From Eutreptiella sp. 'Long Island Sound 2002' (taxonomy: Eukaryota; Protista; Euglenida): DNA of 64,000 bases. The notes beneath the pieces were generated by a model. That model made no database searches and had not been told where the DNA came from. It worked only from the letters and a program-made list of their open reading frames with translations. The DNA lies in NCBI GenBank assembly GCA_964036045.1, contig OZ038378.1, positions 173,724,001 through 173,788,000 on the forward strand, read 5' to 3'. Below are positions 1 through 64,000 of the stretch, in pieces (position 1 is the first letter of the stretch; every line of letters starts with the position of its first letter). The position numbers and the translations under genes are program-made.

Positions 1-1062
1 CAGCGCGCTGGGCATCTTTTTGGGCCACTTTTGATACGGAGCCGTAATCCACGCTTTTTGCATGGCCCCTTTCCGGTTGGGGATATGATGAATGCCCCTT
101 TCCACAAGTTTTTTGTTCCATACTGGGGTTATTTTTAGCTTCTTATGCTTTTTTTTTGGATGTGGCATATTTGATTGTCACCCATTTTTACCCATTTTCT
201 ATCCCTCTTATCTCCGCACCATGGGGAACCCGAGAAGGGAGGGGCGATGTAGCAATATTGATCTATCCTCACCATGGGGACCCCAAGAAGGCAGGGGTAA
301 TGTAGCCATATTGATCTATCCCCACCATGGGGACCCCGAGAAGGTAGGGGTGCGGTTGTCTCATACCTGTGGTGATTTCTTTGATTTTGAGGTTGGGAGC
401 CATGACGGCGCTTATAAAGGCCGGATTCATGTAATTGTGCCATTCATTGGAAGGAAGAATGGATCTTTGACGGCCCGGCAACAGTCGTACAATGATGTGC
501 ATGGGTGGAAAACAGCACGCATTGAGCATTTGTTTGGACAGTTGTGGCATTGGGTTTTGGTTAGGAACATGTGGTGTGGCGGCCCTACTGAGTTGCTCCA
601 GTCCGTGTGTGTTTTGTTGCATTTCACGCAATTTTGCATTCGGAGGCATGTCCGTCACCCTCCTTATGGGCCATGGGACCATGTCCCGCCTCATGTTTGG
701 ACTGATAAAACCAACTCAGCCACCACGCAAGATGAGGGAAAGGATGAGGAAGATGTGTGTGCGTTGTGTTGTCAGAAGTGCTCCACCATCACAGTTTGTG
801 GTGAGTGCCAGGAGCATTATTGTGACAAATGTATTGATGCCCACACTTGTGGGGAACAAGTTGTTTATTAGCCAATACATGATGGATACAGATTGTTGTT
901 GAATTCAGCTATTTCGACTTATGCAGCATGCTTTGTAGGGAAGGTTTGCGGTCCACTCTGGTCAACTTGGGGGGCTCCTCTAGGGGAGGGTAAATCCGGG
1001 ATTAAAGCCGGGATAGTTAATACAAAAGTAGCGCGCAGGGCGCGCGCAGGGCAAACACCCCC

Positions 1063-1064
<2 letters not shown>
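1..1064 (+). mobile_element. Internally deleted PIF/Harbinger-like DNA transposon (left end cut by window edge)
   Basis: Window starts CAGCGCGCTGGGCATCTTTT, matching the left subterminal sequence of the MITEs at 7771 and 49521. Positions ~890-1064 align with the right ends of those MITEs (...GTAGCGCGC..GGGCAAACACCCCCCC). Contains a DDE_Tnp_4-like fragment. Confidence 0.75.
390..871 (+). pseudogene. C-terminal fragment of PIF/Harbinger (DDE_Tnp_4-like) transposase with terminal Cys/His finger
   Basis: Translation DGAYKG..VIVPF..Q..YNDVH..ARIEHLFGQLWHW matches the D-x-AY / PF / YN-x2-H / IE-x2-FG-x-L signature of Harbinger transposases. Ends CALCCQKC..VCGECQEHYCDKCIDAHTC. The N-terminal catalytic region is absent. 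Confidence 0.75.

Positions 1065-1150
<86 letters not shown>
1065..1150. repeat. (TG)n microsatellite
   Basis: Pure TG dinucleotide run directly abutting the Harbinger right end. Confidence 0.98.
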
Positions 1151-1152
<2 letters not shown>

Positions 1153-2162
1153 CATGTGCATGTATGTGTGAGTAGACTGCTGGATATGTAGTCTAGAGAC
1201 CTCCGCATCACAGGCCTTTTCTCAGTGTTCAGTTTAATTTTGGTCCCGTCACATTTGTCCACGTGAGTGCCGGACAGCCGGAGGCAAACCCAAGTTTCTT
1301 TTTTGACATGGGCTGTGGTCAGGCCGGCTTTGCTCTCATGTTCCTTTTTTTATGCCATATTTGTCTGGTTTCATGGATTTCTATTCAGCATCTGCTTGCC
1401 TCGCAGACGCTTGACGCCGGCATCTTGTACCTTCTCCCTGACATATCTCACTCGATCCGGCCCCAGCCACGGTCTAGTATCCAGTGCAGGCAATAAATGC
1501 CTTCAGCATTTGAATATTTGAACATTTTGAAATGGAATCATCGGCTGAACATGCCCAACCAGCATTTTGGGAGGCGTGTTCAAGGAAAGGGGATGCCCTG
1601 AAGGGCAGGCATGAAGGCAGGCACCACAGCCGGCTCAGGAGCAGTACTTGCAGCCAGCTATGCTGAATGCCCCCATCAATAACTGCGCAGAGGAGCACTT
1701 GACGTGATGGATGCGTGGTGCGCACACAGTGCAGAGATTCTCCCATGTTTCTACCTCTCTACCATGACCCAGAATCATGGCGTTTTGCTGGGTTCTGGGC
1801 TGAGCTGTGCTTACAGCAGGGCTGGAAACAAGGAATCCAACCGCAATATGTGCTGACCAACTATTTTCCCTGTGCCAAAGCGTCATGTCCTGCCATCTTT
1901 CAAACGATCCACAACACCAGCTGGCCAACATTGAGACCAACACACGCCACACAACAGCTACTCAAGACCGCCATGCCATGTGGATACCTAGGAGGCAGCA
2001 GCCGGTTCAACTCACATGTGGGACTACTGTTGGAGGTCTTTGGGAAGGTCTGCCGTCCCCAATGCACCAACTGTGGGACCTTTGTCATGGAGGATGAAAC
2101 AGGATCATCTCAGGCACACAAGGGCCACAGGGTGACACGGTGCGTGCGCAGTGCATTTGACA

Positions 2163-3329
2163 CCCCCCCCCCTTTGCGCAGGCAAGGCCTTGTCTAGGCA
2201 CAGCAACCCTATCTGGCCGTTGTTTTTTGGACCGCAGTTTGGGTGGTCCAAAATGCAAGAAGACATGTTTGTCAGTTGGCTGCAGTCGGAAGACGGAGCT
2301 GGTTAATGCCCCAATAAGTTGGTTCTGGTCATATCAACATTGTGCTTGCCGCTGCAAGTCAGTTCCATTTGTTTTGATGACATTTTCGGCTGTGGGTAAT
2401 TTTGCTGGAACCGGCTGTTGCATACATCCGATTCAGCACTGGTTACCATGTGCCTACCACCATAATGAAGATTGTGCACAATAGTAGATTGTATGGACAA
2501 AGCTGCCCGCTGTATTGGGGACTGGGACATGCGTTTGATGGCAAGCTCTACTTCACAAAGCATATTGTTGATGACGGTGTTGTCCCAAAGCACAAGAACG
2601 CCAAAGCCGCACCGAAGACTGCCCCCAAACGCAAGCAATTGTTTCAAATGAAGCGGTGGGACCGGCTTTTCTTCCACTGCTCCTGATGTACCTGGTCGCA
2701 GTCACTGGTCGGCCTGCGCTCTGTTGCAGTCTGACGTGACAGAGTCCCACGGCGTTCTTTGTTTCTCAAGTGAGAACCGCCCTCACTCCTGCCCAAGCTA
2801 CAGCCTTATCCAAGGTGCTGCACATTGACTTGCCAAAGTTCTGTCTTCAGATTGCAGACTTGGTGCGCAGATTGAAGATGGGGGCAAACTGCTTGGAGCT
2901 GTCTGTTCTGTGTGTAAGAGGGCATCAGCCCAAGCTGCACATGCGGGGCGTAAGCTGCGGGACATTGGGAACCACATCTAATCTGAAATCTTCAACCCCT
3001 TCCCCTGTCCCTTTGCGCTGGCACGGCCTTGTCTATGCACAGTGACCCCATTCTGACCGTTGTTTTTCTGACCGCAGACTTAGGGGCTACGAAAGCAAGA
3101 TGACAGATTTGTAAGCCTTTGGTGGCCGGAGGGAGAGGCTGGGTGATGCATGTGAAGAGTTGCTTCTGCTCACAACAACGTTGTGTGCGGAAGACTGCAA
3201 CCCTCTTCTAATTGGTGTGATGTGAATTTTCTTGTCTATGGTGTCCATGCGCAAGCAGAGCCTTGTCTAAGCACGGGATCCCCGTCTGACCCTCAACTTC
3301 CCTGTGTTAGACCGTACTTGCGCAAGAGG
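2163..3329 (+). mobile_element. Degenerate CCC-terminal TIR element with coding remnant
   Basis: Starts C10-TTTGCGCAGGC and ends ACTTGCGCAAGAGG (degenerate inverted match). Carries three copies of the subterminal motif GCCTTGTCTA.GCAC..(C)CC.TCTGACC (~2187, ~3026, ~3260), also present in the MITEs at 28813 and 47573. Remnant ORF 2402-2686 has CP..WGLGH....KLYFT. Confidence 0.5.
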
Positions 3330-3666
3330 ATGTGTGGGTCAGCCTGGACCAGCGCAGTGGCGAGTCTGGGATGGCACGCACAGGGACAGAGGGTGAGCAG
3401 GGAAGACTATTGCAGGCAGGTGCAATGTGACGCCTTGTGGCGAGCTGGAAGGCCTGCAGGCGTGGCAGAGCTCACTGCAGTCGATTGCATCAGATGTAGC
3501 TCTCAACGCACGTTTCACATTACAAATAAGGCATGCGTTAGCTTTGAAACTTGATATTGCGAAATCTCTGTTGAGTATTGATCGGTTGTGGGCGTTGCTC
3601 TGCTCCCCACAGCGCACACAGAAAGTGCGTGTCGATCATGCATATGTTCAGGAGGGCCCAGCTGAT

Positions 3667-3781
3667 GTGACCCTGTCAATGCACTCACACCGTGGGGGGA
3701 ACACTGTATTGATCTCTATATACATGCGATACCAGGATTGTTCCCGGGTGTTTGAGAAAGTCAGTCACAAACAAATTTGAC
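3667..3781 (+). repeat. 115-bp direct repeat, copy 1 (identical to 7163-7277)
   Basis: GTGACCCTGTCAATGC...CACAAACAAATTTGAC occurs identically on both sides of the YR retroelement. Confidence 0.95.
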
Positions 3782-3924
3782 TGTAGTTAGTATAGCGCAG
3801 CGGGGTAACGAAAGTTCTGCCACCGGGCCCCCAGCACCCCCCCCCCCTGTCCTGCTTCCCCTCCTCCCTCCTCCCCTCCTTAGCCTTTTTATAATTTAAA
3901 GGCGGGGGTACATCGGGTCATCCA

Positions 3925-5115
3925 ATGGGCTCGGCCAAAAATGATGGGGCTTGGGACTGGAGACGTCTAAAAGACGAGGACCCCGCGGCGAAGTCAACAG
4001 CATGGGCCCACCTGATTCAGACGCCCTGGATGGCCCGTATGATCCCGCTTCAGCATCGTACAGAGGTGCTGGTGGCGGGCGTGGCAGGATGGTCTCGGGA
4101 CGGAGTCAGCTGGAGTGCGGTGAAGCTGGCCAGGACCTTCCATGAGACGCTGGGGATCTCGTTTCAATCCCCTGATCCGCAGCGGTACGTCGACGCGCTG
4201 CTGTATGGGCTGACACTTGCCTGGGGAGTAGAGGTGACTGCGTTCAGCCTGTCTGCGGAAGAGGCGGCCGTCGGGTTCGCTGTCTGCGACTTATTCGCCA
4301 AGCCGCCTGGAAAATCGGCGAGCAGGAGAGGAGGAGTGGGGATCAAGGGTGAGAGACACTCTCAGGGGAAGAACGCAAAGCCCGAGACCAACAGTGGTAT
4401 GGCTCTGGACGAGGAGGCGGGCGCCGGAGCCGGTGAGCGCGAAGGAGGTGGGGGGCCGGCCGCGGCTGAGGAGGACGAGGAGGACGAACTGACGTACAAG
4501 GAGCCCAGCTTCAAAAATGCCAGGTGGATGAGAAAGAGGCCCGGGGCCCCGCGGTGGACGGTCAAACTGTGCCGCCTGGTTGAGAGGTTAATGGAGGCCG
4601 AGGAGTCTGAGACTGCGACAGAGGTGTCCACGATCATTGACGATGTCTGGCAATTGCTCCTTGATTGCGACAAGTCGGGTAAGGACGCGGTCAAGGCAAA
4701 AATAAAGGAGGTCAAAAGGAGGAACAAGAAGAAGGCCAAAAAACAGAGGCGAAAGGAGAAAAAGAAGGAGATGAAGGAGCGCCGATCATCTCGGAGGGGA
4801 AAAGGGAGGCGCAGGTCCTCCGACTCGGATTCGTCGTCCACGGACAGTAGCAGCGACAGTGCGTCCCATACATCATCCTCGGCAAGCTCCAGCTCATCGG
4901 GGCGCCACTCAAAGCGCAAAAGCAGAGGTGGCACGCAGGGGAGCACGAGTCAGCCGGAGTTCAAGTGGATAGACGGAAAGCGCCACTTCCGCAGCAAGAA
5001 AACAGGAGACTGGGTTAATTGCGAAAACCCTCCAAAAACGGCATGCCCGGAGTGTGGTGGCCACCATTGGTGGTTTGACAGGGAGAAGCACGGGTGTAAA
5101 GGCCGAAGGAAGTGA
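3925..5115 (+). CDS. Gag-like ORF1 of YR retrotransposon (K/R/S-rich linker, C-terminal zinc-knuckle-like motif)
   Basis: Open 396-aa ORF. C-terminal CPECGGHHWWFDREKHGC. Lies immediately upstream of the YR ORF and is preceded by a C/T-rich tract with AG (3836-3883), a possible trans-splice acceptor. Confidence 0.7.
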   Translation: MGSAKNDGAWDWRRLKDEDPAAKSTAWAHLIQTPWMARMIPLQHRTEVLVAGVAGWSRDGVSWSAVKLARTFHETLGISFQSPDPQRYVDALLYGLTLAWGVEVTAFSLSAEEAAVGFAVCDLFAKPPGKSASRRGGVGIKGERHSQGKNAKPETNSGMALDEEAGAGAGEREGGGGPAAAEEDEEDELTYKEPSFKNARWMRKRPGAPRWTVKLCRLVERLMEAEESETATEVSTIIDDVWQLLLDCDKSGKDAVKAKIKEVKRRNKKKAKKQRRKEKKKEMKERRSSRRGKGRRRSSDSDSSSTDSSSDSASHTSSSASSSSSGRHSKRKSRGGTQGSTSQPEFKWIDGKRHFRSKKTGDWVNCENPPKTACPECGGHHWWFDREKHGCKGRRK

Positions 5116-5223
5116 CTGCGGAGCCATGACGATGGAGACGGGGCTGCAGGAGGCACGCGGGGGGACGAGGAGTGCGAGCGCGAGTGGCCGTGGGCGACCG
5201 CGCGCGACAGACTCGAGGCGGCG

Positions 5224-7162
5224 ATGGCTGACGAGTACGGGACGGCTTTTGAGGCCACGACAGTGCGGGGCCTGCAGGATGGTACCCTCGACGGGTATCT
5301 GCGGCAGCTCAGGCAACTGGCCAGGCTGGAGCGGATGCGACCAGGCGACGGTGCTCGGGGTATACTGGAGGCCAGGCTCATGCAGGTTGTGCAGGGCGAC
5401 CTGTCAGAGAGCGCCGCAAAAATCGTTCTGGCTGCGGCAAGGCTGGCCGAAAAAATGGAGTGGCTTGCCCCGGTGGTGCGGAAGTCTGATTGGTACCTGG
5501 TTATGTCTATCGAACAGCGGCGGTGCAAAGAGCAGCGGGCGGAGGCGAAGGAGTGGGCGCAACTGGAGGACCTGTGCAGGCTGTGTGCGGCTGCCTCCAG
5601 CTTTGCGGAATGGGAGGCGGTGGCGCTGGCGTGCGTGTCGGTGGGACACTGCCTGCGGGGTTCCGAGGCGGGGGGTGGGGTGGGGCAGGAAGATGAAGGA
5701 GTGCGGTTTTTTGGAACAAAGTCCAGGAGGGGGGTCCAGCGACAGGAAGTGGGGCCCTGGGTGCGAGAATGGTTACAGTTCGTGGCGAAACTCAGGGCAC
5801 TCAAGGGGTTCCACCCCGACAGGGGGGCGTGGCACGAGTCCAGGGAAGCGCTGGGGAAGACGTTGGTCAGCCTGCTGGAGAGGGGGGAGGGGAAGAAAAC
5901 TGTCCGGTGGCACAGTTTCCGTAGGATGGGGGCAGCACAACTTCGGAAAATGGGGGCGCCGCTCACAACAATCATGCTGTGGGGGGGGTGGAAGTCAGCG
6001 AAAGTCGCGCAGATGTATACCGAGGCCCCCCCCAGGTGGAAGTTTTCCCGCTCGGGAAAAATCCCATGGCCCATGTGGGGGGGGGGGGGGCAGAGCCAGG
6101 CTACTGCACAAAGCAGGGCTCCACACTCTCTTTCTGGCCGTCATGGATACGCCGGGAAATCGCCTTCGCGGCCGGGGAAGCTTCCCGACTTGCTGGGGGA
6201 TCGCCTGAGGGGGGTGAGAATGCACGCAAACGAGGAAGGACAGTGTCCCCGAGTGCGAGTGCTGCGAGGACAGTTGCGAGATGCGGCGAGGGCGATAAGC
6301 GAAATGCGGGGCGTCAAGGTGCACAGGCAAGAGATGGTGCGTAACCTCATTACGGGGATGGGTGAGGCAGTGCTCAGACTTGAGTGTGGAGAGGAGGGTC
6401 TGGATACGCTGTGCAGTGTGTTGACAAAAGTTGGGGAGGGGGACTTAGACGAGGAGGACGATGGGTACTACAGTAGTAGTGACGAGGAGGGGGTGGTTAC
6501 CGAGGAAATGGCTGCTCGGGGGGTGGGGGAAGCGGGGTGTGTGACAGTGTCGGATAAGATCTGGAACAGCCTGGTCCCTCGTGACCTTCTGGGGGTGTAC
6601 CGGAGGCAGTTGAGGGAGGACAGTGCGGGGGTTGAAAAGTCACAGGGGGGGAGACCGGGGCCTGTGGATGCAATGCTGGAATCCCTCAGAACTGAGACTA
6701 AGGGACTGCGCAGAACAAAGCGACCCGAGACGGCCAAAATGTTCCTTACGTGGAAGAATGCACTAAAATGCCGAGCCATTCTTGATGCGCGGGGAGTCAA
6801 CGCAAGCGACCCCCGGAAGCCCCCAAAGTTCAGACTCCCTGGGCTGGAGGCCATCCGCCACTGGATGGGACGTGCGCGCCCTCGGCGTGTGGGGGGAGGC
6901 AGGTGCCGTGTTTTTTTGGCTAAACTGGACCTGCAGAATGCTTACTGGAGCATCCGCCTCCCCACCGCATGGCGCAGTGTTTTTTTGGTGGGGGGGCGGT
7001 CGGGTAGGCGTTTTCGATATGCAAGGCTGCCTTTCGGATGGGCCTATAGCCCTGTGATATGTCAGAAGCTGGTATCCTCTGTTATCCGGGGGGCCTTGTC
7101 GAGACGTGGTGTGCGGGGTTGGGTGTATCTGGACGACATTTTACTGTCGTGCAGGAGCAAGA
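5224..7162 (+). pseudogene. Tyrosine recombinase followed by truncated reverse transcriptase
   Basis: YR: LRGSE (R, ~5653), GTKS (K), HSFRR (5911), WGGW..AQMY (W/Y, ~6016). RT: LAKLDLQNAY (~6916), LPFGWAYSP (~7027), YLDD (7126-7137). The true start is probably ATG ~5126/5132 via a frameshift in the G6 run at 5159-5164. The ORF-track tail after 7162 is just the 115-bp repeat. Confidence 0.85.
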
Positions 7163-7277
7163 GTGACCCTGTCAATGCACTCACACCGTGGGGGGAACAC
7201 TGTATTGATCTCTATATACATGCGATACCAGGATTGTTCCCGGGTGTTTGAGAAAGTCAGTCACAAACAAATTTGAC
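7163..7277 (+). repeat. 115-bp direct repeat, copy 2
   Basis: Identical to 3667-3781; begins 25 nt after the YLDD codons. Confidence 0.95.
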
Positions 7278-7379
7278 AACAAACAATCACGTAGTGGTGT
7301 CCATGACTGAGCTCACCCATCTCCAGGTCCCGCATGGATGCCACTGCTGAGTTTGTGTCCTGAGATGATGAGGGCACTG

Positions 7380-7420
7380 CCCCATCCCCATCCCCATCCC
7401 CATCCCCATGCCCATGCCCA
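7380..7420. repeat. (CCCCAT)n hexamer microsatellite
   Basis: About 7 units of CCCCAT/GCCCAT. Confidence 0.9.
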
Positions 7421-7770
7421 GTTGGGGCAGTCCAGTGGTTGGATCAGGTGCCAGCGCCACAAGAAGCGTGCACGCCACAGCATCAGAACATGCAGTGGTC
7501 GCCCCTGAGCCTGTAGAATTGCAGAGGCACCTGAAAGCTGTTGGATCATTTTGTTATCTCTTGGAAACGACCAAAGCCGTAAAACAGAATGCACGCAATG
7601 CGGACGCTTTGTCTTGCAGGTACCACGGCGACCCCATTTTTGGGCCTTCCCCCAGACAATATGGATTCATCGTATAAGGGGATGGTGTTGAGCTATCTGT
7701 GGTAAGCGCAGAAAAACGATTTTCCTATTCTTGTTGTCTGCTTTGTGTGACTCCGCCATGTCTGATGTTG

Positions 7771-8140
7771 GGGGGGGAGCGTTAGCGCGCCGGGCACGCG
7801 CCGGGCATCTTTTTTTTTTATCATTCCCCACCCGTGCCTGTTTTTGCACCCACCTCACCAAACAATTTGGAGTACCTCCTTGCTGTGTCTAAAAATTTGG
7901 CCCATCTTTTGCACCCAGTTTATGACGATGGCAAGGGTGGTGGTTGGAAGTGGTGGGAGTGACATTTTGTGTTGCTGAATTCTCATATTTCGGCTTATAC
8001 AAGGTGCCTTGCAAAGAAGGTTTGCGGTCTAGTGCGGTCTACTTGGGGGACTTCCCTAGGTGAGGATAAAGTTGGGGCTAGAGATAAGATACTTAATGCA
8101 AAGGTAGCGCGCCGGGCATGCGCCGGGCAAACATTCCCCC
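7771..8140 (+). mobile_element. Harbinger/Tourist-like MITE, copy 1
   Basis: TIRs GGGGGAGCGTT...AACATTCCCCC, flanked by TTG on both sides (7768-7770, 8141-8143). Aligns end to end with 49521-49897. Confidence 0.85.
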
Positions 8141-10149
8141 TTGTAGGTCGTCATGAATCTGGACCGAAAACATCAAAGCACGGCACTGCACCAAAATTTC
8201 TAAGGCAGCAGCCCATCTGGTAGAGCATGATGTATTTTTATGAGTCATGCACTGACACATGAAGGTCACCAGCTAGTACAGAATGGAAAAGTGCCCAAAC
8301 CTTGCGCGCACTGTGGACCACGGACGCAAAAAACATTCCCTTCGGCATCTTTTTCAGGGTTCTATCCATGGGGTTACTGCCAGGTGCTTAACGAAAAAGA
8401 TTCGACACGTGCACGCACCGTGCGACAATGCGCTCCAAAGGTTGATCCCAATCCGTCTTGAGAGCCACAGGAATTGGAGCTACATTTCATCACGTGCTGA
8501 TTTCAATCTGGCCACTAGCAGTGCATCTGGTTCATTTCGGTTTCGAACCCACCGTTCATATTGTTCATGAAACCTTTTGTTTTTGAACCCTCGAGTACCC
8601 TCAGCAGGTGGGGGAGAGCTCTGAAAGTCCAGCATGTCCCGTCCAGGGCTACATTTTGAAGACGTGTCTTCTGACCAATTACTGCCCATGAAACTCCGTG
8701 AGTTCTTGCTGTGGAGTTTGTACACACCCAGGTGCCCACAACAGAGCCCCAGTCCGCTAACAGGTATAGGGGAATGCCACCGCAGATGTTGCCAGGATCA
8801 CAGGGACGTAGTATGCGTCCTGCCCTGTGCCTGCATTCGGTGAGTGCTTTCACAAGTCTGACATCAGCTTTTGACGGATCAAGACTGCTTCGCATTCAGG
8901 CTCTGAGAGACCTCATCCATCGATGACAGAGGGTGTTTGGGCTTAAGTTGGCTTCGGCATGAGCAGTAGACCATTGCCACATGCACTTCGCAAGGCTGAG
9001 TCCATGGCTCCGTGCCCAGAGAGGAACCCTGATTTCAACCAAATGAAGGTCAACCAAAGGTATCACAGAAGCGCAGATTGCCATGCACTGCCTCTAGAAA
9101 TGAAGTTGAATAATACGGACACTACAGTGAAGGAGGTGTATGCTTTGCACCGAAATATTGTCGAATGGTACAGTTATGTGTGTGTATATATATGATATGT
9201 ACACACAGATATGTTATTGTCTTTTTATCAAATTGGCACAAACATTGAGCTCATGATGTTCCCTCTGTTTCATTTTATTTTGCTTGCCTTTTTTACTCTG
9301 CCTATTGCAGCGGATGCCCAAGACCTCAGCATTCCACGGTCAGGCTTCCCACAGAGGCCACAGCATGTGGTATGCATGTGGATAGGGGGGGCATGGTACT
9401 AGGGCCTGGAGTATGACCCCCTTGTAGAGTACTCAGACAAGTGCAGCAGGGTCACAGTCACGTGAAATCCGGGACGGGGGGTATTCCACTCTATTGTTTC
9501 CTCTCTTCTCATCAAAGGACTATCTCCATACCCCCATTTGCAGGCCCCCCAGGTAACGCTTCCAGTATCGCCGGTTTACATGCAGTATACTACTGCGCAC
9601 GCGAATGGAAAAAGCATATGGGCCACGCACCCTGAGATGGTCAGCATGTATTGCATCAAGTGCCCCTCTCAAGGAAGTTGGACAAGCTCTTGAAGAAGAT
9701 GGAACTCGTTGTCCCCTCCTTTCACCCCCCGAAGCCCCTCCTCCAGCCCCCCCTGCTGCAACTTCTGTCCCTCCAAACATTTGGCCTCAGCGCTGTTTTG
9801 CTTAGCAAAAAGGACGGGCACATACACAATGGAGACCTATGAACTTATGTCAATACCTGACCTCAAGACCAATCACCAGATGCAGTCCAGCCAACACGGC
9901 TTGTACAAGTAGATCAAAAAACTTGCCCTTTGCCGTCTTGCCTTTTCGGTCTATTTCCATCATCTGATCATTGATTTCTGATTTTCCAGCAGCACATCAA
10001 TGGTCAGGAAATTCCTGATGAGCAAAGCATTTTCAGCTTTGGGGTTCCTTCAGGTGTGAATCTAGGTACACCTCTTTGGTGGTTTATGCACCACCCCAGT
10101 CCTGATGCATCACTGGGGTAAGTGGCATCCATTGGCCATGGTACAACTG

Positions 10150-11000
10150 TGACCATCTCCCACTGATGGGGGGGGGGGGCGGGATACTACTTGTCCAACC
10201 ACAACTTCTGGATTATACTTCCACTGTGCTTTTGCACATCCGCTCACATTGACATTCAACCAAATTTTTTCCATGGCAAAACATGAAAAGGCAATTTTCT
10301 GTGCAAGAACGAGCAAATTGCAGCTGTGTTTTGGAATGGCAGTGTCCTCCTCTCCTAAAGTGATGCCAATCACTGAAGTCCACTGTTTGGCCACCTTGGG
10401 TGACAAGGTTCCACTGTGGGATGTGACTCCTGCCTCGACTTTCCCCTTCGGCTACACCTCCTTGCTCCAACATCCTTCTCCCTAATCCCGCTCCTAGGTC
10501 CTTGCACTATGGCCCTCAAACCACAGTTGGCTCTTAGTGTTACCCCCTAATTTCCTACTTTTGCAAGGAGTGTGGGATCCTAATATCCTCTTAGATGCCC
10601 TCCCTAACACCTATGCAATTGTAGTATCTGATCACGCTAGCCTAGGGAAATGTTGTGCGGTGGCATGGCTTTGCTCCCCTGCCTCCCATGGGACGTTCAA
10701 AGTGCTACATGTAGTGTCCATTGGCTTGTTGCCATGTGAGGCGCTGCCACCAACCCCACCTGGATCCTTTTGGCAGAAAACTTCAAAAGCTCCACTACCC
10801 AAGGCGTAACCCTCCATGGAGCCTTGTAGTGGATTGACGGGCATGCTTACCAAGTCCTTTCGGGTGGACAACCCACCCATTTCACCAAGCAGGGCCCTCT
10901 CCCGGTGCATAGTGTTCCTGAGGGGCACTGTAGTAGAGGCAAACACAACCCTTCTCCCCATAGCCAATGCCCACATGACTACCCTCACCACTTTTAGCTT
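10150..11000 (-). pseudogene. Highly degenerate RNase H-like region of a non-LTR retrotransposon
   Basis: Minus-strand fragments LQGSM..GSGA (DGS-like) and VTSHSG..KVAKQW (SHxG..N..AD-like) at plausible spacing; many stops and frameshifts. Confidence 0.3.
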
Positions 11001-11699
11001 GCGCTCCAAAGCTGTGGACCATTTTTTTTTTGCCTAGAAATGCTACCTCCGGCGAGCTATTGACCCGCTAGCCTTTTCTCACTTGACCACAGTATGGAAC
11101 ATTTGTTGGGCCTACTTGGCCTTCTCCTCGTTACCCATGGATGTGTACGTGGCTATGCCCCATTGCATGGCTAACCGTCCAGTTCCCTGCCACCCCTTGA
11201 GGGTTGAACTTGTGAGTTTAGGGGGCTGTTGGGTGCGGTGTACGTGCCATGCGCGCCCAATTGTGTTTTGTGCGCATTTTTCATACTACGCCACAATGGA
11301 GACCCATAGTTCTAGTATTGGGGCCATCACTATTGCTTGACACCGGGTAAATGGGGGATATGGCATAGTGTAATTTTCACCCTTGCTAGATTATGATGAT
11401 GTCAAATCACACTAGTACACTCACAATGCGATGAAGCTGGTGAACATTAGAGGTGTGAATGACCAGGCGGAGCATGGTGTCATGGTGTCTTCTGCCGGGT
11501 CCCGCCCCCGCGGGAGTGGTTGCCTGTGGTCCCAGCGAGGCCAGAGCAGCACAATACCGCAGCAAGTGCAATGGCCTGTCACGCAGCGTGTGTGCCCCCC
11601 CCCCCCCCACCCACAGTTCGCACTCCGCTCTGGGCCACACAGTCCAGGCAGTCCATCCGGGTCTCCAGCAGGCACAACACCGGCGGCTCATTCCATTTC

Positions 11700-13364
11700 C
11701 GGCAGTCTCCAGTGTTCAACCCGTGCTGCGGGGTGCCACAGCACTGTGGCGCCACTGGTCAGTCTGTACACATATAAATCCTCAGGCCACTGCGCACACA
11801 GGGCAGAGGCATGGCCCGGTGGCACTATCCACACTGGCGGACCTGTGCAGTGTGACGCACGCCACGGGCATTCCTCCATAGAGGCGACAAAGCAGACATA
11901 TATCATGGCAGCGCGCTCACTACCCGCCTGCCTGCCAGCTGGCGGAGGCAGAGGAAGCGCGGCCTCGGCGCCTGGGGCATGCTGCCACCAGGGGGTAACC
12001 CGCAACACGACACCCAAAATTGCGGACTGGCACACGCTCAGCCGCCCAAATGGCGCCCACGGTGGACTGCTCGGTGGAGCCCTGACGTGGAACTACAAGG
12101 CCGCATCCACCGCTGACGCTCAAGGAGGTGGGGCAGCGTCATGACGGGCCGAGCCAGGACCTCCATGGCGGTGCGGACGAAGGCGCCCACCATGGGAGCA
12201 TCCCCATACTGTGCTGCTGACAAGGCGACGACAGCGTGGACGCGGGCAGGGCGCGCGAGTCCCAGGTGCAGCGGATCCCACAACCCAGTAGCGCCTGTTG
12301 GAGTGTACACCAGGTACTCGTTTGCAGTAGAGGCAACGACGCCCGGCATCCGCAGCAATGGATGCCATGCCAAGGCGGCCACGGCCGAGACGACAAAGCC
12401 CAGGTACTGCCAGCAGCTGGACTGCAGGTGGGACAGCAAGTCCCCGATCCCCTCGCCGCACATTGGGCAGGGCAGGGCGCGCACCGCCGCTGATTGACAC
12501 TGAAACCGTATGCAGCGTAACTGGAAGACGCGCCGGAGAAGAAGACGGTCCACACTGCCCGAGGTGTACGCCTCCACAAAAGCCTAATAAGACGGTTCAC
12601 CCGGGGAGGACCGCAGTGGACGCAGCGCCGCCGCAGCTGCGATCGCAGCCCCTGCAGCCGCGAACCCATCGTCTTGGAGGATGAGGGAGCCCGCGGCGAA
12701 GGTAGCCACGTACCCACGCAGCAGAGGTAACCATGGGGCTGTGAAGGACACCGCGCACTGCAGCCCCGCTGTCGCCAGTGCATGTGCCTCCCGATTCAGG
12801 CGCACCAGCTGGGCTACACTGCAAGAGGCGTGGCCCGCACGGACCCAAATCTCGCTCGGCAAACACGGCCTCCACCACACCATGGAGTGCCTGTACAGCG
12901 CCTGCAGCACTGAGGACGCGGGGGGGGGGGGGACGTCATGGAGCGATGCTGGGCGTGGCTTGCATCTAACACGAAGTACGCAGCGGGATGCGGCTGTTTG
13001 GCCAGCCCTTCCGCATCTGTCGGCGTCGCGCCACAGACGCACAGCCCATACCACGCCGTGTAGACCACACCCATCACCGGGTGCCACACCAAGATCCCGC
13101 CGCTCATGGCTGAGCCGCGCAGCCCACCGTCCGTGACCACAAGCACAGGGCTCAAGCTGGGCACGGCTCGTAGGGACCCCGTCGAGTGCAGCTGTACAGG
13201 GGTCACACCAGGGTCAGGCAGCGGCAGAAGGGCCAGGCCATACTCCGCCAAGGCATCCTGTAGTACGGCACCCTCCGTACGCCAGCCGGCCACCTCCGGC
13301 GTCAGCAACAGCGTACGCGCCGCAGCTGCTGCGAGGGGGTTGCGCCCCCAGGAGGCCGCAAAGT
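11700..13364 (-). mobile_element. Non-LTR retrotransposon (LINE) 3' portion: RNase H plus CCHC finger
   Basis: VVTDGG..G.GILVW...ATPTDAEGLA (RNase H D/E), LNREAHALATAG, then CPMCGEGIGDLLSHLQSSC (C-x2-C-x9-H-x4-C). Frameshifted. Confidence 0.65.
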
Positions 13365-13372
13365 CCCCCCCC

Positions 13373-14939
13373 CCCCCGTGTCGTTCCCCACCCCTTGTCG
13401 TTCCCTGGGGGGGGGGGGTCACTTAGTCAACCCAAAAATTTTCGTTGCGGCTCACTGTGTTGTTGTGTGGGTGGCTGTGTTGTGGGGCACTACCACTTGC
13501 ATCCCTTGCACTCATGGCAGGACATTTTGCTCACTTTTGCTGAAATGGAACTTGACAACACAACCATGTTTCCCCCGATTCAAATTCAGATTCAGAGGGA
13601 ATGCCATGCACGCAGTGCGAAGTTTTGGATGCCGGCAAACACTCGAACCCTAGTTTTGGCCCCTTTTCACAAGTTTTTGGTTCCGTACCACGGTTTTTGT
13701 GGCTTCCCAAGCATTTAGGATGTGGCATATTTGAATTGTCAACCATTTCCCCCTAATTTCCTCCCCCGCAAGCTTTTCCGTCAATTGACCGAACTCATGG
13801 TTACCAAGGACCACGAGTTCGTTGGGAACTCTACATCTCCCCCCTTTGCCTTCCTTTCATACCCCTTTCACATGGGCATATCGCTTCCTTTGGGGAAGCG
13901 GCTAACAAGGGTGTTTTGGGCCACTTAAGGGTGTCGAAAACCCAAGTCTTTATCGTGCGCAAACGCTAACTTTGTGTACTTGTGAGCATTAACGTAAGTA
14001 ACTTAACACAATGCTCACAAGACCAAAAGCCAGAACTTGAACATGTGTGCATCTTGCATGCCCTTGCATAGTTGTACTTTATAAGGCTGATTTGCTTGTT
14101 CATAACGTCACTTGATTACCAAGCTGAAGGCAGTTTTGTTGTTCTGATGTGGGCTTTGCTGCTTCGCCGTGCTAGTAAACAGGTGACAGGTATTCTTGGG
14201 TGAGTATCCTAGCCTCTGCGTGCGCAGTATGCACGCAGTGCGCACGCAGTGCCCACGCAGTGCGCACGCAATGCCCACGCAGTGCGCACGCAGTGCCCAC
14301 ACAGTGCCCACGCAGTGCAAACACTTAGCCAGATTCAGATTCAGGTTCAGGTTCTGTGATTTCTTCCACCGATGATGACTCTTCCGGTGGTAGTTTGGAT
14401 GCTCCGGATAGTGCAAGGCATGCAGACGGTGGGGCAGAAAGTGATGTGTCTAGCTTGACTTCTGCCGAAGAATTGCCTGATGCGCCCACAACGGATGATG
14501 ATAGTGACCTGTTGTGTGGGTGAAGAGTGCCCGTGGTGTGTGGGGCATGGGACACAATGTTGGGAACAAGTTGTATTTTACAAGGTACATTCCCGAAGGG
14601 AAATGGGTTCCCAAAAATCTGCTTGCGCCTGCCAAGAGTGCTGCCCAAAGCATTCCAGTGGAAAGTGGTGAGCATGTGCAAGAGTTCAAGGTGAAGTGGA
14701 GCAGGACCAAGAAATTTTACACCAAGCCGGTCAAGGAATAGGTCTCCGTACACTGGCAGCCCTTTGAACGCATCCTATGCTGAGTGCTTTCGTTTTATGC
14801 TGCAATTCCTGTGCCTACAAATGTGCGTGTACGGTTGGGTTGTGGTCCCCCAGGGGGAGGTGGGGGACCGTCACTTGGTGACCATCCCCCAAGGGGTGGT
14901 GGGGGACCGTCTTCCCTGGGGTGGGGAACGACACGGGGG
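13373..14939 (+). mobile_element. CCC-terminal TIR DNA transposon (non-autonomous) inserted into the LINE
   Basis: Perfect 22-bp TIR CCCCCGTGTCGTTCCCCACCCC (13373-13394) / GGGGTGGGGAACGACACGGGGG (14918-14939). Subterminal GGGGACCGTC repeats. Internal remnant CP..WGMGH....KLYFT. Confidence 0.8.
14219..14317. repeat. 11-bp tandem repeat (GTGC[G/C]CACGCA)n
   Basis: About 8-9 imperfect units inside the 13373-14939 element. Confidence 0.85.
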
Positions 14940-15400
14940 CGGGAGGGTACATACTCGCCAGTAGAAGGACTGCCGGAGGTAAAGGTCGGGCGCCTGGGGC
15001 CCACCAGCGGTGAGCGGTGCCCGGAGCACGCGGCGCGCACACCACTTGGGCAGACCGAACACGCTCCGATAATGGCGGTCACCCGCCGCCTGCATGGCCG
15101 CTAGTTGGAGGCGGGGGGAAAACACCCCACGCCACACGTAGTCGCAGCTGCTCAGCGTGTGGGCGTGGAGCGCTCGCACCTGCAGAATGGGAGCATGAGA
15201 CCTGCCGAGGGCCGCCGCCGAAACACTGCGCAGCTGCTTCAGCAACTTCGCGATCTTCGGGGCCATGGTGAGGTCGTGCAGCAGCGTAATCTTGAGGGGG
15301 CTCGGCGGCCGTCGCGGCAACTGCTTGGCGGAGAAGTCGACGTGCGCGGTGATGACGTGCAGGGACCCACGCGCGAGGCGGACACCATGAACGGACATGA
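14940..15400 (-). mobile_element. Non-LTR retrotransposon fragment (post-RT thumb region), upstream part of the 11.7-13.4 kb LINE
   Basis: YRSVFGLPKW..VLRAPLTAGGPQAPDLYLR resembles the LxxPxxxGGLGxPDL motif after LINE RT. Reading resumes as ASWGRNPLAAAAAR beyond the inserted TIR element. Confidence 0.65.
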
Positions 15401-15537
15401 CGGAGCATGGCAACCATATGTTGCCTTTGATTTGAGACATGCTCCAAGCGTAATTCAGGTGGAGGATCTTCATGGCTTTTGGGGGGGGGGGTGCCGCGTG
15501 CTTGGCGCGCCTTGTGCATATGTGGTGCGTGCTTTTA

Positions 15538-16248
15538 GGGGGCGCCTTAAGCGCAGTGCGCACGCGCGCGGTGCAACTACTTGGGCGTCTAGCCGTAGTA
15601 GAAACCCATACTCTGTGGTACTTTGGGCATCATTGTTGTTTGGTAGTAGGTTTTGATGTATTGGGGGTATGGCATTTTTGGATTGTCACCCCAATTCACC
15701 CATTTCTACCTTTTTGCACACATTTTTTGCTCATTTTCACCACATCCACTCTTTTTCTACGTCGAATTCTCCCCACCATGGGGACCCCGAGATTGCAGGG
15801 GTGATGTAGCTAGTCGGCCCAATTGTGGGGCGTCAACCTTCCGGTGCTATTGAGGAAACCGGGCCAATTATGGTTAACCTTCCGGTGCTATTGAGGATAA
15901 ATGGTTCACGTTTCTCTCCTCCGTGTTGGTGGCCCCTCGAGTTGGGGTTATGGACTCCCACGCTTTGGTGTGGCCCCTTGAGTTGGGGATACGGACTCCC
16001 ACGCTTGTACTTAGTTGACAATGGAACAAAAAGACGGTTGTGTGTTGTTGAGGGTGGCGACCAATGCGCTATTCATGGCTTTTCCAGTTGTGCATAATGT
16101 GTGTTATATCAAGGGAAGGTAGTTTGCACCTTTCTTGAGGTGGGGCAGTTTGGGTCACCTAATTCTAAGGGTGTTTCCAAGGGGTGTGCTTGGGGGCTCT
16201 TCGGGGGGAACATAGTCTAAAAGTAGCGCGCAGTGCAAGGATTCCCCC
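15538..16248 (+). mobile_element. Non-autonomous Harbinger-like element with TTA TSD
   Basis: TTA|GGGGGCGCCTT ... AAGGATTCCCCC|TTA. Right end has AAAAGTAGCGCGCAG like the element at 1-1064; internal CACCATGGGGACCCCGAGA shared with 217-340. Confidence 0.7.
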
Positions 16249-17989
16249 TTAGTATGCTGTAACTGTCTTTTGTGGTATTGGGGCTATTGTTGTTGTTTGA
16301 CACTGGGTAGTTTGGCGGAAAGACTAGGTAGTTTGTAGATTCCTCGGAAATGGAGATATGTCATAGAGTAATTTTCACCCCCTTTCTCCCCTTTCTACCC
16401 CCCTTGCACTTGTTTTCCAAATTGTGGCTAGCCCTGTTACTGTGGCAGCAGGTTTTTTCCGGTGTGCTCTCTTGTTCTTCCTGTGCTGGTGCCCCCGGCG
16501 TTGACTCTTCTTTGCGTTTAGACACAAATATATGCCATAGGTGCTCATGTTTGGTACCACTCTCGCAGCAAGGGTGCCCCACCGCTGGCAACCGTCATTG
16601 GTCCCTTTGGACCTGAGTTCCTGCATATTCAATACCAGGGTACCGGGGACTAGGTGGTGGATCATGCCACAGCCAAGTTATCTCGGTTGGAGGCAGCACA
16701 TGATGCCAAATTCCAAAACAACTGAACGTGCCTATCAAGTCCAAGCCAACCAAGCCAGCTCCCAAAGGGCTGGCATGCATGCACCACTTGTGCCTCATCT
16801 TTCAATCTTCAGCTTATCCCTGACATGCCCGTGACAATGTCCCAGAGTTCAAGGTGGTTTGGACTCGTAAAAGGAAGTTTCATATAGTGCTTGTGGAAAG
16901 GGCACAGAAGTAACATGAATGCTTCAACGGAATTGATAATACCAATGTTGCGCATGCACTACTGTTGTAAAGTGGTACAATTTCGGGGTGCAATTCCCCC
17001 ACCCCAAGGCGGGAAAACTGTCATTTCGTGACCGTCCTCCCCCCCTTGGGGGGCGGAACCAGCCTGACAAAAGGGGTGAGATTTCGGGGGGGGGGGGGGG
17101 GGGTAGTCTCTCCATGTACCAATGTGGACAGGTTTGGATAGGCGGGACATCTGTGCGCTGGGATCCCCCCCCCCCCTTGCAATCACCCACCCCTTGCAAC
17201 ACCCCCCTGGGAGACCGTCACTTCCATGTTTTTCGAGTTAACACCTATTGCGCTAGTTTGTGTTGCCCATCTGCTTTACACATGGCCTTGCATTGCTTTC
17301 CCATCACTTCACCAAATGGGCCACAGTTTTGCCACATTTGGTACATACGCCCTGGTGGGGTCACTCCGGTGGATCATGAGAGCGCCCAACTCTCAACGCT
17401 AGAGGCTGGGGCGGTACCACAGTTTGCCTTGAAATACCCTTGTAATCCCCCCCCCCCCGGAGACCGTAACTTGGCGACCGTCTCCCCCCCACCCACCCGG
17501 GAGACCCAGTTGCACGGTGACTGGGCAGCAGTGATTGGGAATCTTGACTCTAGCGGGACTGAGCAGCTGCAGTGCGAGAATGTTGAAGCCCTGGTGCAGT
17601 CCCGCTCGATTGAATTGCTTCGTGGCCTTTTGTAAACAAAAGCCAAACCTCACCCTTACCCTCAACCAAGCCCCCCATTTTTCCTTGATTTTATGCGGAA
17701 GTGTTGGGTATCTTTTCGCCTAAACTGGACGAAATATTACTATCTGGGTAATGAAGCCATAAGAATCATCAAGCAGATTGCCTGTCCACACAAGCTACAA
17801 ACAAGCAGGTGGGATTTATGGAGGCACAAATTTTCACAAGTCCACCACACAGTCTCCTAGCTGCTGCGTGGAAATACCTCAAGTCAAAAGGGCATGCACA
17901 CGAAACAGCAGTGATACGGGTGCACAGGAGAACGCATAGCTCAGACTTAACTGGTGGGTGCTATCTCTTGCCCTGCAGACTTTCTGCCA

Positions 17990-18499
17990 ATGCCTGGGAA
18001 GGCCAAGGAAGTGGTCTGCTCCCTCTGCAGTGGGGCGCATCGCACACAGCAGTGTCCCATGGCGTTCTCCGACCCACTTGCTGCCACCGAGGCACCTCCT
18101 CCGGCTGCTGCTGCTCAGAAAGCCAAGCCCAAGGCTGCCCCTCAGGCCGCCGCTGCTGCCCAGCAAGGGCCCCGCCCGCAAGCTGCCGCTCAGCAGATGC
18201 GGCATCAACAGGCGGCTGCCCAGCAGGGCCCTGGTTTAGGGTTAGGGGGCTACACTTACTCCAGCCTCAAGCAAGGCCTGAAAAGTACCATTGACTCTAC
18301 TCTGGCACAGAATCCGAAGCTGTCCGAGACTTGGGAGAAGACCTCCAAAGTGGTGCAGGACACCGTGAGTGAGGCCAAGAAGGAGATGTGGGCATCGACA
18401 CGGGAGACACGCGGCAAGGTGAAGGTGGCAACCCGTGAGCTCCAGAATTCGGTCGACGCTGCTTCGCTGCGGGTGCAGGAGAAGATGGATTTCGTGCAG
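17990..18499 (+). CDS. Exon 1 of 3-exon host gene; hypothetical ~338-aa protein with N-terminal zinc-knuckle-like motif and coiled coils
   Basis: Pyrimidine tract plus CAG (ends 17978) before the ATG. GC3-rich codons. CSLCSGAHRTQQC, then an A/Q/P-rich linker. Ends CAG|GTGGGC, phase 0. Confidence 0.8.
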
Positions 18500-19029
18500 G
18501 TGGGCGTTGTGAGGGGACCCGGTTGAGGAGCAATGGATATTGGTAGTATAGAGGAGGCGGTTGTGATTCCCACAACAAAAATACGACCAAGAGTTTACAG
18601 ATGAATTTTAGAGCGCACTTCTGCCTGATCACTCTATGAGGCTTTGTGTTATGTTGATCTGGCCTTTGGAGGGGGGGGGAACCCCACAGCTTGGCCAGCT
18701 CGCGAGCAAGGGCTGCATTGTAGAGTGTTGGTTGGGGTTGGCAGATGGTGGCAACGCCGATATCCACAGCAACCCTCACCCCCACCCCACCCCACCCCAC
18801 CCCTATGGCACGTGGGGAAAACCGGTAGTTGGGCATAGTTGGGGGCTGATGAATTCGAATGTTGCAAGGCTCGGAATCACATGCGTCTAATGGCGAGCCC
18901 GTGGCCCCTTCATCCACATGAATGGGCACGAGGCGGGGCGGGGGGGGCTCGCCTCGCTTCTTGACAGCCAATGTTTCCCCGCAAACTTCCTTCTGCGAAA
19001 TTCCCCTTCCCCCTCTATCTTCGCAATTT

Positions 19030-19700
19030 CTGGCTACTTACCTCCACTTGGGTTGTTTGAGTGGTTCTAGCACCCAGCTCCTGCAGCTAAGGTCCCGGCA
19101 TCCAACCCTACGTTGGGCACAACTGCTCGACTGGCGCCAGGAGCAAAGCTGAAGGATCCGAAAGCCAATAGCCTCGCCACAGGGCGTCGTTGCTAACGGC
19201 TGGAAGCATGCCCAATCATGCGCTGCCATGTTAGCAAGTGGTCCTCAGACATGGAACTCATGCCTGGCCTTTGTCTGGCCGCTGCTCTGGCCAGGCCCAG
19301 TTTTGGCCATGTCCCAATCACTTCTCCGGCCTGGCTATTCTGAGTCATATCCAGTATTGCTCCAGCAACATCTGCAGCTTGTTTTCTTCACACATCTGTG
19401 TCCTGGCAACAGCCCGGCCTGTTCACTTCCCCTTAAGTAAGGGTCTTTATGTATTGTAGGGGTTCGCAGAGCTTGCAGAATGCTGCCACGGGTCCTGATC
19501 CAAAAGCCACCACGCGGATGGGATGAATGATCGGGAAGTGTTCAGGGCCGTGTATGGCAAGTGTTTGAAACGCTCTGTCGTGCAGGGGGTTGCCCATGCA
19601 AGACCTGGGCCTTGATATTCATGGAGGTCAATGGGCTGTGCCCAAGTTGCAAAGCCTGATAATGTGGATCCGGCCCCCACCTCATCGAGCCACTTCCGCA
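19030..19700 (-). pseudogene. Degenerate RNase H-like LINE remnant within intron 1
   Basis: Minus-strand fragments VVAFGSG, SNDALWR and VVPNVG in RNase H order, broken by frameshifts. Confidence 0.3.
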
Positions 19701-20902
19701 TACCCTGGTTTGTTGGCTAGGCTGCTGCGACCTGGCAGTATGGGACGGCAGTGGGCAGGCATGCCCAGTGGCTCACAGGTAGCCAGTTTTGGCCAATTCG
19801 GTGGCCCACAGGAATGGGCCCACATGTGACGTGTGACCAGGCACGGGATCCTTTTTGCCCTCATGCTGAGCCTTCATCAAGTTGTGGGCCCCAGGGTGAT
19901 TGGGCATGGGGATGCAAACCCATGTGTATCCCAATAAACATTCGATGAGTGCCAACAGGACCCCTCTCTGTTTTGTCAGGGTGTCAGGCAGGAAGGACCC
20001 AGTGGTCCAGTGGACCGCGTCCTTGCTGTCAGTCCGGAAACACCAAATCCAATGGCAGGGGCGTAGAAGCGCAGATTGTGCCACGATACGTCTGTGACAA
20101 ACGCCTGGACATCCCGAGTCCAGACCCAGGGAAGGAGGAGGCAACAAACAAGTAGTCGCTGTGCAGAGCCTCTGAACAGCCAAGCATTACCACTACCCAA
20201 GCCCTAGTGTGCATACTCAGGGTCGTGTGTATCATAGCATTTGTATGGCCTTGGCCATGGATGAACAACTGCCGAACATTGCTGCATGTGCATACCAGGA
20301 CGTGCATGTGTGGAGCGCTTTGTGACCTGTGTATGGCCCTCGTGTGCAATGAACAACAGAAAGAAAGAACGAAATTCATGGCCCTGGCAAAAGAAAATGT
20401 TCCAACGACTGGTGAAACAGAGCGCCGAATCGCCACAACAAGGCCCTGAACGGCAACTCGTTGATTCAATTTATCGGCCAATTTCAGACGGGGATGCAGA
20501 CTGGCCTCTTCACGAGCCCTCTTCACAGGCTGGATCATATCTTCATTGAGGTGTGGCACCCACCGTAAGGTGGCAGTAATGCGAAACCACCAATATTTGT
20601 GAGGTCTAATAAGTGCTCACTGCTGGGGCCTTAATGGCACTACATGAGGTCAGCTCAGTGCTATGCAGATGGCAGTGTTTGGTTGCAGAGGCAGCTCTGG
20701 AACCATCTGCAGCACTGTGGCATCCCACGTGGCATCTGCACCACCACCAGCCATTGGTTTAGTAGTTGTCGCCTGACCTCACCCTGCCACATACAACAAC
20801 TCGGGTCTGCAAGGCTGATTGGGGTTGGCGAGCTGTTCAGTGTTGGGCTGTGGTGGAACGCACCCTCGCTCGAGGGTCGCGAAGCCCTCTGGTTTTGTAC
20901 AG

Positions 20903-21064
20903 ATGCGGATGGAGACCCCGCAGCTGCAACTGCAGTTTCTGGAGCTGGTGATCCCCAACGTCCGGATGTTCTACACGGAGATGCTGAACGCTGGCCCCCA
21001 CTTCGAGTATGAGCTCAAGTGCACCGAGCGCCTGGACCTTCTATCTACGGCTCAGGGAGCACAG
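20903..21064 (+). CDS. Exon 2 of 3-exon host gene
   Basis: TTTTGTACAG| acceptor, CAG|GTCTGG donor, 162 nt, phase 0/0, strong GC3 bias (MRMETPQLQLQFLELVIPNVRMFYTEML...). Confidence 0.75.
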
Positions 21065-21367
21065 GTCTGGGTCCACCTCCCGCTCCAGCCCATGCTGGTC
21101 CAACCCCACCTTACCACCACCTCTGCCTGCCTCCGAGTGCCACTCCAAGTGCCAACCCACCTCCCACTGTCCCTCCACTTCCTATTCTGCTTCCCATCTT
21201 CACTTCCCAATGCACCTCCCACTCTGAACCCTCTCGGCGCCCTCCCACCCACCCTCCATCCCCCACTCCACCGCTAACCATCCCTCCATTTCCCCCCGGA
21301 CGCGCTGCACCACCTCCTACCCAACCACATTACTACCCCCCGCCCTCCCCCTTACTGCCACGCACAG

Positions 21368-21712
21368 GTGGCGCGGCTCAAGGAGCACTGCACCGCACTT
21401 GAAACCGCCCTCAACCACTGCTCCGTCTCACTGCACCCGGAGATTGCGCCCGACCAGACCCCGCGAGGGCGGGACCGGAGCATGCAGCGCGTGAGCGTGC
21501 TGGCGGCGACGGCAGCGGCCACGTCCAACGACGTGTTCGAGAAGCGCGAGTCCTTCGAGGCCAAGAACCATGAGCTCGTGGTGGCGGCCATCGAGGAGAT
21601 GAAGAAGGCGAAGGCGCAGGCGAAGGAGGATGCGGAACGGGCGCGCAAGGCGGTGGAGGAGGCGATGAGCAAGAGGAAGGTCATGACTGACATGCCTTCA
21701 TTTAAGTGGTGA
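21368..21712 (+). CDS. Exon 3 (terminal) of 3-exon host gene
   Basis: C-rich intron 21065-21367 ending CGCACAG|. Phase-0 continuation VARLKEHC...KVMTDMPSFKW*. GC3-rich; K/E/A coiled-coil composition. Confidence 0.8.
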   Translation: MARLKEHCTALETALNHCSVSLHPEIAPDQTPRGRDRSMQRVSVLAATAAATSNDVFEKRESFEAKNHELVVAAIEEMKKAKAQAKEDAERARKAVEEAMSKRKVMTDMPSFKW

Positions 21713-24700
21713 GCACGGAGCGTCACGTGCAGGGGCTGTCTGTTGGCGCGTGGGGACAGCTGTGCTCATGCTCCAGATGACATTGCTGTGGGGGGCTTGT
21801 GTTGAGCCACGGCTGCGCCGCATCGAGTCTGTGCTGCACCAGAGGCTGGAGATATGGCTCTTGCCGGTGCCCTGGGGTTGGGGCCGGGGTGTGGGATATA
21901 TGTGTAGGATTTCGAGTTGGGGGTAAGTCAGTTCAGTTGTGGAGGGGCAAGCACAAATGCCGTCTATGCCACTTTCAGCCAGTTTTGTCATGACAGCGTT
22001 TTTGGCGCCCTTATTGATCATGTGGCAAACCCCACTGAGGGGGTGGCATTTGGGATGATGTGACAGTATACCTATGCTAAGATGCAAATCGACATGTTTT
22101 GCAGCCTGTAGCCCTGCTTAGGGCTGGTCATGGCCCAGCGCCATTCACTAAATCGCCGTTTGAAAAATTGCAATTTTCTAGCAACCTTTGACGACCCCAG
22201 GGAACCCTGGGGCCAAGTTTGGGAGATCATTTGGTGACAAGGGGAGTGCACATAAATCCAAGGGGAGCCATGTAGCACCAATTAGGCCCCCTCTAGTAGT
22301 GCTTCTAGTGCCTGAAAAGGGCTGTTTGGGGCGTATTTGCACCGTGATGGGCAAGACTTGGTGGCCTGTAGCGGCCATTATGTGTGGATTTTTTTCAGAT
22401 CTGGGTTCCAGTCCATTGTTCCTTCTTCATGGGGCCTCGAACCAATGGCAGCGATCCCCGTTTCTATCTCCGGGTACCACACATGATTGGCCCGCTGATC
22501 ACTTTTCTGGTTTCAGGCCGGCATTGGTTGGCTGAAAAATCACAATTTTGGGGTGACCTCCAATCGCGGTGGGGTGGCCTTGGCCCACGCTTGGGGCATC
22601 TTTTTAGTAATAATAGGGGCCCAGGGGCCTACAAAATGGCTGTTTTGGGCAAGATCAGCCTGTCCATATAGACGGATAGGCAAAACTCTTAGACCACTTG
22701 GTGGTTGGTGCATTGGGCAATTCTCTGCGAAGTGGGCTTGCCGAAGGCAACAGAGTTCTGCATACTTCGATTGCACACAAGTGAGGGGTACACCCCTGTT
22801 TCGGGCAACTCTGGCTACACCACCCCTGCCGCACAATGCAATCTCAGGGCAATGCCCAGAATGGGCGTGGATGGTGACCTACGCCCCGTTGAAAAGACAG
22901 CCCGATTGGTGCAGTTTGGGGGGTGCGGGCTTCAGCCCAACACGTAACTACCCCCCATGAGGCCAGGGCTGAGCCGGAGGTCCGTGGTAGATCCGGGCAC
23001 CGGAGGTTTGGTTGGGTTGAGCTGTGGGTGTACGTCTTGGGCTGGGGTTGGGGTCTGGGGCTGATGCTGAGGGTGCAGCTCCCTGGATCACGTCCTCAAG
23101 GCAGTGCTCCACCAGTGCCAAAGTGCGTTTTCGCACTGGCGACCTCCTGAAAAGAGGGAAGTCTCCTGAAAAGAGGGAAGTGGGTGTGGCTGACTCTAAC
23201 CAAACGTGAGGATTGGCAGGGAAGACTGAAAGTGTGGTTGATGTGGTGGTGAGCGGATACAACGCGAACGGTGCAGCTGGTGTTCTTGGTAATGCAGCCC
23301 TTAGATTGCCTCACTTCACGTCCATGGCCCGAGATCAGCACAGTCTGAGGAGGGCTGCGAACGGGAATACGTGTTTAAAGATTAGTTTGTCAGTCTTGGC
23401 TGCGAAACAATGTTTGAAAGGATGTGCTATTTGTAGCTTTGCTTGGATATGGGGGAATGAGCAATGGGAATCAGCGTGTGGAGCCCTGGTCAATCACACT
23501 CGGACTGAGAGAAGGCGTTAGCCTGCAATAAGGCTCCTTTGTGAGCCTCGGGCCGCACCGGATGGTGTGCACACCCGACACCTGATTTGCGGCTCAGCAT
23601 CCCCAGCACCGGAAGCCGGCCAATCCCAACAAGAGAAGGGCTGAAACACACCTGTGACGAGTTGCTTGTGTTCACAGAAACATTGTGTGCGGGGCACTGC
23701 GACCAGTAAGAGCTGCTGCCATGGGACCCCACCGCCAGAAGAACCTCTCGGCTGTGGGTCCTGCGATCTCCGTCAGACCATCGTTTTGCAGGGTACGTCA
23801 CGCATCTTCGTTCACAATGACCCCATAACCCAAACCCGACCCCCGGAGGATCCGAACCCCCGATAGCGTGGGCGCAGTGACCAGGCGTACCCAGAGACCA
23901 CAAATTCGGTGCAGGGCAGACCAAAAACGGTCAAGCAGTGCCATGTTATATATTGCCCCTCCACAAGGAGGGCATGTGCAGCAGCGCGGGCCTCAAGGAG
24001 CCGGCTTCTCTTTTTCCTTTTTCATTGTTGGCCAAAGGCCACCCGTTAGAGACCGCCGGATCGGCAGCCTGTCGACGGCGGTTGGAGTTGACTGACGGCA
24101 GTTGGCGGCTCGCTGACAGCAGTTGACCGTCAATTGACACCTTTTGCAGTTGGTGTGCGACGGAGTCCAGCGTTGTCGTTCTTGTTGTTTTTGTTTTGTT
24201 TTTGTTTTGTTTTTTTGTCTGGTGGTTTTCGTTTTTTTAATCAGGGACGGCCCTGGGGCGTAGGGTGCATCGGGCACAGGTTGTGGCGGGATGCAGGAGG
24301 GTTCGGGGGTTGTGGAATTCTGCGTATTGTGTTCCACAACAAAGCCCTAAACAGGCGTGCTGTACGTCAGGTGGGATCCCCCTGGTGTTCCGTACGCCGT
24401 CCTGTCTACTTTGGAATCCCGGGGCAGGTGGGCGAGGGGGGCCTTTCCTCAGCATCAGACACGCTCACGTGGGCACTCATTTGGACTGATTCACTGCCTA
24501 AGGACACGACAACAGCCAGAGCTCAACGCAAGTCCAAGCCCTCGGGAGCGCCAGCACCTGCACCAGCACCAGCACCGGCGCCCTCAGGTGCTGCTGGTGC
24601 CGCCCTTTGGCACACGTGCCTCCGTTGGGCAATGCGGCCGTTGCAGACACCGAAGGAGCCCACGGCACTTATATATTGGCCCAATCCACAAGAAGGACCC

Positions 24701-27221
24701 TGGGCACAGACCGGGCAGGGCGGCATGGCACTTCGGCACTCGCATTCAGAGACGGGGATGACCTCCAGTAAGACTCTCCTTCGAGCCTCCACGATGCTGC
24801 CCCATATCTGACACCTGATTTGCAGCCCAGTACCGGAAACCCCATTGCCAGGACGGGTAGCCTCCCAATACCGGCAACCCCACATTACTGACCACCCCCC
24901 CTCAAGGCCTAACAACTGTCCCTACTCCTGCCCAACTCGCCTCAGTTGGAGGTGACCGGACGGTACTGAGCGCTGCACCGATGGCGGCTGGCACTTCCCC
25001 GACGAGGACTCTAGGGGCAACCAGCAGTATTTATGGGGTTCCGGGCATGCCTGCACTGCCGAGATCAGCACAGGGCTGGTTTGCAGCGCACCGATATGCG
25101 GGGGAACACGGGACGGGGGTACGGGTGCCAAGCCAATTTCGGGCCAGGCCCACAGAAAAAATTTTCACCGTGATGCATGGCTCATTGCAACCAGTGCGAT
25201 GAGGCGTTCATCATGAGGCATACATGTGGTGAACTCCTCCCCCCCCCCACCCGGTTGTGCCAGATAGCAAGGGGGCAGACACAACGCCCCCCCCCCCCTG
25301 TCAAATGGAGTATGCTGTTCTATGGAATGTACCCACATGCCCATGGGAGTAGTCATCACGGGTTTGTCGAGAAGTCGTAACCCCGCCCCCTGAGGAGGAA
25401 CTGTCACTTGGCCCAAAAAGCACAGGAAATACTAGGCACCAAAGGCACCAAAGAAAAATTTTCTGAAGGGTATGCCGGAACTGCTGCAGTTTTAGTGCTA
25501 CCATTGTGTGGTGCAAGTCCTTCCCCCAGGTGGGGGATCCGTCGCTTCTTGACCCCCCCCCCCCCCCGTGGGGGCGAACCGTCACGACATTGGGAGTGGG
25601 GGGATTTCAAGGCGGGGGGGAGGGTAGGTTTCCTTTCAGTTGACGCACGAATTGCCATGTGGTGTTCTGCGGCAGGGCAGCTGTCGATCAATGCGGTTTT
25701 CGGTGGCTCAGACACAGTGGTGTGTTTTTAGAGTTGGGGGTCGTAAAGTGCTGTGTTTTGAGTCCTTTGGCGTAAAGGACCTCCCTGGCCAACGGTGGTC
25801 ATGGGCGGGGCATTGCCGTCATACCCTGTGGCTGCTTGAACAGTCCCCGCCCTTGCAGAGTCCCCGTGGGAAGGGATGGGGGGGGGAGGGTCATTTACCC
25901 TAAAAGTTTATTGCGCCGAAGAAAATTGTTCTCGTGGCCACGGTGCAGTTGTAGTTTGAAGTTCAGGTTTCGGTTGAGGTTCATGGTCCCCAGGGGCTAG
26001 GAGACACCTCAATTTCCTCACGAGGGTGGGAACACCGTCGCGCATGGAGCGTGCTCAGCACGGGAGAGCCATGCGCTCCAACCAATCATTTGAATCCGTT
26101 ATACCCGATACCCGCCACAGTTTTTTGTCAGGATTGATACACATGCGGTGGCATGCCAGCCCCGCATTACGTTGGGCTTGCAGTGGACGTTGGTGCTCCA
26201 ACCTTTGAAGCTGCAGTACCCGAGAGATGCGGAACAGTGATTCTGATGATCTTTTTGAAAGTATGCAGCTTCTTGTGCGACACAGTTTGGCGCGGGAGGC
26301 AAAGGTGGCACCTTCTGTGCTTGGGCTTTGTTGGACAGTAGCGCAGCAGTATTAGGACTCAGCCGCTCAATGTACAAGGGATCAGGCCGGAACTGCAGCC
26401 TAGTGATCGTGAAGCATGGCAAGTTTGTTCACCGCCTGCGGACTAGTTCGACTCAATGGAGGATAACTGAAGGTGATGGGGGTTCGCAGGTTTTGGCGGT
26501 TATTTTGGGGCAACAGAGGACATAGAGTTCTTGTCTTGGCATGCACTATTTGCAAGGTGTTGGGGGCCTGCATGGGGCGTGTGGTAAAAACAATGCATTG
26601 CTGCGGGCCTGCCTTTTTGGATTGACAGCAAGGGCCCCCATTTTGGGGGTAACAGGCATCACAAATGCCTACACCTGTTTCGTGCAGGTAGCGCCATAAA
26701 AATTGACAGTGCCACCGGCGTAAACAGACGTGACCCAGTTCCTCTTGCACTGTCATGGTTGTAATTTGTGTACAGTTGGAGTGCATTCGGCATGTGAAGG
26801 CAACACAAGAAGATGTATATTTCAATTTTATGGCTGCAACACCTCAATTTTTTGTTTGGCTCAGAGTTCTCCCGTCTGCTGTTCTGGCAGCTACCCATTA
26901 ATGTGGCGCCGTGGACAGCATTCGCACACCACAAGACAACATTCACGAATGAAGACAGCCATTACTCGCTGGCTACAACGTCTAACACGGTATATAGAGA
27001 TATATACACATGTACTATTCAATGTGATAAATAGACTCACACCCTGAAGACGCTTCTAAGGAAGAGCATCCAAAACAAGAGGTTTCAGAGGACAAACCAG
27101 AGGACACTGAGGCATCAGTGAGGCACTCATGATCCTCATGAATAATTCCCTCATCTTCCGAACTGCTACAATCCCCATCAAACCCTTCCTTCACCACCCC
27201 TTGTCCTTCCTAGTAGGGAAC

Positions 27222-27410
27222 AATCAATAAGGCTCCATAATCCCCCCATAGTAGGGGGAAATCAATAAGGCTCCATAATCCCCCCATAGTAGGGGGAAAT
27301 CAATAAGGCTCCATAATCCCAGGCCAAGAGGCCCCGATAGTAGGAGAAGATCAATCTGGCTCCATAACCCGGGGCCAAGGGGTCCCCATAGTGAGAGAAC
27401 ATCAATGGCG
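27222..27410. repeat. 37-bp tandem repeat grading into transposon subterminal-type units
   Basis: AATCAATAAGGCTCCATAATCCCCCCATAGTAGGGGG x2 plus degenerate copies. The reverse complement resembles the ATTGATCTATCC.CACCATGGGGACCCC units at 256-345. Confidence 0.85.
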
Positions 27411-27479
27411 GGAGGGGAGGGGGGGGGGCTTGCACACAAGCCCTAGGCATGGAAACGAAAACTGAAACAAACATTGGCG

Positions 27480-28130
27480 CCAAAGGCGCTGAAAGGAGAG
27501 GGATATTGTGCGCTATTGTTGGTGAAACACGGTGCAGTGGCTGTGGGCAGCGCGTTGTTGGTTGGCCCTTGCGGGCAGCTTTTGCCAAAACCCATGCGCT
27601 GTTCCCTCCAGGTGTCGATGATATGGAGGGTAAATTTGCTCGCTTCTTAGCACAATGGTACCACGCAACGATGAGTAATCCTGACATCCATCATGCAATG
27701 AGACCCGTCCCCCTTGTTGCCCATGTATGCCCAAGTGGAGTCATAGTAACCATTAGAGTTCGGTGTTTTCCACGTCTCATCCAACTTACAGGCACTTAGC
27801 TTGTACATAAAATTGCTTGGGAAGACTATCCTGAGGTGATAATGATTGTAGCATTCTTCTGGTTAGTTTCAATCCTAGCCAACTCTTTGCTCATTTGACG
27901 ACAGTTTATCGAATAACCAGACCGTTTTTCGGGCATGATCTGCAAATCAATTTCACTCTTCTCCACCTTTGCCAGCCGGAGAACAATTGCAGGAATATTG
28001 GCCAAAAGAGAAATTAGGATCACCATGCAAAGACCACAAGTCAACATGAGCAGCAACCCAGGCAGCAACTCAATGTCCATCTTCATTTCTCGTTTGGAAA
28101 AACTTAGATGCACGGTCATCATTTGCATGG
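27480..28130 (-). pseudogene. Frameshifted, intronless FtsX-like (ABC-type) permease fragment of the protist family
   Basis: Across frames: LSFSKREMK-RWTLSCCLGCCSC-..MVILISLLANIPAIVLRLAKVEKSEIDLQIMP..SIN, and later TLHIIDTWREQRMGFGKS. These resemble the P..FLRLAE...GEIDL and ID...E...G.GR motifs recalled for protist FtsX-like permeases. Confidence 0.5.
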
Positions 28131-28812
28131 ACCCTTTGATCCCACCACTGTCCTTGTTTTTCTTTTTATCATCATTTGACACATCCTCATCGTCTGAATC
28201 TCCCTTTTGCAAATCCGCGCAAGACTTTGGGCGGCATTGCAAACAAAACAAGCAGTCTTTGAAAGATCAAAGATGTGGTGGTGTCTATTATTCTCTGGCT
28301 TTCTGCGGCCGTGCTACTAAACCGACACCAACCCTTAGCCTTTCTTTTTTTTTTTGTACTACAAGATCCCATTTGGGGCACAATGACCAAAGGTACCCTA
28401 AAAGGTGACGTGAGGCTCTCTTCAAAGGCTGCTAACTCAGCAACAATCCTTGAGAGAGGTACAAACCATTGCATCTGTTTCGTAAGAATCGACACAAGCC
28501 AATCTGAGAATGGTATGAGGGGATGGTGCCTACTGAGGGCATGTATGCTGGCTTGTGGCAGCAGAATAGACATTTCTTTAGGTTGTTTTATATTTGGCAG
28601 CGACTGTGTGCAACAATGTATTTGGATTGGGTCCCGGGAGACCTTAATCCTACTAATGGGCGGTCTGGTATTGGTTGTGATTGGAAGCATCTCCCCAACA
28701 ATCACTCCAAGATAGGCTGACCGCATTGCAGTCATACGGCTACCTCATAGCTCTAGTATGGAATTTGGGGTTCCCTAAGGGAAGGAGGGCACCTTTGGCA
28801 ACTTAGAAGGTA

Positions 28813-28981
28813 CCCCCCTTGCACAAGCACGGGATTGTCTCAGCACGGGGACTCCTTCTGACCGCCGTTTTTCCAACCGCCCCCTGAGGTTTCCTCTTCT
28901 GGGCACTGCCTTATCTTAGCAAAGGACCCGTCGAACCATTGTTTTCCTAAAGTTCAACGTGCTTGCAAAAGGGGGGGGGGG
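28813..28981 (+). mobile_element. Short CCC-terminal MITE with TA flanks
   Basis: TA|CCCCCCTTGCACAAGCACG ... CGTGCTTGCAAAAGGGGGG(G)n|TA; 16/19 TIR match; internal TTGTCTCAGCACGGG..CTGACCG motif. Confidence 0.8.
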
Positions 28982-31899
28982 TAGTGAGTTAGGATTTACA
29001 TGATTCTCACGTAAGAGGTTTCTCGTGGAGCAATGGTGAATGAATGAGAGGACCAGGGTAACTGCAATATGCTGATTGTTTTGGTGCTTTGTTTTGTGAC
29101 TATGACAATTTGGGGGGAAACAAGAGTTTCACTGCGGGTTTTATTTATTTGCTATCAGCTATTCATAGCCTTCTTTGGGTTTTGGTTGCCGTGTGTGCCC
29201 TAGCACGCATGCTACGTTCCGGGCGTGAGGGAAGGGCCCATGACCGCCTTCCGTGTGGTCGGTGGTTGCACGGGAATCCTAATTAAAGCTGTGAAATTGT
29301 CGCTATGCTAACGCTTACCAACAATGCATTTCAAATCGAGCCGAAGGCACATCTGTACACGGTAGGTCGAGGGTTACAAGGTTGCAAAGGCACAAATTGT
29401 TTTATTTTGGCTAAATCTTAATATCTGGGCTTTGGACAGCAACAATGAAAAGATCTCAGATTTGAAATCCCATTGCATGATTTTAAACAGTGTTTGCATT
29501 TTGAATCATCGAAAACCAATGTGATTCTGCTGTTTTTTGAAACATTCATTTTTGCATATTTCTGGGCAAGATCAGACCATGTCTTCTGGCGACCAGAATG
29601 GCGCAGCTCTGCAGACCTGAATTCATGCATAGTGCCGTTCGTTGTGCTCCGAGGGTCGCACAACACCTAGGTTTGCGGGCTCACTCCACATTGGCACCAA
29701 GTTATGGTCGTTGGGGGGGTTGGGGGGTCCAGTTTGGTCAAAAATGGCAGTTTTTCATTTGTGGACCTTACGGAGTTTGGTGTTTCGCAAATACATCGCT
29801 GAAGTGACGGCCACCTCCCAGCAGATTGAAAGCCTTGTGAATGCTCTTTAGCAGGTGGTTTGGTGTCTGGCATCGTAAGGTCATAGAACACGAGCTGTCT
29901 TTTGGGTCCTTTTGGGGCGTGAAGTTGGTGCTGCATTTTTGGGCCATCGTGGGTCTCCTTGCGTGGTTGTCCCTCCTTTTCGGACATATGCACCTTGGTC
30001 ATCGTAGAAGCCTGAGCTAGCTGCAAGAGCTCCTAGCCAAATACGCGTTACAACCCTGTCAAAAAGTAGATTGGCTGTGACACCAAAACAAAAAGGACCC
30101 CTAGACAACAAATATTCAAGGCTGCCAAATACCACCCCCCCCCCCCCATTATTCTCTTCTACATTTTCCAAAGAACATTGCAAGCTGTGATAGATTCGTA
30201 ACTCCACGACATCTCCAAATGCCACCCAAAATGCGCAATTACACACCTCCCAATTTTGCTGAATTTCAAACCCCCAACAGATAGAATGGGGAGCTATTAG
30301 CACCTCCAGGAGCCAACTACCTACCAAACACATGCTATGCAGCACTAAGCGCTTTGATATACAAGGTTTACTTCGGGACGTGTTTGGGGTTTCGCTCATG
30401 GGTTGCCCAGCCGAGTCGTTCAATGTGGTTGGTTTTCAAGTTGGGGGTTTTGCAGCCGGCGTGGCGGAGGTTGAGGGCTGAATAGCATGAGCGCAAGGAT
30501 GACCCATGCACCGATGAACCATTGGGAGCAGGAACATTGAGACAGGTGTTCTTTGAAACACATGTCCATGGGTGTCAACACGTGCTAAAGGCATGAATGT
30601 AAGAACACTAGCAGTTCTAGGGAAAAAGTCATTTTGGGTTGCAATTTTTGCTGTGTCATTTTTCAAAAGCAGTGTCACCAAAACCCTAGGTCTCCTCTAG
30701 TTGTTACCGTTACATCTCTAAGGCTGAGGAAGGTGGGGAGCAAGGCTCTTTGAACAGGAGGAAGGCCAAACCTGTTTCAATCATAGCATATGGCCACTAA
30801 GCACCTCAACTTCCAGACACGTGGGTTTTGCAGCTTTGGGTCAAACAACAAAAGTATTTCGGTGATTGTCATGCCTTCTGCAAATGACAAGAAGCCTTCC
30901 TAGGCTAAAGGAGGGGGCACATAGCGCCCTCTTCCCAAGCCTAGCCACAACTCCAAGGTCAATTTTTTTTTTCATTTTTGTATTTTACTTTTCATTTGGA
31001 TCCATTTTTTTCAACAAATCGTGCGAGCTCTTGATGTTGTCATTGGTGTCATTGGTTTGTTCAATCATATGGAGCAAAAAAAAAGATCGAACGGAGCAGT
31101 CCGATATGTTGTATCGGCTTGTGTTTTGTATAGCAATTTCTCAAAAAATGCAAAGTGATTTCAATTGAGTTCATGGATTAAAGATGTCCTCTATTAGCAT
31201 CAAACAATTGTACCATTCCAAAAAATGAATGCAGGATTTTTTTTCATCAATAAGATTGATTTCAATTCTTCCATGTGATATATATTCGTCACAGCTACAT
31301 GTACACATGTATACATGTACAGCTACACAGTTACAAGGCGATGTTGGATTTCTGTGAAAGTTTCTAATGATGTCACCTGAATCATCGGTATCACCTGTGT
31401 GGGGAGGATGAAAACACCACCTACGTGATCACGGGTGGGCGGGCTGGGTCATCCCCCAGGCCTTGTTATCTGGAGTCGCACTCTTCCACCCAATCACGGC
31501 GAGGTGCAACCCACCCGCCCGCCCACCCACAAACAACAGCGGTTCTGCAGTTCAATGAACTTTTGCGACTCACCTAAGTGTAACTGTCGACTGTTCCGGT
31601 GCTTTGTTTTGTGAGTGAAACTCGTTCAAGTACAAGGCCATGGATTGGACGCCGCCTAACACAAGTGTCATGGCACAGCACTGGGCGCCCACAACACCGC
31701 TGTCTAAGCAATGCACATCTGAGTCTATGTCTATGGACAAAGCGAGCTACTGTGTGCCACTGCCCTTGACATTCGCCTCGCCGTCATAATTTTTGCCATG
31801 GTCCCCAAGGGTGAGGGACATGTCACGCACAGGCAGGGAGATTACAAGAGGTGGCCTTTGTACAGCCCCACAGAGCCTGTCTGTAGGAGTGGTGTGCAT

Positions 31900-33350
31900 G
31901 CCTTAAGCCCCTTTGCAAATAATGTTGAGATGCTGCAGTTGTAAGCAAGTTGCATGTTATTTACTTGCAGCTTGTTAACTCCCCATGGATGGAAAGTTTG
32001 ATACGGTGCCCATCTCCAACAACGAGGATTGGAATCATCACGTGAGTTTCACATCTGGAAGTCGATGGATGGTGGTGTATTTCTGTCATGAGCCTGATCT
32101 CAAAGTTGAGGAGGAATTCAGAAAGCTGGTTTGATTTTCATTCATCATTGTTCTCCACAAAACTTGCCCGCAGTCCATTGTATGCCTTAGGTCCCGCGCT
32201 TTATACTCCCTCTGACAGCAGCTGAGAGTGATAGGAGAGGAGTGACACTGGAAACTTGACAGCAGAGAATTGAACAATATGTTGGGCAGCACGTTTTAGA
32301 TTGTTGCTCTCTCGTGCCACTTATACCGTCACGGTTCTTTTTATTTCACGACAGCACCAGGGTTCAAGTGTCATGCGAGCAGGGAAGAAAAGATGAAACA
32401 GAGATCATGTTTAATATGTTTCCAATGCATTTGCTGACATCACATGGTCAACACTGCATGGTCACATTGTCAGCAATGCTGTGAGACCAACCCAGCTGTG
32501 GGAAAGCACTAACAGCATTTTAGCGTGGTGAGGCTGAAGCCCCCCCCCCTTTTTTTTGATTTCAAGAACTTGATTTTGGGGAGAATTGTTCAAGTGTGAG
32601 TCAAAATCTGTGGTGCTGGGGGTATTCAAAGAGAGGGCTGGTGCACAAACTGCAGTTTTCAGCCTCACCAGCTGAAAAACCGAAAAGTTCAAATTGTTTT
32701 TTTTTGATGCTGTGACCACCTGCAATATTAGCAAAACATATGTCGAGCATGTTTTACACCATCTTTCTGTCTTTTGCAACCCATTTGGCAATTGAGTCCT
32801 GGGGGGCAGAGAACTTGGTGATGTGTGCAAGGCGCAAAAAAAATTTTGCACGTGTCTTTGCCAGCGTAGTTCACAGTCAAACCATTCAAGAACTCTTTTT
32901 TTTTTCGCAGATGAAGGATCCAACACTCAGCGGTGGTCTCCAGCACTCCACTGTTTCCCTCCTGCTCCCCCTGAGCGTATTTCTCTTTATCTTCTTGTAT
33001 CAGTTTCCCAATGAATGTTTAACTCCTTACGTTCCACATTCTGCATACCCTATTGCCAAAAGCCAAAATAACACTGCCTGACCGCATTAAGTTCATAGGT
33101 CAACCAACAGCAATTGATGGTCAGCCAATGATGATGCTGACGGGCTGGGAACCGACAGCACTTGCTCGTCGGCCAGTGCACTGCGTCGGTTAACCGCCAG
33201 CTGCCATTTGCACAATCGCAACCATACCATCCAAAGCCTTAGGAAGGATATCTGTCATGTGAAGGTGCCCATTAGATAAAAGGATAATTGTTTGGATTTG
33301 TTTTTTAAAGAGAACACCTTGATTTATGAATATCAAAGCAAGTGCAGAGA
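31900..33350 (-). pseudogene. Degenerate hAT transposase remnant
   Basis: In order on the minus strand across frameshifts: KIFFAPC/LAH (CxxH), QDSI, LNTPSTTDFDSH (LxxPxxTR[W/F]xS-like), TMDCGQVL, RWHRIKLSIH. Confidence 0.5.
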
Positions 33351-34499
33351 AAGAACCCTGATCTGATTGCCACTGGTATCCAAGTACAAATATGGTGGAC
33401 AAAAGATTAGTTGCACATGCAACATGCAACCCTCCGCCCTCCCCTGGTCTGACCTGTTACACTTCCTTTCCTTCGCCCAAAGGCTGTGCAGTTTCCGTCG
33501 CTCACCTTCGCAAAAGTCTTAATCTCCGACCTTCACCAAATGCCTGCCTTAGCGGACGCAGGGATCCCGACCTCTATGAGTGCCACCCGTTTTGAAATTG
33601 TCATTGGCGGTCGTTGTCTCAGTAGGTATGTACAACTGCCCCCCTCCACCCACGACACCGCAAGGCAAGATGTGGCCGAGGGGAGGCAACTCAGCAACGG
33701 GTTCCAAATATGTGGCATGTTGCATGTAAGCATGAGGCGGCATCCAAGCACCATATATTCTGTTGCAGAGATTTACGCTGGGGGTATTTTGCCATACATC
33801 CCCCCTCCCATCCCCCTCCATATCTTCTGGTCCTTCAATCTGTAACAACAGGGAATCATTCTCCGTGATCAGACAACAATGAATACCAAGTTACCAGGGC
33901 TTCTTTTTGAAACCGACGCAGCCGCAATGAGTGATTGCCTACAGTAAGTGTCCAATTTCTTTTGGGGAGAAACTGTCTGCTCATTCAACTGCTTGCCTTG
34001 GTACTGCCAAGACTGGACCTTGATCAAAGAGACTTGGACTGCATAACAAGTTTGCCCGCTTTTGCACTCTGGACTCAAGAAAGATTTATGCAAATTCCAT
34101 AGTGTTTTTTTTTGTCAAGAGGTGCAAACTATTGCTGAAATGCAGAACAAATGGAGGCTGGGATACCATCATGGGGAGGACATTTTGTTCAACAAACAAG
34201 GCAGATTTGTCATTCTGAACATGCAGTCCAGGAAACCAGAGAGCTCTTTGAGGACGTCCAAGGTTTTGAGAGGACACTCAATGAGCAGTTGCGGCAGTTT
34301 CTTAATGATAATCAACAGATCAGCAGCATACAGCCACTACATATTGTGAGATTTCAGAGAGCCAACGTGAGAGAGGCCACAGCAGCCAATTTATGTTGTC
34401 CATTGTTTCCGTTCACAGCCCTTCACTTGTCTTCTGTTTGACTCGGTAGGTGTTATGTACTGAGAGCAATGAAGCTCAGAAGCCTGTGTGGAACCACAA

Positions 34500-36120
34500 G
34501 CAGTTCCACATTTTTTTTTGCACTGGGCAATTTTGGAGGGAGGTGAGCATTTGCACCTTACAGCTGGGGAAATGACAAAAAGGACAAGGAAATTGATCGC
34601 TCTTCTGTTTGGAGCCCTGGTACCTGCTTTCAAAGCAAGCAACATGCTGGTTTTGACATTTGGCTATTTGGCTGCCACCGATGTCAGCAAGAGAGTGAGG
34701 ATATTTCAATTGACTGTTGGCTGTTGGCAGAATATGATAGATAGCTTTGCGCAGCCTGTGTCGGGTATGTATGTGTTTGTTAGTTGTAGAGACCAGCAGT
34801 TTCCAGCACCGTTCACTATGCACCGTGCACCCCCCTCTCAGCGTGCGCAGGGGCTGGCCCAATGATGTGATGTGTGATTAGCATTCAAACACATGGAGTG
34901 TCACATGCATGAGGGACATCCAAGCATGTGGAAGGTCTGATGTAATGCATCAAAAGAACGATGTTGAAATGTTGGAGTTTCATATTGCCCATGAATCAAT
35001 GAAACGGTCTCCAGTTTTGCTCTTGTAGCCCCAAAACTCCTGCTGGCTCCGTTACTCAAATCCATGGGAATTTATGTAGTAGCATTTTGGGCACATCTTT
35101 GCAGTTCAATGCTGTTATTGTCTTTGTGCGCATTGATCGGGACATGTGCATTTGTCTCATAGTATTTTTGTAGCACACAAGAGGAGAGCACCCCACTCTG
35201 AGAGGTGAATCACAAAAGGTCACCATCATCGTTCATCGTTTTCAGTCAGCCAAATGCAGGCGGAGCCGTTATTCAAACTGAACATCTGTTTGATGGGAAG
35301 CTGCAGAAGATCATCGAGACCATGGTCAACCAAAGTTATGTTGTCCGGAAGCCTGCGCTGCATGTGAACCCCGCCCAAGTTGATCCATCTGGGGCCGCAG
35401 CCCCTGCCATTTCAGCAAATTCAACATCTGCAATCACCAAAATTGCCTAAGCACTCGTGTGGACGTGATTGCAGTTTTTTGTGCCTTCTTGCAACTAGGA
35501 GCAGAACATACACCGCTTTCAGAAGGAAGAGTGGTATCAATGAAGAAAATGAGCGCAGTGTGGATCTCTGTTGCGGGCTTTGAGGGGATGCAAGGGTGAA
35601 TGATTGTCTTCTGAGATCCTACATTCAGAAACAGGACTGGGTGATGTGGTGAATGGTGTATCTCTCACAGGTGTTAGTGGGACTATATATGTGGCAGCAG
35701 AATCTTGATACTGTTCTGAGCTTTTGAAGGAGCTTGCTCCTGTTGTGTTTGTGAGGAATTTCCACAGATGCAAGTGTTTTCACACACAACACATGCAATT
35801 GTACGCAGCATCGTGGCTAGCATCATGGTTGAAGGAAAGTTGTGGATCCCACATCTTAATTGGACAGGAGTTGGGCGAGCTTTGGGGTGTATACGCTATT
35901 ATTACGTCGAATTTCTTTGGCTAACAATCTGCGGGCAGTTGTTGTTGGCGCAGCTGATGTGGTTGAAAAGAATTGTCAGCTTTCCTTGAGAGCTCTTTGG
36001 ACGGTGTTGCCTACATGCACTGGCTTTGCATGTGCAATGTCCAGGGGAGAAAGATGCGGGCGCTCAGGAACGAAAAATTCCGTCACACATTACTTTTATA
36101 GCTGGAACATTGTGTTGTGG
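34500..36120 (+). pseudogene. Possible degenerate SF2 (RecQ/DEAH-like) helicase remnant
   Basis: Frameshifted fragments in helicase order: TAG(K), MLVLTFGYLAATD (Ia-like), FIVFS (IV-like), NLRAVVVG (V-like), GERCGRSG (VI-like). No clean DExH. Confidence 0.25.
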
Positions 36121-38165
36121 TTCAAAAGGGATGCTGCCCTGATCCATCACGTATACCAACAGATGCATGTGGTGGAGCGTCGTCTTCTGTGTGCTAGGCT
36201 AGGGTTTTGGGTAAGTAAACAGTCTTTGCATGCAATAGTGGCTGACTGATTGAGGGACACAGGGGCAGGGGCTGCATTTTGCCATCATTTGCCCTCTCCA
36301 ACAGCCCCCAGGCAGGCTTTACACTGAGCATCCACGGGCAAAGTGGTCTTCAAGGAGATGGTCTCTTTCTTTTGAAATAAGCACCCTACATCTTCTACAA
36401 ACAGCAAAAACTATCATTTGCTCTGCTAACATTTGTTTCACCCTGAATGTTCATATCCATCCCTTGCAGATTAATTTTGTTGTTTAGAGGGGCCTATAGG
36501 CTGCTTTTCCCATCGAGTTTACCCATTCCATCCATTAGTAGTAATATTCACAGAGAACGCTGAGAACAATTTTGTCCCCACTCCCCTTCACAGCCGGTGA
36601 CCAGAATAGCAGACCAAGGCTCTCTTCATTTCTGGACATGACGGAGGATTTCCAAAAGCGCCAAGTGGATTGCCTGCCATGTCAGGGCATTTGGAGAGCA
36701 TGCATTTGCCCTGGAAAAGGCATAGTGCGGCTGAGCGTCCAGCACTAGGAGCTGGTTGCTGAATCAAGGGTGCATTGGACGGAGGCTATTCTGTGGAGAC
36801 AGTGGCCAAGGCACAATATGCTCAGCTGGTGTTGCCTCTGGAGCCTGAGCATAAATTTCGGATCTGATGGTTGCATGGGAGGGGTCAGTTCACGGTTTGA
36901 TCCAGCAAGTGGGAGGTTCTGCAAGAGGGTATATAGGCCCGTACACGAGAGAAGGGTGAGGCTTCCAAAAGGACGAGGGAATTGGAGAAGAAAGTTTAGT
37001 GTATGGAGTAGTAACTAGTTTTGCCGGAAACCAAGGCGTCAAAGGTTGGTAAGTGTTTTGATTTCTCAAATGAGCCATTGACTTAGGAGGCCTTTGCGGA
37101 ATTTCACGAGAACATGAGGGTTTTCACTGAGTGGATGGTGGCCATTTTGGGATTGCTCACTGATGATGTGGCGGAGAACATCACCACTTATTTGTGGCTG
37201 TGGAGGATTTTTGGAAGCTGGTTGTGCAGTCCCAAGCCAAGTACAAGTAGAAGTACAAACAAGGATTAACCCAAAAAGTGCACCAAAACAGTTCCCTCAA
37301 CCGATATTTGCAAAAAACTTTGACTCCAACATTTGTGACTCAAAATGGCCCCCATGTTGCAACGATAAAGTTGAGTCGTCCACCCCCCCCCCCCCCAGCT
37401 CCACTGCCCTCCCTAGCCACTGGGTCGTAGGGCCCACACCCATAGGGGGTCGCAAAGTAGGCAGTTGCCTACACAGTTGGCCGTTGGGCAGTGACATCAA
37501 CCATGTACTGCCCATGAGTAGGTAAGTTCTAGCACCCGGTGTAGGAGCCTGGGTCACAATTGTGAGACTCTTGCCACCATCCTCTAGTGAGACCTCTTAT
37601 TGTGTGCTTCCGACGAGTGGGTCGCCGTGCGGCTTGTTCCTTGCCGCAGTCCTCCAGCAGGCTCTCTTCTTGCACACTTTCGGGGTCTTGCTACTGTGCG
37701 TGGGGTCTTTTCCTTGGTGACTCCAGCTGTACTCCTTGATACGACACACAGCTCCAAATCTGATCTCCAAATCTACATTCTGCTACACGGTTCGTACCTT
37801 GCTCTTTCACTACATGCTCTTTCCCTCTCTCTCCTCCCTTTCTCTCTCCATACTCCTTCCCTTGTTGGTGTCGCTTCTGTGGACAGCGAGCGGGTCCTGC
37901 TTGAAGGACCTAACCCGAGGTGTTTCAGACCTCAAAGCTTGGGATGGAGCATGCTGCTCTCTCCACCCCCTAGTAAATGTGTGTGTGGTGACCGTCAATG
38001 GTTTGGTTGTGTGGAGGAGCCATCAGGGCAATCATTTTGTAGAAACAGGTGCAAAAATTCCTCACAATGTGCCAACCTCAGGGTCGATAGACCAACAAAG
38101 GGGGACTAGGGCAAAGTTTATCATGTACATGAAACAACTACATCACTTTGGTCAACTGTCGCTCA

Positions 38166-40465
38166 GGGGGGGGGGGGGTTCTTCTGAAGATGATAGCAGT
38201 GGGGTTTTTACACAACCCCCCCTTTTTGGGGGGGTGAAGGGTTTGCTTAGTCCACCGTACCCCTCCGGTTGGCCCTTGAAACCAAGGTGGTCCTTTATGA
38301 ACCAAATTTTTGTTTTTAAGAACCGCCGTTGAGGGCCGGCTGTCCCCGTGTTGCGAACCTCCGAGAAAGTAGGGGTTATGTGGCCCTTCCGCCCATATGT
38401 GGTCCCCCAAGAATGCAAGGGTGAAGTAGCTACTTGTGATTTTGTGCCCTTTTGCCCCCCCCCCCCCCCCGAGAAGGCAAGGGTTATGTAGCCATTCCGC
38501 CCATTTTTGGGCCCCCACAGTCCTTCAATCTTGTGGAATATTGAGGAAACCGGGCCAATTGTGGTTTTGCCTTCCGGTGCTATTGAGGATAGATTTTTCC
38601 TCCACGTTGGAGGCCTTTTAAGTTGGGGTGATGGACTCCCATGCTTTGGCGTGGCCCATCAAGTTGGGGTGATGGACTCCCACGCTTTTGCGTGGCCCCT
38701 CGAGTTGGGGTGATGGACTCCCACACTTTGACGTCGCCCCTCAAGTTGGGGTGAGTATTGCCCTGTGATTGTTGCGGAGCTATGCGCTAGAGTCAAGGCT
38801 TGCGACTTGCGGCCTGCAGATGATGTACGATGTTGCCTCTTTTGTGATGAGGCAGTGCCCCTACGCATAATGTTGGCCCATATGGCGGACCACATTGCCA
38901 AACGTGAAGCCATGCGTGATGTGCGAGATGATGGACACGCGGAGCCATGTGGCTTTTGTGGTCGTTCCATTAGGACCTACGAAACCACGCTGAATGGGAC
39001 AAAGGTGTGCACCAACTGCCCATACCGGTACAACTTCAAGTACAAGAAAGCATTGGAGAAGAAGCCCAATGTACCGAGGAAGTGTCCGGTACCCATATGC
39101 CTTGCTTCCCCACTCACATTGAATATCCCGCTTCACCTGCAACTTGTGCATCTAGGCTTGGACCCGAAACAATTGATGTAGGTGCTTGGATTGTGGAGAA
39201 GCATAGTGCCCGGTATGTTCGGAAGACAAAGGCGGAGAAGAGAAAAAGTTCATCGGAGTACCATTCATGTGGAGCAGCAAGTGCGGGAAGGCACGGGACA
39301 TGCCACAACCACCAGTGATGAAGGAGGGGGCAAATATGGGACACAACGACGTCGTGCAAGTGAGGCCGATGAAGGATGGTGTCCGGAGCCTTGCAAGTCC
39401 GATGAGTCAGACGGGTCTGACACGGATAGTTCGTCAACAACCAGTTCTAGCAGTACTGGAACATCCTCATTCTTCGTGAGTTCCGAAGGTAGCAGTTCGC
39501 ACGGCAGTACCAAAATGGTGGACGTGATGGGACACAAGGAAGTGTGCAAAAAGAGTGCCAAGTAAGCCCATGGGCAAGCCAATCAGCCTAAACATGGGAA
39601 GAGGGCGTTTGTAGCAGCAATGGCAGCTTCATCCACATCAATGGCACAAAAGCGACAAGGAGCAAAACAGAAGTCGAGTAGCGAATCCAAAAGGCAGCAG
39701 AAGTAGACAAATTCTTGAGGTGCAGTAGCAAGTGCATAAGACGTTGCGCTATGGCAGGGGGCTTGGGACAAATGTTGTTTGATATGTGCGTTGAAGAAAT
39801 GGAGATTGAAGGGAAAGTGGTAGATGTGTCTATCCCCTAGGTAGTTTTTCTTTCAAGTACAAAGTGCATGTGTCAAGTAGTAACGCGTAGTGCCGCGAGA
39901 CACACAATAACACATAACCATAGTGTGACAAACGATGTATTTTTGCACAAATGAAGTTCCGGGATTGGGCACCCCGTGCAACACGAAACAACACCATGAC
40001 ATTGGTGAGGAGGTAGAGTGGAGGCCTCCATTGTTGTATGCTAACCCTTCATGCCACCGCGTCCCTACCACACTTGAGATGTGAAATAGTAACATCAACT
40101 AAACGTGCCAAGGTCCATCACTTTTGAAGCAAAACACCCCCAAATTTCCTTTTGCATGCCCAAAAAATGGACAAATACACACTTATGCACGTCCAAGGTG
40201 ACCCCCCGTGGCACGTTTTGCAAAAACTCACTTGCGTGCAAAAGGGGTAAAATTGTAGTTCCACAGGAACAAAAGTTCCATTGTGCAGAAGAAGTGCACA
40301 ACCCATCTTGTGTGCTCTTGACCGCATGGCTTGACGCATCAGTGACAGTGGGGACGCAGTGCGCTCGCGCTACACCGACTACGGAACCCCCCCACTTTTT
40401 TTCATGTGGCCAATCTTAGGCAAAACCCTGTGACTTCATATTTCGCAGAACCCCCCCCCCCCCCC
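38166..40465 (+). mobile_element. ~2.3-kb GGG-terminal TIR element
   Basis: (G)nTTCTTCTGAAGATGA ... TCATATTTCGCAGAA(C)n imperfect TIR. Internal 41-bp repeats (38610-38750) shared with 15930-16000. Encodes a Cys/His-rich ORF. Confidence 0.6.
38765..39181 (+). CDS. Cys/His-rich zinc-finger ORF (probably a fragment of a transposon protein)
   Basis: CLFC...HMADH...PCGFCGR...CTNCPY.YNFKY..A...PNVPRKCP..C...H...H. Followed out of frame by S/D-rich and basic low-complexity coding-like sequence to ~39760. Confidence 0.5.
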   Translation: MIVAELCARVKACDLRPADDVRCCLFCDEAVPLRIMLAHMADHIAKREAMRDVRDDGHAEPCGFCGRSIRTYETTLNGTKVCTNCPYRYNFKYKKALEKKPNVPRKCPVPICLASPLTLNIPLHLQLVHLGLDPKQLM

Positions 40466-40949
40466 ATGCTGTCGCTGCTACAACCCCAGCTTGAGGGTGT
40501 GGGGGCCTTGAAAACCTGGTGATTCGGCCAAACACCGGTTTAGTGCCTTTTGAGCTTGGTTGTACACATTGATGTCCCCAAGAAATGGGCTGATATGGCT
40601 TGAGGGCAGCCCTTTAATGGCCACATAGGGTGAAAAAACACAGAAGAGGGTGTCAAACACTCACATGCAAAGCAAGTTTTAGCCTCTTCATATGTATTTT
40701 CACCCTATTTGGCCAATGGGTGCTAGAGCCAGAGGGGTGGGGCAAAGGTATGGTGAACAAACTGCTTCATCAATTTTTAGCCTCAACAGCTCGAAAATCA
40801 AGAATTCCACGGGCTAACTAAATTTGATGAGTCTTCAACAATCAAGTATTGGATATTATTTTAGAGGAAGTTGGATTAGTGGGGAGTTGTAGGTTTGTCT
40901 TTGTTCACAAAAGTCTGCTGTTGTCAGTTGGTTACAGAGGGCTTTGTCT

Positions 40950-41420
40950 GGATGTTGAAGAAACCCCAGAAATCACTGTTTGCACTGAACACAGAACCTA
41001 ACCTTGCTTGAACCATTTCCAGTACTATTACAAATTTATAACAAGGGCTGTAAGACGCCGTGAATTGTCGGAGCAAGTGCAAAATTTGTTGAGTTTTTAC
41101 ATGCTATATAGTACAAGCAGGGACAAACGTTAGATGCCATTTAGCATGGAGTTGCTGGGAGCAGCTTGGATGTGCATGTTGCTGAAGGTGCCATGTACAA
41201 AGAGACAACATGAAGACAGATTGTAACAGTCTCCAGTCGCACGCGGTAGGATGGCATCAGCTTACCAGCCTTCCTTGGCTTGGATTTTTGCTTCGCGCGG
41301 TTGTGTCTGCTTCACAAATGATTTATAGTGCAGATGTTATGTATTTGTGCTGTGCAGTGCCTCACTGATGCAATGGTACCTCGCTTTTAGGTCCGCATTT
41401 TGCAGCTTCGCTCGTTTCCA
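40950..41420 (-). pseudogene. Second degenerate hAT-like transposase remnant
   Basis: ARYHCISEAL (TRW.S-like) followed by HPTACDWRLLQSV (PTxxDW-like) on the minus strand; stops and frameshifts. Confidence 0.35.
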
Positions 41421-42569
41421 GCTTCTTCTTGGCATTGATATATTGCACATTTTGTGACTGTCACTGTTGAATTGTAACCAAAGCCTCTGAAACTCAATGC
41501 TGAAAGGATTTCATTGCAATGCTTTTCGTTTGCACCTTCTTGCAGGTTCCAAGGTTGCATTGAACCACATAAGTTTTGATCAGCGTACGTAGCACCTTTT
41601 CGCTATGCATTGGTGTTCCAAGCAGAGTTCCACTCGGGATTTCAAGGCGAAATTTTGCCTGGCATCTTGAGAGTCGTCATGTCCAGCAGGTAATTTTGCC
41701 TCGCACTCCAAGGCGAAATTTCGCTTGGAATCTCTGAGGGGGTTGTCAAATTGTAGTGTGCGACCCATCAGAATGGCACTTGCATTCCCTGCATGCAGTT
41801 GTGCATGCAGTGCATGCAGTCATGCAGTTGTGTTGTGTACCATTGGGGGGCTAAAAAACGGTTGTCAAAAGGGATTGTTTGTCACTTAAGTGTGCCTTTC
41901 GGCGACAATAAATTGATGTTGTCCCCAAACATGAATACAAAGTGGAGGTATTTTTGCCTATTTTGAAACGATTTTTTTAAGGAAAAACGTCTCCACAGGT
42001 TGCAGCCCCAAAATTTAAAAGGATTCCAATTAACCCTTCAGTGATGACATGCTGGAGCAGGGATGGTTGACATCCACTGAACCGGGCATGCAATTTTGGC
42101 ACCAGTCCTGAGGGGAGTCGGGGACCATTGTGCACACCAGGGGGGGGGGGGGTCCAAGACGTCAGTGTACAAGCCCATAGTTTCAGCGTCCCTCCCTTTG
42201 GACCCTCGCTCTCACTGCAAGTGTTGGGGTCCAGACATGAATTTCAGGGCTCCGTAGGTCAGTGGGTGGACATCATGTGGTAAAGGAGGGGGGGGGAGGG
42301 GTATCCTTCTGCAGAGGTTGGCTGCTTGCCACAAGTCCCACGGGCGCCCCGTGCCATGCCCGTTGCTTTGTGAAGAGGGAGGGCGGGGGGGTGGCATTTG
42401 TGTCGGTGAGAATGGAATGTCTTTCCCGCTGCTGGACATACGGCATCACTGCCCCCGTGGCGTCCGCCAGCGCTGGCAGGCTTCACAGTAAAGGGAAGCA
42501 GATGCAGGGTGAATGAGCCGTGCTCTGGTGCAGATTTGCGCCATCCGCTTTTTCAGTGTTCTGTTGCAA

Positions 42570-42983
42570 ATGAGCGCACAGAAGCTGACCCAAAAAGAGC
42601 GCTGGCTCAAGATGATCCACCGGCGGTTCCAGAAGTGGTTCAACGTTGGCGGCGACGAGCGCTGGATCTACACGGACCCCGCGAACTTCTGGTGGGGCTC
42701 GGAGGGGGGCCTAGCCCCGGCGCGTGAGGAGCGGCACTTCTTCCCCAGCTACTACCAGCGGGATATCCGGCGCCTGAAGCGGAAGACCTTCATCCTCAAC
42801 CGGCCCATGATCAAAGAGCACATGCTGCCCCTCCCGAAGGGGACCGTGCCCCCTCGGCCCCATCTGGTTGGCATGGCCGACACCCGGCCCTTCTGGTGGC
42901 AGAACCACCCGCAGGACAAGGGCGACCGGACCATGATCTATCAGCCCCGCGCGGAAGACGCCATCCAGAACTACCCGCGGTAA
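42570..42983 (+). CDS. NDUFA7: Intronless 137-aa protein, mitochondrial complex I subunit NDUFA7 (B14.5a)-like
   Basis: Strong GC3 bias; TGGTGCAG acceptor (ends ~42531) upstream. FPSYYQRDIRR resembles the conserved YY/YW-x-RD-x-RR motif of NDUFA7/fungal NUZM; size fits. The gene is well supported, the identity only moderately. Confidence 0.6.
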   Translation: MSAQKLTQKERWLKMIHRRFQKWFNVGGDERWIYTDPANFWWGSEGGLAPAREERHFFPSYYQRDIRRLKRKTFILNRPMIKEHMLPLPKGTVPPRPHLVGMADTRPFWWQNHPQDKGDRTMIYQPRAEDAIQNYPR

Positions 42984-45900
42984 AGGGTCACCCCAGGCAC
43001 GTGCCAGCCAGTCTGGTCATGTGATGGCCAGGCCAGGCCAGTGCCGTGCGTATGTGGACGAGTTAGCTGGTGGTGGGTACGGGCAGAGGAGAGTTTGTGT
43101 GCAGGGTGACACACGAGGGCAAGAGCTTGAGGGTAGATGTGAGGGTTGGGTTGAGTGAGATGGGATTGCTTGCTCAAAAGTTTGCGGCTCATAGTGCTCA
43201 CTGGCTGCTGTCATAAGTCAAGGCATCCAACGCACAGCTGCTGGTGTGCAGCCACTGGCTCACAGACAACTGCTGATTGCGAAACCCAATCTGCTGGAGG
43301 TGGGGTATATATGTGTTGAAAAACCCGGCTGCACCCGTTTTGACTCTATTGTCACCGCAATGGTGGGTGCGTTTGACGTTCCTGATTGGGGTTGGAGTTG
43401 TGGCAAAGTGCTCGACGTCGCAAGCCAAAGTTGTGCAAGATATGTAGTGGATTCGGGCCTCCATTGAGCATGGATTTCATGATTCGTGCCCTGCAGGCAT
43501 GGTCCCATCATGGCCAGTCGGTATTCTATGAAACTTGTAAAGGATTGATGCGATTGGAATTGATTCGATTCATTGTTCTTGGATTCTTTTGCATTGTGTT
43601 GCGATTTCCATGGTGCTGTGTTGTGCTGAGCTGAGCTGAGCTATGACAAAAAAAAATGCTGTGTTGCAGTGTTGTATTGTGTCTTGCTGTGTTGGCTTTG
43701 GTCTTCGTGTTTGTTTTTGTGCCTCGTTAGTATTTGTGTTCGTGTTTGTAATTGTGTTGTATTTGTGTTGTATTTGTGATGTATCGCATTTTGTGGGGGG
43801 TGGTCCCAAGGTGGGATCTCAGTAGTGCTGGTGGTGACTACTGATGATTTCGTTGGGGCCTGCCTTACTGTGTGTGTATACACCTATCCATCAGGGTGAT
43901 CCTCGATCCTCGGAGGATTGAAAGGATTGGCATTACCGAAGCAGATGAGTGTCCAATTTTCCTTCTGTGCACTGTATCACACACTAGGATAGGGTTGCAA
44001 CGCTTGCCCATCACGGCCCTCTTAGCCTGTTAAAAAAAAAACCCTTTATTTCGCTCCAATTGCTGGTAGCCCCATACGACGCAGAATTGCATTACTGTTC
44101 GGCTGTGTGCATTACACGCAGGAAAATCCACGCTTTTTTTTTTTGCTCCCGGAGGCTCTTCCTCCTCAGGAAATTCAACTCAGAATTTCCCTCCCAAGTG
44201 AGAAGCCGAGGAGTCCACCTGATTTTAAACAGGTGCCCTTCCCCGCAATGAAACGCACTGCTGACCCATTGGTCCGTTATTACGGTGTGCTGCTCACAAG
44301 GGCTGAGGGGACTATTTGCAAACTGCTTAAAAAGACTGGTGCAACAGGCACTAGGCATTGTGTAGCATTGGAGGAGTTTATGCTTGCTTGCCCAAGGCTG
44401 AGACTCAGGCTTGGAACTGGGTTTTTGGGTATCGCCAATATCTGGTACCTCATCGAACCAAAGCAACAACCGGTTTTTTTTTTGCGACCAAAAACCAATA
44501 GTTGGTTCTATTTTTATTTTTTTTTGCAAAATGGCAAGGAAGGGCAATTAGATTTGAAAATGGGTTTCCAGTTCTAATATTGTGCCCATCACTGGTACAG
44601 ATCGAAATCCGGTTTTCAGCCAATCAACCTGTTTGGCATGAGCAACATTACCTAACCAATCAGAGATTTCACGTTTGTGAAAAGGGCAATACCCAGTAAA
44701 CAAAATTTTGCTACAATGAGTGGTTTCAGATTGTATAAAAGATGACAAGCCCTGGCCCAGCCCGCTTAAGGGCTGTGATAGACGACAGGATCTTCATCCA
44801 GGGGAAGACTCTGCCATCGGTGAGAACCCAAGCATCTGGCGAGAGATGGTGGGGCATGGGTGAGAGATTAGGGGCTGTGCTAGAGGATGCGGTGGGTGGT
44901 ATTTCGGAGAATTGGTCACGCTCTGCAGTCACAACTACAAGGGATGTAGCTCACCACCCTTGCATAAAGTGGGCTGGAGAGTGCAGGTGATTGGCAGAGG
45001 GGGTGAGCCTCCTCTCCATAACCCTCGGAATGTTGGCCTGGAAGTGCAACAATGAGGGTAGATTGTGCACACTATCCCAGGGCTCTTGTGTGGGGGGCCG
45101 CTGACGCGAAAAAAGGCACATCCTGCCACATCCAGCGCAGCACCAGCACACCAACCACTGGGCTCCGTGAATGCGAAAACGACACCAACAGGAGCACCGG
45201 CCACAGCGGCCGACAGAAAGCACAAACCCGACGCAACATGCGAAGGGAAGAACGGGTGACTGTCCAGGGACCCATAAAGAAACAACAACCAGACGGAATG
45301 TCACACAGGGGGGGCACATCCAACCCTAGCTTAATCCATGCGGGACCTGCGGGAATACCGCCTGCAAGCTTTTGCATGACACATGCCAAGCAGGGGGACC
45401 TGAGTAATTGTTTTTCTGGGAATTTCGGAGTGAGGTCTCCAGTGGGGGAAGGTTTGGGAAAGCAGCGGACGGTGGCGGGGCAATGATCACATTTTCTGTG
45501 ATACATTGTGGCACTTACAACATGCTGACATTGTTTACACTTAGCACATTGTGGATCCTTGTAGCAGGCAGCGTCTGCAAAGTGTGTTCCATCATCCCCA
45601 TGCATATGGGTAAGCGTTGTTCTTGGACCATTGTAATGAAGTCAGCCTTGAGCCCCAGTCATTGATAGTGTCTCTTCGAGGCCCCTAGGAATCCGCCCAG
45701 CCAGGGGCATGCGCCCTTGGAACGCGCAGCTTAGGGTGCAACCCCTGGAAATCCGCCCCACCAGAGGCACACACCCTTGGAAATCCACTCAGTCAGGGGC
45801 ACGTGCACCTTGAACTTTGGAAAGATGGCATGACGAACGTTGACGAATGTACACGATTGAGGGGGGATATGGTGCTAAAAGATAGTCGAAAAATGGCGAA

Positions 45901-46637
45901 AACATCCAAAAATCAGCACCAATACCTGCAAAATGACTATGTTCACATGTCAAAAACATGGGCATAGAGTTGCAAATAAATTCGAACTCATGCATTTCGG
46001 AATAGTAAAGCTGCTTATGTCGAAACTTTTTCGAGAGTCGCCACACCTTGGTATGTCCTGAAAACTGCAGCGTGCAGGGGAGGGAAAAGTTCGCCCGGGG
46101 AAGTTTTGCTGTGGAGAAAGTTGCAAAATGTTCCTCTGTCCAGGTTCCACCCAAGCCTCATCCCAGCCTTACCAGAGCTCATTCTCCCAGCTGATGGCGA
46201 AGTGTGGGCGAAGGCACCACGTGCTCCCCAGTTTGGAGCACATGGCATTCTGGGCTTTCAGGATTTTAGGAGTGACGAATTTTTCCCGCCAACCATGTCC
46301 AAGTGGTGCGGTCATGTAATTCATTTGTGTCTTTTCCCTTTCGTCTAATGGATATATTTGTTTGTCCTGGGATATTGTAGTGTGATTGCATGCTCAGGTG
46401 CTGATGTTTGCAGCGTGCTCGCTTCGTGCATGTGTGCACTCAATGTCCCCACAAATGTGAACCCTTCACACAGAGGAAGGCTGAAACTGTAGACAGCACA
46501 GCATGTGTTTGCCAGCTGAAAAGTTGGCATATATAACAGGAGACGTCTTTTAGTAGCATCACATATTCCACAAAGACTGCATGGGTTCGGGATGCATTTC
46601 ATGGTCTCGTGGTGCATGCGATGCATATGTACTGCTT

Positions 46638-46662
46638 CACACACACACACACACACACACAC
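46638..46662. repeat. (CA)n microsatellite abutting the SL copy
   Basis: About 12 CA units. Confidence 0.95.
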
Positions 46663-46663
46663 C

Positions 46664-46688
46664 CTTTCTGAGTGTCTATTTTTTTTCG
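46664..46688 (+). other. Genomic copy of the euglenid spliced-leader exon fused to a 5' UTR
   Basis: CTTTCTGAGTGTCTATTTTTTTTCG equals nt 2-26 of the Euglena SL as I recall it (ACTTTCTGAGTGTCTATTTTTTTTCG). It is followed by GGTGCA.., not a GT donor, and lies 23 nt before an ATG. Confidence 0.9.
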
Positions 46689-46711
46689 GGTGCACCCGAT
46701 TGTGGATAGTA

Positions 46712-47233
46712 ATGCCTGAAGCAATGGAAGCAACGGAAGCAGCCCCGGAGTTTCCAGAGGAGCATGCAAGAAGACAGAGGGCACTGCGGCAGATACCAAC
46801 GGCCGATCTGAAAGCGCTCCAAGGTCCTGACACTTCAGATCACATGAAGTGGCCGATATTCTTGGGTGGCTGCGGTGGAGTTGTTGGCACATATTTGTCG
46901 TTCAGGGTGCTGCCAAAATACGTCAACATGCCGACCTTCGCCTACAAGTTCCTGACTTCGTTGTGTATCTCGCTGGTGGGCTGCTCTGCAGGGCTGTGCG
47001 TGGACATGAAATTGACTTGGATAAAAATGGAAAAGAAAAGGATGCGCGCCCGAGCATTGGGCTTGCAGACCGATGCAGATATTGAGGGCGCAGAGGCCAT
47101 TGTCAGACGGATGGACATGGAGAGAAAACCTGGAATTGACGCCACGGACGAAACTTGGGAGGAAATCGCCACCCGTCTCTGGAACAAGGGTGCGCCGCGA
47201 GGCATGGACCGTCAGGGTCGCACGCCTGCTTGA
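46712..47233 (+). CDS. Intact intronless 173-aa protein with two predicted TM helices; probable retrocopy of an SL-trans-spliced mRNA
   Basis: Open ORF directly downstream of the SL copy. Hydrophobic segments WPIFLGGCGGVVGTYLSF and FAYKFLTSLCISLVGCSAGLCV. Confidence 0.7.
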   Translation: MPEAMEATEAAPEFPEEHARRQRALRQIPTADLKALQGPDTSDHMKWPIFLGGCGGVVGTYLSFRVLPKYVNMPTFAYKFLTSLCISLVGCSAGLCVDMKLTWIKMEKKRMRARALGLQTDADIEGAEAIVRRMDMERKPGIDATDETWEEIATRLWNKGAPRGMDRQGRTPA

Positions 47234-47572
47234 TGTCGTCAGACGACCCTGTCAGAGGACTTCCCCTTATCCCCAACACTTTGGAGCTCATGCCATGTCC
47301 CCCTTCGATGCCTCCCTTGCAAGGTGGGAACCGTGCTGTAGCCAGCTTTGGCATGGCGTCGGCAGATTTTTGACAGATAATGTGTTGAAAGAGGGAGCCA
47401 GGTTTAGGGTGGCAAACAAAGGCTGGGACATTCTTGTGTCTGCCCTGGTTTGGTGTTGTGTGATGTTTGTGGTCTCACCGCAGACAGTTCATGATCAATG
47501 AATTGTACTGTAGGGAGCCAGCGAGCCAGCAAGCTAGTGAGGATGCAAGGGAGGGAACAGCACTAAGAACAG

Positions 47573-48156
47573 CCCCCCCCCCCCCCCTGCGCAAGCACTG
47601 CCTTGTGCAAGCACGGGTGCCCGTCTGATCATTGTTTTCCTGGTTTTTTCTGACCACGATTGTCGTGGTCAGAAATGTAACGTGACGCGGTTGTGGTGCA
47701 ATTGTAGAGGGAAAAGGGGGCTGGATCATGCTTGTGGTAGTTCCTCCTGCTCATACCAACATTCTGTTTGCAACTGCAACCCAATGCTGTCTGTTTTGAT
47801 GTGATTTTCAGCCATGGTTAATGGCTATTGCTGGCATGGCTGTTACGTACATCCGGTCCACTGTTGAACATGTGCCCGCCACAATTATTGGTCCTTCTAC
47901 TCGTTGGGATGGTTTCTTTCATGGGAAGTGCATGCGGAATGGGCATGTGCTTGAGCATCATGCTCCTTTGGACCGTGGCAAAATTTACATTTGATGTGAA
48001 GGGCATAAAATGGGTCCCCATCATAGTGAGGGGGGGGGGTACATTCTTTTGCTACCGCGCGCTGCACTCAAGCAGAGGCTTGTCTAAGCACAGGAGCCTG
48101 TCTGACCGTCGTTTTCCTGACTTTGAGCGTGCTTGCACAAGGGGGGGGGGGGGGGG
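47573..48156 (+). mobile_element. CCC-terminal non-autonomous TIR element
   Basis: (C)15 TGCGCAAGCAC ... GTGCTTGCACAA (G)16; subterminal TTGTCTAAGCACAGG..GTCTGACCG; same family as 28813 and 2163. Confidence 0.75.
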
Positions 48157-49520
48157 CATGGTCAAATCTGAACAGATATGGGAATACTCATGGGATGAAA
48201 ATTGGCACGGGTATGGGAACGGGAAGAGGAATAGAAAGCATTTGCACTCCACAATCCAGGACGCAGGGACTGAAGTCTAATCCCTTCCCATCCCAAACTC
48301 AGCTGCAGCTGCTTCAAGTCGCAGATCCTCAACACCTCAAGCCTCTCAATGTCCCTGGTTACTCGGCTCCGGACCCTCGCACAAATCACACATCCCACAG
48401 AACGGGGAGCGCATGCAGATATGGTGGACAGCTCAGAAGGTCGGTGAGGATCTGTCCAATTCTAAGGCGTGGGGACAATTAATCCATTCAAACCTCCAGA
48501 TTTTGCTTGTGACTCGTGGCTCCATTCAAACCCTTTGGAAACTCTGACCACCATTTGAAAAGCGTCGAAACAATCCTGGTAACCCATTAACAACCTGACA
48601 GGGAGATGGGGACAATTTCAGTGAGCTATTGAGATCCTCGTCCGCGATCTATCCGTCCATGCGAGTGGTGGTGGACTGGTGTGCAATTGATGTTTTTGTC
48701 AGATACGTCTGTTCCATGCGATTTCTTGCATTGAAATGGCAGTTCTTCATGCAAGTTGTTGCAACTGGTCCCCTCAAGGCCTGAATGCGAAGCCCAATGC
48801 CAGACACCTGAAGAGCTACACCGCATTCGCAGCCCACGGTGGAAGCAATACCACCGGTTGCATTTTCCAAATCCCAAAGAGCATGCAATTTGCAATGGGC
48901 GGCATTTTGGGCAAATTTATTATTTCCTGAAAAAGGAGTACCCTTTCCCCACGGTTTGTAAAGTTGGGCGACATTTTGTCGAGGAACTGATTGTCATTGA
49001 TGGAGGCATTAATGTTTGGAAACACCAAGGAAAAGAGCCCAATTGCAGAACACCTCAGAACTCCATTTGATAGACCCTCTAAACTATTGGCATGTGGGCA
49101 AGTGAGGATTGTAGTGAATTTGATTTGTTTACTGCACGATCTAGGTACACACTGGTACCCTAAGGTCGTTCTGGTGAAATTGTGGTGTTCCGGCAAAAAC
49201 ATTTTTGAAAGTGACTTTTTGTCCTGTGAAAATCTGTCGTCCCAAAAATATGAAAGTACCAATGGGGTTCCCCTAGGCAAGCCCACAAGATCTTTTCCTA
49301 TCATCTATGGGTTGGTTTGGTTCGGGGGCAAACGAACTTTAAACTTTTATTGTTGTGGCCGTTTCACCAGAACACCACCGGTACAATTTGCTGGAACACT
49401 GCCAGCACAACACAAGCGCAACACAAAAAAAAACAAAGTACGTGTGAAGAACTCATGGGACATACCGTGTTAGTTGCGGTGCAGGCAAGGGGGTCCTAGG
49501 GTCACTCCTTCTAGACCTAA

Positions 49521-49897
49521 GGGGGAGCGTTAGCGCGCCAGGCACGCACTGGGCATCTTTTTTTGACCATTCCCCACCCGTACCTGTTTTTGCCCCCACC
49601 TCACCAAACAATTGGGAGTACCTTCTCGCCGCGTCTATGAATTTGGCCCATCCCTTGCACCCAGTTTATGACGATGGCAAGGGTGGTGGTTGGAAGTGAT
49701 GTGAGTTACATTTTGTGTTGTTGAATTCTCATATTTCAACTTATACAAGGTGTGTTGCAGAGAAGGTTTGCGGTCTAGTGCGGTCTACTTGGGGGACTTC
49801 CCAAGGTGAGGATAAACTTGGGGCTAGAGATGAGATACTTAATAGAAAGGTAGCGCGCCGGGCATGCGCCAGGCGCGCACCGGGCAAACATTCCCCC
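49521..49897 (+). mobile_element. Harbinger/Tourist-like MITE, copy 2, TAA TSD
   Basis: TAA|GGGGGAGCGTT ... AACATTCCCCC|TAA; colinear with 7771-8140. Confidence 0.9.
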
Positions 49898-50649
49898 TAA
49901 GTCAAGTCACAATCTTAGGTTGAGGGGCGCTCACCTAGCGCGCCGGAAATTTCACCACTGTCAAGGGCCAAACAATGGTCCAACACTCCATCACCGTGTC
50001 GCTATTGCGTGTCAGAGACTTGAATGATGCAGAACCCTTGATAGTCCGCCTCCCGGAGTCGTTGCAAGGGGCGTGCACACTGGGCTCAGCTCAGTGGGAG
50101 CAGCAATTCAGTGGGAGAGGCAGTGCTCGGTTTTAGAGTCCCTTGCAAGGGCTTGGGAATCAACTCTGCTAGTGTCTAGGGCCCCCTGCCCTTGCAAAGG
50201 GCCTATGGTTCTCACCAGTCTTACAGGCCATAGCCGGTGCCTTGCGCGAAGACAGGCGGCAAGATACCGGCACGTGGCATGCATTCCATTGCCCCGGTTT
50301 GCCTCGCAAGGAGCTTGATTTTATCTTTACCTATTTGTGGAAGCGCATGAATATTATTTTCCCATCCATACCCACCTTGACTGGGCGATGGAGGATATGT
50401 ATCACAGCGTGAAAGCCTGCACCTAGTTGGTGGTGCCTTTGCACATGCTGCGGTGCTCTTAATCTAAACTTCGCTCAGCGATGGGACGTGCTCCCTTGAG
50501 TAGCCTACGCAATGATTATCGTGAATTGTCACTATCCTATGCCCCTAGCCTATTGCTATGGAAGATAGTTCATGTTCTCTGCACGTATTGATGCTCCGTG
50601 ACCTTTTGATAGGAGGTGCTGGACATGAACGTGTTTTTTCGGGTCGTGC

Positions 50650-50960
50650 ACTCTCAACTAGTGGTTGGAGATGCCGGCCCTCTCGGTCTCCCATGAAGCC
50701 GTAACCTTGAACATGCATGGCATACAGCACCGGCTAACACATCGAGACATCCTAGTACGTCCAAAGTGGGCACCAGACACATTGAAGCGATCAGTTCCAA
50801 TTGGATCAACACATTGCCAACCATGACTTGTGGGGTGAGTTGCGGTAGGTCCTTTCAATCTAGGGAGTTGCCACCAAGTGGAAACATGTGTTTAGTCTCG
50901 TTGGCATCTTAGGTAATGAACGAGCGGACCGCCTTGCCGACCAAGGGCGGCTGCAACATT
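50650..50960 (+). pseudogene. RNase H domain remnant (retroelement)
   Basis: NHDLWGEL...TKWKHVFSLVGILGNERADRLADQGR is a classic RNase HI C-terminal motif (50820-50950). Confidence 0.75.
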
Positions 50961-51649
50961 CAAGGTGTCTGTGCTTTTTGAGTGAATAGGTAGTCAATGC
51001 GCCCCGTGGTGTTGTCGGCGTAATGCGTTGTCCAGCCTGTCCAGCCTGCTGTGTAGGCCTTTGCTCTGATGTTTGTTTGTTTGTTTGTTGTTTCTCTCCT
51101 CCCTCTTGTTGGTTAGCATGCGACTCACAACACAAGTGCCTTGTGAGCTCACTCTGTGGTTGGTTGGGTGGATGGCAAGCCCCGATTCTATGATTAGATG
51201 GATGGCGAGCCCTGATTGCAAGGCTGCAGGGCACATATGACATGGTACTCGTGTCTTCCCTCTTTGCTAGACCCCTCCACCACATGCCCCTCAGGGAAAC
51301 AACAGTGGAGAATCAAGGCCTTCGAGCCCAAGGCCTATGCTCCATGATATGCACACTCTCGATCTCTTTTCCCTCTTTGCTATTAACATTTAGGACAAGG
51401 ACACCTCTTTTCTTCTTTGCGCTTTCAGGCTCCCAGCTCCCGGCACCTCTTTCCCTCTTATGCAGGGAGGCATGGGCTGGGCTGTGGGAAGCATTAGGGC
51501 ACATGAGCATGTGATGTGTGTCTTGGTGCATTGTGGGGTGGGGGGTTCGACTCTAGACCCCAATATGGTGCGCCCGCTGATGTGGGTTAAGGCAAGAAGG
51601 AAGAGAGCATGGGTAGCAGCATGTGCGGAAGTGGATGACGATCCGTTGG

Positions 51650-52030
51650 AGCACATTCCACAAATTTTTATGGACGGCTCCTTCTACGAGTAGGCGCCAG
51701 GACCAACAATTCAGCTACAAGGTGGCCCGATCGTGAACATGTTTACTGTTTGTACCTACCTGCCGTGGCGGTGATGGCAGCACCGCGCGTATGGTAGTGA
51801 TGCAGGCCATCAGCTCGGCCCCGTTGGTCACTTGTTATGGGCCCTCCAATGGGAGGGTGACAGTTCATGCGTCCTGTGGACCGGACCATACCTCAGACTC
51901 CGCGAAGCCGATACATTTGGGAAAGCTTAGCACCCCCTAGGCGGCCCACCTGCATGGCACGAATATCGAACTCAAGGTTTGCAGAGGTGTAGGAATATAG
52001 GGCTATTCAACCTAGCACTTTGAGCATGTT
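51650..52030 (+). pseudogene. Further RNase H-like LINE remnant ending at a (CA)n tract
   Basis: IPQIFMDGSFY (DGS motif) followed by frameshifted RNase H-like sequence. Confidence 0.4.
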
Positions 52031-52047
52031 TGGAATACATACCTTGG

Positions 52048-52065
52048 CACACACACACATACCAA

Positions 52066-52106
<41 letters not shown>

Positions 52107-52152
52107 CAACACACACACACACACAGCCATACAACACACACACAAACACACA
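52048..52152. repeat. Degenerate (CA)n microsatellite
   Basis: Interrupted CA repeats. Confidence 0.9.
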
Positions 52153-54798
52153 CTAGCATACCTACAACCATGGTGTACAGTGGCATACCTGATATCTTTT
52201 AGAAGTTCCACAAAATCAACATGGCAACATGAATTGAAAAGCCCGGTGCTACAAAAAGGGCATACCCTTCCAGCCTCATGCACCCGTAGCCCCAGCCCTC
52301 GCAATCATTGAACTTTCAATGCCCCCCTATCCACCCATGCAAGTCACCCCCCTCCTCAATGGCTTAGTTTGTGTATGTGTGGGTGTGGGTGTGGGTGTGG
52401 GTGTGGCATGATGCGACTCGATTGTCCGGACCACATATTTGCCCATCCAAACATCATTTACCGAGCTCTACACGGCCTCGTTGTACAACAAGCCAACTTG
52501 TGGGGCCGGGGAAATCCTAGTTATGGGACGCAACCACGGGGAGTCACCGCCAAGCCAAACATCGGCATCTTGTTCCCACGAGTAATAGACCACCCACTTG
52601 GTGTCTATAATGTGTTGAACCGCCCAAAACAAAATTCACAGAAAATCATCGGAACCAAATTGGTCCCATGGTGGTTCAAACAAGTGGCTGGAACACTACC
52701 GGAACAACAAAGTTGAACGCCGCTAGACAATTTTCGTGTAATCTAGTGCACACATGCACCTTGGTATTGGCTTCCCAAAAGGGTTCCCAAGGAGGCCATG
52801 TGTTTGAAGCTTGATGACCCACATGCATGCTTGGATGCATCCCCAAAGGCCCTATTGGTGATGGACATGCACCACCAGGACCACTCCCCACTTGCACACA
52901 GGTAGCCATCCCCCCTCACAACAATCTTAAGGCAATCAATCATGCGGCATAGTGGGGGCTCACTTGCAAATGTAGCATAGCCATGAGGCCCCTAGCCAGC
53001 TGATGCCCATGGCCTTAGGATCGGATGTGTTGTCCAGGGGGCCAAGCTCAAGTGGGGTTAGCAACAGGAGCCTGCCAGCTTGCTAGAAAGGCCACTTCAG
53101 GCAACTTGGGCGCACAAAAGGGCAACCTTGTGGCCTTGGTGTAACTCAGCCCCGGAGGGTGTACACCTCATATGCCATGCGTATTGGTGCACCCATGGAT
53201 TCAAGATGAGCTCACAACACCCATCCTAGGGAAGTACCTGGGAGGCATACTAGGTGATTGCCAGTTGCTGTGTCTCACGAACACATCTAGGTTGGGCCAA
53301 CCGCATGACCACGGCACGTTGCCGCTTCGCACAATGTAGCCCACCGCGCGAGGAGTTGCCCAATGAGCTCCCCATTGTTGAGGCGCAGTGCACCCGCCAA
53401 ATGGACGAGGAGCTTTGTCACTTCCTAACTTGTGCTTTGTTTTGCAGGCATGGTGGTCTATCATTTGGAGGTGGTTCAAATCACTGCTTCCATGACTATT
53501 CCTACGCTGGGACATACGGTTGCTTCCATTTTTGTGTCTTGTTGTTGTGCTTGGTGCTTCTCTTTTCTGTTGGGTGCTTGTGTGCATGTTGCGCGGGACT
53601 AGAGGTTCCCCGTACCAGGTCCATGCTTTTGGAACTTTTCCTAAGAATAGCAGACACCACTGAACAGAGGAGACAAAAGTTCCAAATACATGTACATAGT
53701 ACGAGCAACCTCTAGTCCTGCACGACACGCGCACTAGCACCAAACATCAAAAAGAAGCACCCTGCACAATCGCAAGGCACAAGCATGGAAGAAACTGGAC
53801 CTCCCAACCTTCGGATAGTCATGGAACATTTATCTGAACCAGAAATGATAGCCACTGTTGAACTGGGGTGACAAAATATCCAAATGAAATTACCTCGTGG
53901 AGGTGACCCCTCGTCTTGAACAACATGCACACGAGCTTCCATTGGCCGTGAGAGCCACCTGGCACATTCACAAAGTAGCAAAATGAAAATAAACCATATT
54001 GGGAAATTATTGCGCTGGAACTGGGTAAAACTGTGCGTTCCGGTAGTGTTCAAGAAAAAATTGTTCTGATCAAATTGTTCCCGTTCAAGCCCTTTTTTCA
54101 CCCGAACGACCTCAGGGTTCCAAGGGGTACCAACGACCAATATGATCGCCTCTGAGTAGGTTTCCTAATGCCGCACCCAAAGTTTTGCATGGGCCATTTT
54201 GGATTGCCCCTGAGCAATCTAGGGGGCAATGTGAGGGGTAAAGGCACTTGGTTGAAGCAATGCATGGGAAGGTGTTTGCCGAAAATGAGAGGTTTTCAGG
54301 TGACTAAGCATGACACTTCTCAACGTGACACTGCCAACAGTTGACCATCTATTTTGCTATGCTTTTGTAAAAGCGTAGGTGGGTTTTGAGCCACCTACTG
54401 CACTTGCGTAGTGCCTGTAGTGCACAATATGAACAATATCCCAGTGCATAGGTAGTGAAGCAGTGGTGGTGATAGAGTGTATCCGAAAAATTGTAATTAC
54501 TCTATCGAATCATATCCCAAGCTCCATAAGTGTGTATCACATGTGTATCCTAGTTTTTTATTCATTCACGCTCAGTGCCTCTGTCCTTCGTTCCCTTGTG
54601 GCTCTTCCCCAAACACAATGAAGCGACTATCTTTGAAGCCTCATTTTACAGCTCCCTAGATGCCCATTTCGCACATTTGCAAAGCACGGCATATTTTTTT
54701 CCAACGGGTTTTGTGAGCTTGGCATGTCCCGTCCAATGGGCTCTGATCAATTGTTGGCGTTGCAGGGAATCCAGCTCGGGTTGATTCTTGCCGTTGAT

Positions 54799-54930
54799 CC
54801 GAAAACGCTTCTGATGCCGGGGCATCCCTAGCGATGCCGGAGGCCTGGGCTCCCGAAATGGGGCCCGAAAACGCTTCCGATTTCTAGACATCCCCAGTGA
54901 TGCTAGGAGCTTGGGCACCTCAGCTCGGGC
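54799..54930. repeat. 66-bp imperfect tandem duplication
   Basis: CCGAAAACGCTTC starts units at 54799 and 54865, with similar downstream sequence. Confidence 0.75.
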
Positions 54931-55289
54931 AAAATGGTAGCAAATGTCCCCGGGAATTTTAGGGGCTTTGCCCGGGTTGAATTTGGGCACGAAGGTCCGG
55001 GACTTAGCAGCGTTTGCTTGGCATGTTCCCTACAAAATGCTCCGGTGGTGTTCCTTTCCATGGTGCCAAGACTTTTGGTCCCAAAAAAAACATGCCGTGG
55101 TTTGCGTTTCCGCGACATGTGATGTATTCTGTGGGTGATGGCCAAGATCTCATTCCCTTTTTTTCATGGTTTTCGTGTATCACATGTGTATCCCAGGGTT
55201 CTAGGGTGTGTATCTTGTGTGTATCCCAAAAAAAAAAAGTGTTTATCCCGCGTTGACATGGATGCACACCGTCTCCACCTATGCAATGA

Positions 55290-55291
<2 letters not shown>

Positions 55292-55363
<72 letters not shown>
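55292..55363. repeat. (CA)n microsatellite
   Basis: Pure CA run. Confidence 0.98.
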
Positions 55364-55365
<2 letters not shown>

Positions 55366-57895
55366 TCAAGCAAAGAAGTGCCTCAAGCGAGAAGTGATTG
55401 CATGGAAAACACCCCCGTAGTGGGGCAATTGGCAAAATTGGCACACACGTTGTTGAACACTGCTCTGGGGTTCGGTTGGGTGGCACGTGCCACACACGCA
55501 CGCACACACAGTCCGGCTATCGTCAAATGACACCCTGATTTGACTCCTGTGTACGGCCACTTGGGTGTAGGGAGTCATTTTTGAGTCTTTATTGTCTATG
55601 TTTTTTGAGTTTGGTGAGGTTACCAATCAGTGTCTAAGACCAAGGTTTTGATGCAAGGTTTTGGTCCATGGCTGAACAGCTTTGTGGACAATGCCCTTAT
55701 AGGCCAGCTGGTCGTGAGATGTAGTGTGCTTGGTGAGGCCAAAACAAGTGGGTTGCTATAGGGGTTGCTAGAAGGTGGATGCAACACAAATACAAAACTA
55801 GCAACCACAAGCTGTTGCCACCCTCACACTTCGAGAGATGCAAAATATCTAAGGTCATTTTCCAATTATGGGGCAGGAAAAGCCACCTACAAAGCCGCTC
55901 GGAGGCAGAAATGACCAAATGACAGACTGCGCAGAAAACGCGCTATTGCGGTGACTTGCAGCACTAAACAACACCACACATGCACTAGCTGCACTATCTC
56001 TTGGTAGGAGAGGGGCATGTGTGACTTCTAATACGCCTATTCGGCATCCACCTCGCCAAAGAGGGCACCTAGGTCTTAACATACCGGACGACTTGCAACC
56101 CCGCCACTGGGGGCCTGTAGCTTGCCTATCTTGCAAAGGCGTTGTGCCAGCTCAACAAGCTGCACTCAGGGTTGTCTTTGTCTTGGTGTGATGTGTCGCC
56201 TCCAATCTACAACAGTCGTTTCTTCACTTGGAAGAACAAGACGGTGGTTTGTGGGTATTTTATCCGCCGTGCGCGGTTGCGTACCCATGATTTTATCCAC
56301 AAAAGCACTTGGTCTTTTACTTTGCACCAGGGATGGATATCATTGGGGGACTGGGTCCGGCCCGGACTCCGCCCCCCTTGGTTCCAAAAAAGGTCACGAT
56401 ATCTAGTCACAAAAAAAAAGACCCAAAGCCGGCCATTTTGGGCAGCCCTCAACCCGTAGATGCACATGGGGAAGGGGGGGGGGGTGATGCAACAACACAC
56501 ATAACAGGCATAGAGCCCTATGGATGCAACATGGTCATTGTCATTCACTATCATCACTCAAAGTGACAATAGTGTCTTGCTCGCTGTAGCTACCCCTAGT
56601 TGACTTGTCTTTATCACTGCCACTATCGCTACCACTGCCACTATCGCTGCCACTGCCACTAGAAAGAAAAAGGCCTGCAACAACAAAATGCACACACAGT
56701 GTACAAATACCAGTAGTCACAAGAAATTTGCAGTGCAAGTAGACACAGTCACGGTAGATTTGCAGTCCGGGCAGGCACAGGAGACATTTTACTGGAGACA
56801 ACTTTTTTGGTCACAATATTTTGGGGGTTTGCACTTTCCCACTATGGCCCTTTATATTTTTCTTGACTAGTCACAAAAAATCCCCCCCCCCCCGGGACCT
56901 GGACCCCCGAGTGGCACCAAAATTGTATCCATCGCTGCTTTGCACCCTCGGGAATTGGAGAGTGCCAAGCTCAACGCCCCTCGCTAGCATAAACCTTGTG
57001 TCCTCCTTTGGTAGCGAGCTTGGCAATTGGCTCTAAGGATGGTCTCTACTTTGGGGATGGTCTTCACTACTTTCCCCTATCAAAGTCGATTGCAAGTGCC
57101 CAGTGCTCGGATCGGCAATAGGAGGGCATTCCACCGCCTTCACCTCCCGCGACAAGGCCTAGATTTTGTTTGCACATGGTTGTGGGAAAAGCTCCCAATT
57201 CGGGAGAGCCTCCATCGTATTTTTCTAGGGTGCCGATCAGCTACCCGTTTTGCACGGCCCGCGTGGATGTGTATCACTGCCTCAAGGCCTACCCTCAATT
57301 GTAGTGTACTTTTCCACCTATGCAGACCGCACCGGGGCATGTGCACTTCAATCGCATATGCATGGATTCCCCCCTGCTCTGCCTCACCATAGCGCCTAGG
57401 GTCCTACTGTGGAACCGGGGTTGTGGGGCCTGTTCCCAACCCCTTCGGGTGCTGCCAATCGTCTTGTGATGAGGTAGGTCAAAAGAGGGCACGGGCTGAG
57501 GCCTACAGCGCACAAGCAAAGCCTGATATGGTTCATGTGTCCAAGGTTTACACCAACGGTTCATCTGCGGAGGAGGCACCACACCGTGGTTTTGCTAGGT
57601 ATGGTGTGCAGTTGGTTTGACCCAGAAACATTTCCTCACTGGCCCCCCGCCCCCCCCCCCCCCTGCCATGAACGACGCAAAACCTAGTTACTTAGGCGTC
57701 ACAAGTTGCCCACCCTCTAGGACCCCGTATACGCGCGATTTGACAATATTCTACATTTCTACTTTGAGTATGTTATTTGACGTATGTGACCAAAGTTGTT
57801 GGCAGAGCTGTGTGACACCCGTTGAAATACGTGTTGATGTGTTAGCCTTGTGTATCCCCGTCTTCTAGTGTGCTGTATTTTACGTTTTTCTGAAG

Positions 57896-58196
57896 CTGGC
57901 CGAAATTTCGGCCAGGTTTTGGGTAACATTGCAAACAACTATGTGTATATGCAGTTTTTGACCCTTCTGGCCGAAATTTCGGCCAGCTTTTTGGTTTCTT
58001 GGTGAATAGGCATGATTATTTTCATTTTTCTTAGGGCTGGCCGAAATTTCGGCCAGCTTTTTGGTTTGTTCACTATTCAAGCACTTATATTCTGGTTTTT
58101 GGGTGGGCTGGCCGAAATTTCGGCCAGCTTTTCCTATTTTTGAACATGTAAGCAATTATTTCCCCTTTGAACACACCTGGCCGAAATTTCGGCCAG
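57896..58196. repeat. Array of five identical 20-bp palindromes with 49-51-bp distinct spacers
   Basis: CTGGCCGAAATTTCGGCCAG at 57896, 57967, 58037, 58108 and 58177 (periods 71, 70, 71, 69). Confidence 0.97.
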
Positions 58197-58267
58197 CTTG
58201 CAATTGTCGTTGTTCATGAGTATTACACCATACACTCCTACATAACTGTTTTCTTGTCTCAGCATTA

Positions 58268-60334
58268 ATGTCTTCTGCTATTACTGTCAATGTTGTACAT
58301 GCTGCAGTTACTGGTGCTTTTGCTACTACAGCCAAAGGGCTGTTGCGAAATGCATTACGTGGTGGGACTCTGCAAAAGCTTTTGCAATTCTGCCTCTTGT
58401 TGCGGAAGAATCGCAGGAGCCGGCACTCCCTGACACAGTTGAAGGCCGCCGCCACCGAGAAGAAGCCCCCACGATGGTACATGACATTTTTGTCACAGTT
58501 CCATGCCCTATACTGCCTGCTGCGCCGTATGGCCCTCCCATACTCTAACTGTGGGTCTGGTTACAACTGGGGTATTATGTCCTGCCGCCAACGCCGTAAG
58601 GTAGGAGTCCTTGGTCAGTGTAACACTAAGCAGGAGTCCATTCACCATCGTGCTGGACTAGCAGCACACAACTTGTGGAACACCATGCACCGTAGGCAAG
58701 TTTGTATATGGTTTGATAACCTGAGGCGTTACAGGTCGGGAGCTGATCCCCATTCACCCGACTTAACCCTAAACTGTACAGCTGTTGCTGTTTTGCACAC
58801 TACTGCCCTACCTGCATACCGGGGTCTGCCGGAGCTGGCCGAAATTGAGGCCAGGGTACCAAAGGTTGCTGATGACATCTTTCGCTCACATAGAGCATTG
58901 TTTGATCGTATTGATGTTGCCAACCAAGGTATTCAGAGAGTTTGGGTTCGTGCTCCTTTGGATATTGCCAGAAAAGATGTTCGTTCCCTCAACTGGAGAC
59001 CCTTTTTCCTGTCTGAGCTCCGCTCCGGCACACACAAAGAGCTTTTGCAACTCGTGGTTGATTTGTCATGTGTGGAACACCGCACCAGACACTGTGTTCC
59101 GCTGCTTGTGGACATGAAAATACACTTTGCCCTACTTAAGCTGTGTTATGGTGCTGCTTATGTTCCCTGGAATGTACCACAATTACTGTTGGGTTTTCCT
59201 TTGGTGTACGGAGTATGGCATAGCTATAAGTATTGCGTTGAATTGATCTACAGGGCGTTCCTGCCGTTCATTAAGTTTTTGGAGCAGGGGAACAGCCTTC
59301 AGGTTGGGTCTATCCTCCCTCGCAAGGTCAAGGTCATCCATATGGAGAAGACGTTGCTTGGACTCATGCTAGCCACATCGTCCAATAGAGGCAGACTAGA
59401 TGAGCGCGTCACTTCCCTGCTCAATAGCCAGCGGGACTTGACACCCATTCAACGCAAGGGTTTGCGTATGTTATTAGCCCTTAAGGCTTTGCTGTACACA
59501 TACTGTCCAGCTGCTTTCAGCATTGGGACTTTGGTTCGTGAGTGCAACTGGGAGGGACGGGGGGCAGGTTCCGGTATTGTAGCTAAGCAGGCACTTGAGA
59601 TGTCCCTACTGCTCATGCTGAACATCCTAAAGCCCGAGGAACAGTTAACCACGGAGTATGTGAAAACCACCGCTGTTGCTCTTTTGTTTTGGAGTCATTG
59701 GCATTCCGCTTCCCTAGGGTGTATCCACTCTGAGGAGCTGGGTGAGGCACTTTTGAGTCGGTTCTCAGCCCACTGTCGCCGCAACACTGCATGTACTAGT
59801 GTCCAACAGTCGTCTGATTTATTTCTGACACTTCCCCCTGTCCAACCCGGAGAGAAAGTTTTGCGTGGTGTGCTGACTGAGAGATCCGTGGCAATGTTCT
59901 CTGCCAATCTTAAACAATTCATCTTGACAGCCCATACACAGAGCCTGCCCATTTGTGTTCCCGTTCCGGACTATAAAGTTGAGGTGAGAAGACTGGATGC
60001 AGTTGAGGATTTGACGTTCCCCGGTACCATGTCTAGGACACGAATCACCACAGACCGTTTAAAAGTGGTTCTGTTGCATGCAATGCAAAATCTGGTTGCG
60101 CGTACCAGGGTTCCTGAGGGTGTTGAGGATTTTTTACAGACAAATGCACCTGCCCGCACTGCTGCCGAGCAAGGGGTGTTGCGTACTGCACATGCTTCTA
60201 TTCGCGCTGCCAACCGTGCACCGCCTGCTGCTCTGCTCCTGGTGGAATTGCCTTGCCCCCAAAGCCACCCCCGAAGCCCCGAGCCTGGTTGCGCAGCTGC
60301 TTTTGTCCGGTGTGCCTGTGTTCATTGCGGGTGA
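58268..60334 (+). CDS. 688-aa putative DDE transposase (DUF6589/Academ-like, insertion-domain type)
   Basis: Candidate triad WFDN (D, 58715), VDMKIH (D, 59111) and GEALLS (E, 59744), with a GVWH motif (59210-59221) in the position of the C/DxxH signature. DNL...NCTAVAV resembles the DN...T-A-x-V motif recalled for DUF6589-type proteins. Long, intronless, AT3-leaning, unlike host genes. Confidence 0.6.
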   Translation: MSSAITVNVVHAAVTGAFATTAKGLLRNALRGGTLQKLLQFCLLLRKNRRSRHSLTQLKAAATEKKPPRWYMTFLSQFHALYCLLRRMALPYSNCGSGYNWGIMSCRQRRKVGVLGQCNTKQESIHHRAGLAAHNLWNTMHRRQVCIWFDNLRRYRSGADPHSPDLTLNCTAVAVLHTTALPAYRGLPELAEIEARVPKVADDIFRSHRALFDRIDVANQGIQRVWVRAPLDIARKDVRSLNWRPFFLSELRSGTHKELLQLVVDLSCVEHRTRHCVPLLVDMKIHFALLKLCYGAAYVPWNVPQLLLGFPLVYGVWHSYKYCVELIYRAFLPFIKFLEQGNSLQVGSILPRKVKVIHMEKTLLGLMLATSSNRGRLDERVTSLLNSQRDLTPIQRKGLRMLLALKALLYTYCPAAFSIGTLVRECNWEGRGAGSGIVAKQALEMSLLLMLNILKPEEQLTTEYVKTTAVALLFWSHWHSASLGCIHSEELGEALLSRFSAHCRRNTACTSVQQSSDLFLTLPPVQPGEKVLRGVLTERSVAMFSANLKQFILTAHTQSLPICVPVPDYKVEVRRLDAVEDLTFPGTMSRTRITTDRLKVVLLHAMQNLVARTRVPEGVEDFLQTNAPARTAAEQGVLRTAHASIRAANRAPPAALLLVELPCPQSHPRSPEPGCAAAFVRCACVHCG

Positions 60335-61166
60335 GTCTGCTGATGTGAAAGCCACTGTTGCTGCTTTGAAGGCCACTGTGGCTGAGGATATGTATCAGTG
60401 TGATGTTGCACTTTACAATTTGTCCAGCAAGACCCCGCTGTACACTTCTACGTCCCATCTGGTTTCCATTTGTTCTGCCACTGCCTTTGATAACAGGCTT
60501 CCCCGTTACGTGGCTTTTACTGAAGGACCCATGTCGTCTGTGATGCCTGTTGAAATATTCTCATTTCTTTTGAGCCTGGTTCCGGTCCCAGAACGGGCAG
60601 GCAACTGGTTTTTGCTGGGGACTCTGTCTGTGTATTTTGCAAGCATGATGTCTACCAGGTTTTCCAAGGACTGTAATGTTGTGTGTGCCCTTTTGGGTGA
60701 GGAGACTGTTGTGCCCGATGACTTTGTTCAGCTCATCAGAGCAGGTATCACCAACGCCGACACGTGCCCCCCCAAGTCATGGGAGGATGTGTACCACGAC
60801 TTGGGGGCAGGTTTTCCTGTGGATTGTTCTGGGGTTAGGTATGTAGATGAGGATCCTGAGGAGCAAGATGGGGAGGCAGAGTCGCAACCAGAGACACAGA
60901 CTCCAAAGAAGAAACCCAAAACTGCCCCTGCCCCCTCACCCAGTGGCACGCAGTGCGCTCAGGCCACCCCAGCTTCCTCCTCAGGCACTGTTGCCCCTAC
61001 TGGCAAAGGTATGAATACTTTTGTGAATCATTTTTCACCATCCCAGGGTGGAAACACACAGTCACAGAACTCTGCCACTGCCAAGTCTGGTGCTGCAGCC
61101 CCTGCCAAGCAGCCTGCTAACACAGGTGCTAAGAAGCCCCGTGCATCTGGTCTGCGCAAGCGCTAA
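60078..61166 (+). CDS. Overlapping downstream ORF (probable frameshifted C-terminal part or second protein of the element)
   Basis: 362-aa open frame, protein-like from ~60255. Acidic EDPEEQDGE then a P/T/S/A-rich tail with basic NLS-like PKKKPK and KKPR..RKR. Stops 40 bp before the right-hand palindrome. Confidence 0.55.
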   Translation: MQCKIWLRVPGFLRVLRIFYRQMHLPALLPSKGCCVLHMLLFALPTVHRLLLCSWWNCLAPKATPEAPSLVAQLLLSGVPVFIAGESADVKATVAALKATVAEDMYQCDVALYNLSSKTPLYTSTSHLVSICSATAFDNRLPRYVAFTEGPMSSVMPVEIFSFLLSLVPVPERAGNWFLLGTLSVYFASMMSTRFSKDCNVVCALLGEETVVPDDFVQLIRAGITNADTCPPKSWEDVYHDLGAGFPVDCSGVRYVDEDPEEQDGEAESQPETQTPKKKPKTAPAPSPSGTQCAQATPASSSGTVAPTGKGMNTFVNHFSPSQGGNTQSQNSATAKSGAAAPAKQPANTGAKKPRASGLRKR

Positions 61167-61205
61167 TGCCAGTCCTGCTGCTTATATTGCCTGTCAGCAT
61201 GAAGT

Positions 61206-61528
61206 CTGGCCGAAATTTCGGCCAGCATGCAGTCCTCAGCCTCTTCGGCCTTTTATTATTGTGTTTCCCCATAGGCACTGCAAAAGTCTGCTTTGATTCG
61301 TCAGGTGGCAAGTATTTGCTTGTAATTGAGTATATTATGTTGCACACCCTGTTCAAATGTCACTGCTCCTGTGTTCCTTGCTCATGTCTACTGTCTTAGG
61401 TACCCATTTCAGTGATCATATTCGGAGTTTCGATGGACCTGGCCGAAATTTCGGCCAGCTTAGGCCTGTCTGTCAAATAGGACCATGTGTTTGGACTTTT
61501 TCGAAGAGCTGGCCGAAATTTCGGCCAG
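61206..61528. repeat. Three further copies of the 20-bp palindrome downstream of the ORFs
   Basis: Exact copies at 61206, 61439 and 61509; the last two are again 70 bp apart. Confidence 0.97.
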
Positions 61529-62606
61529 GTTGGTTAAAATAGGAAATACAAGTACATGCTTTGGGATAGTTTTTTGTGTGCTTCAATGAAAGGTATGTTT
61601 GGGGTTCCCTCATCTGTGGTGTATAGGGGGGTTCTGTGATCAACCTCGAACAAAGGGGAGAGAAAAATAGGCAGCCCCCCCCCCCCCCCCCACACACACT
61701 GGAATGCAGTGGTCTAAATGTAAAACAACACTATATTTTGGTGATTGAATGTCTTTATTTTGAAAATCTGTGTGTTTCCAGAAATGCAAATAATGGCATA
61801 TATTTGAAATACACACCTTGTTTTTGCATGTTGCCACCAGGGGGGTTTGGGTACCCAAAAAATAACACCCCTTTTCACATACTTTCCCCCTCATTACAAC
61901 ATGGACTTCCGTGGGCCATAGCGCCAGGTGGGGGGTGGGCAACTTGTGACGCCTAAGAGTTAGAAGGTGGAAACACGAACGAACCATACTTGCTGTCTGT
62001 CACAAGGCGCACTGGTTGAGAAACTTGAAGCACCTCTGCAAGCCATGAGTTCTGCCTGGTTATTACTTGATCCAGGACACCACCGGGTGCTGCATCCTTG
62101 TGCTATGGTTGTGGGCTCAAGGCCCCCGTAGAGAGCTCCACCTACCGATGGCGGACTTAAGCTGCGGTCCGGATGTCTGAGTCGCTGCGGGCTTTGATAC
62201 CCCTAGCACCTAGTCCAGCTAGGCAGGCTGGACTATCAATCCTGACCTTGCCCGGGGAGGCTGTCGGCAGCCGGGGATGCATGGGCGGGCAGTGGGTGAG
62301 GTGGCAGGGCACACGGTCATGCATGTGTGTCTTGGTGCTCCATGGGTGGGAACCAAGGGCAGGAGCCGTGGTTTCGTTGACGGTTGATGGCTATTAATGT
62401 CCTGGCCGCTCTTGCGACGGGGGGGTTAGGGGTTAGCGGGTTAGAGCCGTGGTTTCGTTGACGGCACGCTGTCTATATGGAGATTGTAGACCCCAGCAGG
62501 GTTGGCCTCTGTTGGGCGTTGGAACACGGAACACATGGTTATCTGCAGGTGGTAGGATGTAGGAATGTTGAACCTCGCAGTTTGCACATGAGTGAATGAT
62601 GGCCTT

Positions 62607-62607
<1 letters not shown>

Positions 62608-62697
<90 letters not shown>

Positions 62698-62703
62698 ACA
62701 CAC
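62608..62703. repeat. (CA)n microsatellite
   Basis: Nearly pure CA run. Confidence 0.98.
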
Positions 62704-62877
62704 TGTTGAGTGCTATCTTCGGTATATTCTGCCAACAATGCGAACTTCAATTGCACACAGCATCATCCATGCACAAAGGGAGACCTCCTGCTGTTAACAA
62801 TGAGATCTTGACTTCAACCATCATGGGACACTGTGTTGCATGTGCAAGTGGACTGCCGTTGTTGTCATCATGGTTGG

Positions 62878-62985
62878 GGTTGTTGTTGTTGGTGTTGTTG
62901 TTGTTGGTGTTGTTGTTGTTGGTGTTGTTGTAGTTTTGCTGCTGTAGTTGTTGTTGCTGCTGCTGCTGCTGCTGCCGCCGCTGCT
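62878..62985. repeat. (GTT)n/(GCT)n trinucleotide repeats
   Basis: GTTGTTGTTGGT x3 plus a GCT run; Q- or T-rich on the minus strand. Confidence 0.9.
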
Positions 62986-63846
62986 ATGATCTGTGTTTGA
63001 TTTTGCTGCTGCCATTATTGTTGCTGCTGAGCTTGCTTGTGTTGAGGGCGCTACCCCTCCCCGCTGCTAAGGGCACTGTGCTTTTTGCTGCTTGCCCTTC
63101 CTGTGAGGCCAACAAGTAGTCTCCTATACAATGGTTTACGTTTGCAGCAGAGTATTATGTTGTGGTTTCAAAACTCTGATTGCTCTCCATACAAGAGCCG
63201 GAAAGGGTTGACAATGGTTCCCCTCTAGCCTGCCGCTGGGGGGGGGCAGGTAGAGATGCTTGCTGTCACCTTTGCTGCTGTTGGTGTTGCTGTTGAACTG
63301 GTGACGATTGAGAACTTTCACCTGCCGCTTGTTGCGCATTGTAGGGGGGTGTTGCCTGAACCGTGCGCGCACCGTGCGCGCACCGTGCGTCCTTTTGCGT
63401 ATTCTGTGTCCACCAGATCCACAATGCCTGAATCTGAGCTGCCCTGGCTTGTTGTCGCCGGACTGCCTGTGTACTACCCACCGCTCCAGCGGGGATAGGG
63501 TGTCGGCCACTGTCGTTGACCCTTCTCCAAGAGGTGGGCGTCGCGTCTCTATTCGGTACGAATAGGGTGGTGAAGAGGTCTTGTACGAGCATGCACCCGA
63601 GGAGCGGTTGGAGTTTGCAATTGTGACTGCTGAGAGCCCCGATCCCCCCAACCTGTGCACCATGAGGCGCCGATGGACGCTTTGCTGGAGCCCCAATTAC
63701 CTGAAGTGGAAGCTGAAGCCCCTAGAATTGATGATCATGAGCCAGAATGCTGTGGCGGATGAAATTGAAATTCCCGTAACCCAACCCAACCAGTGTTGTC
63801 GCTTGTGTTGTCGCCTGTGCATGGTTTGTTACGGAGGTGCGTGCAA

Positions 63847-64000
63847 GGTGCAGAAATTGGGAGCCTGGAACCTGTGACAAGCATCAGATTCAAAAAAAAA
63901 AAATTCCCGGTACGCCAATAGGGGCTGCAGGGTGCAGAAAATAGGACCCTGGAACCTTTGACAAGCATCAGACTAAAAATTGAAGAATCCTGGTATGCCA
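63847..64000. repeat. ~84-bp imperfect tandem repeat running off the window end
   Basis: GGTGCAGAAA..CCTGGAACCT.TGACAAGCATCAGA at 63847 and 63931. Confidence 0.8.

Follow-up and report, generated by a model that had tools for sequence, protein, structure and literature searches.

A DNA transposon of 4,267 bp lies at positions 57691-61957 of the window (the whole stretch of 64,000 nucleotides that was analysed), and all palindromes found in the window are inside it. The element ends in terminal inverted repeats that begin CTTAGG. The left repeat (57691-57715, + strand) is 25 bp long, starts CTTAGGCG, is 100% complementary to the right repeat (61933-61957, - strand) and is unique in the window. 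The pentamer AGTTA is found in identical form on both sides, at 57686-57690 and 61958-61962, as a 5-bp target-site duplication. In contigs from independent sequencing runs, similarity stops exactly at 57691 and 61957, and a loose contig end in run X2 lies directly behind 61957. Target duplications of 5 bp were seen at three independent insertions: AGTTA in the window, ATATG in a second copy on another contig (L001) and AACGT in a copy of a sister subfamily (L007). The inverted repeats of L001 are the same as those of the window copy, and L007 has a related one that starts CTTAGGC. Inverted repeats, flanking duplications and contig breakpoints at both ends thus identify a cut-and-paste transposon that duplicates 5 bp of its target. 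Given these inverted repeats, a duplication of fixed length, a transposase of the DDE/RNase-H fold and multiple copies, the element is a class II cut-and-paste (TIR) DNA transposon.

The copy in the window, L001 and a third copy (L002) are 97-99% identical inside the element and unrelated outside it. The full-length element is 6,535 bp long and carries two genes, A and B (L001:3424-9958). The window copy derives from this 6.5-kb two-gene element by internal deletion. Comparison with L001 by blastn places the deletion junction at 60285/60286, where 2,265 bp of the full-length element (L001:6026-8290) are missing; runs X5 and X6 have loose contig ends at 60284. Lost with the deleted segment are the tail of gene A, an internal array of three palindromes, the first two thirds of gene B and two intronic palindromes. 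A metatranscriptome contig of run X2 joins window position 58565 to 60785 and omits 2,219 bp, which suggests another internally deleted derivative. Pieces of the element at 90-99% identity, non-coding ends included, occur in estuary RNA libraries, for which DNA carry-over is a possible source. L002 holds about 480 bp more than L001 in the gene B region (about 7254-7733), either an insertion or an alternative form.

Gene A (58268-60334, + strand) is an open reading frame of 688 aa. Its reading frame is authentic to about residue 655; the sequence beyond results from a frameshift caused by a 7-bp deletion after 60232, where other copies have GCTGCTG. Gene A is 96% identical to P0001, whose cluster has 267 members. 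The wider family comprises 1,389 cluster representatives (E <= 0.001; clusters defined at 50% identity), almost all from short, nameless environmental contigs. Pfam gave no match for gene A or for any of 48 relatives even at E 10, and a PDB sequence-profile search with the family returned only noise. The structure was modelled with a pLDDT of 94.6 and a pTM of 0.91 when an alignment of 100 sequences was used (pLDDT 41.6 with 14 sequences), and consists of an RNase-H core with a helical insertion. The best matches among solved structures were P element transposase, with Z 10.0 across 345 residues, Hermes, with Z 8.3 across 283, and Tn5; ISCth4, retroviral integrases, Transib and RAG1 came after them. 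Each of the 20 highest-ranking structures was a transposase or an integrase. Three residues, D150, D282 and E493, are invariant among 48 sequences and are candidate catalytic residues. The initial annotation had called this reading frame transposase-like, and the predicted RNase-H fold with its P element and Hermes matches bears this out. Gene A is a DDE-type transposase of RNase-H fold by its structural model, with a predicted catalytic function, and its family is a well-modelled transposase without any curated family.

The closest neighbours of gene A carry the name DUF6589. Proteins of this type, known from fungi, cnidarians and molluscs, were the closest predicted structures, with a TM of 0.65 across some 535 residues, and the closest in language-model features, where they made up 49 of 60 hits at a score of 0.92, whereas no HMM match to DUF6589 was obtained at E 10 in 48 members of the gene A family. 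No assigned function for DUF6589 was found in the literature sources searched. In the model, gene A resembles the P element and Hermes transposases in that its RNase-H core would be split by an all-helical insertion domain. Unlike P elements and hAT elements, the family lacks THAP, BED and hAT-dimerisation domains by Pfam (48 members, E 10), makes a 5-bp rather than an 8-bp duplication and has other termini. Membership of the hAT superfamily was not supported: neither a C-terminal dimerisation domain nor a BED domain was found in the 48 members at E 10, and the similarity to Hermes is one of fold only. A hAT group with 5-bp duplications, hAT5, has been described (PMC12730594). Membership of the P element superfamily was likewise not supported, with no THAP or GTP-binding domain by Pfam and a 5-bp duplication; the Z of 10.0 reflects a fold relationship only. 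The accessory nuclease of Academ elements is of the XPG type. Academ duplications measure 3-4 bp (AcademX) or 9-10 bp (AcademH), and the accessory enzymes are a nuclease and a helicase (PMC10045372). The present element differs in its 5-bp duplication and in a gene B without a Pfam or NCBIfam match, two traits that do not support membership of Academ.

The second gene, gene B, is represented in the window by a C-terminal remnant (60286-61166, + strand, delimited by blastn against L001) within the open reading frame 60078-61166. Gene B is present in all lineages compared; it is conserved across both Euglena subfamilies, and conservation is weak in two metagenome relatives (L005 and L006). Its first two exons carry the invariant motifs D..GQxR and GGQHxxxAA, in a conserved domain that is split by an intron; these exons are deleted in the window copy. 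We take the two motifs to resemble the ParB/DGQHR boxes. Language-model features placed ParB_N and DUF6551 at 0.88-0.89, a weak lead only. Searches of Pfam with all pieces of gene B and of NCBIfam with its exons gave nothing even at E 10, and a PDB sequence-profile search with exon 2 gave only noise. When the joined exons were compared by hhalign, P1 ParB scored no better than nine control P1 proteins, in a test that used a single divergent ParB and a 4-sequence profile. A feature search with the C-terminal part of gene B gave no usable match.

Five exact copies of the 20-bp palindrome CTGGCCGAAATTTCGGCCAG make up an array at 57896-58196, upstream of gene A. The copies start at 57896, 57967, 58037, 58108 and 58177, so that the start-to-start distances are 71, 70, 71 and 69 bp. 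None would be expected by chance, and 100 shuffles of the sequence gave 0 matches. The array ends at 58196, 71 bp before the ATG of gene A at 58268. The five identical copies, their 69-71-bp period and this distance to the reading frame had all been described in the initial annotation and were confirmed at the same coordinates. Three further exact copies of CTGGCCGAAATTTCGGCCAG, at 61206, 61439 and 61509 (61206-61528, spacing 233 and 70), had been overlooked. The three right-hand sites, like the five left-hand sites with their spacers, are also present in L001 and L002. A degenerate palindrome with 2 mismatches lies in the coding sequence of gene A (58835-58854, + strand), where it is read as ELAEIEA; it has 3 mismatches in L001, and the sister subfamily does not keep these amino acids. 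One palindrome site also falls within the 3' part of gene A in each of the metagenome relatives L006 and L008.

The spacers of the left array are 51, 50, 51 and 49 bp long. Their identity to one another is 53-67%, compared with 55 +/- 5% for shuffled spacers in the same alignment. As had been noted earlier, they differ from one another, and they are essentially unrelated except for their T-rich ends; a weak likeness is kept among array units 2-4 (TRF 81% over 2.4 units). When 13 sites of the full-length copy were aligned, conservation was found to be sharp-edged and to comprise the 20 bp and an adjoining CTT, nothing further. The sites within an element are thus identical, with sharp conservation edges and with spacers at shuffle-level identity, which supports the proposal that the palindrome itself is under selection. 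Palindrome matches were also confined to the element: 36 were found in 17.5 kb of element DNA from three elements, against 0 in 66.9 kb of flanking DNA.

The arrangement of the sites was compared across copies and relatives. The full-length element of subfamily 1 has five sites upstream of gene A, three just after it and 1 + 1 in the introns of gene B, recognised as short gaps that lack conservation and separate conserved coding segments; another 1 + 2 lie beyond gene B. The sister subfamily 2, at about 46% protein identity, has successive groups of four, two, one and two sites with a period of 69-70 bp, and one of its sites shares its gene B intron with subfamily 1. The consensus palindrome of subfamily 2, CTGGGCGAAATTTCGCCCAG, differs from that of subfamily 1 by the symmetric pair C5G/G16C, so that the dyad is kept. 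Both subfamilies reside in one genome, with sites that differ by this one symmetric pair. Three relatives from metagenomes (L005, L006 and L008), at about 30% identity, each have a different palindrome. In L006 the palindrome TTCGCTCCATGGAGCGAA forms a four-site array upstream of gene A and pairs in gene B introns, with a period of 67-69 bp. L005, an element of 6.5 kb with a perfect 23-bp inverted repeat, has 13 sites of the form TGCGCGC-N4-GCGCGCA, and at either end some 60 bp separate the outermost site from the inverted repeat; the element's duplication matches at 4 of 5 positions (GTAAG/GTATG), with a microsatellite adjoining. L008 has nine sites of the form GTCCGCGAA-NN-TTCGCGGAC. The period of about 69 bp is absent in L005 and L008, and phasing is therefore not universal across the family. 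The non-coding DNA is otherwise unalignable across lineages; the layout nonetheless persists. Two of the intronic palindrome pairs of L006 lie in 113-nt blocks that are 79% identical (L006:4396-4508 and 4951-5063), and the pair-bearing introns may have arisen, in introner-like fashion, from a single small cassette that was duplicated or inserted. One further contig, L004, is transcript-like, 2.6 kb long and has scant flank.

The best explanation of these data, to which we assign a probability of about 0.7, is that the palindromes are phased sites for a dimeric DNA-binding protein encoded by the element, for which there are two candidates. It is supported by the transposon context, the confinement of the palindromes to the element, conservation of the site only, the kept layout, the dyad that is kept through change, the private palindromes of each lineage and the co-travel of genes A and B. 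Against it count the non-integer number of helical turns in 69 bp, the lack of this period in L005 and L008, and the strong folding of the array as RNA. The array is a built-in cis element of the cut-and-paste transposon at 57691-61957, and each 20-bp palindrome would be the site for a symmetric dimer of the element-encoded protein. The constant centre-to-centre spacing of about 69 bp would allow neighbouring dimers to touch, or to wrap or bridge the DNA. The sites could mark the element's own DNA for end pairing, for assembly of the transposition complex or for regulation of the element's genes. The window copy, which has lost the front of gene B and kept both arrays, would be served only in trans by intact copies.

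Which protein binds the sites is a more tentative matter. The product of the conserved gene B, possibly ParB-like, is a reasonable first choice at somewhat less than even odds. The N-terminal part of the transposase is only a little less probable, and the remaining probability falls to neither of the two. The gene B product is slightly preferred over the transposase because the ends have inverted repeats of their own, which the initial annotation had missed, and palindromes are also found in introns and in the intergenic gap. The initial annotation had offered phased binding sites for a dimeric transposase in an undescribed element family. A mobile element is indeed present, no description of it was found and sites for a dimer are the best model; the part that fares less well is the transposase as binder, since sites also lie between genes and in introns, far from the ends, and gene B is an equally good candidate. 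A broader reading, of fairly low probability, is that the element belongs to an unnamed, widespread transposon lineage of superfamily rank with a private code. Each lineage would have its own palindrome, set in phased arrays both at the element's ends and wherever it is non-coding, and its own accessory reader. The reader might be a ParB-like clamp of the nucleus, loaded at the palindromes, from which it would coat or bridge the element. If this reading is true, a lineage could tell its own copies from those of a sister lineage in the same genome.

The alternative that survives best is that the palindromes act as hairpins in transcripts, or as DNA cruciforms or hairpins, and serve as signals for processing or termination or as precursors of hairpin-derived small RNAs; this takes in the second suggestion of the initial annotation, minus its likeness to CRISPR. 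Each site could form a G+C-rich stem of 8-10 bp, often with a T run after it, and a consensus scan rates the sites as terminator-like. The array folded as RNA into much more structure than shuffled sequences did (z -12.8). The symmetric covariation between subfamilies is equally expected from a stem of RNA or of single-stranded DNA, and the variable centres of 2-4 nt in L005 and L008 suit a loop as well as an uncontacted spacer. However, sites are also found ahead of the first gene, in the stretch that adjoins the inverted repeat, as well as beyond the last gene and in introns, and with positions so varied no single RNA role suits them all. The T-richness is a trait of the whole + strand (AT skew about -0.12 to -0.14) and is found on both sides of the sites. 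All Rfam families scored far below threshold, and look-alikes of miRNA hairpins arose from the pairing of palindromes. A constant spacing in which the spacer sequence is free to vary is characteristic of protein arrays. We infer that the site is read by a protein rather than as an RNA or DNA hairpin, and regard a hairpin function as distinctly improbable. An array of snoRNAs was considered and rejected: the spacers have no C/D boxes by eye, and the same design is found in relatives that are not euglenids.

A protein of the host could also read the sites. In this explanation, whose probability is low, the element would have recruited a transcription factor or chromatin protein of the host, and the palindromes that it binds would act as promoter, enhancer or insulator for both genes. 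In favour of this, arrays are found immediately upstream of gene A and again in the gap that separates it from gene B. Yet the palindrome differs from lineage to lineage, even between two subfamilies of the same genome, and the motif is absent from the 66.9 kb of flanking host DNA. Since the palindromes are lineage-specific, co-evolution with a private protein fits better than a shared host factor, and the preferred reading remains that of a binder encoded by the element.

It is very unlikely that the array is a neutral minisatellite whose core seems conserved through recent duplication or gene conversion. The weak likeness of units 2-4 would suit such an origin. Some copies in the genome also seem to vary in the number of array units, as judged from a go-back joint and loose ends in the array. 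Conversion should have made the spacers alike too, yet these sit at shuffle level; moreover, the core is found at isolated sites with unrelated flanks, and the layout persists across lineages in which non-coding DNA cannot be aligned. The poor fit to an ordinary minisatellite that had been pointed out before is thus upheld, with a core that is 100% conserved between spacers of shuffle-level identity.

The resemblance to CRISPR that first drew attention to the array, and the related proposal of a guide or decoy RNA array, were not supported by the comparison of copies. Spacers acquired from invaders and used as guides are hardly credible here: what favours them is geometry only (identical, partly palindromic repeats and different spacers of constant length), whereas the spacers of the window copy, L001 and L002, at three different loci, are 92-100% identical and in the same order, have no match elsewhere in about 130 kb of sequence compared, and belong to an array within a eukaryotic transposon whose reading frames hold no Cas-like domain and no Pfam family. 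Given the identity of 92-100% between copies, the spacers are inherited with the element and not acquired. By the yardstick that the initial annotation had itself proposed, the CRISPR-like reading is refuted. No Rfam family reached threshold, and introns of the relatives contain the palindromes one at a time or as pairs, which does not suit guide or decoy RNAs either. With CRISPR arrays the element shares the repeat-spacer geometry only; it differs in its fixed spacers, the absence of cas genes and its location inside a eukaryotic transposon.

Arrays of binding sites near transposon ends have precedents. In En/Spm, 12-bp motifs are bound by TnpA, a second protein that is not the catalytic transposase, and inverted pairs are bound cooperatively. 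Ac/Ds elements have subterminal hexamers. In the hAT element Hermes, subterminal repeats are bound by BED domains (PMC10368747). The present arrays resemble these in having many copies of a short motif near both ends, separate from the terminal repeats. In the known elements the binder is encoded by the element, whereas here it is a candidate binder only. The present sites further differ from such subterminal arrays in that they are long perfect palindromes (18-24 bp), have a fixed period of about 69 bp, occur also between genes and in introns, and are replaced from lineage to lineage.

Closer in some respects are systems of the ParB type. At plasmid centromeres such as F sopC, bound by SopB, and at scattered parS sites, palindromes are bound by dimers of the ParB family. 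The window array is similar to sopC in its identical palindromes in tandem with a fixed period, and palindromic sites that are tandem or scattered on the same element, as in modules of the ParB/parS type, are present here. It differs from plasmid centromeres in that there is no ParA partner, the carrier is a nuclear transposon of a eukaryote and the spacers are not conserved; unlike in P1 parS/ParB, gene B has no similarity to P1 ParB detected at the sequence level (hhalign, one divergent ParB). In red algae, Plavaka elements carry PAG3, a protein with a ParB-like N-terminus and a putative 2OG oxygenase, with tandem inverted repeats adjacent (bioRxiv 10.1101/2025.02.11.637652). Binding of PAG3 to its own element is a suggestion of those authors (bioRxiv 10.1101/2025.02.11.637652). 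Both cases combine a eukaryotic DNA transposon, an accessory gene and arrays of inverted repeats, with the ParB-likeness of gene B being a weak lead. The transposase there is of the Plavaka/EnSpm type, in contrast to the DUF6589-like protein with a P/hAT-like fold here, and Pfam and feature searches of gene B did not show an oxygenase domain.

A literature search for the 20-mer, DUF6589 and PF20231 returned nothing relevant, and the element family was not found described. Motif arrays in transposon ends are known already, as is the pairing of a ParB-like gene with an array, proposed for red algae. The transposase family, the long private palindromes, their placement in introns and the constant phasing of about 69 bp in common with a distant relative are new. 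What had looked like CRISPR in a eukaryote gives way to a transposon family of high copy number whose ends are clean and whose palindromes are a very strong candidate for a protein-DNA recognition site. The palindromes of the two subfamilies, one symmetric pair apart, are a natural specificity swap for whichever protein reads the site. The family has 1,389 clusters, mostly environmental, and no Pfam model; once it is named, repeats in protist genomes and in metagenomes would be better annotated.

Several minor features were observed around the element and elsewhere. Long poly-C tracts lie just outside the left end (57643-57663) and inside the right end (61675-61691); other such tracts occur nearby (e.g., at 56882) and in another contig (L003), and seem to be common in the genome. 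To the right of the element (window 62363-62464), an exact direct repeat of 21 bp (at 62363 and 62444) brackets a telomere-like GGGGTTA run at 62422-62444. In L003, an array with a 30-bp period of a different, A/T-flanked inverted motif (L003:7350-7700) is found beside a MULE-like gene with a weak match to PF10551, and three tandem units of 85 bp (L003:7847-8101) occupy the neighbourhood of the same gene. This seems to be another transposon of this genome with repeat arrays of its own. Finally, what we take to be a spliced-leader sequence of the Euglena type, which makes a euglenid the probable host, lies at about window positions 46664-46688, after a (CA)n tract and before an open reading frame, and the locus looks like a retrocopy of a trans-spliced mRNA.

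Follow-up and report, generated by a model that had tools for sequence, protein, structure and literature searches.

The window, a 64,000-nucleotide stretch of a euglenid genome, contains two open reading frames in different frames (58268-60334 and 60078-61166) that are flanked by arrays of perfect palindromes. The 20-mer CTGGCCGAAATTTCGGCCAG occurs exactly eight times in the window, with five copies on the left of the coding region and three on its right, and none was obtained in 100 shuffles of the sequence. Both arrays, the 688-amino-acid (aa) ORF and the lack of any other exact palindrome in the 64 kb had been reported in a preliminary description of this locus, and all of these observations were confirmed. 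That description had also pointed to sequence context common to the first and eighth palindromes; the context is indeed shared, but it is accounted for by a diverged repeat unit of ~70 bp that carries each palindrome. As shown in Table 1, the arrays and reading frames are enclosed by inverted repeats. We consider it likely that positions 57691-61957 represent a 4267-bp non-autonomous, internally deleted copy of a young cut-and-paste DNA transposon of 6.5 kb.

Table 1. Features of the element and its flanks (positions in the window).
Feature	Position	Strand	Remarks
TSD left, 5 bp, AGTTA	57686-57690		Identical to 61958-61962
TIR left, 25 bp, starts CTTAGGCG	57691-57715	+	100% complementary to 61933-61957
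5' array, five exact 20-bp palindromes (57896, 57967, 58037, 58108, 58177)	57896-58196		Upstream of the transposase gene; spacing 69-71 bp
Transposase ORF, 688 aa	58268-60334	+	Colinearity with the intact gene (736 aa) ends at ~codon 651
D150, predicted first catalytic Asp, WFDN motif	58715-58717	+	Invariant in alignment A2; strand beta1 (145-154); kept in the window copy
Degenerate palindrome, two mismatches	58835-58854		Within the transposase coding region
D282, predicted second catalytic Asp, LLVDxN motif	59111-59113	+	Invariant in A2, nearly so in A3; just past beta4 (279-281)
E493, predicted catalytic Glu, EExxEAxLSR motif	59744-59746	+	Invariant in A2; helix 490-505 after the all-helical insertion domain
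Internal deletion junction, 2263 bp lost	60285-60286		blastn against full-length copy L005
Gene 2 remnant, about the last 293 codons of the last exon	60286-61166	+	Without start codon; out of the transposase frame
Three exact palindromes (61206, 61439, 61509)	61206-61528		Downstream of gene 2; equivalent to 5767, 6000 and 6070 in full-length coordinates
TIR right, 25 bp	61933-61957	-	Perfect partner of 57691-57715
TSD right, 5 bp, AGTTA	61958-61962		Identical to 57686-57690

The preliminary description had found no convincing TIRs or TSD; both are present and perfect, just outside the region that it had delimited. Genome-wide, matches to the 25-bp TIR with at most two mismatches numbered 804 in the forward and 807 in the reverse orientation, and the reversed sequence used as a control gave none. 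In all 17 family copies examined, homology between copies reached the TIRs and ended there, and every copy was bordered by a perfect 5-bp TSD, each of a different sequence. An alignment of copies, as had been proposed for defining the termini and the TSD length, therefore gave 25-bp TIRs and a 5-bp TSD, and with ~800 ends per strand it bears out the earlier view that the sequence is a mobile element. Perfect 25-bp TIRs and a fixed TSD length, together with the transposase fold and D, D, E residues described below, place the family among the DDE cut-and-paste transposons (TIR order of class II), and its termini read CTTAGGC. Identity among copies was 94-98.8%. Approximately half of 38 TIR pairs, paired by hand from the TIR places listed, were ~6.5 kb long, and full-length copies (~6.52 kb) hold two genes and 13 palindromes, all of the latter non-coding. 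A clean empty site for the insertion in the window was not found, the sole paralogue of its flanks being 77-82% identical and non-colinear across the insertion point.

These data bear on the proposal that the element has no TIRs and that the palindrome arrays, serving as direct and inverted repeats at once, set its ends. Although the arrays do flank the coding region, the TIRs, and with them the TSD, are found farther out, by 205 bp on the left and 405 bp on the right, inter-copy homology halts at the TIRs rather than at the arrays, and five additional palindromes are present in the middle of full-length copies. Such an arrangement is refuted by the TIR and TSD boundaries: the element ends in ordinary TIRs flanked by a 5-bp TSD, and its palindromes are interior sites specific to the family. 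Altogether, the family accounts for some 800 copies in the genome and for about 6000 exact palindromes, which need to be masked before the palindrome arrays are read as CRISPR-like or regulatory features.

The two reading frames had been described as one intronless coding region of 2.9 kb. Comparison by blastn with the full-length copy L005 showed, however, that positions 1-2595 of the window element correspond to positions 1-2583 of L005, and positions 2596-4267 to positions 4847-6518, so that the window copy is a deletion derivative. The deletion removed the C-terminal tail of the transposase together with three palindromes of the intergenic region; from gene 2 it took the first exons, both palindrome-bearing introns and the beginning of the last exon. 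Furthermore, a 7-bp deletion in a GCT run near codon 652 shifts the transposase frame, after which the 688-aa ORF runs over the deletion junction and stops 16 codons later. The apparent 2.9-kb coding region is therefore a chimera, produced by the loss of 2263 bp, of a frameshifted transposase and an out-of-frame tail of gene 2, and gene 2 of the family has introns. Microhomology at the junction amounted to 0-2 bp at most. No other copy spanning this junction was detected among the 40 candidates scored, out of 962 at first look, and the breakpoints of the family's deletion derivatives were all different. Copies with unique internal deletions, including the one in the window, may have arisen from interrupted repair of the gap left by excision.

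We next consider the protein encoded by the first gene, which is 736 aa long in intact copies of the family. A structure predicted from only 11 aligned sequences was unusable (pLDDT 32.5) and was replaced by a run with a 99-sequence alignment, in which residues 1-640 of the AF2 model had a pLDDT of 94.1. Z-scores obtained with VIA-align were 10.2 for the P element (284 residues aligned), 9.9 for Hermes, 8.3 for Transib (HzTransib), 7.3 for ISCth4 and 7.0 for RAG1. In a wide structural search, rows 1-29 were all DDE transposases or integrases; Foldseek rows 1-11 were Hermes and the P element, the first being Hermes (E 1.9e-3, prob 0.97). Judged by this model, the 736-aa protein is a DDE transposase with an RNase H-like core into which an all-helical domain is inserted, an arrangement shared with P-element and hAT enzymes; this agrees with the fold suggested in the preliminary description. 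The triad named there (D58715, D59111 and E59744, corresponding to D150, D282 and E493) is invariant in the 31 relatives covered by alignment A2, and its members take the expected secondary-structure positions in the model. The three residues thus appear to sit where a DDE triad should, and the topology together with the alignment ranges suggests that they cluster.

The P element of Drosophila, with its THAP9 relatives, was the best structural match (rmsd 5.0 Å, model residues 103-523). It shares with the window family the DDE RNase H core, in which a large all-helical insertion precedes the catalytic Glu, and the occurrence of internally deleted, non-autonomous copies. However, the TSD of the P element is 8 bp and that of the window family 5 bp, neither a THAP domain nor a P-element Pfam family was found, and the transposases are only 8-9% identical, so that the fold is all they have in common. 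Elements of the hAT group, represented by the second-best match Hermes, resemble the window family in their use of repeated short motifs: their multimeric transposase binds several short repeats in the subterminal regions. They have an 8-bp TSD, a C-terminal hAT dimerisation domain (PF05699) and a BED finger. In the window family, on the other hand, the TSD is 5 bp, no dimerisation domain or BED finger was found (no Pfam match at E<=10), and the repeats are palindromes of 16-21 bp that also lie deep inside the element. Transib/RAG is the classical superfamily with a 5-bp TSD, and its termini carry a CAC-type heptamer. Membership in that group would fit the TSD length and the broad fold class of the window family, but Transib and RAG1 are outscored by the P element and Hermes, the termini are CTTAGGC rather than the Transib/RSS type, and no sequence match to Transib or RAG1 PDB chains was obtained even with the 99-sequence profile. 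We therefore regard a Transib/RAG-like assignment as very unlikely.

Searches of Pfam, NCBIfam and PDB sequences with the transposase, as a single sequence and as a profile, returned no match; in Pfam, neither the window ORF nor the intact ORF had a match at E<=10, and the 31 relatives had none either. The 99-sequence profile found only Euglena-like kin and no named protein in a word-index protein search, and the source records of ten distant relatives were all unnamed or annotated as "hypothetical protein". In a profile search, the family comprised 1226 cluster representatives at E<=1e-3. A functional reading as DDE transposases with defined ends and TSD can be offered for a large family, with at least 1226 cluster representatives across public genomes and metagenomes, to which neither Pfam nor NCBIfam nor the source records examined give a name. 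In the literature searched, there was no paper on the transposase family, on the palindrome or on Euglena DDE transposons of this kind.

The preliminary description had placed the element near Academ and DUF6589 (PF20231), and these two parts fared differently. DUF6589, a eukaryotic family whose function is not known, was the nearest Pfam relative, and its clusters made up 28 of the 30 named matches in a language-model search (0.91-0.92). In addition, a distant member of the family, encoded in this genome and linked to it by hhalign (probability 100%, E 3e-45), had DUF6589 as its sole Pfam match, in the D232-H318 region; this match, the best in the genome, had E 7.5e-4 and 18.7 bits, below the gathering cut-off of 27 bits, which no tested member of the window family reached. 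Remote homology of the transposase family to DUF6589 is plausible on these sequence comparisons, and the DDE transposase reading probably extends to DUF6589 as well. Academ, also a eukaryotic DDE transposon, differs in TSD length (3-4 bp in AcademX and 9-10 bp in AcademH) and encodes a nuclease or helicase (PMC10045372), whereas the window family has a 5-bp TSD, and neither of its genes showed a helicase or nuclease domain; the proposed kinship with Academ is therefore not supported.

The second gene of the family is multi-exon with GT-AG introns, and its intact exon structure was read in copy L003. No Pfam, NCBIfam or PDB sequence match was obtained when it was searched exon by exon and with small profiles. 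A GGQH..AA motif in gene 2 is conserved across lineages, and it is only this motif that may suggest a likeness to ParB. The exon-by-exon check for a ParB-like domain gave no match; note that such a domain would span an intron. Leads to AAA/dynein-like proteins for the last exon, which came from a language-model search (0.83-0.87), were weak and are not trusted. The combination of a transposase, a conserved second gene and repeated short motifs is also known from PIF/Harbinger, CACTA/En-Spm and algal transposons with ParB-like or methyltransferase accessory genes. These two-protein systems differ from the window family in TSD length and transposase family, and gene 2 matches no ParB, Myb or methyltransferase model.

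Of the 13 palindromes of a full-length copy, some precede the transposase gene, where the 5' array has the same five sites as in the window; others occupy the intergenic region and two introns of gene 2, and the rest follow that gene. All 13 cores are identical, while the surrounding ~70-bp units are only 60-82% alike. The number of exact sites per full-length copy falls with copy age from 13 to 4, indicating that they are kept only in the active lineage. In the genome, palindrome sites were listed at 50 distinct positions, all within eight element-like clusters. It could be argued that the palindromes are independent selfish mini-insertions, or marks imposed by the host on non-coding parts, unrelated to transposition, given that they avoid coding sequence, one degenerate copy lying in frame within the transposase gene. 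Against this, every listed site is within a family copy, exact sites are maintained in the active lineage only, and the palindrome differs from lineage to lineage while occupying comparable positions. This explanation is highly improbable.

A sister family with 46% transposase identity has the CTTAGGC ends and the 5-bp TSD in common with the window family. Since its locus L013 was too nested in other repeats, cleaner copies were read instead. Its palindrome, CTGGGCGAAATTTCGCCCAG, differs from that of the window family at the mirror positions 5 and 16. The 5' array of the sister family retains the left half-site only and the 3' array the right half-site only; the conserved half is therefore inverted between the two ends. 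In three relatives that are much more distant (27-40% identity), 6-11 repeats of a palindrome were found, a different and private one in each case. Diverged lineages thus carry their own palindrome, often in arrays phased at ~70 bp (69 bp in the 5' array of L036), together with a second gene.

These comparisons also bear on a reading in which the palindromes work as folded nucleic acid instead of as protein sites, for instance as DNA cruciforms or as hairpins that signal splicing, termination or RNA processing in the element's transcripts. Perfect palindromes form 8-bp stems (-13.9 kcal/mol), all 13 sites are in non-coding, probably transcribed DNA, and the change between the window and sister palindromes at mirror positions means that self-complementarity was kept. 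However, that change is expected equally with a dimeric binding protein, many array sites of the sister family and L036 are single half-sites at which a stem would not form, and the mirrored conservation of one half between the 5' and 3' arrays fits oriented protein binding. The hairpin explanation is accordingly unlikely, though less so than the selfish mini-insertions considered above.

We favor the view that a dimeric protein encoded by the element binds the 20-bp palindromes in a sequence-specific manner, at 13 sites in each full-length copy. The reader could be the gene 2 product, or else the transposase through its N-terminal domain, which is helical and basic. The element is predicted to be excised and reinserted when it transposes, the target being cut with a 5-bp stagger, and the palindromes, judging from their arrangement, probably serve in assembling or marking it instead of acting as cleaved ends. 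Two observations count against this explanation. Intronic and intergenic sites are unusual for transposase binding and could compete with the ends, and the derivative L010 has lost the entire 5' array, although there is no sign that it moved after the loss. It is possible, although doubtful, that the family is itself a superfamily of cut-and-paste transposons of eukaryotes that has no name yet, with a distant relationship to DUF6589. A conserved accessory protein, possibly ParB/Srx-like, would then recognise a lineage-private, parS-like palindrome present ~13 times per element; in this way the element would carry a means of addressing itself, be it for synapsis of its ends, for self-marking or for regulation, which would co-evolve with each lineage. 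Private palindromes that vary by lineage next to a conserved second gene would offer a natural co-evolving system of protein-DNA recognition within a eukaryotic transposon. Among the relatives, the metagenomic L035, whose flanks do not match as a TSD, which may reflect a chimeric assembly, is a complete element of 6523 bp with its own 21-bp TIRs.

A repeat scan of the window revealed a perfect 25-bp inverted pair with AGTTA on both flanks, delimiting a 4267-bp element (57691–61957; see table). The preliminary description had reported no convincing terminal inverted repeats (TIRs) or target-site duplication (TSD), which this pair contradicts, and had proposed that palindrome arrays took the place of TIRs. 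Comparing multiple copies, part of the check it had suggested, defined the termini as 25-bp TIRs with a 5-bp TSD and refuted that proposal: all 17 fetched copies bounded by the 25-mer carried a perfect 5-bp direct duplication, different in sequence in each. Across the 2.28-Gb assembly, the 25-mer matched 804 times in the forward and 807 times in the reverse orientation with up to two mismatches, and its reversed control 0 times; about half of 38 TIR pairs, paired by hand from the listed matches, were ~6.5 kb long. Copies of the window family were 94–98.8% identical. The family is a TIR transposon, young and present in high copy number, that generates 5-bp TSDs. Long poly-C tracts lie just outside the left end (57643–57668) and within the element's right-hand part (61675–61692); repeats in this genome often contain similar C/G tracts. 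Just downstream, a long (TG)n/(CA)n microsatellite (62600–62700) appears as poly-Cys/Val and poly-Thr/His ORFs.

Features of the element and its relatives (window positions unless a locus is named; identities are to the window ORF)
Feature	Location	Size or identity	Palindrome	Remarks
TIR pair	57691-57715 / 61933-61957	25 bp		perfect
Left palindromes	57896, 57967, 58037, 58108, 58177	20 bp	CTGGCCGAAATTTCGGCCAG	exact
Right palindromes	61206, 61439, 61509	20 bp	CTGGCCGAAATTTCGGCCAG	exact
688-aa ORF	58268-60334	688 aa		frame differs from 362-aa ORF
362-aa ORF	60078-61166	362 aa		overlaps 688-aa ORF, other frame
Gene 1 (transposase), full-length copy L003	778-2988	736 aa		
Gene 2, L003	start ~3329, stop 5946			
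Gene 2 GT-AG introns, L003	3723-3809, 4139-4228, 4530-4657			
L029:886-1845 and L030 (loci in G000, the window's genome)	G000 C7, about 10.63 Mb and 11.35 Mb			third, far more divergent lineage of transposase family
L014 (related locus)		40%	GGTCCGATATCGGACC	6 copies
L036 (sediment metagenome)		~30%	TTCGCTCCATGGAGCGAA	11 copies; 5' array phased at 69 bp
L035 (metagenomic relative)		27%	TGCGCGCC-n-AGGCGCGCA	11 copies; complete 6523-bp element, own 21-bp TIRs

The full-length copy L003 runs from the left TIR through ~205 bp, five palindromes, gene 1, three palindromes, gene 2, three palindromes and ~400 bp to the right TIR. All 13 of its palindromes are non-coding, one lying in each of the second and third introns of gene 2. 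Against a second full-length copy, L005, the window element aligned in two blocks (1–2595 to L005 1–2583, and 2596–4267 to L005 4847–6518), separated by a clean internal deletion of 2263 bp whose junction, at 60285/60286, has microhomology of at most 0–2 bp. A second deletion, of 7 bp in a GCT run, puts the transposase out of frame around codon 652. Because of these two lesions, the 688-aa ORF has three parts: residues 1–651 of the 736-aa intact protein, then 21 residues in the shifted frame and 16 out-of-frame codons from gene 2. The 362-aa ORF is genuine gene-2 sequence only from 60286, comprising about the last 293 codons of the last exon without a start codon. What had been described as a 2.9-kb coding region is thus actually two overlapping ORFs in different frames, and the window holds a dead-ended member, with an internal deletion, of a two-gene DDE transposon family that is unclassified. 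The junction was found in none of the 40 scored among 962 first-look candidates, and other short copies (1.3–4.6 kb) had different breakpoints in each, as would be expected from interrupted repair after excision. Chimeric gene 1–gene 2 proteins from other such deletions occur in public gene calls (P0008, P0012 and P0199). Copy L041 (G000 C1:100101952–100106400), 4049 bp long and flanked by a perfect TSD, has a rearranged and deleted interior, with blocks at reference coordinates 6518–3775, 1386–347 and 371–1.

The transposase gave no match in Pfam, NCBIfam or PDB sequence searches, and a word search returned only close kin and a sister group at 37–56% identity. Searched with a profile, 1.84 billion representatives yielded 1226 proteins at E ≤ 1e-3, of which 249 reached E ≤ 1e-30; the 10 relatives looked up were all unnamed or "hypothetical", on 2–6-kb metagenome or transcript contigs, and none of 31 diverse relatives matched any Pfam family. 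AlphaFold failed with an 11-sequence alignment (pLDDT 32.5), and with 99 sequences it modelled window residues 1–640 at pLDDT 94.1 and pTM 0.89. Hermes and P-element transposases filled the top 11 rows of a Foldseek search against PDB (best E 1.9e-3, prob 0.97). VIA-align ranked the P element first (Z 10.2; 284 residues, rmsd 5.0 Å), followed by Hermes (9.9), HzTransib (8.3), ISCth4 (7.3) and RAG1 (7.0), and all of the top 29 rows of its wide search were DDE transposases or integrases. The residues D150, D282 and E493 show no variation across the alignment of 31 relatives, and all three are intact in the window copy. In the predicted model, D150 lies on strand 145–154, D282 just after strand 279–281, and E493 on helix 490–505, preceded by an all-helical insertion (~349–487); as modelled, the three residues are placed in the canonical DDE manner of the hAT/P/Transib class. 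The structure prediction thus bore out the RNase H-type DDE transposase suspected from the sequence, with a P/hAT-like fold.

P and hAT elements have 8-bp TSDs, and the 5-bp TSD rules out membership of either. Transib shares the 5-bp TSD; however, its termini differ, and P and hAT both match the fold better. The 5-bp TSD also rules out Academ, whose TSDs are 3–4 or 9–10 bp (PMC10045372), contradicting the affinity suggested earlier. The nearest named family is DUF6589, whose clusters made up 28 of the 30 named matches in a language-model search (0.91–0.92). Genome-wide, the DUF6589 HMM matched only at L029:886–1845 and L030, both below threshold. The L029 ORF is a distant member of the transposase family (24% identity, hhalign probability 100%, E 3e-45), and its sole Pfam match is DUF6589 over the D232–H318 region (E 7.5e-4; 18.7 bits against a 27-bit cut-off). 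On these comparisons, the relation to DUF6589 proposed earlier is probably remote homology rather than membership. The transposase clan is large and unnamed; its fold resembles those of P and hAT, its TSD is 5 bp, and it is accompanied by palindromes private to each lineage and by a companion gene that is conserved.

The eight palindromes first described, five left and three right, were confirmed as exact 20-mer matches, although the element had been mis-bounded by them; 5 + 3 remain because the deletion took five of the 13. No others were found in the 64-kb window, 0 were expected by chance (100 dinucleotide-preserving shuffles), and the assembly holds 6174 exact copies. The left five sit in diverged ~70-bp units, 60–82% alike around an identical 20-bp core, and the homology of these units explains the flanking context shared by copies 1 and 8. 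A two-mismatch copy at 58835–58854, in frame within the transposase gene, encodes LAEIEA, which is absent from the sister family's protein, and could derive from an early palindrome insertion that became part of the coding sequence. The sister family, found in this genome as well (46% transposase identity, 6.35 kb, ends in CTTAGGCC, 5-bp TSDs AGATG and TGTAG), has a palindrome, CTGGGCGAAATTTCGCCCAG, differing at mirror positions 5 and 16. Its 5' sites keep only the left half and its 3' sites only the right half, so the conserved half-site is inverted between the two ends. That the palindromes act as hairpins is unlikely: the predicted hairpin is stable (−13.9 kcal/mol), but the mirrored conservation fits oriented protein binding better, and this pattern favours such binding as their probable role. 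At L034 (G000 C1:15668500–15675500), 11 exact palindromes cluster in DNA that shares only 77–81% identity with the terminal regions of the family; this locus may represent an older or rearranged subfamily using the same palindrome. Beside a sister-family copy, L013:8850–13150 holds a different transposon (976-aa ORF, weak MULE match, PF10551) bracketed by GCGTAAGTCGC-type subterminal repeat arrays in inverted orientation.

Gene 2 had no match in Pfam, NCBIfam or PDB, either exon by exon or with small profiles; a weak language-model lead for its last exon was AAA/dynein-like (0.83–0.87). Its motif (W/F)V(L/I)(G/S)GQH..AA is conserved across lineages and may recall the DGQHR/ParB-Srx signature. 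A tblastn search still recognised gene 2 in both L035 and L036 (E 5e-8 to 2e-7); since such distant relatives show the same traits, the group as a whole is characterised by phased arrays, a second gene and a private palindrome. For ParB-like/methyltransferase accessory genes of algal transposons, a role in binding and marking the element that carries them has been proposed (PMC12477816).

Elsewhere in the window, positions 46666–46688 exactly match a sequence that we take to be Euglena's spliced leader (0 expected by chance), which supports a euglenid host.
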